Positions 1 to 64,000 of a stretch of 64,000 bases of DNA are shown here, piece after piece (positions within the stretch are counted from its first letter, which is position 1; every line of letters starts with the position of its first letter). Below the pieces are notes generated by a model. The model saw nothing but the letters and a program-made list of their open reading frames with translations. It did not search any database and was not told the origin of the DNA. The stretch comes from an uncultured Acidobacteriota bacterium (GTDB taxonomy: Bacteria; Acidobacteriota; Vicinamibacteria; Vicinamibacterales; 2-12-FULL-66-21). Both the position numbers and the translations under genes were made by a program. Where the stretch lies: contig CAWHNN010000017.1 in NCBI GenBank assembly GCA_963830815.1, forward strand, positions 29,750 to 93,749. Reading direction: 5' to 3'.

Positions 1-870
1 CTGCCGTACATGGACTTCGTTGCCAGGCGCATCTTCGCGCCGCTGAAGCTGACGTCCGCGCGATTCAAAGTGAACGGCGACGTCGTCGCCAATCGCGCCG
101 ACGGCTATCTCTTCTCTGACGGCTCGTTCCGGCACGGCGAGACGCTGCGGCCGGCGATCATCGCCGCCAACGGCGGCGTGATGATGAACGCCGTGGATTT
201 CGCCCGCTGGGATATCGCGATTACTCGAGGCGAGCTCCTGCGCAAGTCGAGCCTGGACGCCATGACGACACCGGTGCGCCTCACCAACGGCCGCAGCGTG
301 AGCCATGGCCTCGGCTGGTTCATGGACCGCTTCAACGGCCATCGCTTCGGCGCTCACTGGGGCACGACCGTCACCGGCCACTCGGCGGTGATCCGGCGCT
401 ACACCGATGATCGCGTGACGGTCATCGTGCTCGGGAACGTCGACGATGGCGGACAAGCGGTCGATTCGATGAGCAAACGCATCGCCGACATCTACGTGCC
501 GGGCGTCGCCATCCAGGGCCTGAAGGCGACGACCGACCCGCGTCCATCCGAGACCGCTCTTCTCAGGAAGGCGCTCGAGGACGTGAGTGCCGGAACGGAG
601 ACCGAAGCGGCCCCCGGCCTCGCCAAGCGCCTTCCGGCACCGGTTCGAGAACGGATCGCTGCCGCCCTGCGCGCGAACAAGCCGCTGGAGTACCTGGGAG
701 AAGAGAAGGTCGACGATTCGCACTTCAACCTGGATCCGTCGCTGACGACGAACCGTTGGTACCGAACGGTCACACCTGCCGGCGCACGATTCTTCACGCT
801 ACGGCTGTCGGCGACTGGTACGCTGCTCGGAGCTCTCATCGAAGAATTAGATCGGCTTCGCCGGGGGAAT
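1..870 (+). CDS. beta-lactamase-family serine hydrolase, C-terminal part (5' end outside window; 3' end ambiguous)
   Basis: Frame of ORF 10..1929, open from base 1. GYLFSDGSF, GGVMMNAVDFARWD, HGLGWF and VTVIVLGN resemble the C-terminal half of penicillin-binding-fold esterases. There is no in-frame stop before the next gene. The AT-rich gaagaattag at 841-850 looks like a gene end. Confidence 0.55.
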
Positions 871-951
871 AACGGCGTCGGTTACCCTTGTAAGCGCTTA
901 TCCGCGAGCCGCCGTAGACAGACGATCGGAAACGAATTCAGTGGAGGATGC

Positions 952-1929
952 ATGAAGGTTGCAATGACTCTCGTGGCGGCCATGGCTATTGCCGCCCCGG
1001 CACGCGCACAGCACGTTCACGATCAGGCCGCCCAGGCTCCAGCGCCAGCCGCACAGCAGCATGTGCACGAACAGGCGCCGCCGGCGCAGGCGCCACCGGC
1101 TCCAGGGCCCGGCCAGCGTGGTCCACAAACCCCGCCGATCGACGTCCCGTGGAACGACGCAATCCCGGCCGGAACTGTCGACCACGCCGCCAGGGCGCTC
1201 AAGGACTCCCCGCGTCATGGCGAGTGGGCAGACATCAAGATGGCCGACGGAACGGTCCTGAAGTCATGGGTCGTCTATCCGGAGAAGGCGACGAAGACCG
1301 GCGTCGTCATCGTGATTCACGACATCCGTGGCATGGCCGACATCACTCGCGCGGTTGGCGATCAACTGGCGCAGGACGGCTTCATCGCCATCGTTCCAGA
1401 CTTCCTCTCGGGCAAGGGGCCTGATGGTGGCGGCACGGCGTCGCTCGGGACGGGCGTCGGGCAGGCGATTCAGGGGCTCTCACCCGCCGACGTCAAGGCG
1501 CGGCTGGATGCCGCAATGGACTACGGCAAGAAGCTTCCGGCCTCCAACGGCAAGACCGGCGTCGTCGGGTTCTGCTGGGGCGGAGCGCGGAGCTTCGGGT
1601 ATGCGGCGTCGCAGCCGAACCTCAACGCGGCAGTGGTTTATTACGGCGATGCGCCGGGCGCGAACGACGGCACCCTCGAGACACAGCTGGCCAACGTCAA
1701 GGCACCCGTGCTCGGGCTCTATGCCGGCAACGACGCGCGCATTGGCGCCACGGTCCCCCCGACGGAAGCCGCGATGAAGAAGCTGGGCAAGGGTTACGAG
1801 GTGCACACGTTCGAAGGCGCGGGTCACGGCTTCATGGGCAACCAGGCAGGAGCCGCGGGAGCCAATTTGAAGGCCGCCGAACAGTCCTGGCCGCTGGCCG
1901 TGCAATTTTTCACGAAGAACTTGAAGTAG
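952..1929 (+). CDS. dienelactone hydrolase family protein, secreted
   Basis: ATG 952 is preceded by GGAGGA (943-948). Signal-like MKVAMTLVAAMAIAAPARA, a His/Pro/Ala-rich linker, the VVGFCWGG nucleophile motif and a C-terminal GAGHGF. Confidence 0.8.
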   Translation: MKVAMTLVAAMAIAAPARAQHVHDQAAQAPAPAAQQHVHEQAPPAQAPPAPGPGQRGPQTPPIDVPWNDAIPAGTVDHAARALKDSPRHGEWADIKMADGTVLKSWVVYPEKATKTGVVIVIHDIRGMADITRAVGDQLAQDGFIAIVPDFLSGKGPDGGGTASLGTGVGQAIQGLSPADVKARLDAAMDYGKKLPASNGKTGVVGFCWGGARSFGYAASQPNLNAAVVYYGDAPGANDGTLETQLANVKAPVLGLYAGNDARIGATVPPTEAAMKKLGKGYEVHTFEGAGHGFMGNQAGAAGANLKAAEQSWPLAVQFFTKNLK

Positions 1930-1962
1930 CGCGCGACTTTAGTCGCGCGTCATCTCTTTCTT
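1929..1962 (+). terminator. possible intrinsic terminator after the dienelactone hydrolase gene
   Basis: Inverted repeat GCGCGCGACT / AGTCGCGCGT directly after the stop codon, followed by T-rich CATCTCTTTCTT. Confidence 0.4.
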
Positions 1963-2370
1963 ATGACCACCGCCGAAGACGATGCCCTCGTCTTGACCTT
2001 CGAAGCCGGGCGAGAACCGGACGGCGGATTTCACCACCGTGAGCATGTCCGCGTGGCCTGGTACTACTTGCAGCGCCACGCTCTTCCCGAAGCGCTCGTG
2101 CGATTCAGCACGGCGCTTCGGAACTTCGCCGCCGCCCAGGGCAAACCCGGCCTCTATCACGAGACCATCACCACCGCGTATCTGCTCCTCATCAACGAGC
2201 GGCTCGACGGCGACGTTCGTCAGCTTGCGTGGACGGCGTTCGCCGACCGCAATCCGGATCTCCTGACGTGGAAACCGTCAGTGCTGCACCGCTACTACCA
2301 CGCCGAAACGCTGGCGTCGGACCGCGCGCGGCGGACGTTTCTCCTCCCCGACCGCCTGGCGACCGAGTAG
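1963..2370 (+). CDS. conserved hypothetical protein (135 aa)
   Basis: Intact ORF with GC3-biased codons. No motif I can name (HHREHVRVAWYYL, YHETITTAYLLLI). No Shine-Dalgarno upstream. Confidence 0.5.
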   Translation: MTTAEDDALVLTFEAGREPDGGFHHREHVRVAWYYLQRHALPEALVRFSTALRNFAAAQGKPGLYHETITTAYLLLINERLDGDVRQLAWTAFADRNPDLLTWKPSVLHRYYHAETLASDRARRTFLLPDRLATE

Positions 2371-2437
2371 CGCCGGTCATCAGGATTTCACAAACGGCAC
2401 AGCACCGGCCGTGGGAGACGCTGGCTACAATAGCTTC

Positions 2438-4246
2438 ATGGGGACGTTTTCCACTGTGATTCGCGGCGCCCGCTTCCGTTGCTTTCTCGCCGTATCTACG
2501 GCTCTCGCGCTCACGGCCTCGACACCTCACGCCATTCCGGCCCAGGAGATTGAACGGTTTCAGCCTCCCGCGGTTGGCTTTCCGCCCGCCGCCGAGCGCG
2601 CGTACCGCGCGCTGGCGACGCGCGTCGATGGCCTTGCGGCGATGGAAACCGTGCGCCACATGGATCAGTTCTGGCGCATCTCCGGCAATCCGGGCTTCAA
2701 CAGCTCGATCGACTACATAGCCAGGCGGCTGCTGGCTTCCGGATTCGCGGACGCGCCAAACAAGGACGGACGGCCCTTCATCCGCGTCGAGGAATGGGGC
2801 CAGTCGCGGGGCTGGGACTATCAGATCGGCACGGTCGCGGCGGCCGACGATGGCGAAGTCCTGCTTTCGCGACTTCGCGATCGCGTGTCGCTCTGCATCA
2901 ACTCGTTCTCGACGGCCAAGGGCGGCGTCACGGCGCGGCTCATCGACGTCGGTGACGGCAGCCAGGCTTCTCAATTCGAGAACCTCGACGTCAAAGGCGC
3001 GGTCGTGCTCGGCGATGCCGATATCGGCCGGTTGTGGCAGAACGCGGTGAAAGCCCGTGGCGCGATTGGCGTCATCTCGACGCGCATCGCGCCGTATATC
3101 CGGCCTGCGGATGCGAAGCTCTTCACTTCGCCTGAACAGCAGGATGTCCTCCAGTGGGGCGCTATCCCCTACGATGCGGACGTCAAAGGATTCGGCTTCA
3201 AGACGAGCTGGCGCGCGGCGGCGCGCATGCGCGAGCGCCTGAAGAAGGGGCCGATGCAGATCAAGGTCGACATCGAGTCGACGTTCTACAACACGCCGAA
3301 CCGCTCCCTCATCGCCGAGATTCCCGGGACCGTGAAGCCGGACGAGCGCGTGGTGCTGGCGGCGCACGTGCAGGAGCCCGGCGCCAATGACGATGCCAGC
3401 GGCTGCGGCACGCTGCTGGCAGCTGCCGCTGCCCTGGCGCAGGTATACGGTCCGCGCGCCTTGCAGGGACCGGGCCGGACCATCACGTTCCTGTGGATTG
3501 ACGAGATTCGCGGCAGCAAGCAGTGGCTGGGCGCCGATCCCGCGCGCGCCAAAGGTGTCCAATACATGCTCTCGCTCGACATGACCGGCGAGGACACGGC
3601 AAAAACCGGCGGCACCTTTCTCATCGAGAAGCAGGCCGATCCGAGCGCTGTATGGGTGCGCCCTTCCGATCCTCACACCGAATGGGGCGCCAGCCAGGTG
3701 AAGGCGGAATCCCTCAAGGGCAGCCTGCTGAACGACGTCCACCTCGCCGTCGCCATGCGCCGCGCGAAAGATACGAAATGGGTGGTGAGAACCAATCCCT
3801 ACGAAGGCGGGAGCGATCACACAGCCTTCGCCGAAGCCGGCGTGCCGTCCCTCCTCAACTGGCACTTCACGGATCGCTACTACCACACGAATCTCGATCG
3901 GCCGGACAAGACCAGTCAGGCCGAGATGATCAACGTCGGCGTGACCGTCGCGACGACTGCGTGGTTGCTGTCCTCCGCAGACGAGCACGACGCCACCAGC
4001 GTCCTGCAACTGCTCGCGGCGTCGGCTGGCGCACGCCTCGCGCTCGAGCGCAAGCAAGGTGCCGGGCTCGTCGCGGCTGCGAGCGATCGCGCGGCGGCTC
4101 AATCCACGGAGACGGCCGTCGTCGCCGCGTGGAAGAAGTGGTACGACGAGGCGCTCGACAGTGTGAGGCGGCTGCCGGCCAAAGGTCCATCGCCTGCACT
4201 CGACGCCAGGGTTGCGCGGGCGCAAGAGGAGCTCAAGGCGCAGTGA
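2438..4246 (+). CDS. M28 family metallopeptidase (aminopeptidase), secreted
   Basis: PGANDDASGCG, LSLDMTGED and GGSDHTAFAEAGVP are M28 zinc-ligand motifs. ATG 2438 gives the signal-like MGTFSTVIRGARFRCFLAVSTALALTA. The ORF track starts at GTG 2411. Confidence 0.85.
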   Translation: MGTFSTVIRGARFRCFLAVSTALALTASTPHAIPAQEIERFQPPAVGFPPAAERAYRALATRVDGLAAMETVRHMDQFWRISGNPGFNSSIDYIARRLLASGFADAPNKDGRPFIRVEEWGQSRGWDYQIGTVAAADDGEVLLSRLRDRVSLCINSFSTAKGGVTARLIDVGDGSQASQFENLDVKGAVVLGDADIGRLWQNAVKARGAIGVISTRIAPYIRPADAKLFTSPEQQDVLQWGAIPYDADVKGFGFKTSWRAAARMRERLKKGPMQIKVDIESTFYNTPNRSLIAEIPGTVKPDERVVLAAHVQEPGANDDASGCGTLLAAAAALAQVYGPRALQGPGRTITFLWIDEIRGSKQWLGADPARAKGVQYMLSLDMTGEDTAKTGGTFLIEKQADPSAVWVRPSDPHTEWGASQVKAESLKGSLLNDVHLAVAMRRAKDTKWVVRTNPYEGGSDHTAFAEAGVPSLLNWHFTDRYYHTNLDRPDKTSQAEMINVGVTVATTAWLLSSADEHDATSVLQLLAASAGARLALERKQGAGLVAAASDRAAAQSTETAVVAAWKKWYDEALDSVRRLPAKGPSPALDARVARAQEELKAQ

Positions 4247-4989
4247 TCACAGACGGCGCTCAGCGAGCGCTGGCAGAGCTCGGACGCAGGATCAATGACG
4301 CCCGGCGCGTCACGATCCTGACCGGGGCCGGCGTCTCGGCCGCGAGCGGCGTGCCGACGTTTCGCGGCTCCGGCGGTCTGTGGCGGACGTATCGCGCAGA
4401 GGATCTGGCGACACCGGCTGCCTTTCATCGCAATCCAGAGCTCGTCTGGGAGTGGTACGACTGGCGTCGCGGCAGCATCGCGCTATGCCGGCCGAATCCG
4501 GCGCATGAAGTCCTGGCGCGCCTGTCACGACGGCCAGGCGTCACACTCATCACCCAGAACGTTGACGGATTGCACGAGCTCGCAGGGGCCGAGGATGTGA
4601 TCCGGCTGCATGGCTCGATCTGGCGATTGCGCTGCGCCCTCGACTGCGGCGAAGCACCCGCGTCCTGGGAGGACCGGCGGACGCCGCTGCCGGAACTGCC
4701 GCCGCGCTGTCCCGGTTGCGGCGGCTACGCCCGCCCGGCGGTGGTGTGGTTTGGCGAGGCCCTCGATACCGGGGTCCTCAACCGATCGATCGAGGCGACG
4801 GCGTGTGACGTCTACCTCTCGATTGGAACGTCGTCACTCGTACAGCCAGCCGCAGGATTCGCTGCCCGCGCGAGGAGCCGGGGCGCCTACACGGTGGAGA
4901 TCAATCCGGTCGCGACCGACGCTGCGCTCTATCTCGACAACGCGATTGCGCTACCCGCCGAAGTCGCTCTACCTGCCCTGGGTATCTGA
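4243..4989 (+). CDS. cobB: NAD-dependent protein deacylase (Sir2 family)
   Basis: GAGVSAASGVPTFRG, TQNVDGLH, a Zn ribbon CxxC...CPGCGG and VVWFGE. GTG 4243 overlaps the upstream stop (GTGA). Confidence 0.9.
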   Translation: MITDGAQRALAELGRRINDARRVTILTGAGVSAASGVPTFRGSGGLWRTYRAEDLATPAAFHRNPELVWEWYDWRRGSIALCRPNPAHEVLARLSRRPGVTLITQNVDGLHELAGAEDVIRLHGSIWRLRCALDCGEAPASWEDRRTPLPELPPRCPGCGGYARPAVVWFGEALDTGVLNRSIEATACDVYLSIGTSSLVQPAAGFAARARSRGAYTVEINPVATDAALYLDNAIALPAEVALPALGI

Positions 4990-4993
4990 CGTG

Positions 4994-5022
4994 GAGTCCG
5001 GCTTCAGCCGGAGCCGGACCTC
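4994..5022. terminator. hairpin between convergent cobB and dcd
   Basis: TCCGGC (4997-5002), loop TTCA, GCCGGA (5007-5012), with extended alternative pairing GAGTCCGGCT/AGCCGGACCTC. Confidence 0.45.
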
Positions 5023-5577
5023 TCAAATCCGCGGCAGCGTCACGTCCCTCTGCTTGAGGTACTTGCCCTTCTTGTCGGCGTACGAGATCTCGCACACCTC
5101 GTCACTCTGGAAGAACAGCACCTGCGCGATGCCCTCGTTGGCGTAGATCTTTGCCGGGAGCGGCGTCGTGTTCGAGATCTCCAGCGTCACAGTCCCCTCC
5201 CACTCGGGCTCGAAGGGGGTGACATTGACGATGATGCCGCAACGGGCGTAGGTGGACTTCCCGAGGCAGACGGTCAGGACATCGCGCGGGATGCGGAAGT
5301 ATTCGATCGTCCGCGCCAGGGCGAACGAGTTCGGCGGCACGATGCAGACGTCGGTCTTGACGTCGACGAACGAGCGCGGATCGAACTGCTTGGGATCGAT
5401 GACGGTGTTGTTGATGTTCGTGAAGATCTTGAACTCGTCGGCGACGCGAATGTCGTAGCCGTACGACGAGAGGCCGTAGGAGACGACGCCGGCGCGTACC
5501 TGACGGTCCTCGAAGGGCTCGATCATCCCATGCTCGAGCGCCATCTTCTTGATCCACCGGTCGGCTTTTATCGCCAA
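5023..5577 (-). CDS. dcd: dCTP deaminase
   Basis: Full-length match to the Dcd pattern ([29 protein letters not shown]). TTG start with GGAGGGGGA just upstream. Confidence 0.93.
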
Positions 5578-5587
5578 TCCCCCTCCG

Positions 5588-5782
5588 TTATCGCCGTAGA
5601 AAGGCCAGCACCAGCGTGAGAATCACGCTGGCCACGATGCACGTCACGATCGGGAAATATACCGTCGTCCCGCCACGGCGGTAGGTGATGTCGCCCGGCA
5701 GGCGGCCGATGGGCAGGCCGAGCATCACCAGCAGCCCGACACAGGCGATCAGCAGGCCGACGACGACGAGCAGCTTGCCCAC
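5588..5782 (-). CDS. small membrane protein, DUF2905-like
   Basis: 64 aa with two hydrophobic helices flanking [20 protein letters not shown]. Confidence 0.7.
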
Positions 5783-5789
5783 AGCCGTG

Positions 5790-6206
5790 CTACCGGTTCA
5801 ACTCGATTCCCGGAAAGAAGTACCCGAGCTCGAACGCCGCGGTTTCCGGCGCGTCGGAACCGTGCGTCGCATTGTTCTCGATCGAGGCGCCGAACTCCTT
5901 GCGCAGCGTCCCGGCGTCGGCCTTGGCCGGGTCGGTGGCGCCCATGAGCGTGCGCCACTTCTTGATCGCGTCCGGCGCTTCGAGGGCCAGGACAACGACC
6001 GGCCCCGACGACATGAATGCCGTGAGGCTGTTGAAGAAGGGGCGTTCGCGGTGGACGGCGTAGAAACCCTCCGCGTCGCGGACCGACAGCTGCCGCAGCT
6101 GCATCGCCAGGATCCGGAACCCGGCCTCTTCGATGCGCTGAATGATTTTTCCCGTGTAGCCAGCCTTGACGGCGTCTGGCTTGATGATGGCGAACGTCGT
6201 TTGCAT
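5790..6206 (-). CDS. ndk: nucleoside-diphosphate kinase
   Basis: [17 protein letters not shown] and NATHGSD (active-site His). ATG at 6204-6206. Confidence 0.93.
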
Positions 6207-6331
6207 ATCCGAACAATTATATCGAGATTCGCCAATGGCCGGAGCGGGTCGGTCTGGGTAAGGCCGGACGTCAGGAAATACAGGTGGCGTCCGTGTTAAA
6301 TCTCGCGTCAACGGTTGGGGCCTGACCTGCC

Positions 6332-8401
6332 CTACCGCCTGACCAGCTCTGACGTCTCCCCGGGCTTCAGGAACTTGTCGTACCACGCGAGGTAGCGCTC
6401 GAAGCGATCGACGCGATAACTCGGCGTCGTGATCGCGTGGTGCTGACCGGGATAAATCACCAGCTCGGTCTTGACGTCCAGGCTGCGCAGCGCCTGATAC
6501 ATCTGCTCGCTGCCGATGAGCGGCACGTTGAAATCCTTCTCCCCGCACATGAACAGCGTCGGCGTCTTGATGCGATCCGCATGGAAGAACGGATAGGAGA
6601 GCTTGAGCCACAGGTCCTGCGACTTCCACGGCGGACCGAGCTCGTGCTCGTACTGCTGGATGTACTGATCGCTTCCGTACATCGAAATCTGATTCGAGCT
6701 GCCGGCGCCGCTCGTGGCCGCCTTGAAGCGGCGGTCGCTGGCGATCGTGTAGTTGGTCAGGATGCCGCCGTAACTCCATCCGCCGATGCCAAGGCGATCG
6801 GGATCGATGAAGCCCAGCTTCTCCACGTGGTCCATGGCGCCGAGGAGATCGACGACTTCCTTGTTGCCCCAGTCCGCGAAAATGGCCTTCTGATACGCAT
6901 TGCCGCGGCCGTTGCTGCCGCGGTAGTTGACGGCGACGACGACGTAGCCGTTCGCCGCAAACAACTCCCGTTCGAAGTTGAACGAGTGCTCGTCCTGGGA
7001 GTTCGGACCGCCGTGGATCCTGAGGAGCGCCGGATAGCGCCGGCCGGGAGTAAACGTCGGCGGCTTGACGATCAGGCCGTGGACTTCGGTCTTGTCGGCG
7101 CTCGTCGACGAGAACTCCTCGGTCGATCCCGAGAAGCACGCCGCCGAGCCACGCGTCGTTGTGCGTCGTCAGCTTGCGCAAGCGCCGTTCTCGAGCGCAT
7201 GGACTTCCGGGAGCGTCGTCGCGGTCGACGCGAGAACAGCAAACGCGTCATCAGGGCCGCGCGAGAGTGCGGTGACGACGCGGCGCCCGTCGGTGACCCG
7301 CTCGACCGATCCGCCAGCTGCAGCGACCTTGCCGACCAGCTGCGAACGGTCGTCAACGAACCCGAACGTGATGCTGCGGCCGTCCCCAGTCCAGACCGGC
7401 GTGTTAATCGGACGATCGAGCGACGTCGTCAGCACGCGAACAGGGCCGCCGGAAGCCGGGACGACACCCAGGCTCGCCTGATCGTAGGCTGAATATTTGA
7501 CCTCGTCGCCCAGCCGAAACGCGATCTGTTTTCCGTCCGGGCTCCAGCTGAGCGGCCCCGTTTCTTCCGCTGTCGCGTTCGTCAGGCGGCGCGCCACCGC
7601 GCCGGCGCGGGCGTCGATTACGAACAGATCCGAGTTCGGCAGGAGGTCGACGTCGCCGCTCTCGCGATGCCGCCGCACGAATGCGATCTGGCGGCCGTCT
7701 GGCGACCACGCCGGGGCTGTTTCGTCGAACGACCCGGGCGTGAGCACCTCGGCTCGCCTGCCCGCGACGTCAAACAGATAGAGATGGTTGCGTTCTCCCC
7801 GCAGATAGCCGTCGGCGTCGGACTTGAAGTAGATAGCGATCGACGACGATCGGCTTGGCAGTCTTTGCCGGGGCCGCCTCGTCTTCATCCGTGTCCGCCA
7901 GCCTTGGGATCCGGCTGGGCCACGACGAGCGCGAGGCGACCGGCTGTCTGGGGACCAGGCGTAGTCGGTGATGCCGCCCTTGATGTCCGTGAGCTTTGCG
8001 GCTTCCCCGCCGCGCCCGATTGAGCACCCACAGCTGCGCAGCTTTCGCACCCTGCCGGGACGAGAGGAACGACAGGGACTTGCCGTCCGGGCTCCAGCGC
8101 GGGCGGGATTCGTTGTCTGGAGTGGAGGTCAGCTGGACCTGCTCGCGGCCGTCCCAGCTCACCATCCATACATCGGTGTCGTTCTTGTCGGTCTCGCGGA
8201 TCGCCCGGGTGACCGTATAGGCGACCCACTTCCCGTCCGGCGATCGCTGCGGATCGCGGACGTCCCGCACGTCGTAGAGGTTGTCGACGGCAAGCGGTCG
8301 CTTGCCTTGCGAGGCGGGGCGGCTTTCCGCCGCCACCAGCGTGAGCAAGAGCGCCAAGCGCAGCCAGCCGCGGCCACGGCCGGCGTCCGCGCCAGGCGCA
8401 T
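6332..8401 (-). CDS. S9 (prolyl oligopeptidase family) serine peptidase with beta-propeller; about 7 frame breaks
   Basis: Pieces in three frames join colinearly. Signal [13 protein letters not shown], repeated SPDGK/WSPDG propeller motifs, then the catalytic domain GGWSYGG (ORF 6332..6964). The start ATG overlaps the korB stop (TAATG). Confidence 0.8.
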
Positions 8402-9456
8402 TAGCGCAGAGACTCCATCACTTCGTCGAGCACGGCCTTCCCTGGACGCACTCGCTCAATCGGCAGCCCCGCCAGCGGCTCGTCGACGATGCCCAGCAAC
8501 GAGACGAAGTCTTCCTTGTCGGGCTCGATGTAGAGCACGCCGGTGGCAAACTCGCCGCGACGCTCCGTCTCGTGCAGGAGGCGCAGCGCGGTCAGCTTGT
8601 CCGTCGGGTTGTAGTCGGCGGCGACCTTCTTCAAATACAACTTCGAGCCATCGTGCATGTCGACGGCCTTCGTCGTCCCCGGCTCGTACTCGACGCTGAT
8701 GTCCTCGAAGAACGGCACGAAGCTGACCTCGCCCATCACCTCGTCGTGATCCTTGGCGTAGGCGTAGCTCTTCGTCGAACCCTCGTGGTCGTTGAAGGTG
8801 ACGCACGGTGACAGCACGTCGATCATCGCCGTGCCTTTGTGCGCCAGCGCGGCCTTGAGGATCGCGAGCAGCTGCTTTTTGTCGCCCGAGAACGAGCGCG
8901 CCACGAATGACGCTCCGAGTTCGATCGCCAGCCGGCACGTGTCGATCGGCGGCAGGTCGTTGGCGATGCCGTTCTTCGCCTTGGAGCCGAGGTCCGCCGT
9001 CGGCGAGAACTGCCCCTTCGTGAGGCCGTAGCAGCCGTTGTCTTCGATGATGTAGATGATCGGCAGGTTGCGGCGCATCAGGTGCACGAATTGGCCGATG
9101 CCAATCGCGCCCGTGTCGCCGTCGCCGCTGACGCCGATGGCGATGAGCTTGCGGTTCGCGAGCACCGCACCGGTCCCGACCGAGGGCATCCGCCCATGGA
9201 CGGTGTTGAAGCCGTGCGACGCGCCGAGGAAATAGGCCGGGCTCTTGCTCGAGCAGCCGATGCCCGAGAGCTTGATGACCTGCGTCGGGTCGATGCCCAT
9301 CTCGTAGAACGCTTCGATGATGCGTTCCGAGATGGCGTTGTGCCCGCAGCCGGCGCACAGCGTCGTCTTGCCGCCGCGATACGGCTGCATCTCGAGCCCG
9401 ATGCGATTGACCTTCTTTACTGGCAGCGGCGCTTCTGGTGTTGGTGTGGTGGACAT
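8401..9456 (-). CDS. korB: 2-oxoglutarate/2-oxoacid:ferredoxin oxidoreductase, beta subunit
   Basis: MSTTPTPE start at 9456. CAGCGH, and the GDGDTGAIG thiamine-diphosphate motif. Intact. Confidence 0.9.
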   Translation of the reverse strand: MSTTPTPEAPLPVKKVNRIGLEMQPYRGGKTTLCAGCGHNAISERIIEAFYEMGIDPTQVIKLSGIGCSSKSPAYFLGASHGFNTVHGRMPSVGTGAVLANRKLIAIGVSGDGDTGAIGIGQFVHLMRRNLPIIYIIEDNGCYGLTKGQFSPTADLGSKAKNGIANDLPPIDTCRLAIELGASFVARSFSGDKKQLLAILKAALAHKGTAMIDVLSPCVTFNDHEGSTKSYAYAKDHDEVMGEVSFVPFFEDISVEYEPGTTKAVDMHDGSKLYLKKVAADYNPTDKLTALRLLHETERRGEFATGVLYIEPDKEDFVSLLGIVDEPLAGLPIERVRPGKAVLDEVMESLR

Positions 9457-9458
9457 GA

Positions 9459-11349
9459 TTACTCGCCCCGTCCTGCAATCCCTGCGGCCATCGGCTCGTG
9501 GTGCGGTTCGGCCACCGAGCGAATACCTTCCTGCTGGATGATGTCGTCGGTCACCGATCGCGCGTCGATCGGAAGGCCGCTGTAGTGCAGCACGCTGCGC
9601 ACCTTGGCGTGGTGATCGGCGGTGATATCGAGGCGCATCAGCGCCAGCATCTGCGCGTCGCGATTCTGCTCGACGATGTAGATGCGCTCGTAGCGATCGA
9701 GGAACGTCGTCAGCTCGTCCGTGAAGGGATAGGCACGGAGACGCAGGTAGGCGCTCTTGAGCCCGTATTCCTTCTCCAGCTGATCGCGGCTCTCTTCGAT
9801 CGCCCAATGGCTGGTGCCGAACCCGATGATACCGACGCTGGCGTCGGCAACGTCGTCGACAACCGGCTTCGGCACGTGGCGGCGCGCCGTCTCGAACTTT
9901 CGCGCCAGCCGCTCCATGTTGTGCACGTAGTCGTCTGGGCCGCTCGCTGTACTGGCCCTTCTCGTTGTGGCCGGAGCCGCGCGTGAAGTAGGCGGGCATC
10001 CCCTCTCCGGGAACGGATCGGTACGGGATGCCGTCGCCGTCGACGTCCTTGTAGCGTCCCCATTCGCCGATGCGCGCGAGCGTAGCGGCGTCGAGCCGCT
10101 TGCCGCGATCGAGCGGCTGATCGGGATAGGTGAACGGCTGCGACATCCAGTTGTTCATGCCGAGGTCGAGGTCGCTCATCACGAAGACCATGACCTGGAA
10201 ACGCTCCGCCAGATCGAACGCCTCCATCGCCATCGTGTAGCACTCTTCGACCGAGGCCGGGATCAGCATGATCTGCTTGGTGTCGCCGTGCGACAGCACT
10301 GCGGTCGAGAGCAGATCACCCTGCGCCGTGCGCGTCGGCAGCCCGGTGGACGGCCCCACGCGCTGGATGTCGAACACCACGCCGGGAACTTCTGCGTAAT
10401 ACGCGAGGCCGGCGAATTCGCCCATCAGCGAGATCCCGGGGCCTGACGTCGAGGTCATGGCCCGTGCCCCCGCCCAGCCGGCGCCCACCACCATCCCAAT
10501 CGACGCAATCTCGTCTTCCGCCTGGACGACGGCGTAGGTTGCCTTGCCCGTCTCGGGATCCTTGCGGTACTTCTTGAGATAGCCGATCAGCGTTTCCGGC
10601 AGCGAAGACGATGGCGTGATCGGGTACCACGCGACGACCGTGACGCCGGCAAACATGCAACCCAGCGCCGCGGCGGCGTTGCCCTCGACCAGAATCATCC
10701 CGGTCGTCTTGTCCATCGGCTCGACCCAGTACGGATCGACCTTGGGCAGGTGCTGCTCGGCGTAGGCGAAGCCGGCTTCGAGCGCAGCCATGTTCAACTC
10801 GATGGCCTTCTGCTTCTTCCCGAGCTGGCGCTTCAGCGCGTGCTCCATCTGCTTCAAATCGATGTTGAGCAGCTTCGAGAGGACCCCGTCGTAGATCATG
10901 TTCTTGACGAGGCGGCGCAGCTTGGCGTCCTTGCAGACCTCAGCCACGATCTTGTCGAAGGGCACCGGGTAGAAGATCAAGTCCTGCCGCAAGCCACTCA
11001 ACTTGAGTGGCTCGTCATAGAGCACCGCCGTGCCGGGCTCGAGGGACAGGACGTCCTCGCGCGCGGTCTCCGGGTTCATCGCGACGAGGAAATCGACTTC
11101 CTTTTTACGGGCGATATAACCGTGCTTGTTGGCGCGGATCGTGTACCAGGTGGGCAGTCCGGCGATATTCGACGGAAACATGTTCTTGCCCGACACTGGA
11201 ACGCCCATCTGGAAGAGCGAGCGCAGCAGGACAAGGTTGGCGGTCTGGCTGCCGGAGCCGTTGACCGTTGCCACCTGGATACTGAAATCGTTGACGCGGG
11301 TGGCGACGGACTGTGGAGCGGCAGGAACCGCGACATCACTCAAAGACAT
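9459..11349 (-). CDS. korA: 2-oxoglutarate/2-oxoacid:ferredoxin oxidoreductase, alpha subunit; one frame break near 9936
   Basis: N-terminal 470 aa in ORF 8401..11349 (GSGSQTANL, YPITPSS). The C-terminus is in ORF 9459..9926. The junction reads ..GQYSERP / DDYVHNMERLARKFE. Confidence 0.88.
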
Positions 11350-11450
11350 GGAGCTCCTTCGAGGCGAAGCGGCGAGGTTCTCGGGTGCAGTAAATAATAT
11401 ATGATATCAGGAAATCATAGCACCGTATAGCCTTACGGCCAACGGACCGA

Positions 11451-11470
11451 CGGGGAGCGGGCGCTCCCCG
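11451..11470 (-). terminator. GC hairpin just downstream of sucD
   Basis: CGGGGAGC (11451-11458) pairs with GCTCCCCG (11463-11470) around a 4-nt loop. No U-tract. Confidence 0.35.
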
Positions 11471-11474
11471 CCCT

Positions 11475-12347
11475 CTAGTGGCGCAGAGCGTCCTGAACGG
11501 CGGCGCCGATGTCCGCCGGGCTCTTCACCACGGGACCCCTGCCGCCGTCAACGCGGCCATCTTCTCCGCCGCCGTGCCCTTGCCGCCGGCGATGATGGCG
11601 CCAGCGTGGCCCATCCGTCGGCCCGGAGGCGCGGTCTGTCCGGCGATGAATCCCACAACCGGCTTCTTGAACGTCTTCTGGATGAAGGCCGCAGCCTCTT
11701 CCTCCGCGGTCCCGCCGATTTCGCCAATCATGACCACGGCTTCGGTCGCACTATCGTTGGCGAAGAGGCCAAGCGCGTCGATGAATGACGTCCCGATGAG
11801 AGGATCGCCGCCGATGCCGATGCACGTCGTCTGGCCGAGGCCGAGCTTCGTCAGCTGATGAATCGCCTCGTAGGTCAGGGTGCCGCTCTTCGAAACGATG
11901 CCGACGCGGCCTTCTTTGCAGATGTGGCCGGGGATGATGCCCGCCTTGGCCTGGCCGGCCGTAATGAGCCCCGGACAGTTCGGTCCAATCAACCGCGTCT
12001 TCGATCCGCGGACGACCATGAGCGCTCGCATCATGTCGAGCGTCGGGATGCCTTCCGTAATACAGACGGCGAGCGGCAATTCAGCATCGGCCGCTTCGAG
12101 GATGGCATCGGCCGCAAACGGCGGCGGGACGAAGATGACTGACGCATTGGCGCCCGTCTCTTTGACCGCATCGGCGACGGTGTTGAACACCGGCCAGCCC
12201 TCGTGCGTCGTCCCGCCCTTGCCCGGGGTCACGCCGCCGACGACCTGGGTCCCGTACGCCGCCGCCTGCTTGGCGTGGAACGTACCCTCACGGCCGGTGA
12301 TGCCCTGGACGATGAGACGTGTGTTCTTGTCGATGGTGTACTGCCAT
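11475..12347 (-). CDS. sucD: succinyl-CoA synthetase alpha subunit; frame breaks near 11527 and 12335
   Basis: [28 protein letters not shown] and MGHAGAI. The C-terminus ..[21 protein letters not shown] is restored by a 1-nt shift. Confidence 0.88.
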
Positions 12348-13532
12348 AATAACGGCTGCTCGCTGCTTGCCGCGACGCGAGCGCAACGACCTTCGAGGCC
12401 GCTTCGTCCATCGCGTCGGCTGTCGTGAAATTGAGGCCGCTCTCCTTCAACATCTTCTTTCCAAGCTCGACGTTCGTGCCTTCCATGCGAATCACGATCG
12501 GCACGGGCACGCCCAGCTCCTTGACGGCGGCAATCACACCTTCCGCCAGCACGTCACAGCGCAGGATGCCGCCGAAGATGTTGATGAGCACCGCCTTCAC
12601 GCTCTTGTCCGACATCAGGATCTTGAAGGCGTTGCGAATCTGCTCGGCGTTGGCGCCGCCGCCGACATCGAGGAAGTTCGCCGGCTCTCCGCCCGCCAGC
12701 TTGATGATGTCCATCGTCGCCATCGCCAGACCGGCGCCGTTGACCATGCAGCCAACCGTGCCATCCAGCTTGATGTAGTTCAGCGAGAACTTCGACGCTT
12801 CGACTTCGAGCGGCGCTTCTTCGGCCATGTCACGGAGCGCCTTGATATCGCCATGGCGGTAGAGCGCGTTGTCGTCGAAGTTCATCTTCGCGTCGAGCGC
12901 GAGCAGGCTGCCATCTTCGGTGACGATGAGTGGGTTGATCTCGATGAGCGACGCGTCGGTCGACTTGAACGTCTCGTAGACAGCCGTCATCAGCTTGCCG
13001 GCCTGCGCAATCTGCGGGCCTGACAGCCCCAGGGCGAATGCGAGCTTGCGCGTCTGGTAGCCCGAGAGTCCGACGCCGGGGTGGATGAACTCCTTGAAGA
13101 TGCGCTCGGGCGTTTCGTGCGGCGACCTTTTCGATCTCGACGCCGCCCTCCTGGCTCACCATCAGCACCGGCTTTTCGGACGCGCGATCCAGGACGATGC
13201 CGAGATAGAGCTCGCGTTTGATGGCAAGCCCCTGCTCGACGAGCACGCGCTCGACGACCTGGCCCTTCGGGACCGGTCTGAATGGTGACCAGGCGCATGC
13301 CGATAATTGCCTTGGCCGCCTCTTCCGCCGCGTCGGGGCCCTTGACGACCTTGACGCCGCCGCCCTTGCCGCGGCCGCCGGCGTGAATCTGCGCCTTGAC
13401 GACGACCGTTCCGCCGCCGAGGTTGACCGCGGCTGCCCGCGCCTCAGCGGCGTTGAACACGACTTCGCCCTGCGGCACCGGTACGCCGTGCGCCGCGAGG
13501 ATTGCCTTCGCCTGGTATTCGTGGATTTTCAT
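12348..13532 (-). CDS. sucC: succinyl-CoA synthetase beta subunit; frame breaks near 13270 and 13117; 3' junction with sucD unresolved
   Basis: [44 protein letters not shown] and INIFGGI spread over three ORFs. Confidence 0.88.
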
Positions 13533-13665
13533 GACGCTCTGCGGATGCACTCTGGCGCCACTGCGCCGGAGCCGCGCACGTCAGTGCGCGCAACCTTACA
13601 ATCATATCTCACGACGAGAGGTTCTTCAGCGGCTGTCCTCGCGGTAGAATTCAGGGTAGATCCCC

Positions 13666-14340
13666 ATGTCGCCGAATCTCTTCCGGGTCTTTTCTTCCAC
13701 TGTCGGGACCAAGCTACTTATCGGCCTTACCGGCATCCTTCTCGTCGCCTACATGGTGGTGCATGTAGTCGGGAACGCCCTGATTTTCCTCGGCCGCGAC
13801 ATCTTCAACGAGTATTCGCACAAGCTGGTGTCGAATCCGCTCATCGTGCCGATCGAGATTGGCCTGCTGCTCGTCTTCGTCATTCACATCTACAAGGCCA
13901 TCAGCAATTGGCGCACGAACTCGGCCGCGCGGCCGATCGGCTACGAAAAGAAGGAGCGCGCCGGGCATACCAGCCGCAAGAGCCTGGCATCCTCGACGAT
14001 GATCGCGTCGGGCCTTGTCGTGCTGGTCTTCCTGATCATCCACGTCAAGCAGTTCAAGTTCGGCACCTTCTATCTGGCGTCGGGCAGCGACACGGTGCGC
14101 GATCTCTACCGCACGGAGATCGAAGTATTCCGCAATCCGCTGTGGGTGGCGCTCTATGTGATCGGTGCGCTGCTCGTCGGCCTGCACATGCGCCACGGCA
14201 TCTCGAGCGCGTTCCAGTCGCTTGGGCTCGATCATCCACGCTATACGCGGCGCCTCGTCGGCATCGGCATTCTGCTGGCCGCCATTATCGGCATCGGCCT
14301 GGCGATTATTCCGGTGTGGTCATTTTTCACTCATTACTAG
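13666..14340 (+). CDS. sdhC: succinate dehydrogenase/fumarate reductase cytochrome b subunit (single large anchor)
   Basis: 224 aa, about 5 hydrophobic helices with conserved His residues, directly upstream of sdhA. Intact. Confidence 0.8.
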   Translation: MSPNLFRVFSSTVGTKLLIGLTGILLVAYMVVHVVGNALIFLGRDIFNEYSHKLVSNPLIVPIEIGLLLVFVIHIYKAISNWRTNSAARPIGYEKKERAGHTSRKSLASSTMIASGLVVLVFLIIHVKQFKFGTFYLASGSDTVRDLYRTEIEVFRNPLWVALYVIGALLVGLHMRHGISSAFQSLGLDHPRYTRRLVGIGILLAAIIGIGLAIIPVWSFFTHY

Positions 14341-14354
14341 TGTTCATTCCGAGA

Positions 14355-14379
14355 TCAGGGTTCATGGTTCTGGGTTCTT
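14355..14379. repeat. one-armed tandem heptamer array (TCNNGGT x3.5) filling the sdhC-sdhA spacer
   Basis: TCAGGGT TCATGGT TCTGGGT TCTT, ending at the sdhA ATG. Confidence 0.7.
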
Positions 14380-16289
<1,910 letters not shown>

Positions 16290-16292
<3 letters not shown>

Positions 16293-16375
16293 TGCTGAAG
16301 TCTGAATGCTGAGTGCTGAATGAAGCGTTCAGCATTCAGCATTCATTCAGCATTCAGCATTCGACATTCAGCATT
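16290..16375. repeat. heptamer hairpin element, TGCTGAA/TTCAGCA class
   Basis: TAA TGCTGAA G TCTGAA TGCTGAG TGCTGAA TGAAGCG | TTCAGCA TTCAGCA TTCA TTCAGCA TTCAGCA TTCGACA TTCAGCA TT ATG. It spans from the sdhA stop to the sdhB start. Confidence 0.9.
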
Positions 16376-17116
16376 ATGCGAATTCTTCTAAAGGTTTGGC
16401 GGCAGTCGGGTCCGAAGGCTCGCCAGGCGAGCTCGTCGACTACGTGGTCGAGAACGCCTCGCCGGACATGTCCTTCCTCGAGATGCTCGACGTCGTCAAT
16501 GAGGGACTGATTGTGCAGGGCAAGGATCCGATCGCGTTCGACTCGGACTGCCGCGAGGGTATCTGCGGGGCGTGCGGCTTTCTCATCAACGGCGTCCCGC
16601 ACGGACCGGATCCGGGCACGACGGTCTGCCAGCTGCACATGCGGCGCTTCAAGGACAACGATCGCATCGTCCTCGAGCCGTGGCGCGCCAAGGCGTTTCC
16701 GCTGATCAAGGACCTCGTCGTCGATCGCAGCGCCTTCGATCGGATCATCCAGGCGGGGCTATACGTCGATCAACGTCGGCGGCGCGCCCGATGGCAACGC
16801 CATCCTCATCCCCGGTCCGGTCGTCGAACAGGCGATGGATTCGGCAGCCTGCATCGGCTGCGGTGCGTGCGTCGCCGCCTGCAAGAATGCGTCAGCTGCC
16901 CTCTTCACGTCAGCGAAGGTCAGCCACCTCGCGCTCCTGCCACAGGGAAAGGTCGAGCGCGACGCGCGGGTCGTCGCCATGGTCGATCGCCACGATCAGG
17001 AAGGGTTTGGCAGCTGCTCGAATGAGGGCGAGTGCGAGGCGGTGTGCCCGAAGGAAATCTCGATCACCAACATTGCGCGGATGAACCGGGAATACCTGCG
17101 AGCTACGCTTCTGTAG
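16376..17116 (+). CDS. sdhB: succinate dehydrogenase iron-sulfur subunit; frame breaks near 16405 and 16770
   Basis: [23 protein letters not shown] and [13 protein letters not shown] cluster motifs. ATG 16376 ([10 protein letters not shown]). Confidence 0.88.
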
Positions 17117-17182
17117 TGCTGAATTTCGAGTGCTGAGTGCTGAATGAATTCGGCACAGTTCACTTCAGCACTCAGCATTCAC
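17117..17182. repeat. heptamer hairpin element, TGCTGAA/TTCAGCA class, between convergent sdhB and mdh
   Basis: TGCTGAGTGCTGAA (17131-17144) is perfectly complementary to TTCAGCACTCAGCA (17164-17177). Confidence 0.9.
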
Positions 17183-18120
17183 TCAGACTTTAATGACGTC
17201 CACGAGTTCCTTGACGGCGCCAGCGGACTTCTTCAGCGCCGCGTCTTCTTCCGGCGTCAGCGTGATCTGAATGATCTGCTCGACGCCGCGAGCGCCGAGC
17301 TTCACGGGCACGCCAACGAAAAGGTCCTGAAGGCCGTACTCACCCTGCAGGAACACCGAGCAGGGAACGATCTTCTTCTTGTCCTTGAGGATGATCTCCA
17401 CCATCTCCGCCGCCGCCGAGCCCGGCGCATACCAGGCGCTGGTGCCCACGAGCTTGGTGATCTCGGCGCCGCCGTCGGCGGTGCGCTTGCAGATCGCCTC
17501 GATGCGCTCCTTCGAGATGAGCTCGGTGATCGGGATACCGGCGACCGTCGAGTAGCGCGGCAGCGGCACCATCGTGTCGCCGTGCCCGCCAAGGACGAAG
17601 GCGTGAATGTTCTCGACCGAAACGTTCAACTCCATGGCGATGAACGTGCGCATGCGCGCCGAGTCGAGGACGCCGGCCATGCCGATGACGCGCTCGCGCG
17701 GGAACTTGCTCAGGCGGTAACGGCCTGCGCCATCGCGTCGAGGGGATTCGCGACCGGCACGATGATCGTGTTCGGTGAGTACTTGACGATCTGCTCGGTG
17801 ACCGCCTGCATGATCTTGTAGTTGGTATTGAGCAGATCGTCGCGGCTCATGCCCGGCTTGCGCGGCATACCCGACGTGATGACGACCACGTCAGAATTCG
17901 CCGACGCCGCCCACCCCTCGTCGTTGGCGCCGTAGCCGACGACACGCGAGTCGGATCCCTCGATGGGGCACGCCTCGAGCATGTCCAGGCCGACGCCGCC
18001 GGCCTTCTGATCGGCGACGTCGATGATGACGACGTCCGCCAGTTCCTTGTCCGCAATGGCCCGCGCGACCGTGGCGCCAACCGCGCCCGCTCCTCCCACT
18101 ACCGTAACTTTTCTATTCAT
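17183..18120 (-). CDS. mdh: malate dehydrogenase (LDH-like); one frame break near 17715
   Basis: [27 protein letters not shown] and GGHGDTMVP. The junction reads AMAQAV / [16 protein letters not shown]. Confidence 0.9.
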
Positions 18121-18145
18121 CGACTAACCTCGAGGGAACACCTAC

Positions 18146-18237
18146 AGTGCTGAATGCGAATGTTGATTGCTGAATGAATGCTGATGCATGCTGAACGATT
18201 CGAAATTCATTCAGCATTCAGCACTCAGCATTCGACA
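18146..18237. repeat. heptamer hairpin element, TGCTGAA/TTCAGCA class, between icd stop and mdh start
   Basis: GTGCTGAA TGCGAA TGTTGAT TGCTGAA TGAA TGCTGAT GCA TGCTGAA .. A TTCAGCA TTCAGCA CTCAGCA TTCGACA. Confidence 0.9.
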
Positions 18238-19571
18238 TTACATATTGGCGATCATCGCGTCTGCGAATTCAGATGTCTTGAGCTCCTTCGCGCCGGTCAT
18301 CAGACGCGCGAAGTCGTACGTCACCTGCTTGGCCGCGATGGCGCCGTCCATGCCCTTGACGAGAAGGTCCGCCGCCTCGGTCCAGCCCATGTGCCGGAAC
18401 ATCATCTCGCCGGAGAGGACGACCGATCCCGGGTTGACCTTGTCCTGGTTGGCGTACTTCGGCGCGGTGCCGTGCGTCGCTTCGAAGACGGCGTGCCCGG
18501 TGACGTAGTTGATGTTGCCGCCCGGCGCGATGCCGATGCCGCCGACCTGGGCCGCCAGCGCGTCCGACAGGTAGTCGCCATTGAGGTTCGGCGTCGCGAT
18601 GACGTCGAACTCGTCTGGCCGGGTCAGCACCTGCTGCAGCGTGATGTCGGCAATCGCGTCCTTGATCACGAGGCCGGCGCCGGGCTTCCCTGCCGGAATC
18701 TTGCACCACGGGCCGCCGTCGATCTCCTCGGCGCCGAAGAACGTCTTCGCGACCTCGTAGCCCCAGTCGCGGAAGGCGCCCTCGGTGAACTTCATGATGT
18801 TGCCCTTGTGCACGAGCGTCACGCTCTTGCGATTGCTGGCAATCGCGTAGCTGATGGCGCTGTGGATCAGGCGCTCGCTCCCGAGATAGCTGATCGGCTT
18901 GAGGCCGATGCCGACCTGGACGCCGACTTCGCGTGCCGGGGCGCCGATGCCCTGCAGCAGTCCCTGCCACTCCTGGCCGGCCTGCGCCGTGCCAAAGCGG
19001 ATCTTCTTGAACTCCTTCGGAAACTCGCGCGCGAAGAAGTCGAGCAGCTTCTGCGCTTCCGGCGTGCCGGCGGCGTATTCGATGCCGGCGTAGATGTCCT
19101 CGGTGTTCTCGCGGAAGATCACCATGTCGACCTTCTCGGGATGCTTCACCGGCGACGGAACGCCTTTGAACCAGCGCACCGGCCTGAGGCAGACGTAGAG
19201 ATCGAGCAACTGGCGCAGCGCGACGTTCAGCGAGCGGATACCGCCGCCCACCGGCGTCGTCAGCGGTCCCTTGATGCCGACCAGATAGTGACGAAACGCC
19301 TCGACGGTTTCGTCCGGCAGCCACGTCGTCGAACTGTCTTGAAGCTCTTTTCGCCGGCGTAGACTTCGAACCAGGCGATCTTCTTCTTCCCGCCGTACGC
19401 TTTCTGCACCGCGGCATCGAAGACGCGCACGGATGCGCGCCAAATATCTGGCCCGGTGCCATCGCCTTCGATGAACGGGATGATAGGATCGTCGGGAACG
19501 ATGAGACGGCCATCCTTCTTGGTGATGGCGGTCCCTGTGGCGGGCGGCTTCAACATCGAAAAATTTGGCAT
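18238..19571 (-). CDS. icd: NADP-dependent isocitrate dehydrogenase (homodimeric type); two close frame breaks near 19330
   Basis: Near-colinear with my memory of E. coli Icd: [59 protein letters not shown] and [10 protein letters not shown]. Confidence 0.92.
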
Positions 19572-19777
19572 GGTCGGATTAGGTCACATCACCAGCGTGA
19601 CGTCATAGGATCTTCACAGAAACTGTGGAAAACGTTGTTGAAAAGTTACGTGATCCGCTCGAAAGTGCCTGATGAATCCGCAGGTTGCAGCGGTTTGCAC
19701 CATCGTGGTGCGCGGCAACCCCGCCACGCATCAATCGGAACGGCACATTATATCTGAAGGCTCTCTTCCATCCGCTC

Positions 19778-21365
19778 ATGCACATTGTCATCGCCGATCA
19801 GTTACCTTCCTCCGCAGTTGAATTGTTGCAATCCGTCGCCGGTTGGACCGTCGACGCGCAAGCTGGCCGCTCCGCAGACGTCCTGGCGCCGGCTCTAGCC
19901 GACGCCGACGCTCTCGTCGTGCGCAGCGCGACGAAAGTCAACGAGAAGCTCCTCGCCTCCGCGCCGAAACTTCGGGTAATTGCCCGCGCCGGCACCGGCA
20001 TCGACAACGTCGATCTCGACGCCGCCAGCGCTCGCGGGATCCTGGTCATGAATGCGCCCGGCGGTAACAGCGTCAGCGTCGCCGAGCACGCGCTCGCGTT
20101 GATGCTCTCGCTCGCCCGTTCGGTGCCAACGGCCGACGCCACGATGAAGCGTGGGGTCTGGGACAAAAAGAAGCTCACGGGCGCCGAACTTCGTGGCAAG
20201 ACGCTCGGACTCTGTGGTCTCGGCAGGATCGGGCAGGAAGTTGCCGCCCGCGCCCGCGCCTTCGGCATGGAGATCGTCGCCAACGATCCCTTCATCTCTG
20301 AGGCGGTCGCTTCATCACTGGGCATTCGCCTCGTGACGCTCGATGAGCTGTGCTCGACGGCGGACTACGTCAGCCTCCACATCCCGGCAACCACCGAGAC
20401 GCGTCATCTCTTTGACAAGACTCGTCTCGCGAAGTGCAAGCGCGGCATCCGCCTGGTCAACACGGCGCGTGGCGAGCTCATCGACGAGGGCGCGCTCGCC
20501 GACGCGATCGAATCGGGGCAGGTCGCAGGCGCGGCGCTGGACGTATTCGAAGTCGAGCCGCCGAAGGAATGGCGCCTGGCCCAGCTGCCACAAGTCGTCG
20601 CGACGCCGCACATCGCGGCATCCACGGCAGAAGCGCAGGAGCTCGTCGGCCTCGAGACGGCGGCCGCCGTGCGCGATTACCTGACGCTGGGCGTCATCCG
20701 CAACGCGGTGAACTTCCCGGCGATCGCCGCCGAGGAGATGCTGCGACTGCAGCCGTTTCTCACGCTCGCCGAGCAGCTCGGCGCCCTCGTCGTGCAGCTC
20801 GCCGAGGGCCGCACCACGGGCATCAGCGTTCGCTCTACGGCCCGCTCGTCGGCTCGAACAGCGGCCTCATCGTCAGTGCGGCCGTGAACGGCTTGTTGCG
20901 CCCGATGCTCTCGTCGAACGTGACCATCGTCAATGCCCGCGACGTCGCCAAGGAGCGGGGCATCGAAATCGTCGAATCGCACAGCTCGAGAGCCGCAACT
21001 TCTCGAACATCATCTCGGTCAAGGTGCATACGAGCGAAGGCGAACGGTGGCTCGAGGGAACGGTCTTCGAGCCGGCGCGGCCGCGGCTGACGCTCCTCGA
21101 CGGCATCGAGGTCGAAGCGCCGCTCGAGGGAACGCTCCTCGTCGTCAAGAACGCCGACAAACCCGGTGTCATCGGCCAGATCGGATCGATCCTGGGCAAG
21201 CACTCCGTCAACATCGCCAATTTCGCGCTGGGACGAGACGATGCGGGCGCCGTCGGCGTGGTGAAGCTGGATGCGACGCCGGAGGACGCGGGGCTGGCGG
21301 CGGCCCTGCCTGAGATCAGGGCCGCCTCGGCCGTCAAAGAAGCGCGGGTCGCGAGACTCTCGTAG
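19778..21365 (+). CDS. serA: D-3-phosphoglycerate dehydrogenase with C-terminal ACT domain; frame breaks near 20825 and 20995
   Basis: GLGRIGQEVA, NTARGELIDE, ATPHIAAST, and an ACT-like tail LLVVKNADKPGVIGQIGSILG. Confidence 0.88.
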
Positions 21366-21405
21366 TCGGAGAAATGAGCGTGTGACGGTATCGCCCGCGC
21401 GCCAG

Positions 21406-21939
21406 CTACTGGCGCAGGGCGAGCCGGCGCACGGTGCCGGTCAGGAGATCGTTCAGCTCGACGGCGTCGGCCGAGACCGGACCGACGCGATATCTCGCCG
21501 CCAGCGACTCGCCTTCCTTCACAAGAAAAAGCTCACCGCTCAAGGCCGAGATGATCGCGGTGCGCGCAAGACCCTTGGCCGTTTCTTGTTCGGCGACACC
21601 AATGAGTTCGATGGCCGGCTCGAGCGGAGGCCCGAGCTCCGGCGCGGGCGCTTCATCCGGGGGTGGCGCTGCTTCCTTCCGTTCGGGGGTCGCGCGCGAG
21701 CTGAATGCGAATGGGTTGCGGAAGGGTTCGTGCGGAGTGGGCGCGCTCGCGAGACGATTCTTGAGCCGCATCGTCTGCGCCTGCACTTCTGCGGCAAGCG
21801 TGACCGTATCGTCCGGCTTCTCGCGCTCGGCAGGCGGAGCTGCCTCCGGGGCCTGGCGCATGAGGCCAGCTGCCGACGAGAGCCACGCCGCCAGCAACAA
21901 CGCGCCGCCGAGAATTCCTGCAGCCCGCTTGGCGCTCAT
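21406..21939 (-). CDS. hypothetical membrane-anchored/secreted protein with Pro-rich linker and small beta-rich C-terminal domain
   Basis: Intact 177-aa ORF. Hydrophobic N-terminus GILGGALLLAAWLSSAAG. The C-terminal IELIGVAE..AIIS..GELFLVKEGESL..YRV..V..DAVEL is reminiscent of PilP/GspC-type domains. Confidence 0.5.
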   Translation of the reverse strand: MSAKRAAGILGGALLLAAWLSSAAGLMRQAPEAAPPAEREKPDDTVTLAAEVQAQTMRLKNRLASAPTPHEPFRNPFAFSSRATPERKEAAPPPDEAPAPELGPPLEPAIELIGVAEQETAKGLARTAIISALSGELFLVKEGESLAARYRVGPVSADAVELNDLLTGTVRRLALRQ

Positions 21940-21956
21940 GGCCGGATGCTAGCACG

Positions 21957-22049
21957 ATGCTGAATGCTGAATGCTCGAATGCTGAATGAGTTTATCGCTG
22001 CAGCTAATCCGGCATTCATTCAGCATTCACACTTCAGCATTCAGCATTG
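21957..22049. repeat. heptamer hairpin element, TGCTGAA/TTCAGCA class, in a divergent intergenic region
   Basis: TGCTGAA TGCTGAA TGCTCGAA TGCTGAA TGAG, a 23-nt centre, then A TTCA TTCAGCA TTCACAC TTCAGCA TTCAGCA. Confidence 0.9.
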
Positions 22050-22079
22050 CTGCGCCGTGCACTTGTGGTAAGATTTGCC

Positions 22080-22888
22080 GTGCCGCCTGTTTCATCCTCC
22101 GGGCCCACCTCCACTTCAAGCCTTCGCAGCACTATCGTCGTCATCCCGGCTCGCTACGACTCGTCGCGGCTTCCTGGTAAAGCATTGGCGGACATCGGCG
22201 GCGAGCCGATGATTCAGCACGTCTATCGCCGCGCCAGTCAGGCGCGCCACGTCGAACGCGCGTCATCGTCGCGACTGACGACACCCGCATCGTCGACGCC
22301 GTCCGCGCCTTCGGCGGCGACGTGCGCATGACGGCCGCGAGCCACCGCAGCGGCACGGATCGTCTCGCCGAAGTCGCCGCGACCATCGACTGCGAGATCG
22401 TCGTCAACGTGCAGGGGGATGAGCCGCTCATCGAGCCCGAGATGATCGACGAAGCCGTCGCGCCGTTTGCCGGCGAGCCTGGCCTGCGCATGAGCACGCT
22501 TCGGCGCCGCATCGAGGATCCCGCGGACTTCGCCAACCCGAACGTGACCAAGGTCGTCGTCGATCGCGAAGGTTACGCGCTCTACTTCTCGCGATCGCCG
22601 ATCCCCTATGCGCGCCAGGACAGCCTGGCCGCGCCGGCGTGGCGGCACGTCGGGCTCTACGTCTATCGGCGGGAGTGCCTGCTCGAGCTGTCGCGTCTCG
22701 CGCCGACCGAGCTCGAACAGTCCGAAGCGCTCGAGCAGCTGCGCGCGCTGGAGCACGGCATCCGCATCAAGGTCATCGAAACGAAATACGACTCGATCGG
22801 CGTCGATACGCCAGACGATCTCACTCGCGTCCGTAGCCGGCTGGAACAGCACGCGAGCGCGCTCGGGGTAGGGCCCCGAACGCATTGA
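22080..22888 (+). CDS. kdsB: 3-deoxy-manno-octulosonate cytidylyltransferase; one frame break near 22262; start uncertain
   Basis: [27 protein letters not shown] and YVYRRECL. In-frame GTG at 22080 (alternatives 22047 and 22065). Confidence 0.85.
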
Positions 22889-22910
22889 CAATTGGAGCGC
22901 ACAGACTGAC

Positions 22911-24582
<1,672 letters not shown>

Positions 24583-24589
24583 CGCGAGC

Positions 24590-25481
24590 GTGCAGCCGAT
24601 TCAGTTTGCCGGGCTCACGGTGGGCGGCGGCGAATCCGCTGCTGCTCATCGCGGGTCCCTGTGTCATCGAAAGCGAGTCGCACGCGATCGGACATCGCGC
24701 ATCGCGATACGCGACATCGCCGCGCCGCGTCGGCGTTCCCTACATTTTCAAGGCCTCGTTCGACAAAGCGAACCGGACATCGGGACGCTCGTTTCGCGGC
24801 CCGGGCCTCGCGGCGGGCTTGCGCGTGCTGGCGCGAGTCCGCGAGCGCGCCGGCGTGCCGATCCTGACCGACATCCACGAGCCGGCGCAGGCCGCGCCAG
24901 TCGCCGAGGTCGCCGACGTTCTGCAGATTCCGGCATTCCTGTCCCGCCAGACCGACCTGCTCGTAGCCGCCGGCGCGCACCGGCCGCGTCGTCAACATCA
25001 AGAAGGGCCAGTTCCTGGCGCCCGATGACATGCGGCACGCCATCGAGAAGGTCACGGGCGCCGGCAACCAGCAGCGTGATCGTCACCGAGCGCGGCTTCA
25101 CGTTCGGCTATCACAACCTCGTCGTCGACATGCGCGCGTTCCCCATCATGCGCGCGCTCGGATACCCGGTGGTCTACGACGTGACGCACAGCCTGCAGCT
25201 GCCGGGCGGCGGTGACGGCGTCACGGCCGGCCAGGCGGAATTCATCGAGCCGCTGGCGTCGGCCGGCGTCGCGGCCGGCGTCGATGGCGTGTTTCTCGAG
25301 GTGCACGAGGACCCGTCGCGAGCCAAGAGCGACGCGCAGAACGCGCTGCGCCTCGGATCTGCTCGAGCCGCTGCTCACGCGGCTGGTGCGCTCCATGCGA
25401 TCGCCAGCGGTCGGCGATCAGCGCCGCGAGCTGAGGCGGCTCGCGCTAGCGATGACGCGTCAGCGACGAGAGCTCGCATGA
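24590..25481 (+). CDS. kdsA: 3-deoxy-8-phosphooctulonate (Kdo8P) synthase; about 6 frame breaks
   Basis: [45 protein letters not shown] and [13 protein letters not shown]. The stop overlaps the kdsD ATG (ATGA). Confidence 0.85.
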
Positions 25482-26451
25482 CGACCGACACCGCGTCCGG
25501 GCTCGAACTGGCGCGCAAGGTCCTTCGCACGGAGGCCGCCGCCATCCTCGGCCTCGTCGACCGCGTCAACGACGAGTTCGAGCGTGCCGTCCGGCTGCTC
25601 TTCGATTGCCACGGCCGCGTCATCGTCACCGGCATGGGCAAGTCCGGTATCATCTGCCGGAAGATTGCCGCGACGCTGTCGAGCACGGGCACTCCGGCCT
25701 GGTTCCTCCACCCGGCGGAAGCGACCCACGGCGATCTCGGGGCGATCCGCGACGACGACGTCGTGCTTGCGCTTTCACACAGCGGCGAGACCGAGGAACT
25801 GCTGAGGCTGCTGGAATCGATCCGCCGCATCGGCGCGCAGCTGATCGCCATCACCGGCGATCCGGCGTCGACGCTCGCGCAGGCCGCCGACGTCACGCTC
25901 GACTGCTCGATCGCCAAGGAAGCCTGCCCGATGAACCTGGTGCCAACCGCCAGCACCACCGCCGCCCTCGCGATGGGCGACGCGCTGGCGATGACGCTGC
26001 TCGTGCGAAAGGGTTTTCGCGAGGAGCAATTCGCCTCCCTGCACCCAGGCGGCAAGCTCGGACGGCGGCTGATGCGGGTCGAGAACGTGATGCACAGCGG
26101 CGCCGCTGCGCCCATCGTGCGACGACACCGCCGATGCCGGAGGTCATCCACGAGATGTCGAGCAAGCGGCTCGGCATGACGTGCGTCGTCGACGCCGAGC
26201 GGCCGGCTGGTCGGCGTGTTCACGGACGGCGACCTTCGCCGCCTGATGAGCCGTCGGCCAACGTCCTCGCGCTGACGGCCGGCGAGGCGATGACGCCCAA
26301 CCCGATCACGATTCGCCGCGACCTTCTCGCCGTCGAGGCGCTGAAGATCATGGAGACTCACAAGATCACGTCGGTAATCGTCACCGACGTCGCGGGGCCG
26401 TCGAAGGCGTCGTGCACCTGCACGACCTGTGGCGGCATGCAGATGTTCTAA
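25478..26451 (+). CDS. kdsD: arabinose-5-phosphate isomerase (KpsF/GutQ family, SIS + CBS); 4-5 frame breaks
   Basis: [34 protein letters not shown], and the CBS region [24 protein letters not shown]. Confidence 0.85.
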
Positions 26452-26452
26452 C

Positions 26453-26983
26453 ATGTCGCGTCCAGGCCAAAGCTTCACGCATCCGCCTGCTGCTCTTCGA
26501 CGTCGACGGCGTGCTCACCGACGGCGACGGTCGTCATGCATGCCGACGGCTCGGAATCCAAGGGGTTTCACATTCGCGACGGCGCCGGCATCGTGTGGGC
26601 GCAGCGCGCCGGGCTGACTGTCGGCCTGCTGTCGGCCCGATCGTCGGGTGCGACGGCACATCGCGCCGCCCAGCTCGCCATCCGCATCGTCGAACAGGGC
26701 GTGCGGAGCAAACTGGCGGCGTACGAGCAGATCGTCCGCGACGCGCGGGTCGAGGACGCGCGAAGTCGCCTACATGGGCGACGACCTGCTCGATCTCCAG
26801 GTCCTCGCGCGCGTCGGACTTTCCGCTGCTCCGGCCGATGCGGCGCCGGAGGTTCGCGAGCGCGTCGACTGGGTCAGCAGCTGCGGCGGCGGCCGCGGCG
26901 CCGCGCGCGAGCTCGTCGAATTGGTGCTCCGCGCGCAGCAACGCTGGGACGACGTGCTGCGCCAGCATCTGCCACAGGCGTGA
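26453..26983 (+). CDS. kdsC: Kdo 8-phosphate phosphatase (HAD-IIIA); about 3 frame breaks
   Basis: LLLFDVDGVLTDG, VAYMGDDLLDL and GGGRGAARE. Confidence 0.82.
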
Positions 26984-28204
26984 TGGACGGCTACGTCGTA
27001 CTCCTCAGCGGCCTCGTTGCGTTACTCGTCGGTCTGGCAATGGGCAAGGCGTGGGAGCGCTACAAGCTACGCGACGGCCAGTGGATCGACCGCCGGCGCG
27101 CGCGCGAGTCGCCGCACTACATGCTCGGCCTCAATTTCCTCGCCGCCAACCAGACCGATTCTGCCATCGACGAGCTGACACGGGCCGCGGCGGCAGCCGG
27201 CGATCCGCTCGAGATCCATCTGATCCTCGGCAACCTCTATCGCGAGAAGGGACAGGTCGGCCGCGCCATCCAGGAGCATCAGAAGCTGCTGCAGCGCCCG
27301 GACCTGCGCAAGCTGGAGCACGCCAACGTCCTGCTCTGCCTCGGCCTCGACTACAAGCAGCGGCGGGTTCGTCGATCGCGCGCTCGAGGCGTTCAGCGAA
27401 GTGCCTGCGCCTCGATCCTGACAATCAGTACGCGTTGTCGAACCTGGAGAAGCTGTACGAAGAGCAGCACCAGTGGTCGGAAGCCTACGCGACGCGGCAG
27501 AAGCTCGCGCGGCGCGACGCCGACACCACCCACGCGCGGCACCAGGAGATCCTGGCGTTCCTCGACAACGAGCTCGGGCTCGACGCGCTCAAACGCAGCG
27601 ATCACGCCGAGGCCGCGCGCCGCTTCGAAGCAGCCATCGAGCTCGACGAGCACATCGTTCCGGCCTACCTAAATCTCGGCGATGTACGCCTGCAGAAGGG
27701 CGACATCGCCGGCGCGATTGCCGCGTGGGAGCGGGTCATCGAGAAGTCTCCCGAGCGTGCCTACCTCGCATTCGACCGGCTGGAAACGGCGTATCCGCAG
27801 GGTAACGGCCGGGATCGCTTTCCGGCGCTCTGCCGTCAATTGATCGATTCCAATCCCCTGGACTGGCGCGCCCGGCTGGCGCTCGCCCGGCACTTGTCGG
27901 CGCACGGCTCACCCGAGGCAGCCTGGAGATGCTGTTCGAGGCCCTGGTCCACAACCCGCACGCGCTCGTCCTCCATCAGGCGATCTGGAGACGTTGTCGG
28001 TGCTGAACCTGCCGCCGGCGCTCGTACGGCCGCTACGTCGACCTGACGCGCGACGCCGTTTTCTACCTCGACCCGCACATCTGCATCCGCTGCCGCTATC
28101 GCAGCACCGAGCTCCTCTGGCAATGCCCGCAATGCCACGAGTGGAACACGTTCATCGAGGAACGGATCGCGCCGGCCAAAGAAACGCTGAAGTCTGACGT
28201 CTGA
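26983..28204 (+). CDS. lapB: lipopolysaccharide assembly protein B (TPR + C-terminal rubredoxin-like Zn site); about 4 frame breaks
   Basis: N-terminal helix VVLLSGLVALLVGLAMG, TPR repeats, and C-terminal CIRCRY..WQCPQCHEWNTF. The ATG overlaps the kdsC stop (TGATG). Confidence 0.8.
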
Positions 28205-28239
28205 GGTTGGCGGCTGGCGGCTGGCTGCTGGCTGTTCCA
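28205..28239. repeat. one-armed tandem heptamer array (GGCTGGC-like x5) after lapB
   Basis: GGTTGGC GGCTGGC GGCTGGC TGCTGGC TGTTCCA directly after the lapB stop. Confidence 0.75.
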
Positions 28240-28306
28240 AGTGACCCCGGCAACCGGCGAGTTCATCATGTACGGCTACGTGCGCGTCCTGAGCTGAGGC
28301 GAGCGC

Positions 28307-28900
28307 TCAGCTGGCCACGAGCTGACCGTAGACCCGCGTCACGGCATATCCGTCTCGACGAACCCTGCGTCGGTCCGGATGACAATCGTCGGCGCGGGCG
28401 ACCTTCTCTTCGATGGGCCACTGCGCGTCGAGGCGCGCGCGCGCGGCTGCCTCCGACAGTCGATCGCGAGCCATCAGGCGGCGCAACTGCTCCGCCGGCG
28501 AGCATGCGCACACGATCACGACGTCGAAGTCGTGGTGCTGGCCGGTTTCGAAGAGGAGCGGGATGTCGGCGATCGCGACCCGGGTGCCCGCCGGCAGATT
28601 GGCGAACCACTCGCTGATACGCCGATAGACTTCGGGGTGGATGATGGCCTCGAGTTCCGCGCGCGCGACGCGATCGGCGAAAACGATGCGTCCGAGCGCG
28701 GCACGATCCAGCGTGCCGTCGGCCTGCAGCAGCCCGCTGCCGAACCGCGCGACCACGCGCGCGAGCCCGGGGCTCCCTGGCGAAACCGCTTCCCGCGCGA
28801 GCACGTCAGCGTCGATGACGGCGCTCCCCAACGCCGCGAATCGCGCCAGGCAATAGGACTTCCCTGTCGCGATGCCGCCGGTCAGGGCCACGCGGCGCAT
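28307..28900 (-). CDS. coaE: dephospho-CoA kinase; two compensating frame breaks near the 3' end
   Basis: [13 protein letters not shown]-loop, IIHPEV and DIPLLFE. Confidence 0.85.
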
Positions 28901-28902
28901 GG

Positions 28903-29839
28903 TCAGGCCAGAGATGTGCGCGCGACTCGCGGCCTTGACGGTGTTCTTCAGCAGAACGGCGATCGTGAGCGGTCCGACGCCGCCAGGCACCGGCGTCAGG
29001 GCCCCGGCCACGTCAGCCACCGCCGGATGGACGTCGCCGACGACGACCGATCCGCGCCGCTCGAAGTCTCCCAGCCGCTTCGAACCAGCCGCAAAGAGTT
29101 CGCTCGCGACGGCCGGGTCGGTGACGCGGTTGATGCCGACATCGATCACCGTCGCGCCCGGCTTCACGAAAGCCGGCGTGACGAACCCGGCGCGACCGAG
29201 CGCGGCGACGAGAATGTCGGCCTCGCGCGCAACTGCCGGCAGGTCCGCGCGTCTTCGAATGACAGATCGTTACCGTGGCGTCCCGCTGCAGCAGCAGCAA
29301 CGCCATGGGCTTGCCGACGATCTCGCTGCGCCCGATGATGACGGCGCGGGTCCTCGGAATGGCAATGCCGTAGTGATCGAGCATGACGATCACGCCGGAC
29401 GGCGTGCACGGCACCAGATGGGGGCGGCCCTGGACGAGACGCCCGACATTGCTCGGGTTGAAACCCGTCGACATCCTTCGCCGGATCGATGGCGTCGAAC
29501 ACCCGCTGTGCGGCGTGCTTTCCCATCGCGTCCGGCAGCGGCGACTGCACCAGGATCCCGTCGTGAACGTCGCTTGCGTTCAGGCGCTCGACCAGCGCCA
29601 GCGAAATCGTCGAGGCTCGCCGTCGCCGGCAGGCGCTGCAAATCCACCCACAAGCCGGTCTCGCTGCCGGCCTTGACCTTGTTGCGAACGTAGATCTCCG
29701 AGGCGGGATCCTCTCCGACGAGGACGATGCCGAGCCCGGGCGGACGGCCGCTGGACCGGGTGAAACGCTGGACGTCCGGGAGGACCGCCTCCCGGATCGC
29801 CGCGGCGACCGCATTGCCGTCGAGCAGCCGTGCGCTCAC
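28903..29839 (-). CDS. folD: bifunctional methylenetetrahydrofolate dehydrogenase/cyclohydrolase; 4-5 frame breaks; 3' end approximate
   Basis: [41 protein letters not shown] and [16 protein letters not shown] 29839 overlaps the permease stop (GTGA). Confidence 0.85.
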
Positions 29840-31557
29840 GGGATTCCTACGACTTCTTCGACGACCGCGTCAGCACGAAGCCCGACGACCGTGGCGACGA
29901 GCCCGACGGCGAAAATCTTGAGGCCGAAGGCGTCGGCAATCTGCCGGGTTGATGTGCAGGCCGAACCAGCCGGTCAGCATCGTGTCGAGCTCGTGCCACT
30001 TCGCCAGCTCCTCCGAGATCGCGCCCCACTCCGTCAGCAGGCCGAGCAGCGTGATGCAGAAGCCGTTGAACATCAGCATGTAGCCGGCCATCTTCAAGAA
30101 GTTGCCCAGGCTCTCGGCGCCGACTGCGCGCGGCGGTCTCGGCCGCGATTCGCGAGTTGACTGTGGGTGCGGCCGTAGAACCAGTAGATCACCATGCCGA
30201 GGTCGAGCCACACGAGGAAGCGGACCCAGGTCATGACCGTGAGGTTGACCATCAGATAGGCGAAAACACGACGCCGCACACGGGAATGACGTAGCCGAAC
30301 GGCACCTTGAACGGCCGCATCGCATCGGGCCGCGACCGGCGCAGGATGATGACGGCCATGCAGACGACGACGAAAGCAAACAGCGTCCCGATGCTGGTCA
30401 TCTCGCCGAGGACATTGATCGGCGTGAAACCGGCCACGATGGCCACGATCACGCCGGTGATCATCGTCGTGATGTACGGCGTGCGGAACCGCGGATGCAC
30501 CTTGCTGACGCCTGGCGGCAGCAGCTGGTCGCGGCTCATCGCGAAGAAGATGCGCGGCTGGCTCATGAGCATGACGAGCAGGACGCTGGTGATGCCGGCG
30601 ACGGCGCCCGCCGAGACGAGCCCCGCAGCCCAGTCCTTGTTGATCACGTGCAGCGCGTAGCCGACCGGGGCGTTCAGGAACTGCGCGTCCGCCTTGAACT
30701 GCACAACCGGGATGATGCCGCTGAGGATGCCGGCGACGGCCAGGTAGAGGACCGTGCAGATGACGAGCGACGCGATGATGCCGATCGGCAGGTCACGGCT
30801 CGGGTTCTTGGCTTCCTCGGCCGTCGTCGAAACAGCGTCGAAGCCGATGTAGGCGAAGAAGACGACCGCCGCGGCTGCCGAGACGCCCGCCCAGCCGTAA
30901 GGCAGGAACGGCGACCAGTTCTCCGGCTTGACGTAGCCGACGCCGACAACGATGAAGAACAGGATGGCGGCGAGCTTCACGGCGACCATCACGGCGTTGA
31001 AGCGGGCGCTCTCGCGAACGCCGATGACGAGCAGCGCCGAGATGACGAGGACGATGATGATCGCCGGCAGGTTGACGACCGCGCCTTCCACGCCAGCCGC
31101 CGGCGCGGCAGACATCCAGGCCGGCAGGTGGATGCTGAAAGCCCGCGAGGATGCGCTGGAAGTAACCGGACCATCCGACGGCCACCGTCATCGATCCGAC
31201 CGCGTACTCGAGAATCAGGTCCCAGCCGATCATCCACGCGAAGATCTCGCCGAGCGTGGCGTAGGCGTAGGTATACGCGCTGCCGGAGATCGGAATCATC
31301 GCGGCGAACTCGGCGTAGCACAGCGCCGCGAAGGCGCAGACGACGCCGGCCATCACGTACGACAGCACGATGGCCGGGCCCGCCTGGTTTGCTGCCGCCG
31401 TGCCCGTCAGGACGAAGATGCCGGTCCCGATGATCGCGCCGATGCCGAGCAGGGTCAGGTCCATCGCCGTGAGCGTGCGTTTCAGCGCCTTGGCACCGCT
31501 TTCGGCGTCTCCGACCAGTTGCTCGATCGACTTGGTCTTCAGGAGATTCGAATCCAT
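29836..31557 (-). CDS. APC-superfamily amino acid permease (cationic amino acid transporter-like, with C-terminal extension); about 4 frame breaks
   Basis: LGIGAIIGTGIFVLTG, FFAYIGFDAVSTTAEEAKNP and about 12-14 hydrophobic segments joined across three frames. Confidence 0.82.
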
Positions 31558-32269
31558 TCACCCTCCAGAAAAGGCAGCCAGGCCCGCGTCAGACTTCGCG
31601 GACCGTCCGTCAGCGCCCGGCATCGGCGTGAAAACGGCGGCATTATACATTGAACGGGTTGGGCTGGCAGGGCGGCGAGGAATGCGCGGACGCGCGCTTC
31701 TGCGTCGTCGCCGGCGAGAATGTCGGATATGACGGCGACCGCGGACGCGCCGGCGGCGACGACCGACGGCGCGCGCTCCAGCGTGATGCCGCCGATCGCG
31801 ACGACGGGCTTGCCGCGGCCCGCGGCGTAACTCACCAGCTCGAGCCCCCGCGCCGTATAGCCCGTCTCTTTCGTGGCGGTCGAAAAAATCGGCCCGACGG
31901 CGACGTAGCTCGCGTCGGTCGCGAGCGCCGCATCAACCTGCGCCCGGTCGTGTGTCGAGAGACCGACGATCGCGTCCGGACCGACGATGCCGCGGACTTC
32001 GGCGACTGGCAGATCGGTCTGGCCGACATGAACGCCGTCGGCGCCGGCACATCCGCGCGATATCGGCCCGGTCGTTGACGATGACTTCCTGCCGGCGTCG
32101 TGAGCGGCGGCGACGATGCGATCCGTGAGAATCGTGAAGCGGCGCTCGAGTCGTCCTTGCCGCGAACCTGAAGCCACTCCGCCCCGCCCCTGAGACAGGC
32201 CTGGGCGAGCGCCACAGGATCGATCCCGCGCTCGCGGCAGAAGGCGGTGTCGATGATGGGATAGAGCAT
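31539..32269 (-). CDS. thiE: thiamine-phosphate synthase; 2-3 frame breaks; 3' end uncertain
   Basis: MLYPIID, ADGVHVGQTDLP, VAVGPIFSTATK and VVAIGGI. The ORF runs past the expected end into the permease promoter region. Confidence 0.78.
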
Positions 32270-32276
32270 CCGTCGA

Positions 32277-32377
32277 GGTTCAGGGTTCAACGTTCAGTCG
32301 GTTAAGGGTTCACGTTTCACCGCAGTCCCGACTCGAACCTGGAACGACCGTGAACCCTGAACCCGAACGCTGAACTT
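32277..32377. repeat. heptamer hairpin element, GGTTCAG/CTGAACC class, between accC and thiE
   Basis: GGTTCAG GGTTCAA CGTTCAG .. GGGTTCAC .. GTGAACC CTGAACC CGAACGC TGAACTT. Confidence 0.85.
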
Positions 32378-32422
32378 GAGCTGATCCGGACGTCTAGACC
32401 GCTTCCGCCAACCTGCCCGCCC

Positions 32423-33773
32423 TCACTTTTTTTTTCGCCCAAGATAGCGTTCCATGAACGACGTGCTGAGGCGGCCGGCGACGAAATCAGGATCGGCCAG
32501 GATGCGGAGGTGCAGCGGGATCGTCGTCTTGATGCCGTCGATGACGGTCATCTCGAGCGTCCGGCGCATGCGGGCGATGGCTTCCTGGCGATCGCGGCCG
32601 TGCGTGATGATCTTGGCGATCATCGAGTCGTAGTACGGCGGGATGGTGCAGTCGGAGTGGGCGAACGTGTCGACGCGGACGCCCGGCCCACCCGGAACGC
32701 TGAACGCGTGGATCGTGCCCGGCGACGGCGCGAACGTACCGGGATCCTCGGCGTTGATCCGGCACTCGATCGCGTGGCCGGTGAACGTGACGTCGCCCTG
32801 CTTGAACGACAGACGCTCCCCCGCCGCGATCCGGATCTGTTCCTTGACGATGTCGACGCTGGTGATCGAACTCGGTGACCGGGTGCTCGACCTGGATCCG
32901 CGTGTTGACTTCGAGAAAGTAGAAGTTGCCCTTGTCGTCGAGGAGGAACTCGAACGTGCCGGCGTTGGTGTACTGCACCGCGCGCGCGGCATCGACAACC
33001 GCGCCGCCCGAGCTTGCGCCGCATCTTCTCGGTGACGGCGACCGACGGGCCTTCTTCGAGCAGCTTCTGATGCCGGCGCTGGATCGAGCACTCGCGCTCG
33101 CCGAGATGGACGACGGCGCCGTGGTGATCGCCGAGACCTGGAACTCGATGTGGCGCGGGTGCTCGACGTACTTCTCGATGTAGACGTCGCCGACGCCAAA
33201 CGCCGCTTCGGCCTCGCGCTGCGCGGTCTTCAGCGCCTTGCGCAGTTCGCCGAGCGCGCGGATGACGCGCATGCCGCGGCCGCCGCCGCCCGCCACCGCC
33301 TTGATGATCACCGGAAGTCCGAGATCCTTGGCGATCTTGAGCGCCTTCTCTTCGCCGTCGACCGGGCCGTCGCTGCCAGGCAGGATCGGAACGCCGGCCT
33401 TCTTCATCGCCCGGCGCGCGCGCGCCTTGTCGCCGAGCAGGCGGATGACGTTCGGCGTCGGCCCGATGAACTTGATGTGGCAGGCTTCGCAGACCTCGGC
33501 AAGGTAGGCGCTCTCCGACAGGAACCCATAGCCGGGATGAATCGCGTCGGCGCCGGTGATCTCGGCCGCGCTCAGCACGGCCGGCACGTTCAGGTAGCTG
33601 TCGGCGCTGCGCGCCGGCCCGATGCAGACGTCCTCGTCCGCGAAACGGACGTGCAGCGAGTTCTCGTCCGCCTCGGAGTACACGGCGACGGTCTTGATGC
33701 CCAGCTCGCGGCAGGCGCAAATGACACGTAGCGCGATCTCCCCGCGGTTGGCGATCAGGATTTTCTTGAACAT
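32423..33773 (-). CDS. accC: acetyl-CoA carboxylase biotin carboxylase subunit; about 4 frame breaks
   Basis: [48 protein letters not shown] and [12 protein letters not shown]. Confidence 0.9.
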
Positions 33774-33792
33774 TGTGTAGTTGTAGGCCCGC

Positions 33793-34274
<482 letters not shown>

Positions 34275-35422
34275 TCACCCTCCGTTGGCCGTCAGAACTA
34301 TGCACCCGTCACCGGTGACCAGCACGTCATCCTCGATCCGGACGCCGCCAATGCCCTCGACGTATGCGCCCGGTTCGACGGTGAAGACCATGCCTGGCTC
34401 GAGGATCAGATCGGGCTGCCCCGCGAGGGGCTTTCCAATGCGCGGCTCTTCGTGCACTTCGAGACCGAGGCCGTGGCCGGTTCCGTGCCCGAACGCCTCC
34501 TCTAAACCATATCGGCCGAGGCCGCCCTTGCTGCGTCGTCCACGGCGCTCGCCTTGACACCTGGACGAACCGCCGCAATGGCCTGCCGCTGCGCCTCTGC
34601 CACCGCAGCGAACAAACGACGAAACTCGTCACCCGTGTCGCCTAAGCTGAACCGTACGGGTAAGATCCACGCAGTATCCGTCGTAAACCCCGCCAAAGTC
34701 CAGCACTACGCCATCGCCGTCCTCAAGCCTCCGATGGCCCGGCCGCGCATGCGGCAGGGCGCTGTTTGGTCCGGACGCGACGATGGTCTCGAATGCCGGC
34801 CGCTCGAAACCGTGGCGCCTGCAGCATCGCGTCGACGTCGGCTGCTACTTCCTGCTCGGACCGGCCCGGCACGCACCAACCCGACGGCCTCAGGTATCGC
34901 GGCGCCGAGACGGCGCCCGGCTTCGCGCAACGTTGCGATTTCCGTTTCGTCTTTCACGACTCGCTGCGCTCTCGATAATCCGCTCGGTCGGCAGGAGCAC
35001 CGGGCACGCGTCGGGACTCCTGAGCGGCGTCGGCGCCGCTGCGGCCAGCGCCGACGGCGAGACGGTTGAATCGGCTGACCGGCATCCACGCGGCTTCGAT
35101 TCCGATGCGCCTCGCGCCACTCTCTCGCAGCACAGCGGCCAGCGTCTCGTCGTAACTCTGGGACGGCACCACCAACGCGATTTCCGCGGCCACGTCCGCT
35201 GCCGCCACGTAGCGCCTTCGCGGCTGTCTGGTAGCGAAAGTCCACGATCAGCGAGCATGCCGTCGGCGTCAGCACGACGAGCCCGGCGGTACCGACAAAA
35301 CCTGTCAGGTAGCGGATGTTCGGCAGATGCGACACGACCAGCGCATCCACCTGGACGGCGCGCATGCGCTCGCGCGCACGCGACAAACGGGAAATGACCG
35401 GCGCTGGTGCCGGAGCGCTCAT
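34275..35422 (-). CDS. M24 family Xaa-Pro aminopeptidase; at least 5 frame breaks
   Basis: N-terminal creatinase-like [13 protein letters not shown], then C-terminal [15 protein letters not shown] and [16 protein letters not shown]. Confidence 0.8.
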
Positions 35423-35444
35423 AGACGGCTCGTGGAGTGCCGGC

Positions 35445-35959
35445 TCAGTGCGCGGCGTGGAAGGTTACGTCCCGCCTCGCTCGCTCGATCGCTCCCGAGG
35501 AACGCCTCGAGCTCGACAAGGGCAGGTGATTCGGACTCTCTGGTCACTGCCGAAGAATGTACCGCAATCGGGACCGCTGCGGGTACTGACGGATGGCGAG
35601 GGGGCGGCCGGCGCTGGTGGTGCATCGGCCGGAACATCGTAGTGCTCCGTCTCGCCGCGCCGACCGTGGATGTCGGCCAGCGCGCGAATCGCCGCGAGGT
35701 TCTCTGGAGCAGCGCGCAGCACATCTTCCAGCTCGGACGCCGCTTCGTCATAGGCGCCGACCTCGATGAGCGCGCGGCCGAGCGTGACCCGCGCCGAGAC
35801 GTAGGCCGGGTGCCGCAGGAGGCCGGCGCGGCAGGTGTCGATGGCGTCGCCGAACTGCCCGAGGCGGCGATACTCCTCGGCGAGCGCCGCGAAGGATATC
35901 GACGCCGGGTCCCGTTGGACCCGGCGCCGCAATTCTTCAAGTCGCGCGGTGTCGGTCAT
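35445..35959 (-). CDS. TPR-repeat protein (no signal peptide); 1-2 frame breaks near the 3' end
   Basis: ORF 35465..35959 has TPR-like helices (FAALAEEYRRLGQFGDAIDTCRAGL, ARVTLGRALIEVGAYDEAASELE). The tail ALVELEAFLG.AIERARR is recovered in other frames. The ATG overlaps the upstream stop (ATGA). Confidence 0.6.
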
Positions 35960-36983
35960 GAGCGTCGACCTGCTACGGGATGATCGTGACTGGCCGTCGC
36001 GGCGCTCGTCGTCGTGCGGCCCAGATTGTCGGTGACTGTGAGCGTCACCTGATAAGTCCCCGCGGCTCCGTATGCCTTCGTGGTCGCCGGGTCTCCCGTC
36101 ACGCGAACTGGAGTGCCATCACCAAAATTCCAGGAATAGCTGACGATGGTCGATCCGGCCGGTGCACGCGACTGCGACGCGTTGAAGTTGACGCCCTGGC
36201 CCACTCTTGGAGCCGTCGGCGAGAAGACGAACACTGCCGTGGGCTGTTGGGTGTTGGCCGTAACGGTCAGGCTCTGCGACTTCGACGCCGAGCGCCCGTA
36301 GGGATCGACGATCGTCAGCCGCACGACATAGGTTCCGGGAGATTCGTAGTCGTGATCGACAGTGCGTCCGGTCCGCGCTCGCCGTCGCCGAAGCTCCATT
36401 CGGTACGACGCGATGCGTGCCCCGGCTGGCTGACGCGTCGAAGAGCGCCGTCTGGTGATCGGCCACCGCGGCGGGACTGATGGTGAACTCCGGCACCAGA
36501 TCGCCCGGCGGGATGACGGTGCCCTGCGGCACGAGTCGGATTGCCGCGCTGCGCGGGTTCGAATTGTTGTAGTCGGTGCCGTAAGGCGTGACGACGACAT
36601 CGACGACGAGGAACGGTCCGGCGATACCGCCGGCGACGGCGGCGCGGTATAGACCAGCGTCGCCCGGCCGTCGGTGCCGGTCACGACGTTACGCGCCGAC
36701 AGGACTCCGAAGTCCACCGGCAGTCCCGCCGACGCGCGTCTCGGTCCGCATCGTCAGGTTGCGTATCGGCTGCGAATTGGCATCGCGCGCCGTGACGGTG
36801 ATGAAGCTTTGCGACGCACCATCCTGCGGCAACACGTCAGGCGAGACGCTGATCGCGATCGACTGAGCAAGCTCCGACGGCCCCGTCAACGGCGGCGCCT
36901 CCTGATTCTTCATGGTGCACGCGCCGGCCAGCGGCCAGCGCGCCAGCAACCAATCCCATTCGTACGATGCCTGCTCGAGTCAT
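35956..36983 (-). CDS. predicted lipoprotein with Ig-like (Big-type) domain and two PKD repeats; at least 4 frame breaks
   Basis: MTRAGIVRMGLV..LLARWPLAGAC (lipobox-like). ISVSPDVLPQDGASQSFITVTARD. Two PKD units (FDASAS..SY.W.FGDG, GTYVVRLTIVD and SWNFGDGT..GTYQVTLTVTD). Confidence 0.65.
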
Positions 36984-37008
36984 ATAGTCCTGAGGGGGAG
37001 ACTGTCCG

Positions 37009-37695
37009 TCATTCAACCTGCGGCAGAGTCGACCGGCGTCGGCTAGCCGGATCACCAAAGTTGCCGAACGACACCAGCATCTGACCGTCCACCGAGACTT
37101 CGCGCCCGGTCTGATCGCGGCCATAGAAGGTGATCTCGGCGATGGTCGAGATGATCGTGACGTTGCGCGCAAGACCGGCAAGCGGCGCTTCGGTCTTGGC
37201 AATGTGGCGCACCAGTTCGAAGCCCGACGGTCAGTTCGCTGTCCGTCACCGTTCCGGTGAACGCCCCGTCAAACGAGTACGGCACGTCGACGCCTTCGAC
37301 ATTGCGGCCGTCGGCGCTGATGAAGCGGACGTGGTAGCGATTGATGGTGATGAAATTGTTCGCCGTCGGCTCGGAAGGCGACGGCGCGCCCGCGTCCTTC
37401 ATCGCCAGGCGGAGCGTGACCTGCCCGAGGTCATTGAAGATGGTCGACACGCCGTCGACGACGGTGATGACGTCCGAGTTCAGCGTCGAACCGAAGTTGC
37501 CGGCTCGGCGCCGGATGCCGCCTGCAGGCTGTTGACGATGAGATAGGACGACGCCGTGCCCTGGCGCGTCAGATCACCGCAGGCGCTGCTCAGGATTGTC
37601 AGCGCCAGAGCCGTCGCAAAACCGGCCGCGCGCACGACTCCTCCGCCCCACACTGCCTTGCCTCTGACGTCGTTCGAGATTGGTTCGCGAGTCAT
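37009..37695 (-). CDS. predicted lipoprotein of unknown function; about 3 frame breaks
   Basis: Pieces 37480..37695, 37052..37450 and 37009..37212 join colinearly. Signal plus ALALTILSSAC. No motif I can name. The start lies 6 nt after the pilQ stop. Confidence 0.55.
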
Positions 37696-37701
37696 TCGTC
37701 T

Positions 37702-40312
37702 CTAGCCCTTCAGGATGCGCGGTGTAATGAAGATCAGGAGTTCCCGGCTGTCTTCCGCGGTGGTGTCCCGCTTGAACAGCCAGCCGAGGAGCGGCAATGC
37801 GATAGAGCGCCGGCGTCCTGTCCTGCGCCGAGGTCTCGCGGGCGATGAAGACACCGCCCATGACCGTCGTCGTGCCGTCGGTGACCTGGACGCGCGTGTT
37901 GGCGCGCTGCGTATCGATCTGGACGTTGTTGCCGCGAACTTCACCAGGGCTGGCGTTCTCGACCATGATTTGCATGATCACCGTGTTGGCGGCGGTGATC
38001 TGCGGCGTGACCCTGAGCGTCAGCGCCGCGTCCTTGTAGGTCACGGTTTCTGGACTGTTCGGCGTCGACGGCGTGACCAGCGGGATCTGGACGCCCTGCA
38101 TGATCTCGGCTTCGACGTTGTTCTGCGTTGTGACGCGTGGCGTCGAGAGGACGCGGCCCTTGCCCGAGCGCTCCAGCGCTGACAGCGCGACGTCCAGGTT
38201 GAAGGCGCCATTCACGGCGCCGAGGGCGACGCCGATCGCGGATGGCGCTCCAGAGCACGGGCAGGTTGACCGCCGGCCCGTCACGCGCCGCCGACGCGGC
38301 CACCCCCGACTATCGAGTTGGGGAATGCCAGGTTCGTCGTGTTGCCGATCTGCGGGGTCATGCGGCCGTTGAGGCCCCACTGGACGCCGATGGCGCGCGC
38401 AAACTCCCGCGTCGTCGTGATGATCCGGGCTTCGATTTCCACCTGCGGCTCGGCGCGATCGAGCGTCGTCAGGAGCTGGCGGATGGCCGGAAACTGCTCG
38501 GGCAGATCCGCGATGATGAGGGTGTTGGTGCGCGCATCGAACTGCACCTGCCCGTATTTCGACAGGCGCAGAGATCCCTTCAGCAGCGGCACCATGTCGG
38601 CGGCCTTCGCGTAGCTGAGCGGGAATGTCTCGAAGGATAAGCCGCCCGCCTGCGCCTGCCGTTCGGCCTGCGCCTGCGCCGCAGCCTGACGAGTCTTGTT
38701 CTCCTCCTCGAGCGTTCGGATCTTCGAGATTCGGACGATCGTGCCGTCGACCGAGTAGTCGAGCTGATTGCCGCGAAGGATGATGTCGAGGGCCTGGTCC
38801 CACGGCACGTCGGTCAGCTTGATGTCGACCGTGCCCTGGACGTCAGGGTCGATGACCATGTTGAGGCCGCTCACGTCGGCGAACGTGCGCAGCACCGCGC
38901 GCAGGTCGACGCCGTCGAGATCGAGGCTCAGTGGATCTCCGGTGTACTGCCGTGGCTGATCCGCTCCCTGCTGCTGCGTGGGCACCGGCGTCGGTCGCGG
39001 ATTCTGCGGCGCCTGTGCCTGGCGGGCCTGCGCCGGAACGGCGCGCGGATTCGCGACCGGCTTTGCAGGTTCTGGCGCGAGGATCGCGCTGACGGGCGGA
39101 CGAGGTGCCGGTGCTGAGGCCCGAGCGGGCGCAGCAGCTTCGCGAGGCGCAGCTGCTGCCGGCGGCACGGGTGCCGCGACCGCCGCCGTCTTCAGCGCCA
39201 TCATCGGATCGAGCGGCTGCGCCGCCGGGTCGGGAGCGGTGATAGAGGCGACGTTGGCCATCGCCTGCTGCAGCGAAATCGGCGGCTCCGGCGCGCCGGG
39301 ATCTCCGGACACTTCCGCCGGCGTCATCACAACGGTGTTCGCAGGGCGTGCCTGTTCGAACACGACCGCCACATCGCGGCCGCCCTCGCCGGCGTTCTCG
39401 ACGTGATAGCTCGCGCGTCGGCGCAATCTCCATGACGACGCGCGTCACCAGCGGCTGGTGGCTGTTGATCGCGACACGCACGCGGCTGACGAGCGGGCTG
39501 TCGACTGCCACCTGGCTGGGCGTCGTCGACGACGTGTTCGGGAAGTCGAGGACGAGGCGCCGCGGACGGTCCTTGCTCTCCGTCACGCCGACAGGCTCGA
39601 GCCGGCCGTTGCCGACCAGCGTCACGGTTGTCGCAGCGGCCGTCTTGCTGGTCCTGATGCGCTCTATGACGGTGTGCGGGCTTGTGGGCGTCGCTGTCGT
39701 CTTCTCGAGGCTCTCGATAACGCGCTTGGCCGGCGCCGACTGCGGCGCGGCCGCTGGCTCCGGGGCGGGCGCGATTGTCCGCGGCGGCGCGCCCGGCACG
39801 AGCGGTGTCGCGGGCGCCGGGGCCGTCGCCATCGCGGCCGGAGTCGACGCCGGAACGGCTGCGGCTTTCGACGCGCCGGATTTCGGCTCGATGCGAATCA
39901 TGTTGCGCGCACTGCGGACGACGTACTCGGAGGGCTTGGCGAGATTGACGTGCACACGCGCCAGTGCCCGGCCATCCGCGCCGGACGCCTGCTCCAGCCG
40001 CACGCCGGCAATCGCACCCTGGCGCTCGACCTCGGCCCGCGCATCCGACACACTCACGTTCCGCATGTCGACGACGAGTGAGAGGGCATCAGGCCGGCTC
40101 ACCGAGTAGGCAACCGGCTCCGTGGCTTCGATGAGGACCGCCTCACCCTGCCTCGTCACCGCAACGAGGCGCACAGGCGCCGCGGCCGCGGTCAGGATGA
40201 TACCGGCGGTGGCGGCGAGTCCCGCGGCGATCGTCAGCCGGGCCATCGTCCGCGTGAGCGTTCCTCTATCTGCGCTGTTCGCGATCATCGTGTTCGACTC
40301 TCTCGAAACCAT
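37702..40312 (-). CDS. pilQ: type IV pilus secretin with N-terminal AMIN domains; 3-4 frame breaks
   Basis: Two AMIN-like units, a Pro/Ala-rich linker, N0/N1 (LSLDLDGVDLRAVLRTFADVSGLNMVIDP), and a secretin core (VLSTPRVTTQNNVEAEI, IPLLGWLFK..ELLIFITPRIL). The ATG overlaps the pilP stop (TAATG). Confidence 0.88.
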
Positions 40313-40833
40313 TAGCCCCGCCCGTCGGCCTGACGTACCGGCTTGGACACTTCCCGCTGCTTGACGAGCGACAGCGGATCACTGACGTCCTGGGAGAAGA
40401 TCACCTTCTCTTGATTGATTGATTTCACGCTGCCGTCGAAGAGCTTGTCGCCCGTACGCACGTTGTAGGTCTTGTTGTCAGCCGCCTGGAGCAGCGCCGT
40501 GAAACCGTTGCGGTCGCGCACCACGCCCTTGACGGTGATCTCGCCGATCAGCAGGCCGGCGAGTCCTGCGGGCCGGATCGTCGGCGCGCTCTTGTCGTCG
40601 CCGCGCCCAACGAGGCTGATGAACGGATCGCGCCGGCCGGCGGGCTCATACACGTAGGCCGGATCGATCGTCGGGGTCGGCTGCTCTACCGGCACAGGCG
40701 GCTTCCCCGGCACGCGCCGGTTTCGCCGGCGTGAAGCAGGAGCGGGAGCGGGCGTCGTCGCCGGCGCCTGTTCCGGCGCCACGGCCGTCACGATCGTCAT
40801 GGCGGCGGCGAGTGCGATTGCTGTGAGTGTCAT
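40312..40833 (-). CDS. pilP: type IV pilus assembly protein PilP-like
   Basis: Intact. Signal MTLTAIALAAAMTIVTA, and a C-terminal domain RDPF..LLIGEITVKGVV..ALLQAADNKTYNVRTGDKLFDGSVKSI. ATGA overlap with pilO. Confidence 0.8.
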   Translation of the reverse strand: MTLTAIALAAAMTIVTAVAPEQAPATTPAPAPASRRRNRRVPGKPPVPVEQPTPTIDPAYVYEPAGRRDPFISLVGRGDDKSAPTIRPAGLAGLLIGEITVKGVVRDRNGFTALLQAADNKTYNVRTGDKLFDGSVKSINQEKVIFSQDVSDPLSLVKQREVSKPVRQADGRG

Positions 40834-41459
40834 ACGCTCGTCACTTCCCCGCCATTGGCTGCTTCGGGACCAGGGGCGCCGCCCTTCTTCGATCCCGCCG
40901 CCGCTTCCTGCAGCACGAAGGTCGTCGCCACACACTCGGCGATGATCGTGGCGTTGGGTTCGGGCGGCGTCTTGGCGCGCACCGAGATCTCGCTCACGCT
41001 GATGATTCGCGGGAACTTGCTGATGCGATCGAAGAAGAGCCCGAGGTTGTGGTACGTCCCCTCGGCCTGCAGCCGGTACGGAATCTCCTGGTAGAGCGCC
41101 TGCTGCACGGTTGGCTGCGGCGTGAAACGCTGGATCGAGAGGTTCGACTGCGTCGCCAGTCCCTGGATGCGGCGCAGGATGTCGGCGACGTCCTTCTCCT
41201 CGGGCAGCACCTGCTTGAGGTTCTCGAGACGCTGCTCGAGTTGTGTGACCTGCGATTCGAACTCCGGCAGCCGTCGTGCGGTAGCCACGCCGCGCGCGAT
41301 ATCGCCGCGCAAGGCGGTCAGCCGCGTCTGTCGCAGATCGACATCGGCCTGCATCTCCGCCACATAGAAGTGCCAGAACCCGTAAGTCGCCCCGGCGCAC
41401 ACGAGGACGAAGGCGCCGATCTGACCCCACCAGGGAAGTTTGCTGAGCGACAGTTCCAT
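40830..41459 (-). CDS. pilO: type IV pilus assembly protein PilO
   Basis: Intact 209 aa. N-terminal TM, a coiled coil, and the ferredoxin-like YHNLGLFFDRISKFPRI motif. Confidence 0.85.
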   Translation of the reverse strand: MELSLSKLPWWGQIGAFVLVCAGATYGFWHFYVAEMQADVDLRQTRLTALRGDIARGVATARRLPEFESQVTQLEQRLENLKQVLPEEKDVADILRRIQGLATQSNLSIQRFTPQPTVQQALYQEIPYRLQAEGTYHNLGLFFDRISKFPRIISVSEISVRAKTPPEPNATIIAECVATTFVLQEAAAGSKKGGAPGPEAANGGEVTSV

Positions 41460-41560
41460 GGGTATTTGTTCGCCTATCGGTGGCGTCCGGCTCAGCCTTT
41501 AACCGGCCGGACCCGTGTCTTCTCGCTAAAAACGCACGCGTCGCTACGATGCGAGGCGCC

Positions 41561-42172
41561 TTACGGCTTCGTTCCCCGCCCCGCGCCACGACCACCCGGA
41601 GGCGGCGCTTCGGGATCGTTCAAGGTCCCCTTGATCGAAAACTTGACCAGTTCTCCCGTCTTCGGATCTGTCTGAACCTGACTGTCCAGGATCTCGACTG
41701 GACGCTTGAACCACTTGGTCGCCTCGAGCGCGGCGACGAAATCCGAGAGCGACGGCAGCGACGGTGTAAAGCCGCTGAGCGTGTAGTCGGTGCCCGTCTG
41801 GCGCATCTCGGTGAGCCACAGCCGATCCGGCAGGCTCTTGCTGATCTCGTCGATGACGTGCACGGGCGCCGACTGACCGCGGCGGAGCTGCTCGATGAGG
41901 GTCACGCGCTGCGTCAGCTGCGCCTTGCGCGCCTCGAACTTCTGTACCTGCGCGAGCACCGACCGGAGCTGAAGCGTCTCGTTTTCGGCCTTGGCGATGT
42001 CTTCGTCGAGCTGCGCCGACTGCTGGCGCAGCGACATGAACCACCACCCGATGCCGAGAATCGTGGCAATGAGAATCAGGCTCGCGCCAATCGTGACGCG
42101 ATGGGCCGGCGGGATGAAGACGCGTGCCTTCTTGACCTTCCGCTCGACTGCGAGGAGGTTGATGCGAATCAT
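41561..42172 (-). CDS. pilN: type IV pilus assembly protein PilN
   Basis: MIRINLL, a TM segment, a coiled coil, and WLTEM..TLSG. ATGA overlap with the pilM stop. Confidence 0.85.
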   Translation of the reverse strand: MIRINLLAVERKVKKARVFIPPAHRVTIGASLILIATILGIGWWFMSLRQQSAQLDEDIAKAENETLQLRSVLAQVQKFEARKAQLTQRVTLIEQLRRGQSAPVHVIDEISKSLPDRLWLTEMRQTGTDYTLSGFTPSLPSLSDFVAALEATKWFKRPVEILDSQVQTDPKTGELVKFSIKGTLNDPEAPPPGGRGAGRGTKP

Positions 42173-43225
42173 CGGTCGCCAGCCTTCCGCAGCGCCAGAC
42201 CGACGGCGACTGCCGCCGTCGGCCCGACATCCGCGGCGTCGACGCCGAACTTCGCGGCGTCGAACGTCACGCGCTTGAACGGATCGAAGAATTCGACAGG
42301 AGCCTGGAAGCGCTCGCCGAGCATCTCGACGAAGCCCTCGGCGCGCGACGCGCCGCCGCTGACGACGATGCGCGTGATGCGATCCGAGCCGGCCGACGTG
42401 CGGAAGAAGTCGAACGTCTTCTGCACTTCGAGCATCACGTTCTCGGTCACCGCGCGCAGGACCGGCCGGGCATCGTCGTAGGTCACGCTGTCGACCGCGA
42501 CACCCCGCTTCAACTCGTCCGCCTGCTCGAATGGCAGATTGAGCTCCTTCTGCAGGGCCTCGGTATAGGCATTGCCGCCGGTCGAGATGTCGCGCGTGAA
42601 GACCGACTGGTCGCCATGCAGGATGTTGATGTTGGTCGCGCTGGCGCCGGCATTCAGCAGCACGATGACGGCATCGGCCTCGGTGCCGTAGTTGGCCTCG
42701 TAGGCGTTCTGAAGGGCGAAGGCATCGACATCGATGACGACGGCGACGCGGCCCGCCTGGCCGATGACGCCGGTGTAGTCGGCGATCTTCTCTTTCTTGG
42801 CAGCGACCAGCAGCACGTCCATCGTGCTCTTGCCGCCGCGCGCTGGCGCGCTCGAGGATCTGGTAGTCCAGGTTGACGTCCTGGATGTCGAAGGGAATGT
42901 ATTGCTCCGCTTCCCAGTAAATCGATTCGGCGAGCTCCGCTTCCGTCATGGACGGCAGCGAGATCTTCTTGACGATGACGGCATTGCCGGACAGCGATGC
43001 CGCGACGTCCTTCGTCGTCACCTTCAAGCCATCGAGGAGGCGCTTGATGGCATCGACGACGGCAGTACCGTCGAGGATGGCCCCGTCGACGATGCTGTCG
43101 GGCGGGATCGGCTGGCTGCCGAACGCAGTAACTTTGAAGCCCTTGCCTGCCGGTTTGAGCTCGACTGCCTTGACGGCGCTCGAGCCGATGTCCAGACCCA
43201 CGAGGGATTTCGATCTACCAAACAA
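42169..43225 (-). CDS. pilM: type IV pilus assembly ATPase-like protein PilM; one frame break near 42830
   Basis: VGLDIGSSAVKAVEL, and an actin-like fold continued in ORF 42169..42822 (VIDVDAFALQNAY, ISTGGNAYTEAL, IVVSGGAS). Confidence 0.88.
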
Positions 43226-43403
43226 CGGGATGTCCTATCCTGAAAAGGCCACGAGCGGGCACACCTGCAACCACGACTCGAGTGCTTTATCGGCGGAACT
43301 CGGGGGCAAGTTGGGTACCACGGGGGCAGGACCTACCAAAACCGGCAGTTTTGCGCAGTTTTGGCAGAGTCGGGCTCGCGAGGGCCGCCGAAGGATCGAC
43401 GAA

Positions 43404-43431
43404 ATTGTAAAAGCTATGACGATTCTGTAAT
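43404..43431 (-). promoter_or_regulatory. candidate sigma70-type promoter for pilM operon
   Basis: On the minus strand, ATTACA (43426-43431), a 16-nt spacer, then TACAAT (43404-43409), about 175 nt upstream of the pilM ATG. Confidence 0.3.
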
Positions 43432-43508
43432 CGCAGAAACTGCCACCAGGCCCCTGGGAGGTCCCGCAAATCGTGATGTTTCCGGACCGCGTGAATTCGC
43501 GACTTGCC

Positions 43509-43537
43509 TTGACAATGACCGGAATCGCCGGTATCCT
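43509..43537 (+). promoter_or_regulatory. sigma70-type promoter of rplM-rpsI
   Basis: TTGACA (43509-43514), a 17-nt spacer, then TATCCT (43532-43537), about 85 nt upstream of the rplM ATG. Confidence 0.55.
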
Positions 43538-43623
43538 CTTGGTTTGCCGTCCTTTGAACGAAGCCGACTGCCTGTGCCTCCGCGCCGCAGGTCGGCTGCA
43601 TAGAGAAAGGCCGAAAGGAACTC

Positions 43624-44109
43624 ATGGGTTCGTTTGTCCCCACCGCCGGAACCATCACCCGGCAGTGGCACGTGATTGACGCCGACGGTCAGGTACTGGG
43701 CCGCGTGGCGACTGAAGCCGCCCGCCTGTTGCAGGGAAAGCACAAGCCGGTCTACACCCCGTATATCGATACCGGCGACCACGTTGTCGTGGTCAATGCC
43801 GCACGTGTCGTCATGACCGGGCGCAAGGAAGAACAGAAGCTTTACCGCTACCACTCGGGGTACGAAGGCGGCGTCCGCCAGGAGCGCGCGAAGGAAGTGC
43901 GCCAGAAGGACCCGCGCCGGTTGGTCGAGGAAGCCGTGCGCGGCATGCTTCCCAAGACCACGCTGGGCGAGGCCATGTGGCGCAAGCTGAAGGTCTATCC
44001 CGACGCGCAGCATCCGCACCAGGCGCAGGGGCCGAAACCGTTCGCCGTCTCGAGCGGCCCGGGCAAGAAGTCAGCCGACAAGAAGTCGAAAAAGCGAGAG
44101 GTCGCCTAA
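43624..44109 (+). CDS. rplM: 50S ribosomal protein L13 (with Lys-rich C-terminal extension)
   Basis: [21 protein letters not shown] and VVVNA. Intact. Confidence 0.95.
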
Positions 44110-44110
44110 C

Positions 44111-44506
44111 GTGGCAGCAGGGATTGAGTATTACGGCACGGGCCGCCGGAAGAAGTCGACCGCCCGAGTATTTCTTCGCCCCGGAACCGGGGGCATCGTC
44201 ATCAACCGCAAACCCATCGAGACGGCCTTCCCCACCGAGGCACTGCGCACGCAAATCAGGCAGCCGATGGCGGTGACGGAAACGACCGACAAGTTCGACG
44301 TGCTGGCGACCATCGCCGGCGGCGGCACGGCTGGACAGGCAGGAGCGCTGCGCCTCGGAATCGCGCGCGCCCTCGTCGAGTACAACGTCGAGCTGCGGCA
44401 GCGCCTCAAGAAGGCCGGGTTCCTGACGCGCGACGCGCGCATCAAGGAACGGAAGAAGTACGGACAGAAGGGCGCGCGTAAGCGCTTCCAGTTCAGCAAG
44501 AGATAG
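44111..44506 (+). CDS. rpsI: 30S ribosomal protein S9
   Basis: [30 protein letters not shown] and the C-terminal [18 protein letters not shown]. Confidence 0.95.
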
Positions 44507-44577
44507 TTCAGCTCTCAGCGAGCAGCACCGGCTTTCAGCAATCAAGCTGCAAGCTGAAGGCTGACGGCTGACAGCTC
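44507..44577. repeat. heptamer hairpin element, TTCAGCN/GCTGANN class, between rpsI and rpsB
   Basis: TTCAGCT CTCAGCG AGCAGCA .. TTCAGCA .. GCTGAAG GCTGACG GCTGACA GCT. Confidence 0.8.
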
Positions 44578-44590
44578 CAATGGAGGAAGC

Positions 44591-45397
44591 TTGAACGGCA
44601 TCGCGTTGAAGGATTTGCTCGAAGCAGGAGTCCATTTCGGTCACCAGACGAAGCGCTGGAACCCGAAGATGAAGTCGTACATCTTCGGCGAGCGGAACGG
44701 GATCTACATCATCGACCTGGCCAAGACAGCCAAGCTGTTCCGCGACGCGGAGCAGTTCACGATGAATCTCGCAGCCGAAGGACGCACGATCCTGTTTGTG
44801 GGCACCAAGCGGCAGGCGCAGGACGCGGTGGCGGAAGAAGCGCAGCGGTGCGGCATGTTCTTCGTGAACCAGCGCTGGCTCGGCGGGTTGCTGACGAACT
44901 TTACGACCATCCAGCGCAGTCTGTCGCGCCTCCGCGACCTCGAAGCGATGGAGACCGACGGCCGCTACGACACGCTGTCGAAGAAGGAGATCGCGCAGAT
45001 CGAGAAAGAAAAGCGCAAGCTCCAGAAGAACCTCGAAGGTATCCGCCACATGTCGCGGCTGCCCGATGCCCTCTTCGTCGTCGACACGCGCAAGGAAAAG
45101 ATCGCCGTCGACGAGGCGCGAAAGCTGAAGATTCCGGTCATCGGCGTCGTCGACACCAACTGCGATCCCGACGAAGTCGATTACGTCATCCCCGGCAACG
45201 ACGATGCGCTGCGCGCGATTCGCCTCTTCGCGGCGAAGATTGCCGACGCAGTGCTTGGCGGCCGTGGCATCCGTGAGTCGGCGCAGGCTGACGACGAGAC
45301 CGACGCCGACGAACGCGGCCGACGTGGCGCGGCGCGCCCCGGTACCACCGCTCGTCCGGCCCGGCCCGAACAGGCCACTTCGACGGCCACCGTCTAG
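44591..45397 (+). CDS. rpsB: 30S ribosomal protein S2
   Basis: [19 protein letters not shown] and [11 protein letters not shown] start with GGAGGA upstream. Confidence 0.93.
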
Positions 45398-45414
45398 ACG
45401 GAACGCCCTCTCGA

Positions 45415-45452
45415 TTCTCGCGCCGGCCCGGGCTTCTCCGCGCCGGCGTTCT
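45415..45452 (+). terminator. possible terminator after rpsB
   Basis: CGCCGGC (45421-45427) pairs with GCCGGCG (45442-45448), followed by TTCTT. Confidence 0.35.
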
Positions 45453-45460
45453 TATGTACT

Positions 45461-45580
45461 TCAGTCGTCAGTCATCAGTCCGTCGGCTCGGCAGTCCTCA
45501 GTCGGCAGCTCGACGATCGACTGAAATTCTGACGACTGAAGACAGACGACTGAAGACTGAGAAGACTGACGACTGACGAC
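45461..45580. repeat. heptamer hairpin element, TCAGTCN/GACTGAN class, between rpsB and tsf
   Basis: TCAGTCG TCAGTCA TCAGTCC .. CCTCAGT CGGCAGC TCGACGATCGA CTGAAAT .. GACTGAA GACAGAC GACTGAA GACTGAG .. GACTGAC GACTGAC. Confidence 0.85.
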
Positions 45581-45590
45581 GAGGCAACTA

Positions 45591-46196
45591 ATGGAAATCA
45601 CAGCAGCGATGGTGAAGAAGCTCCGCGACACGACGGGCGCGGGGATGATGGAGTGCAAGGCGGCGCTGACCGAGGCCAAGGGCGACATGGAGGAAGCGAC
45701 GACCATCCTCCGCAAGCGCGGTCTCGCGCAGGCGACCAAGAAGGCCGGCCGCTCCACCAACGAGGGGCTCATCGGCAACTACATCCACATGGGCGGCAAG
45801 ATCGGCGTCATGGTCGAGATCAACTGCGAGTCCGATTTCGTCGCGCGCACTGATGACTTCCAGGGCATGGCGCGCGAGATCGCGATGCACATCGCCGCCG
45901 CCAGCCCGCAGTATGTCCGGCGCGAGGAAGTCCCTGCCGAGGTTCTCGAGCGCGAGAAGGAAATCTTTCGCGCGCAGATGAAGGATCAGAACAAGCCGGC
46001 ACAGGTCATCGAGAAGATCGTCGACGGCAAGCTAAACAGCTTCTACGAGCAAGTGTGCCTGATGGATCAGCCGTCGGTCCGCGACCCCAAGGTGACGATC
46101 GGCCAGGTCGTGCAGGCCGCGATCGCCAAGCTCGGCGAGAACATCACCGTCCCGCGCTTCGTTCGCTACAAGCTTGGCGAAACGAGCGGGAACTGA
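45591..46196 (+). CDS. tsf: translation elongation factor Ts (short form)
   Basis: AAMVKKLRDTTGAGMMECKAAL and EINCESDFVAR. Intact. Confidence 0.93.
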   Translation: MEITAAMVKKLRDTTGAGMMECKAALTEAKGDMEEATTILRKRGLAQATKKAGRSTNEGLIGNYIHMGGKIGVMVEINCESDFVARTDDFQGMAREIAMHIAAASPQYVRREEVPAEVLEREKEIFRAQMKDQNKPAQVIEKIVDGKLNSFYEQVCLMDQPSVRDPKVTIGQVVQAAIAKLGENITVPRFVRYKLGETSGN

Positions 46197-46204
46197 ATAG
46201 AGAT

Positions 46205-46270
46205 CGTTCAAGGTTCAAGGTTCGAACGGGTTCATGAAGCCGCTGAACCTTGAACCCTGAACCTTGAACG
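46205..46270. repeat. heptamer hairpin element, GTTCAAG/CTTGAAC class, between tsf and pyrH
   Basis: GTTCAAG GTTCAAG GTTCGAA CGG GTTCATG AAGCCGC TGAACCT TGAACCC TGAACCT TGAACGA. Confidence 0.88.
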
Positions 46271-46292
46271 ATGCAGATATAATCGCCCTGCC

Positions 46293-47006
46293 ATGCCTCC
46301 CGTCTACAGCCGCGTACTCCTCAAGCTCTCTGGCGAAGCCCTCATGGGCGAACAGCAGTATGGAATCGATCCTGCTGTGGCGAGCCGCATCGCCGCCGAT
46401 ATCGGTGAAATTCAGCAGCTCGGCGTGCAGACAGCCGTGGTCATCGGCGGCGGCAACCTCTTTCGCGGCCTCGCGGCCAGCGCGAAGGGCATGGATCGCG
46501 CGACCGCTGACTACATGGGCATGCTGGCGACGGTCATCAATGGCCTCGCCCTGCAGGATGCGCTCGAGAAGCACAACGTCGTGACACGCGTCGCGACGGC
46601 TATCGAGATGCGCGCCGTCGCCGAGCCGTTCATCCGCCGCCGGGCCGTACGCCACCTCGAGAAGGGACGCGTTGTCGTTTTTGCCGCCGGCACGGGGAAT
46701 CCGTACTTCACGACCGACACCGCCGCGGCCCTCCGCGCGATGGAGATGAAGGCGGACGTCATCCTCAAGGGCACCAAAGTCGACGGCATCTACACCGCCG
46801 ACCCGATGATCGACAAGACGGCGACGAAGTACCAGGAAATCTCGTACCTCAAGGTCCTCGAGCAGGGCCTCAAGGTCATGGACGCCACCGCAATCTCGCT
46901 CTGCATGGACAACCGCCTCCCTATCGTCGTCTTCAACCTTCGGACGGCTGGAAACCTGAAGCGGGTCATCATGGGCGAGCCGATTGGAACGACCGTCAAG
47001 GTCTGA
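46293..47006 (+). CDS. pyrH: UMP kinase
   Basis: [19 protein letters not shown] and [17 protein letters not shown]. Intact. Confidence 0.93.
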
Positions 47007-47028
47007 CGAACTGCAAGCTGGGGGAACT

Positions 47029-47598
47029 ATGGACGCGACAGACATAAAGGGGCTCTTCGCTGAACTGAAGAAGCGGATGGATGGGCAGCTCGATCACGTG
47101 CGGCGAGAGTTCGGCGGCGTTCGTACAGGACGCGCGTCGGTGACCATCCTCGACGCCGTTCACGTCGAAGCCTACGGCTCGCAGGTGCCCCTGAATCAGG
47201 TCGCCTCGCTGTCGATCCCCGAGCCCACACTCATCGTCGCGACACCGTTCGATCCGTCGTTGACGGCAACCATCGAGAAGGCCATCCGCAGCGCCAACCT
47301 CGGGCTCAACCCGGCGACCGACGGCAAGGCCATCCGCATCCCCCTTCCCGCCTTGACTGAAGAACGGCGCAAGGAGATGTCGAAGCTCGTGCACAAGTAC
47401 GCCGAAGAAGGTCGCAACGGCGTGCGTCAGGCGCGGCGCGACGCCAACGATCGGCTGAAGAAGCTCCTCAAGGATTCCAAGATCTCCGAAGACGACGAGC
47501 GGCGCGGCCTCGAGGACGTGCAGAAAGCCACCGACCAGCACATCGCCCAGATCGACGAGCTCCAGAAGAAGAAGGACACGGAGCTGCTCGGGAAGTAG
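47029..47598 (+). CDS. frr: ribosome recycling factor
   Basis: VRTGRASVTILD, PLPALTEERRKE and RRDAND. ATG 47029 inside ORF 46984..47598. Confidence 0.92.
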   Translation: MDATDIKGLFAELKKRMDGQLDHVRREFGGVRTGRASVTILDAVHVEAYGSQVPLNQVASLSIPEPTLIVATPFDPSLTATIEKAIRSANLGLNPATDGKAIRIPLPALTEERRKEMSKLVHKYAEEGRNGVRQARRDANDRLKKLLKDSKISEDDERRGLEDVQKATDQHIAQIDELQKKKDTELLGK

Positions 47599-47669
47599 GA
47601 ATCTGAATGCTGAATGCTGAATGAATTCAGAACTCATTCAGCATTCAACATTCAACATTCAGCATTGCC
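47599..47669. repeat. heptamer hairpin element, TGCTGAA/TTCAGCA class, between frr and thrC
   Basis: TCTGAA TGCTGAA TGCTGAA TGAATTCAGAACTCA TTCAGCA TTCAACA TTCAACA TTCAGCA TTGCC ATG. This gives a stem of about 20 bp with one mismatch. Confidence 0.9.
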
Positions 47670-48833
47670 ATGATCCACCTAGAGTGCTCGGCGCCGTGCG
47701 GCGCCGGGCCATACGATCCGAAAGCAGTCGAACACCACCTCTGTTCCTGCGGCGCGCCACTCCTCGCCCGCTACGATCTCGACGCCGCTCGCTCCTGGCG
47801 ACGTGAATCCCTCGCATCGCGCGAACCGACGATGTGGCGGTACCGCGAGCTGATGCCGCTGTTCGAAGGCGAGTCGCCGATAACGCTCGGCGAGGGCTGG
47901 ACGCCGCTCGTCCACGCCCGGCGCCTGGGCGCAACGCTCGGCATGTCGCGGCTCTACGTCAAAGACGAATCGCTGAACCCGACCAATTCGTTCAAGGCGC
48001 GCGGGCTGTCCGCGGCCGTGACGCGGGCGTTCTATCTCGGCGCGAAGACGCTCTCGGTGCCCTCGGCCGGCAATGCTGCGAACGCTGTCGCGGCCTACGC
48101 CGCCGCGGCCGGCCTCGAGGCGAAGGTCTTCATGCCCAAAGACGTCAAGGTCCCCTTCATCCGCGAATGCGAGCTCTACGGTGCGGAAGTCACGCTCGTC
48201 GACGGACTGATCACCGATGCCGGCCGCATCGCCGCGGAAAGGGGGAAGCCGCTCGGCTGGTACGACATGTCGACGCTGAAGGAGCCGTACCGCATCGAAG
48301 GCAAGAAGACGATGGCCTACGAGATCGCCGAACAGCTCGGGTGGTCACTCCCCGACTGGATCATCTATCCAACCGGCGGCGGCACCGGCATGGTCGGCAT
48401 GTGGAAGGCCTTCGACGAGATGGAGCGCATCGGCTGGCTCGAGCGCGGCAGGCGGCCAAAGATGGTTTCGGTGCAGGCGGAACACTGCGCGCCGATCGTC
48501 AAGGCGTTCGAGCAGGGCGCGGAGCGATCCGAGATGTGGCAGGGTGCGCGTACGGTGGCTGATGGCCTGCGTGTTCCCAAGGCCGTCGGCGATTTCCTCG
48601 TCCTCCGCGCGGTGCGCGAGAGCGGCGGCACCGCTGTCGCGGTAAGCGACGAGGACATGGTTGCCGGAATGCTGGAGCTCGGGAAACGCGAAGGCATCAG
48701 CGCAGCGCCCGAAGGCGGGGCGGCCCTGCAGGCACTCAAGCACCTGCTTGAAACGGGACTTGCGAACTCCCGAGTCCGTCGTCCTCTTCAATACTGGCGG
48801 TGCGCTGAAGTATCTCGAGCCCTCGTACACTGA
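47670..48833 (+). CDS. thrC: threonine synthase-like PLP enzyme with N-terminal Cys-rich segment; frame break near 48765; 3' end uncertain (48833 or up to 48942)
   Basis: NPTNSFKARG (PLP lysine), SAGNAANAVAAYAA and YPTGGGTGMVG. The tail NTGGALKYLE is in another frame. Confidence 0.72.
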   Translation: MIHLECSAPCGAGPYDPKAVEHHLCSCGAPLLARYDLDAARSWRRESLASREPTMWRYRELMPLFEGESPITLGEGWTPLVHARRLGATLGMSRLYVKDESLNPTNSFKARGLSAAVTRAFYLGAKTLSVPSAGNAANAVAAYAAAAGLEAKVFMPKDVKVPFIRECELYGAEVTLVDGLITDAGRIAAERGKPLGWYDMSTLKEPYRIEGKKTMAYEIAEQLGWSLPDWIIYPTGGGTGMVGMWKAFDEMERIGWLERGRRPKMVSVQAEHCAPIVKAFEQGAERSEMWQGARTVADGLRVPKAVGDFLVLRAVRESGGTAVAVSDEDMVAGMLELGKREGISAAPEGGAALQALKHLLETGLANSRVRRPLQYWRCAEVSRALVH

Positions 48834-48943
48834 GCGAACGACGCCCGCTCGGGTGAGCGTGTTTGATCGGGCGAGACGTGTTACAATTCCGGATTGTGCA
48901 TGGGCGGTGCTTTATGCGCCTGTGTGCAGCCAATCTAAATAGT

Positions 48944-49017
<74 letters not shown>

Positions 49018-49019
<2 letters not shown>

Positions 49020-49048
49020 ACCTTCGCTCGCAGTTCACGCGAAGGTTG
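49018..49048 (+). terminator. hairpin immediately after tRNA-Ala
   Basis: CAACCTTCGC (49018-49027) pairs with GCGAAGGTTG (49039-49048). A second GC hairpin GCCCGCC..GGCGGGC follows. Confidence 0.4.
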
Positions 49049-49366
49049 CCCGCCGTAGCCGCACCGCGGCGAAGGCGGGCTCTCTGTGTCCCTTTCGCAA
49101 AGCTTCGGTTCGCACCCCCTCCACTCTCACCTGCACAGATCGTCATCGACCGGCCAACAAATGGCCCGATGTCGCGCCGTCGCGCACGTGAATTCGTTCG
49201 ATTACAGACTCTTGGATCGATAGTCGGTTCTGGGTCACCGTGTGCGGGCGTACTCGCCGGCAAAACGGCAGAACACGCCGGAAACAGCGGCAAAACGTCC
49301 TCCCCCACCGCTGGCACGAAATTGGTCATGTGGTGTGCGGGTTGCAGCGTTGTCCGGGTTCCTGCG

Positions 49367-52300
49367 ATGTCGGCACCAGCTACTGATTCTTCACATTCAT
49401 CGATCTCTTCGAGCGGGCACATCGACGGCCTCGGGCGCCGTTCTCCGTCTTTCGACCGCGAAACCGGAGAGATGCTGGAGCGCCTCCGCGTTCAGCCCGA
49501 GGTCGCGGCGTTCGAGACGCTGATTCGCGAACGGGTCGTCGCAGCTCTCGAGCGTGGAGGACGAGCGCTTCGCGCGTCAATCGCGCGTCGAGCGCGACTC
49601 CGACACCGGTGAGCTCATCGTGCTCGCCGAGTTCGTCGACGGCACGCGCCTGTCGGATCTGCTCGACGCGACAGCCGATGCCGCGATCGTTCCTGGCGTT
49701 GACGTCGCCCTCGGCTATCTCCTGGACGGCCTGCCGGCACTCGCCCTCCTCCACACGGCAGTCGGCGTCACGCACGGACTCATCGACGTATCCCGCACCG
49801 TACTCACGCCCGACGGACAGATCGTGTTTCTCGATCCAGCGTTTGGCTCCGCCGTCGAGCGCATGGGCCTGTCGCGGCAACGGCTGTGGACGAGATTCGG
49901 CATTGCCTCGCCGCAGGGTGATGGCTCCGTCCACCTCGACGCCTCCGCTGACATCGCCCAGCTCGCGCTCGGCGCCGTCGCGCTCGTGCTCGGACGCAAT
50001 CTTCGACCGGACGAATATCCCGAAGCGCTGCCAACACTGTTGATGGAGGTGATCGAAGTCGCGCAGATCCGCGGCAGTTCCACGTTCGCCACGGGCCTGC
50101 AGCGGTTCCTGCAGCGCGCCCTTCCGATACCGGGCCGCCGTCCGCACACCAACGCCGACGAGGCGCTCGCCGACGTTCGCTCGCTCGTGCGCAGAGACAT
50201 CGGCGTCGACGTCTGCCGCCAGGCAGTCGTCGATTTCGCGGCGCAAATGGACTCGGATTTCACGTCGGTCGCGCCGGCGCAGGCAGTCCCGGAGCCGGCC
50301 GCCGTCGCATGCACGCAGCGCGGCCGCACAAGGCCCGCACGTTCCCGAGCTCGACGACTTCCTCGAGAGCTTCGATCACGACGCGCCTGCTGCAGCCGAG
50401 ACGACGCACGAGGCGGAACGAGAGCTGGAATCGGAACACGACATCGCCGCGCACGATGACGACGAGAGCGAGACCGAGCTTTCGCTGGACCACATCGAAA
50501 CGGACGCGCCTGTGAGCGCCGTGCGCGACAGCGAAGAGATTTACGACCTCCCGCCCCTGGACGAGGCCATGGCCGTGGCGAGTCTGCTGCCGCCGGCACC
50601 GCTACCGCCACCGCCCGTCTATCGGGAACCGGCAGCCCGTTCCGCGCCGACAACGTTTACGCCGGCGCCGAGTCGTGGCGGCAGTGGAAACCGCACCGCC
50701 GCCTCCGCGCCAGTCGTCTTCGAGCCGGTTGCCGCCGAACCCGTCGCTGCCGAGCCCGTCGTCCCGGATCCTGTCGTTGCCCGCCCGGCCGTCGTTCCCG
50801 AACCAACGGTCGCCAGGGCCGTCGAGCCGGTCATCGAAGCGCCTGCCCGCCCCGTGCGGCGGCAATAGAGCCTGCGATCGCGACGCCGACTGTCGAAGTA
50901 CCCGCGCCGCAGCCGTTGGTTGCCGCGTCGGCGCCGCAAGCGCAAGCCGAACTGTCCAGTGAGACCGAGGCAGACGGCGAGAAAGACGCGGCGTCCTCAC
51001 GACGGCGGAAGCGCCAGCAGCAGAAGTCAGCCCGCGCGCGCAAGGACAAGCTTCGCTCGAGCAATACCGTCACCAAGCCGGCGCCGCCTCCGCCACCACC
51101 GGCCCCCGAGCCCGCTCGACCGGCAACGCCGAGCGGGTGGCTGGTTTCGCCGCAACGTGCCGCGCAATTCGAACCGCCCGTGCCTGCGCATCAGCCGGTA
51201 CCCGTGCTGCCACCGCCGACACCGCTGCCGCCGCAGCCGATTCGTCCAGCGCCGACGGCGATGCCCGCGGTTCCGTCGTTCGCGCCGACGTCGGTCGGAC
51301 ACCTGCCACAGCCGGTGTACCCGTCGAGCGCTTCGTCGAGCTCGTCCTATGGAACGAAATCGAGCCCGGCGCCTGCGCTGCCCGGTCCGCTGACTGCAGC
51401 GCCTCAGCCGTCACCGCCGCAGCGGTCAGTTGAAATTGAGGGTTGAGCCGCCCTCGGGTTTCACGCCCAAGCGCGCACCGCATGTCGAACCGCCACCGGT
51501 TCACCCGAACGCCGAACGGTTTGGAACGCTCGGGCTCGGCCGCCCCGAGTTGCCCGAAGACAGCGAGCCGCGCAGCTTTCCCTGGAAGCTGGCTGCCGTC
51601 GCAGTAGCTGTCGCCATCGCCGCAATCCTGATCGGCCGGAGCTATCTGCCCGGCAGAACAGCCGTCTCGGGCGAGCCAGGAGCTCAGACAGATCCCGGCG
51701 CGGCAGCGAGTGCCGCGACGCCGACGCCGCCACCTGCCGCGAATCCTGACAACGATTCACCGATTCCGGCAGGCAAAGGACGCGTCGTCATCATCACTCA
51801 GCCAGCCGGAGTAAAGGTCCTCGTGGATCGCAAGGCTGCCGGCGAGACGCCTCTGCAACTCGACCTGCCGCCCGGACGACGGGTTCTGACGTTCCAGACG
51901 TCTGGCGGCGACGTCATTCAAAGCGTCCGCATCGTCGCGGGCAAAACAGAGACGCTCGACTTGCCGGTATTCTCAGGCTGGATAGCGGTACTCGCGCCGG
52001 TGATCCTCGACGTCGCCGTCTGACGGCAAGAGCATCGGCAATACCGACCAGAGCCGCATGATGCTGCCGCCCGGCAAGCATTTGTTGACGTTCACGAACA
52101 AGGAGCTCGGCTACACAGGCACGCAAGAGGTGCTCGTCGAACCGGGCGAAGTCAAGTCCGTGAGCGTCGAGCCGAAGGGCCAGGTCAACCTGAACGCCCT
52201 GCCGTGGGCGGAAGTGTGGCTGGACGGAACGAAGCTCGGCGACACTCCTCTCGCGGGCACCGCAGTGCCGATCGGCCTGCACGAGTTCGTGTTCAAGAAT

Positions 52301-52381
52301 CCGCAGTTCGGCGAGCGGAAGGTGTCCGCGACGATCAAGTCCAGCGGCAACCCGCCAGTCACTGTCGACTTCTCCAAATAG
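49367..52381 (+). CDS. protein kinase-like (probably catalytically dead) domain, acidic/Pro-rich linker, TM helix, three PEGA-like domains; at least 6 frame breaks
   Basis: Kinase-fold register (GELIVLAEFVDGTRLSDLL, HGLIDVSRTVLTPDGQIVFLDPAFG) without a recognisable HRD or DFG. TM helix WKLAAVAVAVAIAAILIG. PEGA-type units (ITQPAGVKVLVDRKAAGETPL..LPPGRRVLTF, VDGKSIGNT..LPPGKHLLTF, PWAEVWLDGTKLGDTPL..PIGLHEFVF). Confidence 0.65.
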
Positions 52382-52585
52382 CAGCCGCGGAAGTGTGATC
52401 GCGTCGCCAGATCCGTAACTGGCTTCTGCCGTTCGGGGCTGTGCCCGATGCGCTAGCCTCACAAGCGTTTAGCGCATTTCGTTAGATTTCGGAACGTTTT
52501 TGTCGCACTACCGATTGTCCCAGACTGTGGCACCTTCCTTGCCCTCGCGATAACCGTCGTTCTTTCTTCTAAAGCAAGGTGAGAT

Positions 52586-52735
52586 ATGTGGAATTGGATT
52601 CGCTGCTACGTAACTGGTCACGACTACTGCGTTTCCTGCGAGCGCGGCTCGATGTTTCTCCGCTGCATCATCTGCGAGCGCCGCTCGCAGGGCTGGGAAG
52701 TCTCGGCAAAAGCGTCGCACACGCACGGACACTGA
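52586..52735 (+). CDS. candidate small zinc-ribbon protein (49 aa), not in the ORF track
   Basis: AAGGTGAG lies 5 nt before the ATG. MWNWIRCYVTGHDYCVSCERGSMFLRCIICERRSQGWEVSAKASHTHGH has CxxC at CVSC and CIIC. GC3 bias is moderate. Confidence 0.35.
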   Translation: MWNWIRCYVTGHDYCVSCERGSMFLRCIICERRSQGWEVSAKASHTHGH

Positions 52736-52784
52736 TCGCGCGTTGACAGTTCGTGGGGCCGCTGGCGACAATGCCAGAAGCCCC

Positions 52785-54107
52785 ATGCCCATCACCGCCG
52801 CGCAGCTGCCCGGCATCCCCGCATCAATTCCATCGAACTCGTCGCGACGTGAGCGGTCAGGCACGTGATTGACTCCGCGTCGACCACCATCGGCCGGCGC
52901 GCCTGGGACATCCTCGATCAGATTCTGCCTGCCATCTCCAAGCTGCCCTGACATCGAATCGCTGACTCCCGCCGGCGGCCTGCGTCGCGTCGAAGCAACG
53001 TGGCGACGATCGTTGTCGTCGCAGTCACGGATGACGTGAATCGCGCCGTCGCAGCCATCGCCTCGAGCTCAGTCCTCTCTTCCCGCGGGTCGAAGAAGGG
53101 GCACGGTCACCGGAAAATCTCGCAACGCCACAGTTGAACTTCGCGTCGTCGATCGCGGCGGCTCATGGATCGGCGTTGTTCGAGGCCACGGGTCAGCCTC
53201 GAGCACGTCGCCGAGGTCAGGCGCCGCGGGCTCGCGGCTCAACCGTTTCCTACGGAAGATGCACTCTACGCGAGTGTCGGGTCTGGCGTACGTCGAGCCC
53301 GAACTGCGCGAGGGCACTGGCGAAGTCGAAGCCGCGGCGACAGGTCTACGCTGCCGGCGCTTGTCGCCGCGTCCAACATGCGCGGCGATCTGCACATGCA
53401 CACGAATTACAGCGATGGTCGCGACCCGGTGGACGTCATGGTGGCGGGGGCGCACGCCTCGGTTACGAGTACATCGCGATCACCGACCACTCGGAAGGCG
53501 CGGCCGCGTCACGAACGCTCGCCCGAGAGGACATCGAACGGCAGCGCGACGAAATCGAGGCGCAGCGCGAGCGCTTCCCTGGGATGACGATCCTGCACGG
53601 CATCGAGGTCGACATCCTGAGGGACGGACAGCTCGATTTCGAGGACGCGGTCCTCGAACAGTTCGACATCGTGCTGGCATCACTGCACGACCGTGCGGGC
53701 CACGCCCCCGGACGGCTCACGGAGCGAAGCCTCGCGGCGCTCCGCCATCCGCTCGTGAACATCCTCTGTCATCCTGCGAATCAACTCGTCGGCGTGTCGG
53801 CCGGCTACGCCCTGGATTTCGCAGCGCTCTTCGAGACCGCCGCACCACCGGGACTGCCCTCGAAGTCGACGGCGCGCCAAGCCATATGGACCTCGACGGC
53901 GCGCGAGCGCGAGCGGCGGCCCAGGCCGGCGTCACGCTCTCGATCGACAGCGATTGCCATCGCGTGGAGGCGCTGGGACGGCAGATGGCCCTCGGTGTGG
54001 GGACGGCCCGACGCGGCTGGGTTGGCCCGCAGCAGGTGCTCAATACCCGTCCGCTGGCCGAAATCCGGTCGTTCGTGGCGGCCAAGCGCCGCGGTCGTCC
54101 TGCGTAG
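52785..54107 (+). CDS. polX: PolX-family DNA polymerase/PHP phosphoesterase, apparently lacking the N-terminal 8-kDa/fingers region; many frame breaks
   Basis: Pol-beta palm GGLRRVEATVGDIDVVVA. YVEPELREGTGE. PHP motifs GDLHMHTNYSDGRD, YIAITDHS, HGIEVDIL, ASLH and SIDSDCH. Only about 65 codons precede the palm. Confidence 0.7.
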
Positions 54108-54159
54108 CCCCCTCATCGGGCGGGTGGTAACATGGGGCTGGGACACCCCCTACAGCCAC

Positions 54160-54822
54160 ATGTCGCTCCTGTACACCTTCTGCACACTTGTCGCGCTGCT
54201 GGCGTTTGCCGGGAGCCTTGCGACGCAGGGCACGCCGAATCCACAGGATCTCGCAAACTCGCTGCAGAAGAAATACGACACGATTCGCGACTTCTCGGCC
54301 GATTTCGTCCACACCTACGAAGGCGGGGTGCTGCGCCGCAAGCGCGAGGAGCGCGGGACGCTTTTCGTGAAGAAACCCGGCAAGATGCGGTGGAACTACA
54401 AAGCCCCGGACGAGAAGGTCTTCGTCGCCGACGGCGTGCGATTGATCCAGTACTTCCCGGAGGAAAATCGCGCCATCGTGAGCGGAATGCCGGATGAAGA
54501 CCAGCCGGCGTTCCTGTTTCTCTCTGGCCGCGGCAACCTGACGCGGGACTTCAACGTGAGCCTCGGACAGGGCGGCGCCCCCGACGCCTGGCTTCTCCGC
54601 CTGGAACCGAAGAAACCTCAGCAGGAGTACGACTGGCTCGAGATTGCCGCGAACAAAGACACTTTCGTCCTGCGCTCGCTGACCGTCGCCGAAAAGCAGG
54701 GGAATCGCTCCACCTTCGCTTTTACGAATTTCAAGGAAAACCCCGGACTGGCCGATAAGACATTCGCGTTCTCTATTCCCCGCGGAGCAGATGTCACCAA
54801 TGCCGGACCGGCCAAACGCTGA
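54160..54822 (+). CDS. lolA: outer-membrane lipoprotein carrier protein LolA
   Basis: Signal MSLLYTFCTLVALLAFAGSLA. F.QTY....RKREERGTLFVKKPGKMRW.Y..PDEKVFVADG is typical LolA. Intact. Confidence 0.82.
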   Translation: MSLLYTFCTLVALLAFAGSLATQGTPNPQDLANSLQKKYDTIRDFSADFVHTYEGGVLRRKREERGTLFVKKPGKMRWNYKAPDEKVFVADGVRLIQYFPEENRAIVSGMPDEDQPAFLFLSGRGNLTRDFNVSLGQGGAPDAWLLRLEPKKPQQEYDWLEIAANKDTFVLRSLTVAEKQGNRSTFAFTNFKENPGLADKTFAFSIPRGADVTNAGPAKR

Positions 54823-56687
54823 ACGACACGCCCGCGTTGGCGCGCTAGGCCTGTGCCTGGCGCTCGCCTTCGGCTGTGCCACGTCCGGCGGCGGCTTTCG
54901 CGCCGGAGAGACCGCCGAAACAGCCAGGAACTACGACCTCGCGGTCATCGAATACACCAAGGCGGTTCGCGCCAATCCCGACGACGCCAACGCCCGCCTG
55001 GCCCTCGATCGCGCGAAGCTCCGCGCGTCGCAGGAGCATGCGTTCCGCGGGCGAACCCTGGCCGGCGCCGAACGCTACGAGGAAGCGCTCGGCGAGTATC
55101 AACTCGCGTCGGAGCTCAATCCGAGCGACGCGCTCGTCGACGAGGCGCTGCGCGACACGCGCCAGAAGCTGCGTACCAAGATCGCCGTCACCCGCAACGG
55201 CAAGACCGAACTGGAGTCGTTGATCGAGCGCGCTGCGAGTCATGCCGCCGCCGGGACTGGACCTGCCGCCCGATGCAAACTTCCCGACTCGCTGATTTTC
55301 AGCGGCGCGAGCAGCCGCAACGTCTTCCGTTCGATCGCGCAGTTCGCGGGTCTGAACATCGTCTTCGATCCGGCCTTTCGCGACGAGACCATCAACGCCG
55401 ATCTCCGCAAGATGACGCTCGTCGACGCGCTGACGTCCGTCACGGCGAGCACGCGCACGTTCTACCGTGTGAGTGCTCAGCGCACCATCACGATCGTGCC
55501 CGACACGCCCAACAAGCGCCGCGAGTACGAAGAGGCTCGTCGTCCAGACGCTCTACCTCAGTAATGCCGATCTCAAGGAGGTCATCGACCTGCTGCGCAT
55601 CGTGGTCGACGTCCGCCAGGTCACGGGCATGACGGCCATCAACGCCATCTCGCTGCAGGACACGCCCGAGCACCTCGCGGCCGCATCGCGCCTGATTGCT
55701 GCCATCGACAAGGCACGGCCCGAGGTGGTCATCGACGTCGAACTGCTCGAGGTCGACCGTACGCGGTTGCGCGAGTTCGGACTGCAGGTCGCCTCGCCAG
55801 GATCGGATGGCATCAGCGGCTCGATCGACGCCAATCGCGAGGGATTGACGCTCCAGGACCTCTCCAACCTGACGCGCTCCGATGTGTTCGTGACCGGCGT
55901 ACCGGGGATCTACTATCGCCTGCTCAAGAACGACTCGAACACACGCGTGCTGGCCAATCCGCAGCTGCGAACCTCGGAAGGCATCGCGGCACAGGCGAAG
56001 TTCGGTGAAGAAGTGCCTGTCCCGGTGACGACATTTGCGCCCATCGCCACTGGTGGCATCAACCAGCAGCCGATTACGTCCTTCAACTACCGCAACATCG
56101 GCGTCAACATCGACATCACGCCGCGCACGCATCACGACGACGAAGTATCGCTGACGCTCAAGATCGAGTTGAGCAGCATCTCGGGCACGGGCACGGGGGC
56201 GACGGCGGGCCTGCCGACATTCGCGTCGCGGCAGATTACGTCGACCATTCGCCTCAAGGACGGCCAGACCAACATGCTGGCGGGATTGATTCGTGACGAG
56301 GAACGAACGGTCCTGGCAGGCGTCCCGGGGTTGGTCGACCTGCCGCTCATCGGACGCCTGTTCGCTCGCAACCGCAAGGAGTCGACGCAGACCGACATCA
56401 TCCTGACGCTGACGCCGCACATCGTCCGCACGCTCGATGTCACGGAAGCCGATCTGCGGCCGTTCCGTCTCGGGCGGGGCGGCGCAGAAGGCGGCAGCGG
56501 CGTCGCGCCGGCTCCCAGGCCAGGCATTCAACCGCCGCCGCGCGACAACCCCGATCCGGCACCAGCAAACGCCACCCCGGCTGCGCCACCAGCGCCTGCG
56601 TTCCCTCAGCCGTTGCAACCGACGCTGCCAGGCGCGACGGTGCCTGTGACGCCCCCGAAGAAACCGGGCGGCGGCGACAAGAACTAG
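54791..56687 (+). CDS. secretin-family outer-membrane protein with lipobox and N-terminal TPR region; 1-3 frame breaks
   Basis: GALGLCLALAFGC lipobox-like signal, TPR helices, N1-like LKEVIDLLRIVVDVRQV, and a secretin core VLANPQLRTSEG, NYRNIGVNIDITP, GVPGLVDLPLIGRLF and DIILTLTPHIV. Confidence 0.82.
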
Positions 56688-57947
56688 CGCTCCAGCCGTT
56701 CGACTTGCGCGCCGAGAGCCGTCAACCGCTCGACGAGTGAGCCGTAGCCGCGCTCGACGGTCTCGAGCGGCCCGACCTCACTCTCCCCTTCCGCTGCCAG
56801 CGCAGCGGCAATCAAGGCCATCCCCGATCGGATGTCTCTCGTATCGAGGTGCCGGCCCTTCAGCTTCGTTACGCCGCTGACGATGATGCGGTGCGGATCG
56901 CAGAGAAAGAGATCGGCGCGCATCGCGCTCAGCTGCTCGAGCGCGAAGAGGCGCAATTCGTACATCCAGTCGTGGACCAGCGTCTCGCCTTCCGCCTGTG
57001 TCGCGAGGACCGTCACCAGGCTGACCATGTCGCTCGGAAAGCCGGGCCACAGGCCGGTCGTGATGCGGCGGGCGGCCCTCAACCCTGCAGGCGGCTCGAC
57101 GATGAACTTCTGGTCCTCGCACGCGCATTTCAAACCCATCTTCTTCAGGGGCGCGCTGACGACTTCCATGTCGGTCCAGCGCGCGCCGGTGACCTCGATG
57201 CTGCCGCCCGTGATCGCCGCGACCACTCCCCAACTCCCGGCTTCGATGTAGTCGCCGTCGAGGTGATGAGTGGCGCCCGTGAATCGCGTCGGCGCTTCCA
57301 CGCGAATGGTGGATGTGCCCTCGCCTTCAATCGAGACACCGAGCGCGCGGAGAAACCGGCAGAGCTCCGCGACGTGCGGCTCCGTCGCCGCGTGGCGGAT
57401 CTCGCTTCGGCCCTTGGCAGCGGCGGCGGCAAGGAGCGCGGTCTCCGTGCCGGTCACCGAAGCTTCGTCGAGGTAGACGGATGCGCCGCTGAGGCCCCAC
57501 GGCGCGTCGAGTGCGTGCCCGGGCTCTTCGAGCGAGACGGCGCCCATCGCCGCCAGCGCCTGAAGATGCGTGGAGATGGTCCGGCGTGCGGGGAAATCTC
57601 CACCTGGAGGCGCCAGCCTCGCCGATCCCTTCCGCGCGAGGAGCGGGCCGAGGAGCGAGGACGGATCCGCGGAGGCGCCCGACGAGCGCGGGGTCCGGGC
57701 GATCGCTTGTGACGGTCGCACAGCGCACGCGCAACGTGGACGTGCCGCGTCCGTGCACGGTGGCCCCCAGGCCAACCAGGAGATCGATGAGCACCTCGAC
57801 GTCGCGGATGCGCGGCACGTTGGTCAGCACGCACTCCTGATCCGTCAACAGGCACGCCGCCAGAAGCGGCAGCGCCGCGTTCTTGTTGCCCTCAACCGCA
57901 ATCCGGCCCTCGAGCCGTCGTCCGCCTTCAATCCTCAGGGTTGCCAT
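56684..57947 (-). CDS. murA: UDP-N-acetylglucosamine 1-carboxyvinyltransferase; one frame break near 57670
   Basis: LRIEGGRRLEGRIAVEGNKNAALPLLAA, and PGFPSDM and DLRSGMAL-type motifs (RDIRSGMALIAAALAAEG). Confidence 0.9.
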
Positions 57948-58894
57948 TCAGCTCCTTGACCGTCCTCGCCGAAGCCCAGATAGACGATTTCTTCGCGCAG
58001 CCGCACGCCGAAGCGGGACTGCACCTGTCCTTGCACCGCTCGACCAGCGCGCTGACCTCGCTCGCGCTGGCGCCGCCTTCGTTGACGATGAAGTTGGCGT
58101 GCGTGGTCGATACGCGTGCGCGGCCGGCGCGCGCATCCTTGAGGCCTGCCCGATCGACGAGAGCGCCGGCGGACCACGGGATGCCGTCCGGCACCTGGTC
58201 GCGTGCCGGATCGGGATTCTGAAAAATACACCCGGCGCTGGCCGATTCGAGCGGTTGCGTACGTTTGCGGAAGGCGAGCGACTCGCGCGCCGTTGCCCGC
58301 AGGAGCTCGGGCTGCCCGTCAGTGACCGTGAAGTCGGCCGCAATCACGACCTCACGCGTACGATGCAGCCGGCTGTAGTCGTAGCCGAACTCCATCGCCG
58401 CCACCGGTACGTCGTCGACCGATCCGTCGAGGGCCAGGAGCGTGACGCGCTCGATGAGCTCGCTGATCAATCGTCCCCTGAAGTGCGCGTTGCCGTGAAT
58501 CGCTCCGCCTACTGTCCCCGGCGTGCCGGCCCATGCCTCGAGGCCGGCGACGCCATGGCTGATCGTCCAGCGCACGAGGCCGTTGATCGTCACGCCGCCA
58601 TCGGCACGAATCGTTCGATCGTCGACACGAACGACGTCGCCGCCGTGGATGCGAACGACGAGTCCCCTGAGGCCGCCGTCAGAGATCAGGACATTCGAAC
58701 CACCGCCGAGCACCGTCACAGCCTGACCGTGGGCACGCGCGATCTCGATGGCGCCGGTAATCTCCGCACGTGCGCGCCTGTATCAGCCAGTCGGCCACGC
58801 CGCCGACCTTGAACGTCGTCAACGGCGCCAGCGGCGCATCGCGCTGCACGCGGCCATCGCCGAGCAATTCGCGCAAACGATCTGCGAAAGTCAT
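57935..58894 (-). CDS. murB: UDP-N-acetylenolpyruvoylglucosamine reductase; about 3 frame breaks
   Basis: PLAPLTTFKVGG, VLGGGSNVLISD, AGTPGTVGGAI, SAGCIFQNP and ANFIVN. The C-terminus RFGVRLREEIVYLG is in ORF 57935..58231. Confidence 0.88.
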
Positions 58895-59828
58895 CCGCGT
58901 CGCTCACCGATCGCTCCCAGACTTGTTGGCGCTGCTTGAGCGCGTCGATCGCCGCGGCGCGCGAACACGGCAGGAACTCGATCCAGTCTCCAGGAGCCAA
59001 CTGCCCGGCGATCGGCATGTCAGCGGTAATCACGACTGCGATTTTCGGATAGCCGCCCGTTGTTTGTCGATCGGCCATCAACAATATCGGCTGTCCCGAT
59101 GCCGGTACCTGAATGGCGCCGAGCGGCGTCGCATCCGACAGAATGTCTGCGCCGCGACGGTGCGCGAGACGCGGCCCTTCGAGACGGTAGCCCATGCGGT
59201 TGGATGCCGGCGTAATCACGTATCGGGAGCCGAATAGGGTGCGGTAGGCATCGGGCGTAAACCGCTCCTCCTGCGGACCGGCAATGACACGCAGCTGAGC
59301 ACCCCCGACAGGGAGCGGCAACGGCACTCCAGGGAGTCGACCGCGATCCGTCGCGGGCATCGCTGCTATTGGCAGCTCGTCGCCGGTTTTCAGCGCGCGC
59401 CCGTCGAAGGGGCCCATCCGGCTGATCAGATTGGTCGCGCGGCTTCCGAAGACCGCAGGCACATCGATCCCGCCTCGCACTGCGAGCGTCGCGCGCGCGC
59501 CGGCGACTCTGGCGCCAAAGCGCAGACGCTGGCCTTTGCGCAGCGCAAAGGCAGTGTGCATCGGCACGCCGCGGTCGCCAGCGTTCAGCTCGAAGACGGC
59601 ACCGGCTACGGCACAGGTGACATCGGCGGACGCCTCGAGCTCGGGGCCCATCAGCGTGACTTCGAGGCACGCCGCGCCGCGCGGGTTGCCAACCAGCTGG
59701 TTGGCAAGGACGTGCGAGTACTCGTCCATGGGCCCGCCGACGGGCACGCCCATCGACTGCGCGCCCCACCGGCCGAGATCCTGGATCGTCGTCAACATGC
59801 CCGGCCGCACGACTTTGAGTGACTGCAT
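58891..59828 (-). CDS. pxpC: 5-oxoprolinase subunit C / KipA-family (allophanate hydrolase subunit 2-like); 3' end ambiguous
   Basis: MQSLKVVRPGMLTTIQDLGRWG, NRMGYRLEG and MADRQTTGGYPKIAVV. Confidence 0.8.
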
Positions 59829-60505
59829 CACGGATCGAAACAGCTCGTCGCTCGAGACGGATCGGAAGCGCACGCGATCGCCGGTCCTGAACAGGAACGG
59901 CTCGGTGCGCGCGGCGTCGTACGGCTTCAGCTGTGGTGCGGCCGATGATGTTCCAGCCGCCGGGGCTGGCCGATGGATAGATGCCCGTCTGCCCGCCAGC
60001 AATCGCGACCGAGCCTTCTGGCACCGTGATGCGAGGGGAGGTTCGCCGCGGCGCAGCGATTTGCGGGTCGACCTCCGCCAGGTAGGCGAATCCCGGAACG
60101 AATCCGACCATGTAGACCCGGTAGTCGCGGTGCGTGTGGCGGTCGATGACTTCCGCCTCAGCGCAACCCGCGAATGCGGCGACGTGCGCGAGATCAGGTC
60201 CGAATTCCCCGCCGTAACACACCGGCACCTCGATGGTCGCGCCGACGGCTGCGGAGTCGACGTCGAGACGCTCAGCGTGCGCGTAGAATCTCGTCCTCGA
60301 CCCACCGTGCGTCGACGGTCAGCGGATCGAAGTAGACGGTCACCGACACGAAGCCGACGACAACATCCCGGACGGCAGCGCCGAAGCTCGAGGTCAGGCT
60401 CCGACCAAGTGAGACACACCACGCGTTCAGCTCGGCATCGATGCGCTCGGGCAGTTCGACGACGAGCGCCGCGTCACCTGCCGGCAGAACTCTGAACGGC
60501 GGCAT
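59828..60505 (-). CDS. pxpB: 5-oxoprolinase subunit B / KipI-family (allophanate hydrolase subunit 1-like); about 2 frame breaks
   Basis: MPPFRVLPAGDAALVVEL, EVPVCYGGEFGPDL, FVPGFAYL and IAGGQTGIYPSASPGGWNIIGRT. Confidence 0.8.
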
Positions 60506-61903
60506 CACCGCTGGCGCTCGAGCGCCGTCAGGAGTTTCTGATGAATGTCGTCGAAGCCGCCATTGGACATGATGACGACCAAATCGACCGTCTTTGCTGT
60601 CGCGGGCCACGGCGTCGACGATCTCATCCGTCTCGGAATGTAGCGGGCATCGACCTGCCGCGCCTTGCAGATCGGTGACGAGATCCTCGACGGAGAGGCG
60701 CTCGGCGTCGGGCGAGCGACGAGCGGAATACCGCGGGCAAAATCACCCGATCTGCCTTTTCCAGCGCCTTCGCAAAGTCGGACTGAAATACGCGGCGGCA
60801 GGATGTCGCCGACCGGGGCTCGAAAATCGCCCACACGCGGCGTTCCGGAAACGCCGAGCGCACACCGGCAAGTGTTTCGCCGATCGCCGTCGGATGATGC
60901 GCGAAGTCGTCGTACACCGCAACGCCGCGAACGGTGCCGCGATGCTGCATCCGGCGGCGCACGCCCTTGAACCGGCGCAGAGACGCCGCCATCGTGTCGG
61001 TGCTCAGGCCGACGGCTGCCCCGACGGCAATCGCCGCCAGCGCGTTGCGCACGTTATAGGCGCCAAGGAGCGGCAGTTCGAAGGCGCCCGCCGGGGATCC
61101 ACCCTTGCGCAGGCTGAACGTGGTCATCGTTCCTTGACCGATAAATCATGCGCCTGCCAGTCGGCGCCGTCGCTCGTGCCAAAGGTCTCGACGCGACAGT
61201 GCGCGCGCGAGCGCAGCGACATCGCGTCGGCGTTGTCGGCGCCGAGCAGCAGCAGCCCGCGGCGAGGAATCAGGTTCACGAAGCGCCGGAACGTCAACAT
61301 GATCGCGGCCAGATCCGCGTAGATGTCGGCGTGATCGAACTCGATGTTGCCGACAACAGCGATATCGGGCAGGTACTTGAGGAACTTCGCGGTCTTGTCG
61401 AAGAACGCGCTGTCGTACTCGTCGCCCTCGATGACGAACTCGCGGCCGCCGCCAATGCGGTAACTGCCGTCGAAATTCTCGGCAATCCCGCCGACGAGGA
61501 CGCTCGGATCGACGCCGCCATCGGCCAGCAGCCACCCGGTCAGCGCCGTCGTCGTTGTCTTGCCATGTGTGCCGGTGATGACAAGCGAGCGGCGCGCCCA
61601 CAGGAAGTGATCGCGAACCGCCTCCGGCAGCGAGCAGTAGCGGATCTTCCGATCCAGCACCTCTTCGAGCTCCGGGTTGCCACGGGAGATGGCATTGCCA
61701 ACGACGACGAGGTCGAGGTCGGCGGTGATGTGCTCGGGCCGATAGCCCTGCAGGAGCGTGATGCCCTGCGCAACCAGAAAGTCGCTCATCGGGGGATAGA
61801 CGTTCTGATCGGAGCCGCGAACGTCGTATCCCTTGCTCTTGAGCAGCGCGGCGAGCGTTGCCATCGCCGTGCCGCATACGCCAATCACGTGAACACGTGT
61901 CAT
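60505..61903 (-). CDS. mpl: UDP-N-acetylmuramate:L-alanyl-gamma-D-glutamyl-meso-diaminopimelate ligase; 3-4 frame breaks
   Basis: HVIGVCGTAMATLAALLKSKGY, ITGTHGKTTTT, YDDFAHHP and the C-terminal VIMSNGGFDDIHQKLL. Confidence 0.85.
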
Positions 61904-62825
61904 GAAACCGCAGCCTCCTCGACTGATCAGTCTTGGCCGGGCGTCAGCGATGACACGCGCCCGGACTCCGAACGGCAGTGTCAACGTCGCACCATCGGTG
62001 TGTCCGGAGGGCAGGCCGAAAAGGACCGGACCGTGAAATCCCGCCATGACTTCGGCGATGACGGCGCGCACCGTCGGCATTGCCGTCGGGCTCGTCGCAT
62101 CGCGGCATCTCGCCGAAGATGACGGCGGAGGCCCGGCCGAGCAGGCCGCTCAGCCGCAACTGCATCAGCAACCGATCGATGCGGAACGGGCGCTCGCCGA
62201 CCTCGTCGAGAAACAGCACGTACCCGTCAGGCGGCGTACAAGGCGAACGGCGTCCCGAGCGACGCCATCAATTGCGTGAGAGTTCCGCCGAGGAGCATCC
62301 CACCGGCTTCGCCCGGCGCAATGACACTGACCTGCGGATGCGCGATCTCGCCTGCCGGCTCGGCAGCGCAGAGACACCGCGTGAACGTGTCGCGATCGTA
62401 GCCCGCAGCACCCCGGGCAAAGCGTCCTTCGATCATCGGGCCATGGAACGAGACGATCCCGCACTGCAGCGTGAGCCAGCTGAGAATCGATGTGTTGTCG
62501 CTGTAGCCGATGAATGCCTTGGCGTTGCGCGAGATGACCTGGCGATCGAGCAGCGGCAGCATCTGCACGCTGCCATAACCGCCGCGCGCTGCAACGAGCG
62601 CCGCGATCGACGGATCCTCCCAGGCGCGCATGAACGCCGAACCCGCACGTCGGGCGTCCCGGCGACATACCCGTGCCTCGCGAAGACGCTGTCGTCGTAC
62701 ACCGGTTCGAATCCGAGCGCGCGGATCTCGGCAATCCCGGCTTCGAACTCGTCGCGCTTGAAGGGACTGGCGGGCGCGACCACGGCGACGCGATCGCCGG
62801 GCCGCAAGGCGCGGGGCTTGCGCAT
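61900..62825 (-). CDS. ldcA: muramoyltetrapeptide LD-carboxypeptidase (S66); 4-5 frame breaks
   Basis: RVAVVAPASP, ARGGYGS, FIGYSDNTSIL, MLFLDEVGERPFRIDR and FGLPSGH. ATGA overlap with mpl after a shift. Confidence 0.82.
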
Positions 62826-62828
62826 CGG

Positions 62829-63922
62829 CTAGGCGAACCTCGCCATCTCGGCGGCAATCGCCTGATGCTCGTCGCCGCCCAGTGCCGCCCGCAGCGCCGA
62901 CCCGGCCAAGGGACGGGGCCGCGGCGGCGCGAGAAAACGCTCCTTCACGCGGCGATGGCGCGCCATGGCATCCTCGACCCGCTTGAGCGGCAGCGTCCCC
63001 TCCTCCACCGCGTGGATCACGGCTTCAAGGGCGGCGAACTGCGGCTCCTGGGGGCGCCGCACATCAGCACGGCGTCGCAGCCGGCGCCAATCGCGGCGAC
63101 GGTCGCCTCAGGAACGCCGTAGCGCTCGCTGATCGCCTTCATGTCGATATCGTCGGTCACCACCAGCCCCGTGAAACCGAGCTTCTTCTTCAAGAGGCCG
63201 TCGACAATCGCCGGCGAGAGCGTGGCCGGACGATCGGCATCGAGCGCGGGGATGAGGACGTGAGCGGTCATGAGCAGCGCGACGTCAGCCGCAATCGCCT
63301 CGCGGAACGGTACGAGCTCGACCGCCTCGATACGGTCCGGCGGATGTTCCACGATCGGCAGCTCGTGATGCGAGTCGGTGATGGTGTCTCCGTGTCCTGG
63401 GAAATGCTTGCCGCAGGCGGCGATGCCTGCCTCCTGCAGCGTCCGGATGATCGTCCGCCCGAGCCGCGCGACATCCTCGGCGCGCTCGGCCAGCGCGCGA
63501 TCGCCAATCACCGGGTTCTTCGGGTTCGTATGGATGTCGAGCACCGGCGTGTAGTCGAGCGAAATCCCGACGGCCTTGAGCTCCGCCGCGAGCGCGCGCG
63601 CAAACCGCGCCGCCAGCGCTTCGTCGCCGCTCCGTCCCAGCGTCTGCATCGGCGGCCACACCGTAAATGGCGCCTTCAGCCTGGCGACGCGGCCGCCTTC
63701 CTGGTCCACGCTCACCCACAGCGGCAGCTCCTGCGTGAGCGATTGCGCTTCCCGGGCCAGCTCCGCGACCTGATCGGGCGCGACCACGTTACGCGCGAAG
63801 AGGATGATGCCGCCGAGATCGAACTCGCGGGCGAGCGCGCGAAGATCGGACGGAATGGCATCTCCGGCAAACCCGGCGATGGCGAGTTGCCCGATGTGAC
63901 GACGAATGTCGCGAAGGGACAT
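62829..63922 (-). CDS. nagZ: beta-N-acetylhexosaminidase (GH3); one frame break near 63060
   Basis: GGIILFARN, VDQEGGRV, KHFPGHGDT and LVVTDDIDM. Confidence 0.88.
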
Positions 63923-63937
63923 GTCTCAGTGAATTAT

Positions 63938-63997
63938 AGCCACGGATTGCAGCTAGCCACGGATTCAACGTTCGGGCCGCGGACAACACGGACAACA
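63938..63997. repeat. short direct repeats upstream of nagZ (cut by the window end)
   Basis: AGCCACGGATT at 63938-63948 and 63954-63964. CGGACAACA at 63980-63988 and 63989-63997. Confidence 0.6.
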
Positions 63998-64000
63998 CGG

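Follow-up and report, generated by a model that had tools for sequence, protein, structure and literature searches.

The stretch of acidobacterial DNA analysed here (the window, 64 kb) contains sdhA, sdhB, mdh and icd, a group of genes that includes rpsI, rpsB, tsf, pyrH and frr, and lapB, coaE, kdsB and thiE. Screening of its spacers revealed nine hairpins whose arms are heptamer arrays and two sites with one-armed heptamer arrays, and none of these elements lay within coding sequence. The initial annotation had described five hairpins of the TGCTGAA/TTCAGCA type, and all five were recovered where it had placed them; its copy count was nevertheless too low, since four further hairpins made of other units and both one-armed sites had been overlooked. 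Many of the window genes contain frameshifts, which defeat look-ups by exact protein sequence; one with EF-Ts of the window gave no match. The elements are as follows, with folding energies in kcal/mol.

14358..14379, + strand: short one-armed array GGGTTCA TGGTTCT GGGTTCT, flush with the sdhA ATG
16290..16376, no strand: E1, TGCTGAA/TTCAGCA hairpin spanning the whole spacer from the sdhA stop to the sdhB ATG; 35-nt arms, 86% complementary; fold -55.1, z -7.5
17117..17182, no strand: E2, TGCTGAA-family hairpin with the convergent sdhB and mdh stop codons on either side; fold -38.8 (+ strand), -35.1 (- strand)
18146..18237, no strand: E3, TGCTGAA-family hairpin from the icd stop to the mdh ribosome-binding site, genes on the - strand; fold -43.9, z -5.1
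21957..22049, no strand: E4, TGCTGAA-family hairpin in the spacer that separates a hypothetical gene (-) from the divergent kdsB (+); fold -55.6, z -6.0
28187..28234, + strand: one-armed arrays GAAGTCT GACGTCT GAGGT, then TGGCKGC x4, in the lapB-coaE spacer
32277..32375, no strand: E6, GGTTCAG/CTGAACC heptamer hairpin in the spacer separating thiE from a biotin-carboxylase gene (both genes - strand); fold -48.6, z -2.75, the weakest of the nine
44488..44578, no strand: E9, NTCAGCN/GCTGANN heptamer hairpin from the rpsI end to the rpsB ribosome-binding site; fold -33.5
45459..45580, no strand: E7, TCAGTCG/CGACTGA heptamer hairpin from a conserved terminator-like hairpin after rpsB to the tsf ribosome-binding site; fold -57.9, z -4.1
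46203..46272, no strand: E8, GTTCAAG/CTTGAAC heptamer hairpin from the tsf stop to a conserved GATATAAT box upstream of pyrH; arms 95% complementary; fold -44.5, z -6.9
47599..47669, no strand: E5, TGCTGAA-family hairpin from the frr stop to the ATG of a gene for a PLP-dependent enzyme; fold -33.5, z -4.7

Architecture and folding of the heptamer hairpins

Alignment of the five TGCTGAA copies revealed a single family with variant units in common, such as TTCGACA in the first and third copies, and this ordered set of variant units, together with a common centre, indicates common descent. The 12-mer GAATGCTGAATG, allowing up to two mismatches, matched the window 36 times, compared with 3.66 +/- 1.87 matches in shuffled sequence (largest 8), and 31 of these matches were inside the five TGCTGAA loci. 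The unit differs between loci and genomes; thus TGCTGAA itself, on which the initial annotation had built its definition, does not define the elements, and the defining feature is instead the mirrored period-7 architecture. Period-7 arrays were recovered both by TRF and by a lag-7 detector. Inverted-array hairpins occurred at period 7 only: the window had 6 and 1.26 Mb of related loci had 15, and periods 5, 6 and 8–11 gave none. The arms are heptamer arrays of 20–60 nt. Variant units succeed one another in one arm in the reverse of their order in the other (in the related contig L202, 123 of 136 gapless positions were Watson–Crick pairs), so each arm is an inverted copy of its partner and the two did not arise as separate microsatellites. 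A conserved TGA, which puts a stop codon in each of the three frames, was considered as the property that defines a unit and rejected; it occurs in all nine window elements (9/9) but fails in L001, L011 and several Blastocatellia loci. A GAAT/ATTC core was counted by hand in the units of about 9 of 18 contexts, a suggestive figure that is confounded by the sampling of homologues from a single query protein.

Folding energies of the hairpin RNAs ranged from about -29 to -58 kcal/mol, and folding, a check that the initial annotation had proposed, showed the five TGCTGAA copies to be stable, at -33 to -56 kcal/mol with z-scores of -4.7 to -7.5. The five elements have a GC content of 0.38–0.48 against 0.655 for the whole window, as expected from their earlier description as AT-rich, and stem GC is 38–56%. 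The perfect 14-bp pairing noticed earlier at 17131-17144/17164-17177 is correct and forms part of a 17-nt arm pair that is 94% complementary. Pairing in several registers, also proposed before, was evident at the first locus as seven overlapping arm pairs. The proximity to stop codons was likewise borne out: at sdhA, sdhB, icd and frr the stop is either the first triplet of the element or no more than 2 nt away from it. E1 opens with the TAA stop of sdhA, its last paired base is followed by the sdhB ATG, and no Shine-Dalgarno sequence is present before sdhB. The original description of a dispersed family of AT-rich intergenic hairpins with tandem-heptamer arms holds.

Turnover among relatives and the link to PF05635

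Relatives carry heptamer hairpins at orthologous spacers, often with other units, or carry none. The interval between the sdhA stop and the sdhB ATG was filled in the window (TGCTGAA), in L203 (CAGCTTC, 5 versus 11 units) and in L202 (AGCTTCC). The rpsB-tsf spacer was filled in the window and in L032 (a TCAGCTN version) and empty in L001 and L002, and the spacer downstream of frr contained four different units in the window, L032, L001 and L011 and was empty in L002, L004 and L006. At the icd/mdh spacer, a relative with 96% Icd identity (L201) carried a diverged copy of E3 in the same place, and L203 carried a CAGCTTC-type hairpin in the spacer orthologous to that of E4. Within one genome a single family repeats at several loci, and in another genome the same loci are occupied by a different family. 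The number of 7-nt units varied even between near-identical assemblies; the polymorphism in arm length for which the initial annotation had suggested looking was seen at one locus, where L205 lacks one of the ATTCAGC units present in the 3' arm of L204. When filled rpsB-tsf and tsf-pyrH spacers were set beside empty ones, no target-site duplication was evident. The TGCTGAA family was found in more than 120 stretches of soil metagenome contigs, about 30 of them two-armed, and heptamer hairpins as a whole were common in two classes of Acidobacteriota, inside core operons for the TCA cycle, ribosomal proteins and translation factors. Many of the repeat matches were located at contig ends.

PF05635/TIGR02436 is a four-helix-bundle family that was discovered in the intervening sequences of 23S rRNA and shares homology with Avd of diversity-generating retroelements. 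In the related contigs L118 and L170/L204/L205, a PF05635/TIGR02436 gene was bracketed by TGCTGAA arms, with the proviso that the repeat itself had served to find L118 and L170. A PF05635 gene with GAAGTNN arms was found in L202, and one with GAATGGT arms in L206-L211, where gene-less GAATGGT hairpins lie 2 kb away. At the lapB-coaE site, which is one-armed in the window, L118 and L202 have a PF05635 gene between heptamer arms. Inverted heptamer arrays also bracketed PF05635 genes of Ozemobacteraceae, Flavobacteriaceae, Nostoc, Planktothrix, Euhalothece, Gloeocapsa, Bernardetia, Chlorohelix and Monoglobus, and, among the loci examined, array pairs 350–800 nt apart nearly always enclosed a PF05635 gene.

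The flanks of 22 PF05635 genes from seven phyla (Acidobacteriota and six others) gave inverted-repeat scores of 10–34, and 17 of the 22 exceeded the maximum of 13 among 633 random placements (median 7). The plasmid set is mostly cyanobacterial, a group rich in heptamer repeats anyway, and the control for local background argues against coincidence. No PF05635 gene was present in the 64-kb window or in 80 tsf loci, so the link rests on the related contigs; it is invisible from the window alone. None of the four non-TGCTGAA units of the window was observed around a PF05635 gene. We also considered whether the GA-rich arm always precedes the PF05635 gene on its 5' side; such a polarity fitted most non-cyanobacterial cases and was rejected as a rule because L220, L224, L226 and L229 do not conform.

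The link between heptamer hairpins and the PF05635 gene family appears to be new. Our literature search for heptameric repeats in Acidobacteria, or for PF05635 together with heptamers, returned nothing; subscription journals were mostly outside its reach, and the link may have been noticed earlier.

Origin and maintenance of the elements

On balance, we lean toward placing the window elements, as forms without a gene, in a class of palindromic cassettes that end in mirrored arrays of degenerate heptamers. In full-length cassettes a PF05635/TIGR02436 gene would sit between the arms, and short forms would have a small loop only. The elements would persist as selfish or near-neutral DNA, and their arms, once transcribed, would fold into a long hairpin, the base of which is predicted to juxtapose the upstream stop and the downstream start codon, so that operon expression and translational coupling could survive the insertion. 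The stems probably serve as RNase III substrates or block 3' exonucleases, by analogy with the intervening sequences of rRNA and the Correia elements of Neisseria. The supporting pattern is that the families are dispersed, intergenic and mostly intra-operon, gain and lose 7-nt units, and turn over among relatives. The cassettes may be mobile; to our knowledge, PF05635 proteins have no catalytic activity, that of a transposase included, and target-site duplications are absent. The direction could also be the reverse, with PF05635 genes landing in hairpin loops already present, and recurrence at the same spacers in several lineages, flush with stop and start codons, could reflect a host function instead.

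Such a function, in which the hairpins are kept as host-selected RNA devices that couple the translation of adjacent cistrons or set mRNA half-life within operons, is the alternative that survives best, and we consider it unlikely. For coupling, a ribosome terminating on the 5' arm would melt the base of the stem and free the start codon at the 3' arm; an effect on half-life has been demonstrated for REP elements, and the STRR hairpins of hupSL have been suggested to act likewise. The geometry is suitable: in E1, E5 and the sdhA-sdhB hairpins of L202/L203 the stop codon is within 2 nt of the stem base (E6 is an exception), and in the same hairpins and E6 the 3' arm and the start codon after it are about 0–11 nt apart, without a Shine-Dalgarno sequence. 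A rough automated survey gave a median stop distance of -3, a median start distance of 9 and a Shine-Dalgarno sequence in 8 of 74 cases, figures subject to noise, since high-GC DNA yields spurious ORFs on both strands. The presence of hairpins at the same spacers in several lineages despite differing sequences points in the same direction, as do suggestions in the STRR literature. However, these spacers are short and hairpin-free in L002, L004 and L006, and a device would thus be dispensable; E3, E7 and E9 have Shine-Dalgarno sequences and need no coupling, and E4 occupies a divergent promoter region and E2 the interval between convergent genes. Pairing itself also speaks against the device. 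Arm mismatches were mostly non-wobble without a preference for G.U on the transcribed strand (G.U versus A.C mismatches: 18 vs 12 and 3 vs 6, no excess of sense-strand G.U), and folding energy showed no bias toward the sense strand. A constraint at the RNA level is therefore without support, and we found no sign of selection on RNA pairing.

Quite improbable, in our view, is that the elements are plain local microsatellites, produced by heptamer slippage in place, made palindromic by local inverted duplication and associated with PF05635 incidentally. Such an origin would agree with the polymorphism in unit number, the existence of one-armed arrays, the variation of units among loci and genomes and the absence of target-site duplications, and also with a statement quoted in PMC4679880 that heptamers are the commonest long simple repeats in prokaryotes. 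It does not accommodate the common descent indicated by the ordered variant units and centre of the five window copies, nor the abundance of the TGCTGAA family, one- and two-armed, in soil metagenomes. The recurrence of a family across loci of one genome, with another family at those loci elsewhere, and the 17 of 22 PF05635 genes whose flanking heptamer palindromes scored above every control, likewise oppose it.

We regard as highly improbable a role at the DNA level, exerted either by a regulator or nucleoid protein that binds the heptamers or by cruciforms that affect promoters. The symmetry of both strands without an RNA-strand bias would suit such sites, E4 lies within a divergent promoter region, and E8 adjoins a conserved TATAAT-like box and has units resembling -35 hexamers (TTGAAC), but most copies are intra-operon and remote from promoters, a promoter scan found nothing, and units differ so widely between loci of one genome that a single binding protein is unlikely.

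Finally, the hairpins are almost certainly not Rho-independent terminators or attenuators, a role that the initial annotation had entertained and that stable hairpins directly after stop codons, with E2 between convergent genes, might suggest: no T-run (U-tract in RNA) follows any of them, a terminator scan of 44000-48000 called none of the four hairpins inside it, they are AT-rich with many mismatches and split operons that need co-expression (sdhA-sdhB, rpsI-rpsB), and the canonical GC-rich stem with TTCTT after rpsB, directly upstream of E7, is a separate conserved structure present also in relatives that lack E7.

If the elements are indeed gene-less PF05635 cassettes, three loose ends may be one, namely the nature of STRRs, the role of PF05635 outside diversity-generating retroelements and the origin of rRNA intervening sequences. 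A wider proposal, which we offer tentatively and hold to be somewhat unlikely, is that heptamer hairpins, STRRs included, would represent the termini of a widespread but so far unrecognised PF05635 cassette, and what is left of it without its gene; the cassette would reside in operon spacers and, as intervening sequences, in rRNA. An Avd-like pentamer would recognise the heptamers, with one repeat for each subunit or binding surface, and aid the spread or homogenisation of arms or RNA processing. The same bracketing architecture was seen around PF05635 genes of all seven sampled phyla, and Acidobacteriota are major soil bacteria. Predictions are that the protein binds the repeats, that RNase III processes polycistronic mRNAs, and that the numbers of cassettes and of hairpins correlate across genomes. 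In practice, the elements break short-read assemblies and create spurious ORFs, and their masking or annotation in acidobacterial and cyanobacterial genomes is advisable.

Comparison with known repeat systems

Like MITEs, the elements have terminal inverted repeats, to the extent that a whole window element is an inverted repeat; unlike MITEs, they showed no target-site duplication in the filled and empty spacers compared. A longer form with the same arms exists, but its gene is PF05635, which is not known to have transposase activity. REP units are single palindromes of ~35-40 nt with a conserved head, mobilised by RAYT transposases, and stabilise upstream mRNA. REP/BIME elements share with the window elements the dispersal of imperfect palindromes in operon spacers and after convergent genes, and their co-transcription, whereas the window arms are tandem heptamers and their alignment contains no GTAG/CGTC-type or other conserved head. 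Correia elements have 26-nt terminal repeats and a TA target duplication, and their hairpins are processed by RNase III. Correia/NEMIS elements are similarly short, with inverted ends, located beside genes and transcribed into hairpins, but differ in that the window arms are heptamer arrays and target duplication was not seen. Direct TAACTGA heptamers occur in marine Beggiatoaceae, cyanobacteria and Bacteroidetes (MacGregor 2015, PMC4679880); they are intergenic, reach to within a few nt of start codons, most of which lack a Shine-Dalgarno sequence, contain stops in all frames, and are almost all one-armed, with a single inverted case reported (PMC4679880). An acidobacterial locus, L065, carries a hairpin with TAACTGA units.

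The window elements come closest to the STRR hairpins of cyanobacteria and to the intervening sequences of rRNA. Intervening sequences of 23S rRNA are inserted in helix 9, 25 or 45; those of Coxiella and Leptospira carry an S23p/PF05635 ORF, and those of Salmonella lack an ORF. Their termini are complementary and pair into a long stem, the loop of which may or may not contain a PF05635 ORF, and their GC is lower than that of the host, as in the acidobacterial elements, of which ORF-bearing forms with the same arms occur in L118, L170/L204 and L202 and gene-less copies in the window. In a described case, the PF05635 ORF is bordered by a 28-bp stem that is cut by RNase III, with GC below that of the genome, and intervening sequences are regarded as selfish, as we propose for the window elements (PMC4990558). 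They differ in that the window copies lie between protein-coding genes and not in 23S rRNA helices; an Rfam scan at the gathering score returned one tRNA only and no rRNA in the window. Permissive Rfam matches, sub-threshold hairpins of eukaryotic miRNA precursors, were discarded as generic.

STRR heptamer repeats were described in cyanobacteria around 1990, and the consensus units of STRR1-3 in heterocystous cyanobacteria are CCCCAGT, TTGGTCA and CAACAGT. The acidobacterial elements differ from them in host (Vicinamibacterales-like) and in units (TGCTGAA, GGTTCAG, TCAGTCG, GTTCAAG and NTCAGCN), and they stand out as AT-rich islands because their genome background is GC-rich. Both are tandem 7-bp units, dispersed and intergenic, that form hairpins between co-transcribed genes. 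The initial annotation sensibly named STRR and REP as analogues, but its assertion that neither is a hairpin of inverted heptamer arrays does not apply to STRRs, whose 7-bp repeats are reported to form precisely such hairpins, for example between hupS and hupL, with proposed roles in transcript stability or translational coupling (PMC2670836). The STRR papers that we consulted make no link to PF05635. Heptamer arrays on Nostoc plasmids, like those of the acidobacterial contigs, bracket PF05635 genes.

Heptamer-array hairpins in the window and in metagenomes

Inspection of the sequence confirmed the layout described in the initial annotation, a TGCTGAA-like heptamer run, a short centre and a TTCAGCA run, at three loci (16290–16376, 17117–17182 and 18146–18237), and the same layout was found at the two further copies claimed. 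The tandem period of 7 was borne out by arrays reported by Tandem Repeats Finder, and the proposed pairing in several registers was seen for the first locus in an inverted-repeat search. The AT-richness of the five copies was likewise evident (38–48% GC vs 65.5% GC for the window), and RNA folding, suggested as a check, gave −33 to −56 kcal/mol (z-scores −4.7 to −7.5). GAATGCTGAATG (≤2 mismatches) occurred 36 times in the window compared with 3.66 ± 1.87 times in shuffles, and 31 of these matches were located inside the five loci; alignment of the copies revealed a single family, in which the centre is conserved (TGCTGAATGAAT ... ATTCATTCAGCA) and variant units recur between copies. The finding is real and larger than was reported, the five-copy family being only part of a set in which four more hairpins share the architecture but have other units.

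Heptamer elements of the window
16290–16376, TGCTGAA/TTCAGCA hairpin
17117–17182, TGCTGAA/TTCAGCA hairpin
18146–18237, TGCTGAA/TTCAGCA hairpin
21957–22049, TGCTGAA/TTCAGCA hairpin
47599–47669, TGCTGAA/TTCAGCA hairpin
32277–32375, GGTTCAG/CTGAACC hairpin
44488–44578, NTCAGCN/GCTGANN hairpin
45459–45580, TCAGTCG/CGACTGA hairpin
46203–46272, GTTCAAG/CTTGAAC hairpin
14358–14379, one-armed array
28187–28234, one-armed array

A purpose-written detector, which searches for lag-p arrays and joins two of them when one consensus unit is the reverse complement of the other, returned, at p = 7, six hairpins in the window and 15 in related loci totalling 1.26 Mb, and no inverted-array hairpins at periods 5, 6 and 8–11 in the same sequences. 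The sole non-heptamer case of the architecture observed was a hairpin of 11-mer arrays (GGGGTCARACC ×2/GGTYTGACCCC ×3) in the icd/mdh spacer of a related locus (L202, 11345–11420). Seven hairpins of the window lie between co-directional genes (sdhA/sdhB, icd/mdh, frr/PLP-enzyme gene, biotin carboxylase/thiE, rpsI/rpsB, rpsB/tsf and tsf/pyrH), one between the convergent sdhB and mdh, and one between a hypothetical gene and the divergent kdsB. A tRNA-Ala (anticodon CGC) was located at 48944–49019, downstream of the PLP-enzyme gene.

By EF-Ts and Icd, the nearest relatives were uncultured Acidobacteriota, and those with names were Vicinamibacterales. Frameshifts were present in many genes of the window, and a 96%-identical long-read assembly (L201) was fragmented likewise, so that a nanopore MAG is the probable source. 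The affected core genes included sdhA, sdhB, mdh and icd (14380–19570) and thiE (31539–32271), with mdh staying in frame only as far as residue ~136 and Icd having its N-terminus out of frame; they look like products of long-read assembly error rather than pseudogenes.

A scan of metagenomes with GARTGCTGANTGCTGAATGA revealed at least 120 stretches. Among the matches listed, these were mostly in soil and rhizosphere contigs of 60–66% GC, about 30 had a complementary arm within 110 nt, one 14.8-kb contig carried four copies, and many lay no more than about 50 nt from where a contig ends (L081–L200), suggesting that short-read assemblies break at the repeats. Unrelated low-GC satellite-like arrays (e.g., L135 and L144) made up a minority of the matches. 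Over all loci, 63 strict hairpins were called, whose GC was 0–31 points, typically 10–25, below that of the locus; rough context calls placed 31 in co-directional, 11 in convergent and 5 in divergent spacers and 13 at contig edges, with 3 apparently lying within ORFs.

Turnover of hairpins at orthologous spacers

Among 80 tsf loci, strict heptamer hairpins were found in Pyrinomonadaceae/Blastocatellia, Chloracidobacterium and Vicinamibacteria-like genomes, and none in Bryobacterales/Terriglobia or other phyla. Their units were highly diverse (ATTGCGG, GTAAATG, CAGTTTT, GAGTTAC, AAGTTTC and others). One acidobacterial hairpin (L065, 9604–9681) had the unit ACAGTTA/TAACTGA; TAACTGA has also been described from marine Beggiatoaceae, where it forms abundant direct repeats.

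Comparison of orthologous spacers revealed hairpin turnover. The window (TCAGTCN) and L032 (TCAGCTN) had a hairpin in the rpsB/tsf spacer, and in L001 and L002 just 5–6 nt separated a conserved terminator-like hairpin from the ribosome-binding site. Between tsf and pyrH, L032 and the window had GGTTCAA-type arrays, L011 had GTTCCGG and L001 had GTGGTYC, with no array in this spacer of L002 or L004. Downstream of frr, four genomes each had a different unit, and the spacer was short in three others. Hairpins spanned the whole sdhA/sdhB spacer, stop codon to ATG, in all three genomes compared, with TGCTGAA in the window, CAGCTTC in L203 (5 vs 11 units) and AGCTTCC in L202. Since TGCTGAA in the window and CAGCTTC in L203 occupy both this spacer and the site upstream of kdsB, each genome has its own dominant family, even where the sites are shared. 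No target-site duplication was visible between filled and empty spacers.

Three other features were seen in these spacers. A GC-rich hairpin followed by TTCTT lies directly 3′ of rpsB (45420–45452) and is kept in L032, L001, L002, L008 and L011, always ending in ...TGTAC; it appears to be a conserved rpsB–tsf terminator or attenuator. A GATATAAT/TATAAT box (46277–46285), 10–20 nt upstream of pyrH, was conserved in all relatives (L032, L001, L002, L004, L008 and L011), hairpin present or not, and may be the −10 element of an internal promoter. The 257-nt spacer between the convergent mdh and sdhB of L203 (11940–12195) consists of two tandem GC-rich units of ~110 nt, each beginning with CAAGGTCTA, which appears to duplicate the mdh 3′ end.

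PF05635 genes between heptamer arms

At three loci (L118, L170 and L202), the arms were hundreds of bases apart and enclosed a small gene. Hits of the encoded proteins were Pfam PF05635 (E = 5e-23 and 3e-14; annotated as 23S rRNA-intervening sequence protein), TIGR02436 in NCBIfam (four helix bundle protein) and, in the PDB, the uncharacterised entry 2RLD. Such arms recurred around PF05635 homologues fetched regardless of repeats (L204–L212, L215 and L217).

Loci with PF05635 genes
L118, TGCTGAA arms, enclosed gene frameshifted
L170, TGCTGAA arms, small gene enclosed
L202, GAAGTNN arms (17 + 27 units), in the coaE/lapB spacer
L204/L205, TGCTGAA arms, between an ABC ATPase gene and its permease gene
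L206–L211, GAATGGT arms around the gene
L212, within an operon for type I restriction (Ozemobacteraceae)
L215, in the atpG/atpD spacer
L217, Flavobacteriaceae, two copies

Gene-less GAATGGT hairpins lay 2 kb from the L206–L211 cassettes and had the termini CGCGAATG...CATTCGCG in common with them. A tblastn search of plasmids returned 31 records, mostly from Nostocales, the classical STRR organisms. Inspection of flanks in 14 of these revealed inverted heptamer arrays bracketing the gene in Nostoc punctiforme, Nostoc HK-01, Planktothrix, Euhalothece, Gloeocapsa, Bernardetia, Chlorohelix and Monoglobus, as well as in N. flagelliforme (31 nt perfect) and Nostoc N6 (34 nt perfect); the arrangement was more complex in Pseudanabaena and Treponema, and bracketing was weak in Anabaena cylindrica and Chondrinema. 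Scoring the two 130-nt flanks against each other by their best gapless inverted repeat gave 10–34 for 22 PF05635 genes, compared with a median of 7, a 99th percentile of 12 and a maximum of 13 for 633 random placements within the same loci; 17 of the 22 exceeded this maximum. Complementary heptamer arrays 350–800 nt apart nearly always enclosed a PF05635 gene in the loci examined. The genes were co-directional with the surrounding host operon, with start and stop codons in or against the innermost repeat units. Defence operons often hold them (L212, L218, L222, L227, L229, L230 and L231; neighbours hsdS/hsdR, cas2/cas1, csx2/cas1, helicase/N6-methylase and DUF1156/HEPN), whereas in Acidobacteria, L215 and L228 the hosts were housekeeping operons (ABC transporter, atpG/atpD, RND efflux).

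Nature of the arms and comparison with known repeats

We lean slightly towards the reading that the window hairpins are gene-less members of a class of palindromic heptamer-array cassettes whose full-length members carry PF05635. At the lapB/coaE spacer, a TGCTGAA-arm cassette in L118 (74% identical to the window over lapB), a GAAGTNN cassette in L202, a one-armed array of ~22 units in L203 and three GAAGTCT-like units in the window form a series that illustrates decay. If transcribed, the arms would fold into a hairpin whose base would bring together the stop codon on the upstream side and the start codon on the downstream side, so that insertion could be tolerated even between tightly coupled cistrons; stop and start codons do lie at the stem base in the hairpins at 16290–16376 and 47599–47669 and in the sdhA/sdhB hairpins of L202 and L203. 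The stem would also be a possible target of RNase III or obstacle to exonucleases.

Alternatively, the hairpins might be a device for coupling or stability selected by the host. Mismatches in the arms showed no preference for G.U over A.C on the sense strand (18 vs 12 in cassettes, 3 vs 6 in the window), most being non-wobble, and comparison of folding between strands revealed no sense-strand advantage; complementarity therefore looks DNA-level, by origin or homogenisation, and not the result of selection on an RNA helix. DNA-level binding sites are a less likely reading. The L202 arms carry variant units in mirrored order, with Watson–Crick pairs at 123 of 136 gapless positions and units differing along the array, which indicates that the arms are inverted copies. 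Plain local microsatellites were also considered; in two assemblies of one locus (GCA_015657855.1, L204 10395–10427; GCA_015657915.1, L205 1755–1780), the 3′ arm of the cassette differs by exactly one heptamer unit. The terminator role raised in the initial annotation was rejected, since no T-runs follow the hairpins, a terminator scan of 44000–48000 called none of the four hairpins there, and a canonical terminator-like hairpin adjoins the one at 45459–45580.

PF05635 has been described as uncharacterised and Avd-like (PMC10053308; bioRxiv 10.1101/2024.02.27.582315). Our searches turned up no publication that describes heptamer hairpins in Acidobacteria or connects PF05635 with heptamer arrays, which, given incomplete literature coverage, is absence of evidence only. 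The association across phyla is the surprising part for a specialist and makes old questions testable. rRNA intervening sequences are the known parallel to cassettes with and without the gene. The one in Coxiella is a selfish element of 428 nt that contains a PF05635 ORF, has GC below that of the genome and is bordered by a 28-bp stem cut by RNase III; ORF-less forms exist in other bacteria (PMC4990558). The Beggiatoaceae TAACTGA direct repeats are alike in period 7 and in lying next to start codons without Shine-Dalgarno sequences (PMC4679880). The closest described element is the STRR heptamers of cyanobacteria, which form hairpins between hupS and hupL (PMC2670836); GAATTGC, listed as an abundant heptamer in Nostoc PCC 7120 (PMC2408588), is the arm unit of a PF05635 cassette in Nostoc N6. 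The window elements extend STRR-like repeats to a new phylum and to new units.

Follow-up and report, generated by a model that had tools for sequence, protein, structure and literature searches.

Inverted arrays of heptanucleotide repeats in the non-coding spacers of an Acidobacteriota genome

Introduction

Tandem repeats with a unit of seven nucleotides have been known in cyanobacteria since 1990, and their over-representation in many bacteria was shown in 2007; to our knowledge, no function has been established for them, nor has the period of 7 nt been explained. Among the simple repeats of many bacteria heptameric ones are over-represented, and polymerase slippage has been proposed as the cause (PMC4692102). 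The closest described systems are the STRR of Calothrix, Anabaena and Nostoc, together with the heptamers GGGGAYT and GGGAATC of Nostoc and Xanthomonas: like the arrays reported here, they consist of tandem 7-nt intergenic units found at many loci per genome. STRR also share with our arrays the presence of several unit families in one genome, and a length and sequence that vary strongly between close relatives. Among STRR-type repeats some pairs are inverted and could fold into stem-loops (PMC4692102). G-rich units of this kind also occur in a few acidobacterial loci (GGGATCT in L004, GGGATCG in L018 and GGGATTA in L061). The canonical STRR units, however, are CCCCAGT, TTGGTCA and CAACAGT in a cyanobacterial host, whereas those of the 64-kb window (the whole stretch of DNA analysed here) are TCAGCx, TCAGTCx, GTTCAAG and TGCTGAA in an Acidobacteriota host, a soil bacterium whose genome falls near Vicinamibacterales. 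Moreover, the inverted hairpin arrangement is here the rule and not the exception, the lengths of the two arms co-vary, the arrays are not G-quadruplex formers and they occupy the spacers of a conserved ribosomal-protein operon. The resemblance to STRR is one of kind, not of family.

The TAACTGA repeats of Beggiatoaceae, cyanobacteria and Bacteroidetes (PMC4679880) are likewise intergenic, close to coding-sequence boundaries and with CTGA in the unit, and one acidobacterial locus (L065) uses TAACTGA/TAACTGC units itself. Those repeats are direct (one inverted case among 170 sets) and lie mostly just upstream of start codons, in one orientation (PMC4679880), whereas our arrays are paired, palindromic and mostly start at stop codons. 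REP, BIME and REPIN sequences come near in other respects, being extragenic palindromes of operon spacers and 3′ ends that form species-specific families with partly conserved spacer occupancy. In E. coli, REPs could affect mRNA stability or translation near stop codons and, by analogy, so could the present arrays. Unlike REPs, these have no GTAG/CGTC head and no fixed consensus of 20-40 nt, but an internal 7-nt period and a variable length, and no RAYT gene was identified among the few ORFs of the window scanned against Pfam. Near-identical extragenic copies, a REP trait, are seen for the TGCTGAA class of window elements, not for the three elements between rpsI and pyrH (E6-E8 below), whose units differ. 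MITEs are also small, non-coding, dispersed, structured and intergenic, but in our elements the body is not bounded by separate terminal inverted repeats, target-site duplications are absent and the internal sequence is not conserved, and neither an IS relative nor a parent IS element was seen in the window. Quasi-palindrome template switching and slipped-strand mispairing, finally, are mutational processes known from E. coli and not element families; jointly they would account for gain and loss of units, balanced arms and deletion across the hairpin base, and both may be acting on the arrays described here.

Results

Self-matching at a lag of 7 nt marks out 15 arrays in the window, where dinucleotide shuffles lead one to expect 0.77 (shuffle maximum 3), whilst lags of 5, 8, 10 and 13 give 0-1 arrays each; the 7-nt periodicity at the centre of the original prediction is therefore over-represented relative to shuffled DNA. 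All but one of the 15 (14/15) are non-coding. In 1.57 Mb of loci there are 141 arrays at lag 7 versus 8-17 at lags 5, 8, 11 and 13, so that period 7 is strongly favoured over other periods in the window and in the Acidobacteriota loci. Every inverted repeat of the window with at least 85% complementarity is a heptamer array, and nine hairpin elements (E1-E9) were counted in the 64 kb. They are placed almost exclusively in non-coding spacers, mainly between co-directional housekeeping genes, and the array starts at the upstream stop codon or a few bases from it. The elements are best read as self-complementary heptanucleotide microsatellites, in which tandem 7-nt units face their own reverse complement.

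Two inverted arrays had been predicted in each of the rpsI-rpsB, rpsB-tsf and tsf-pyrH spacers. They are present in all three, exactly where they had been placed, and TRF returns period-7 rows at each:

E6, rpsI-rpsB element: 44507..44576, + strand, ten heptamers in a single register
E6 left arm: 44507-44541, TTCAGCT CTCAGCG AGCAGCA CCGGCTT TCAGCAA
E6 right arm: 44542-44576, TCAAGCT GCAAGCT GAAGGCT GACGGCT GACAGCT
Canonical terminator or attenuator hairpin: 45419..45459, + strand, directly upstream of E7, CGCGCCGGCC...GCGCCGGCG, then TTCTTATGTAC
E7, rpsB-tsf element: 45460..45580, + strand, period-7 arrays on two arms
E7 left arm: 45460-45508, (N)TCAGTC units
E7 central non-repeat part: 45509-45528
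E7 right arm: 45529-45580, GACTGA(N) units
E8, tsf-pyrH element: 46203..46272, + strand, period-7 arrays on two arms
E8 left arm: 46206-46226, GTTCAAG GTTCAAG GTTCGAA
E8 inner stem and loop: 46227-46243
E8 right arm: 46244-46271, GCTGAAC CTTGAAC CCTGAAC CTTGAAC

The period had been described as strict; it is clear overall, but TRF gives 8-9% indels for rpsB-tsf. Likewise, the common hairpin build holds for E8 (RNA z = -8.1, 30 pairs; DNA z = -8.7) and E7 (RNA z = -3.9, 43 pairs; DNA z = -3.9), which fold well, but not so clearly for E6, whose hairpin is weak (RNA z = -1.9, DNA z = -1.2), with pairing confined to GCUG/CAGC blocks and mismatched positions between them. E6 is made of five xxCAGCx heptamers followed by five xxxxGCT ones, follows directly on the rpsI stop codon and leaves 5 nt to the GGAGG of rpsB; E7 ends directly before the GAGG and ATG of tsf.

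Comparison of about 12 strains of the same species (0.2-6% divergence) shows how changeable E7 and E8 are. While the flanks stay identical, the rpsB-tsf spacer varies from 193 to 349 nt (a change of up to 156 nt, with 4-14 CAGTC and 5-18 GACTG motifs per allele) and the tsf-pyrH spacer from 66 to 206 nt (up to 140 nt), the tsf-pyrH element of L178 reaching 11 + 11 units. This bears out the idea that the structures are locally amplified or homogenised, which is further supported by lineage-specific unit variants on both arms of the same spacer: for rpsB-tsf, the window has TCAGTC where L032 and L083 have TCAGCT, and after frr the ATGCTGA of the window corresponds to TTGCTGA in L082 and to AGTCTGA in L032. 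A GGTTCAA version stands at the tsf-pyrH position in L032. One locus with a seemingly different rpsB-tsf unit (L167) was set aside because its contig is mosaic or chimeric and of low coverage. Unit number does vary in orthologous spacers, but when strain alleles are compared the gaps do not fall cleanly on multiples of 7; the repeat alignments are too ambiguous for clean 7-nt steps to be made out, and several assemblies are long-read. Further away, in relatives with 75-90% Tsf identity, orthologous spacers carry different units on both arms and elements are gained and lost; heptamer hairpins with unrelated units occupy the same rplM-rpsI-rpsB-tsf-pyrH-frr spacers in relatives and in Pyrinomonadaceae. 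An exact-protein look-up with Tsf gave no match.

The rpsI-rpsB spacer behaves differently. Its 84 nt are identical across 16 strain loci, with a single substitution in L178 and a deletion in L174, so that a single site of the 84 is polymorphic, whereas nearby third codon positions vary at about 8% (P about 0.008). This near-invariance hints at constraint or a local sweep. Arrays with interrupted or heterogeneous units, such as this one, may become stabilised. The E6 unit is found again in other spacers of relatives.

Just downstream of a stop codon is also where an ordinary intrinsic terminator, only incidentally repetitive, would be looked for. Plain hairpins do stand at the tsf-pyrH position in L008, L009 and L087, and the tsf-pyrH element lies just upstream of a conserved TATAAT ahead of pyrH. 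Even so, it is scarcely credible that the elements are terminators of this sort: a T-run is missing after every one of them (the sequences following the stems are GCTCCAATGG, GAGGCAACTA and GATGCAGATA), the terminator scan was negative at the element sites, one element sits in a divergent promoter spacer, and the stems are far longer than those of terminators and variable in length. What is more, a canonical GC-rich hairpin with a T-tract is conserved just upstream of E7 (45419-45459), separate from the heptamer element; it is kept in sequence and position in relatives with and without the heptamers, and has one polymorphic site in 62 nt among strains. The TTGAAC units of E8 were also considered as a -35 box for the TATAAT of pyrH and rejected, none of their spacings (8, 15 and 22 nt) being suitable.

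The two arms of an element change together. Left- and right-arm unit counts correlate among 13 rpsB-tsf alleles (r = 0.79, p = 0.0014), across which the predicted paired bases climb from 126 to 222. Differences between units cluster on single unit positions, and positions holding at least three bases are not in excess (28 against 34 expected), which fits a single mutation followed by duplication of the unit. Variant units are not in mirror-image order on the two arms (0.811 complementary versus 0.811 shuffled, 20 arm pairs), so that copying from arm to arm is arrived at only indirectly; the 71% pairing at variable positions was discarded as evidence of copying, as it reflects shared majority bases. 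Elements are lost by deletion across the hairpin base, and the two losses within the species are deletions in nested strains.

The remaining elements of the window are mostly of one class:

E1, TGCTGAA class: 16291..16375, sdhA-sdhB spacer, z = -10.0
E2, TGCTGAA/GAGTGCT class: 17128..17180, between convergent sdhB and mdh, z = -5.9
E3, TGCTGAA class: 18150..18233, icd-mdh spacer, both genes on the minus strand, z = -5.3
E4, TGCTGAA class: 21957..22048, divergent spacer, z = -6.8
E5, GGTTCAG/CTGAACC class: 32277..32375, between two minus-strand genes, z = -2.4
E9, frr-PALP element, TGCTGAA class: 47599..47666, + strand

The sdhA stop codon overlaps the first unit of E1, and E4 is upstream of both a minus-strand ORF (21406-21939) and kdsB. 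E9 occupies the entire spacer, beginning at the frr stop codon and stopping 3 nt short of the next ATG, and its strain alleles (71-73 nt) differ by point changes. Each locus had been thought to use its own heptamer; the units do differ, but that of tsf-pyrH is one mismatch from that of E5. The strain comparisons cover spacers from rpsI-rpsB to frr-PALP; in the window, frameshifts interrupt icd, mdh, sdhA and sdhB, which left the TGCTGAA elements at 16-22 kb outside these comparisons.

The TGCTGAA class forms a dispersed family specific to this species. An invariant TGCTGAATGA...TTCAGCA block is common to its five copies in the window, whose loops are unrelated to each other; strains of this species alone carry the class, which is absent from all 1.5 Mb of loci from other species. 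Some way of spreading must therefore also exist, and a purely local origin does not explain everything. The shared block is non-periodic; neither it nor the excess of CTGA-containing units in this genome can be explained by local slippage alone.

Dispersal of this kind would be natural for a mobile, non-autonomous family of the REP/REPIN or MITE sort, inserted in trans by a transposase and then expanded locally in 7-nt steps, the heptamers being diverged subfamilies of one founder. The same could be said of elements that fill very short spacers and are either cleanly present or cleanly absent (3 nt separate frr and PALP in L163, and in L002 the two genes touch or overlap), of the CTGA or TCAG present in every window element, of the unit family common to E5 and E8, and of the recurrence of the E6 unit elsewhere. 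We nevertheless regard such mobility as rather unlikely. No target-site duplication, conserved termini or conserved loop was seen, in agreement with the original view that these are not classical MITEs; none of the nine elements has a GTAG or CGTC head; no transposase candidate was found in the part of the window screened, where few ORFs were compared with Pfam; and 2-4 mismatches, a number within the range of chance, separate the dominant units of E6, E7 and E8 from TGCTGAA and from one another. In addition, both within-species cases of presence and absence are secondary deletions in nested strains, not insertions. The frr-PALP spacer without the element (L163 and L176) reads TAG AGA ATG, the L163 allele retaining the first GAATG of E9 fused to the ATG, and comparison of the filled (window TAG-GAAT...TTGCC-ATG) and empty (L163 TAG-AGA-ATG) sites reveals no target-site duplication; nor is there one in the rpsI-rpsB strain alleles, among which the L174 deletion retains GCTGAAGGCT.

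A CTGAA/TTCAG core had been attributed to all units, and this was overstated. It is missing from one arm of tsf-pyrH (two CTGAA and zero TTCAG in the element) and from most elements of relatives, rpsI-rpsB has one CTGAA and two TTCAG, and only the 4-mer CTGA/TCAG is common to most window units. Inside the elements the core is dense (50 per kb); outside them it is not enriched, other non-coding DNA having 31 occurrences (25 expected) and coding DNA 62 (54 expected). Its suggested role as a shared recognition core for a protein or RNase is not supported: the dominant units of the three elements differ from one another and from TGCTGAA by as much as chance allows, and the units of relatives in the same spacers can be without CTGA altogether (CAACGCC/TTGGGAG, GGTTTTT, GAGCACT); these units, together with an enrichment of CTGA across all loci no higher than that of GAAA, AACT or AATC, rule out CTGAA as a universal core. 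A binding site with a fixed core of 4-5 nt and free ‘N’ positions was rejected on the count of positions with at least three bases given above, and the core-plus-N signal is gone once edge units are removed. All-frame stop codons were likewise discarded as the reason for TGA-containing units, given that many units of relatives have no stop triplet.

The arrays could still be RNA or DNA elements under selection, read by a factor in steps of 7 nt (an OB-fold, cold-shock or S1-type domain per heptamer, or an RNase recognising CTGA(A)), their copy number tuning the flanking housekeeping genes. B. subtilis CspB can bind heptamer direct repeats with one protein per heptamer (review, PMC4679880), of the 121 distinct units from all loci 21 contain CTGA/TCAG versus 8.1 expected (z = 4.6), as do most window units, the arms remain balanced while arrays grow, and the elements adjoin stop codons in highly expressed operons; E6, for its part, is nearly invariant even at mismatched positions, and in the E9 strain alleles about 9 G:U-type cells stand against 3 of A:C type, with one compensatory change. 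Against this, the core is not conserved, with unrelated units in the same spacers of relatives and other tetramers as enriched as CTGA; sense-strand G:U bias is absent overall; multi-allelic ‘N’ positions beside a fixed core are not in excess; and copy number varies several-fold among strains of one species, where elements can even be lost. A factor of this kind seems to us quite improbable.

Lying in operons, the elements should be transcribed and fold into stems, expected to have 23-43 pairs and more than 100 in some strains. Yet the stems of operon hairpins have no sense-strand excess of G:U (49 G:U-type versus 69 A:C-type mismatches; 2 versus 11 in the window operon elements E6-E9), and antisense folds are equal or better for E7-E9. 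On these grounds sense-strand RNA selection was rejected, and the mismatch test lends no support to an RNA-level function. A tRNA at 48944 is all that Rfam finds in the window at gathering score; relaxing the E-value to 1 adds nothing beyond miRNA-precursor look-alikes, far below threshold, on the frr hairpin.

Discussion

The arrays very probably follow microsatellite dynamics. Slipped-strand mispairing would add and remove units in 7-nt steps, and point variants would spread through unit duplication, whilst the arms might stay matched because a closed stem is selected for or because the hairpin serves as template for strand switching (quasi-palindrome correction). For the explanation as a whole—palindromic heptanucleotide microsatellites driven by slippage, and tolerated or used as REP-like intercistronic stem-loops—we lean in favour with some reserve. 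The microsatellite model gives no account of why the period is 7.

If folded, a stem would draw the upstream stop codon and the downstream start codon together, and insertions would in this way be tolerable. By analogy with REPs, the likeliest effect would be that of a 3′ exonuclease barrier, a processing site or a partial decoupling of neighbouring cistrons, and most likely not that of a sequence-specific signal. That such an RNA-level role has been selected for is possible but doubtful. It is tempting to go further and imagine that Acidobacteriota (Vicinamibacteria-like ones as well as Blastocatellia/Pyrinomonadaceae) carry undescribed hairpin-forming heptamer arrays, actively built in symmetry on the two arms by a dedicated 7-nt-step mechanism, spread as genome-specific families and serving as length-tunable intercistronic stem-loops that set relative expression in core operons (rpsI/rpsB/tsf/pyrH/frr, sdh/mdh/icd); this we consider highly improbable.

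Whatever their origin, the arrays offer a clean natural system in a major and poorly studied soil phylum, being nearly always palindromic, placed in a conserved operon and variable among strains with fixed flanks. This combination makes it possible to measure the rate and step size of unit change, the coupling of the arms and the effect of stem length on the expression of neighbouring genes. The arrays could also serve as strain-typing (VNTR) markers, and they probably cause difficulties when Acidobacteriota metagenomes are assembled and annotated. Arrays of lag 10 in one locus of a Bryobacterales genome (L028) are decamer hairpins and represent a separate case.

Genomic setting

The window has a G+C content of ~65% and carries a gene cluster whose order, rplM-rpsI-rpsB-tsf-pyrH-frr, is maintained throughout the Acidobacteriota loci. 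Its members and the gene that follows are:

43624-44109, + strand, rplM
44111-44506, + strand, rpsI
44591-45397, + strand, rpsB
45591-46196, + strand, tsf
46293-47006, + strand, pyrH
47029-47598, + strand, frr
47670-48833, + strand, PALP-domain gene

The nearest matches of the window's Tsf are uncultured Acidobacteriota MAGs (81-90% identity), and matches at 66-74% identity carry the Vicinamibacterales label. Gene calls beyond the rplM-frr operon are crude, and five ORFs are split over two reading frames (sdhA 14380-16292, sdhB 16396-17116, mdh 17183-18120, icd 18238-19513 and kdsB 22047-22888), probably by indel errors of long-read assembly and not as pseudogenes; the window therefore probably comes from such an assembly, as do several of those compared, with their own indel errors. 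The key element sequences are also present in independent Illumina-type contigs.

Palindromic arrays of period seven

Nine hairpins made of tandem 7-nt units on one arm and inverted copies on the other were found in the 64 kb:

TGCTGAA units: five elements (at 16291, 17128, 18150, 21957 and 47599)
GGTTCAR units: two elements (at 32277 and between tsf and pyrH)
TCAGCx units: one element
TCAGTCx units: one element
Co-directional placement, 7/9: sdhA and sdhB, icd and mdh, rpsI and rpsB, rpsB and tsf, tsf and pyrH, frr and PALP, and one minus-strand pair
Convergent placement, 1/9: sdhB and mdh
Divergent spacer, 1/9

Most of them start at the upstream stop codon or a few bases away, and the frr element occupies its spacer up to 3 nt before the next ATG. 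The preference for a period of seven, and for non-coding, mostly intercistronic DNA, is pronounced: counting as lag-7 arrays those 14-base windows in which 12 or more bases match at lag 7, there are 15 arrays against 0.77 in dinucleotide shuffles (maximum 3) and 0-1 at lags 5, 8, 10 and 13, and 14 of the 15 are non-coding. The inverted repeats of at least 85% complementarity in the window are, without exception, heptamer arrays.

The original prediction that the rpsI-rpsB, rpsB-tsf and tsf-pyrH spacers each hold two inverted arrays of 7-nt period is borne out in both architecture and period. The first consists of ten heptamers in a single register, five xxCAGCx and then five xxxxGCT; in the second, (N)TCAGTC units are opposed by GACTGA(N) units, and in the third GTTCAAG-type units by (C/T)TGAACC-type units. 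Single-strand folding is far above shuffles for rpsB-tsf (z = -3.9 as RNA and as DNA) and tsf-pyrH (RNA z = -8.1, DNA z = -8.7), but it is marginal for rpsI-rpsB (RNA z = -1.9, DNA z = -1.2), where CAGC/GCUG blocks are paired and the intervening positions are not. A direct GCTGGCG/GCTGGCT array of ~5 units also lies at 28202-28237, just past the stop codon of a Cys-rich ORF, with neither an inverted partner nor a stable fold found (z = -0.02).

The CTGAA/TTCAG core that all units were said to share was overstated. CTGAA occurs twice and TTCAG never in the tsf-pyrH element, while in the rpsI-rpsB element they occur once and twice, respectively. The dominant units of the three spacers differ from each other and from TGCTGAA by 2-4 mismatches, which is the level of random heptamers. 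CTGAA reaches 50 per kb within elements, with no enrichment in the window's other non-coding DNA or in its coding DNA. Over all loci, CTGA/TCAG occurs in 21 of 121 units (8.1 expected), an enrichment equalled by those of GAAA, AACT and AATC.

Turnover of units among relatives

Relatives were sampled as 80 genome loci and 80 metagenome loci of ~20 kb each, centred on tsf. Their 1.57 Mb hold 141 lag-7 arrays, compared to 8-17 at lags 5, 8, 11 and 13, and in the genome loci together with the window a large share of the arrays are inverted with respect to each other, giving 43 arm pairs in 36 distinct hairpin regions. Such arrays are common in the window's clade and in Pyrinomonadaceae/Blastocatellia, rare in Bryobacterales and Terriglobia, and sporadic in Chloracidobacterium and Nitrospirota-type loci. 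In the close clade they occupy 5 of 14 rpsB-tsf, 6 of 13 tsf-pyrH and 5 of 10 frr-downstream spacers, and corresponding spacers of the rplM-frr cluster carry them with unrelated units, the sequence turning over on both arms.

Units in the same operon spacers of the window and of tsf-centred loci of relatives (L numbers)
Post-frr: window ATGCTGA; L082 TTGCTGA; L032 AGTCTGA; L001 CAACGCC/TTGGGAG; L002, L090 none
rpsB-tsf: window TCAGTCN; L032, L083 TCAGCTN; L081 AGCTGCC; L001, L002, L084 none
tsf-pyrH: window GTTCAAG; L032 GGTTCAA; L082 GGTTTTT; L083, L084 GAGCACT; L001 GTGGTYC; L011 GTTCCGG; L008, L009, L087 plain hairpins; L002, L005, L010 nothing

Conservation therefore extends to the period, the palindromic form and the type of site, but not to the sequence. 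The tandem-repeat hairpin architecture is not confined to 7-nt units or to this lineage, as one Bryobacterales locus (L028) has inverted arrays of 10-nt period at 9891-9919, 14492-14519, 18064-18142 and 18350-18428 (CACAGATGGA... opposite ...TATCTGTGTT).

The elements are heptanucleotide simple repeats in the general sense; such repeats are reported to be overrepresented in many bacteria, with polymerase slippage proposed as the cause; they are known from Calothrix and Nostoc (STRR; GGGGAYT) and Xanthomonas (GGGAATC), sometimes as inverted pairs, and vary strongly among close species (PMC4692102). A regulatory role has been proposed for those of Nostoc and is not settled (bioRxiv 10.1101/2022.06.06.494920), and TAACTGA direct repeats are plentiful in Beggiatoaceae and some cyanobacteria and Bacteroidetes (PMC4679880). 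Units near these occur in some of the acidobacterial heptamer hairpins: GGGATCT (L004, 14234-14447), GGGATCG (L018, 9539-9570) and GGGATTA (L061, 8725-8792) are near the G-rich Xanthomonas/Nostoc heptamers, and a hairpin of TAACTGA/TAACTGC units (L065, 9612-9680) is near the Beggiatoaceae/cyanobacterial repeat. The new points are that the palindromic form is nearly obligatory, that the two arms are coupled, that a universal operon is occupied, and that the carriers belong to this phylum; a full-text search, incomplete in coverage and no proof of novelty, gave no paper joining Acidobacteria with heptanucleotide repeats.

Variation among strains

About a dozen same-species assemblies (19 loci, covering this one operon) were retrieved by exact RpsI and PyrH protein look-ups; they diverge by 0.2-6% over rpsB, tsf, pyrH and frr. 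Unit number changes fast within the species and arm lengths are coupled. Between essentially identical flanks, the rpsB-tsf spacer ranges from 193 to 349 nt, the left arm carrying 4-14 copies of CAGTC and the right arm 5-18 of GACTG, two counts that correlate (r = 0.79, p = 0.0014, over 13 phylogenetically non-independent alleles), and predicted paired bases rise from 126 to 222. The tsf-pyrH spacer ranges from 66 to 206 nt, reaching 11 + 11 units in one strain. Length differences between alleles could not be broken down into clean steps of 7 nt. The frr element is steady in length (71-73 nt); its alleles differ by point changes, among them one compensatory pair and several G:U intermediates.

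Elements are also lost through deletion. Two loci (L163 and L176) lack the frr element, leaving TAG-AGA-ATG with the element's first GAATG kept, and a third (L174) lacks the rpsI-rpsB element, leaving GCTGAAGGCT; as these are nested among carriers, the losses are secondary and arose by deletion across the base of the hairpin. Apart from that loss, 16 loci share an identical rpsI-rpsB element and the most divergent strain differs by a single substitution, which makes one polymorphic site in 84 against ~8% of third codon positions in the 150 nt flanking it on either side (P ~0.008) and 26% overall. Constraint, a local sweep, or both may lie behind this near-invariance, and the heterogeneous units of this element would lower its tendency to slip.

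Third-position polymorphism itself is 6-10% around rpsI and the first 150 nt of rpsB, against 24-36% in tsf, pyrH and frr (L161-L179), which suggests tighter codon constraint, or else a sweep or recombination that was local and recent in the population. One strain locus (L167; ERZ23878265 NODE_34794, coverage 2.7x) is a mosaic: its identity to the window is 98-100% from rpsI through the rpsI-rpsB element to nucleotide 270 of rpsB, 95% in rplM, and 86-88% in the remainder of rpsB and in tsf. Either a recombination tract centred on the element or chimeric assembly would account for this.

Origin of the elements

The best-supported interpretation is that these are palindromic heptanucleotide microsatellites. 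Units would be gained and lost by slipped-strand mispairing, the arms could be kept matched by quasi-palindrome template switching or by selection for a closed stem, and the folded stem, drawing stop and start codons together, may be what makes them tolerable inside operons. A binding site would be expected to have a fixed core alongside free positions within the unit. Differences among units do concentrate on single unit positions, but those with at least three bases show no excess (28 against 34 expected), and the clustering is gone once edge units are left out; together this is the pattern that a point change multiplied by unit duplication would leave. The mirror-image order of variant units predicted by arm-to-arm copying was undetectable.

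From their position alone it is plausible that the stems act on the transcript in the manner of REPs (by blocking exonucleases, as targets of RNase III or by partial decoupling), with no support from the wobble test. Selection on the sense-strand RNA should leave transition mismatches mostly as G:U, and no such excess is seen in the operon hairpins (49 G:U-type, 69 A:C-type) or in the window's four operon elements (2 and 11); the antisense folds equally well or better in three of these four. 

A periodic RNA element read by some factor seems a doubtful alternative. That the elements are plain terminators is highly improbable, given that the T-tract of intrinsic terminators follows none of the nine by terminator scan and sequence inspection. 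None of the nine matches an Rfam family.

A mobile REP/MITE-like family with local expansion is unlikely for the elements as a whole, which lack the GTAG/CGTC head of REPs and the target duplication and conserved body of MITEs. It best fits the TGCTGAA class, which is different in kind from the other elements: its five copies have in common an invariant TGCTGAATGA...TTCAGCA block and a phase break adjoining unrelated loops, and its double unit is restricted to strains of the window's species, appearing in no locus of others. Such a species-specific yet dispersed family needs a means of spreading or genome-wide homogenisation.

Signals beside the elements

A GTAG-containing palindrome repeat, GGTCCGGC...GCCGGACACTAC...GTAGTGTCCGC...GCGGAC, lies in the rpsB-tsf spacers of L007 (~9915-9970) and L011 (~9880-9935), downstream of the conserved terminator of this spacer in the former and upstream in the latter; it looks like a REP-like, possibly mobile element. 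In the window, a canonical GC-rich hairpin (GCGCCGGC...GCCGGCG) at 45419-45459 is followed by a T-rich tail ending in TGTAC, and both are also found in L001, L002, L007-L011, L032, L081-L085 and L090. It is probably an rpsB-tsf attenuator or terminator, and heptamer elements, where present in this spacer, begin directly after TGTAC.

A TATAAT box at 46278-46283, 7-10 nt 5′ of the pyrH start codon, has no -35 box at standard spacing. It is kept in L001, L002, L005, L008-L011, L032, L082-L087, L090 and all strain loci, and no Shine-Dalgarno lies between it and the start codon, which suggests that pyrH has its own promoter, with an mRNA that is leaderless or almost so.
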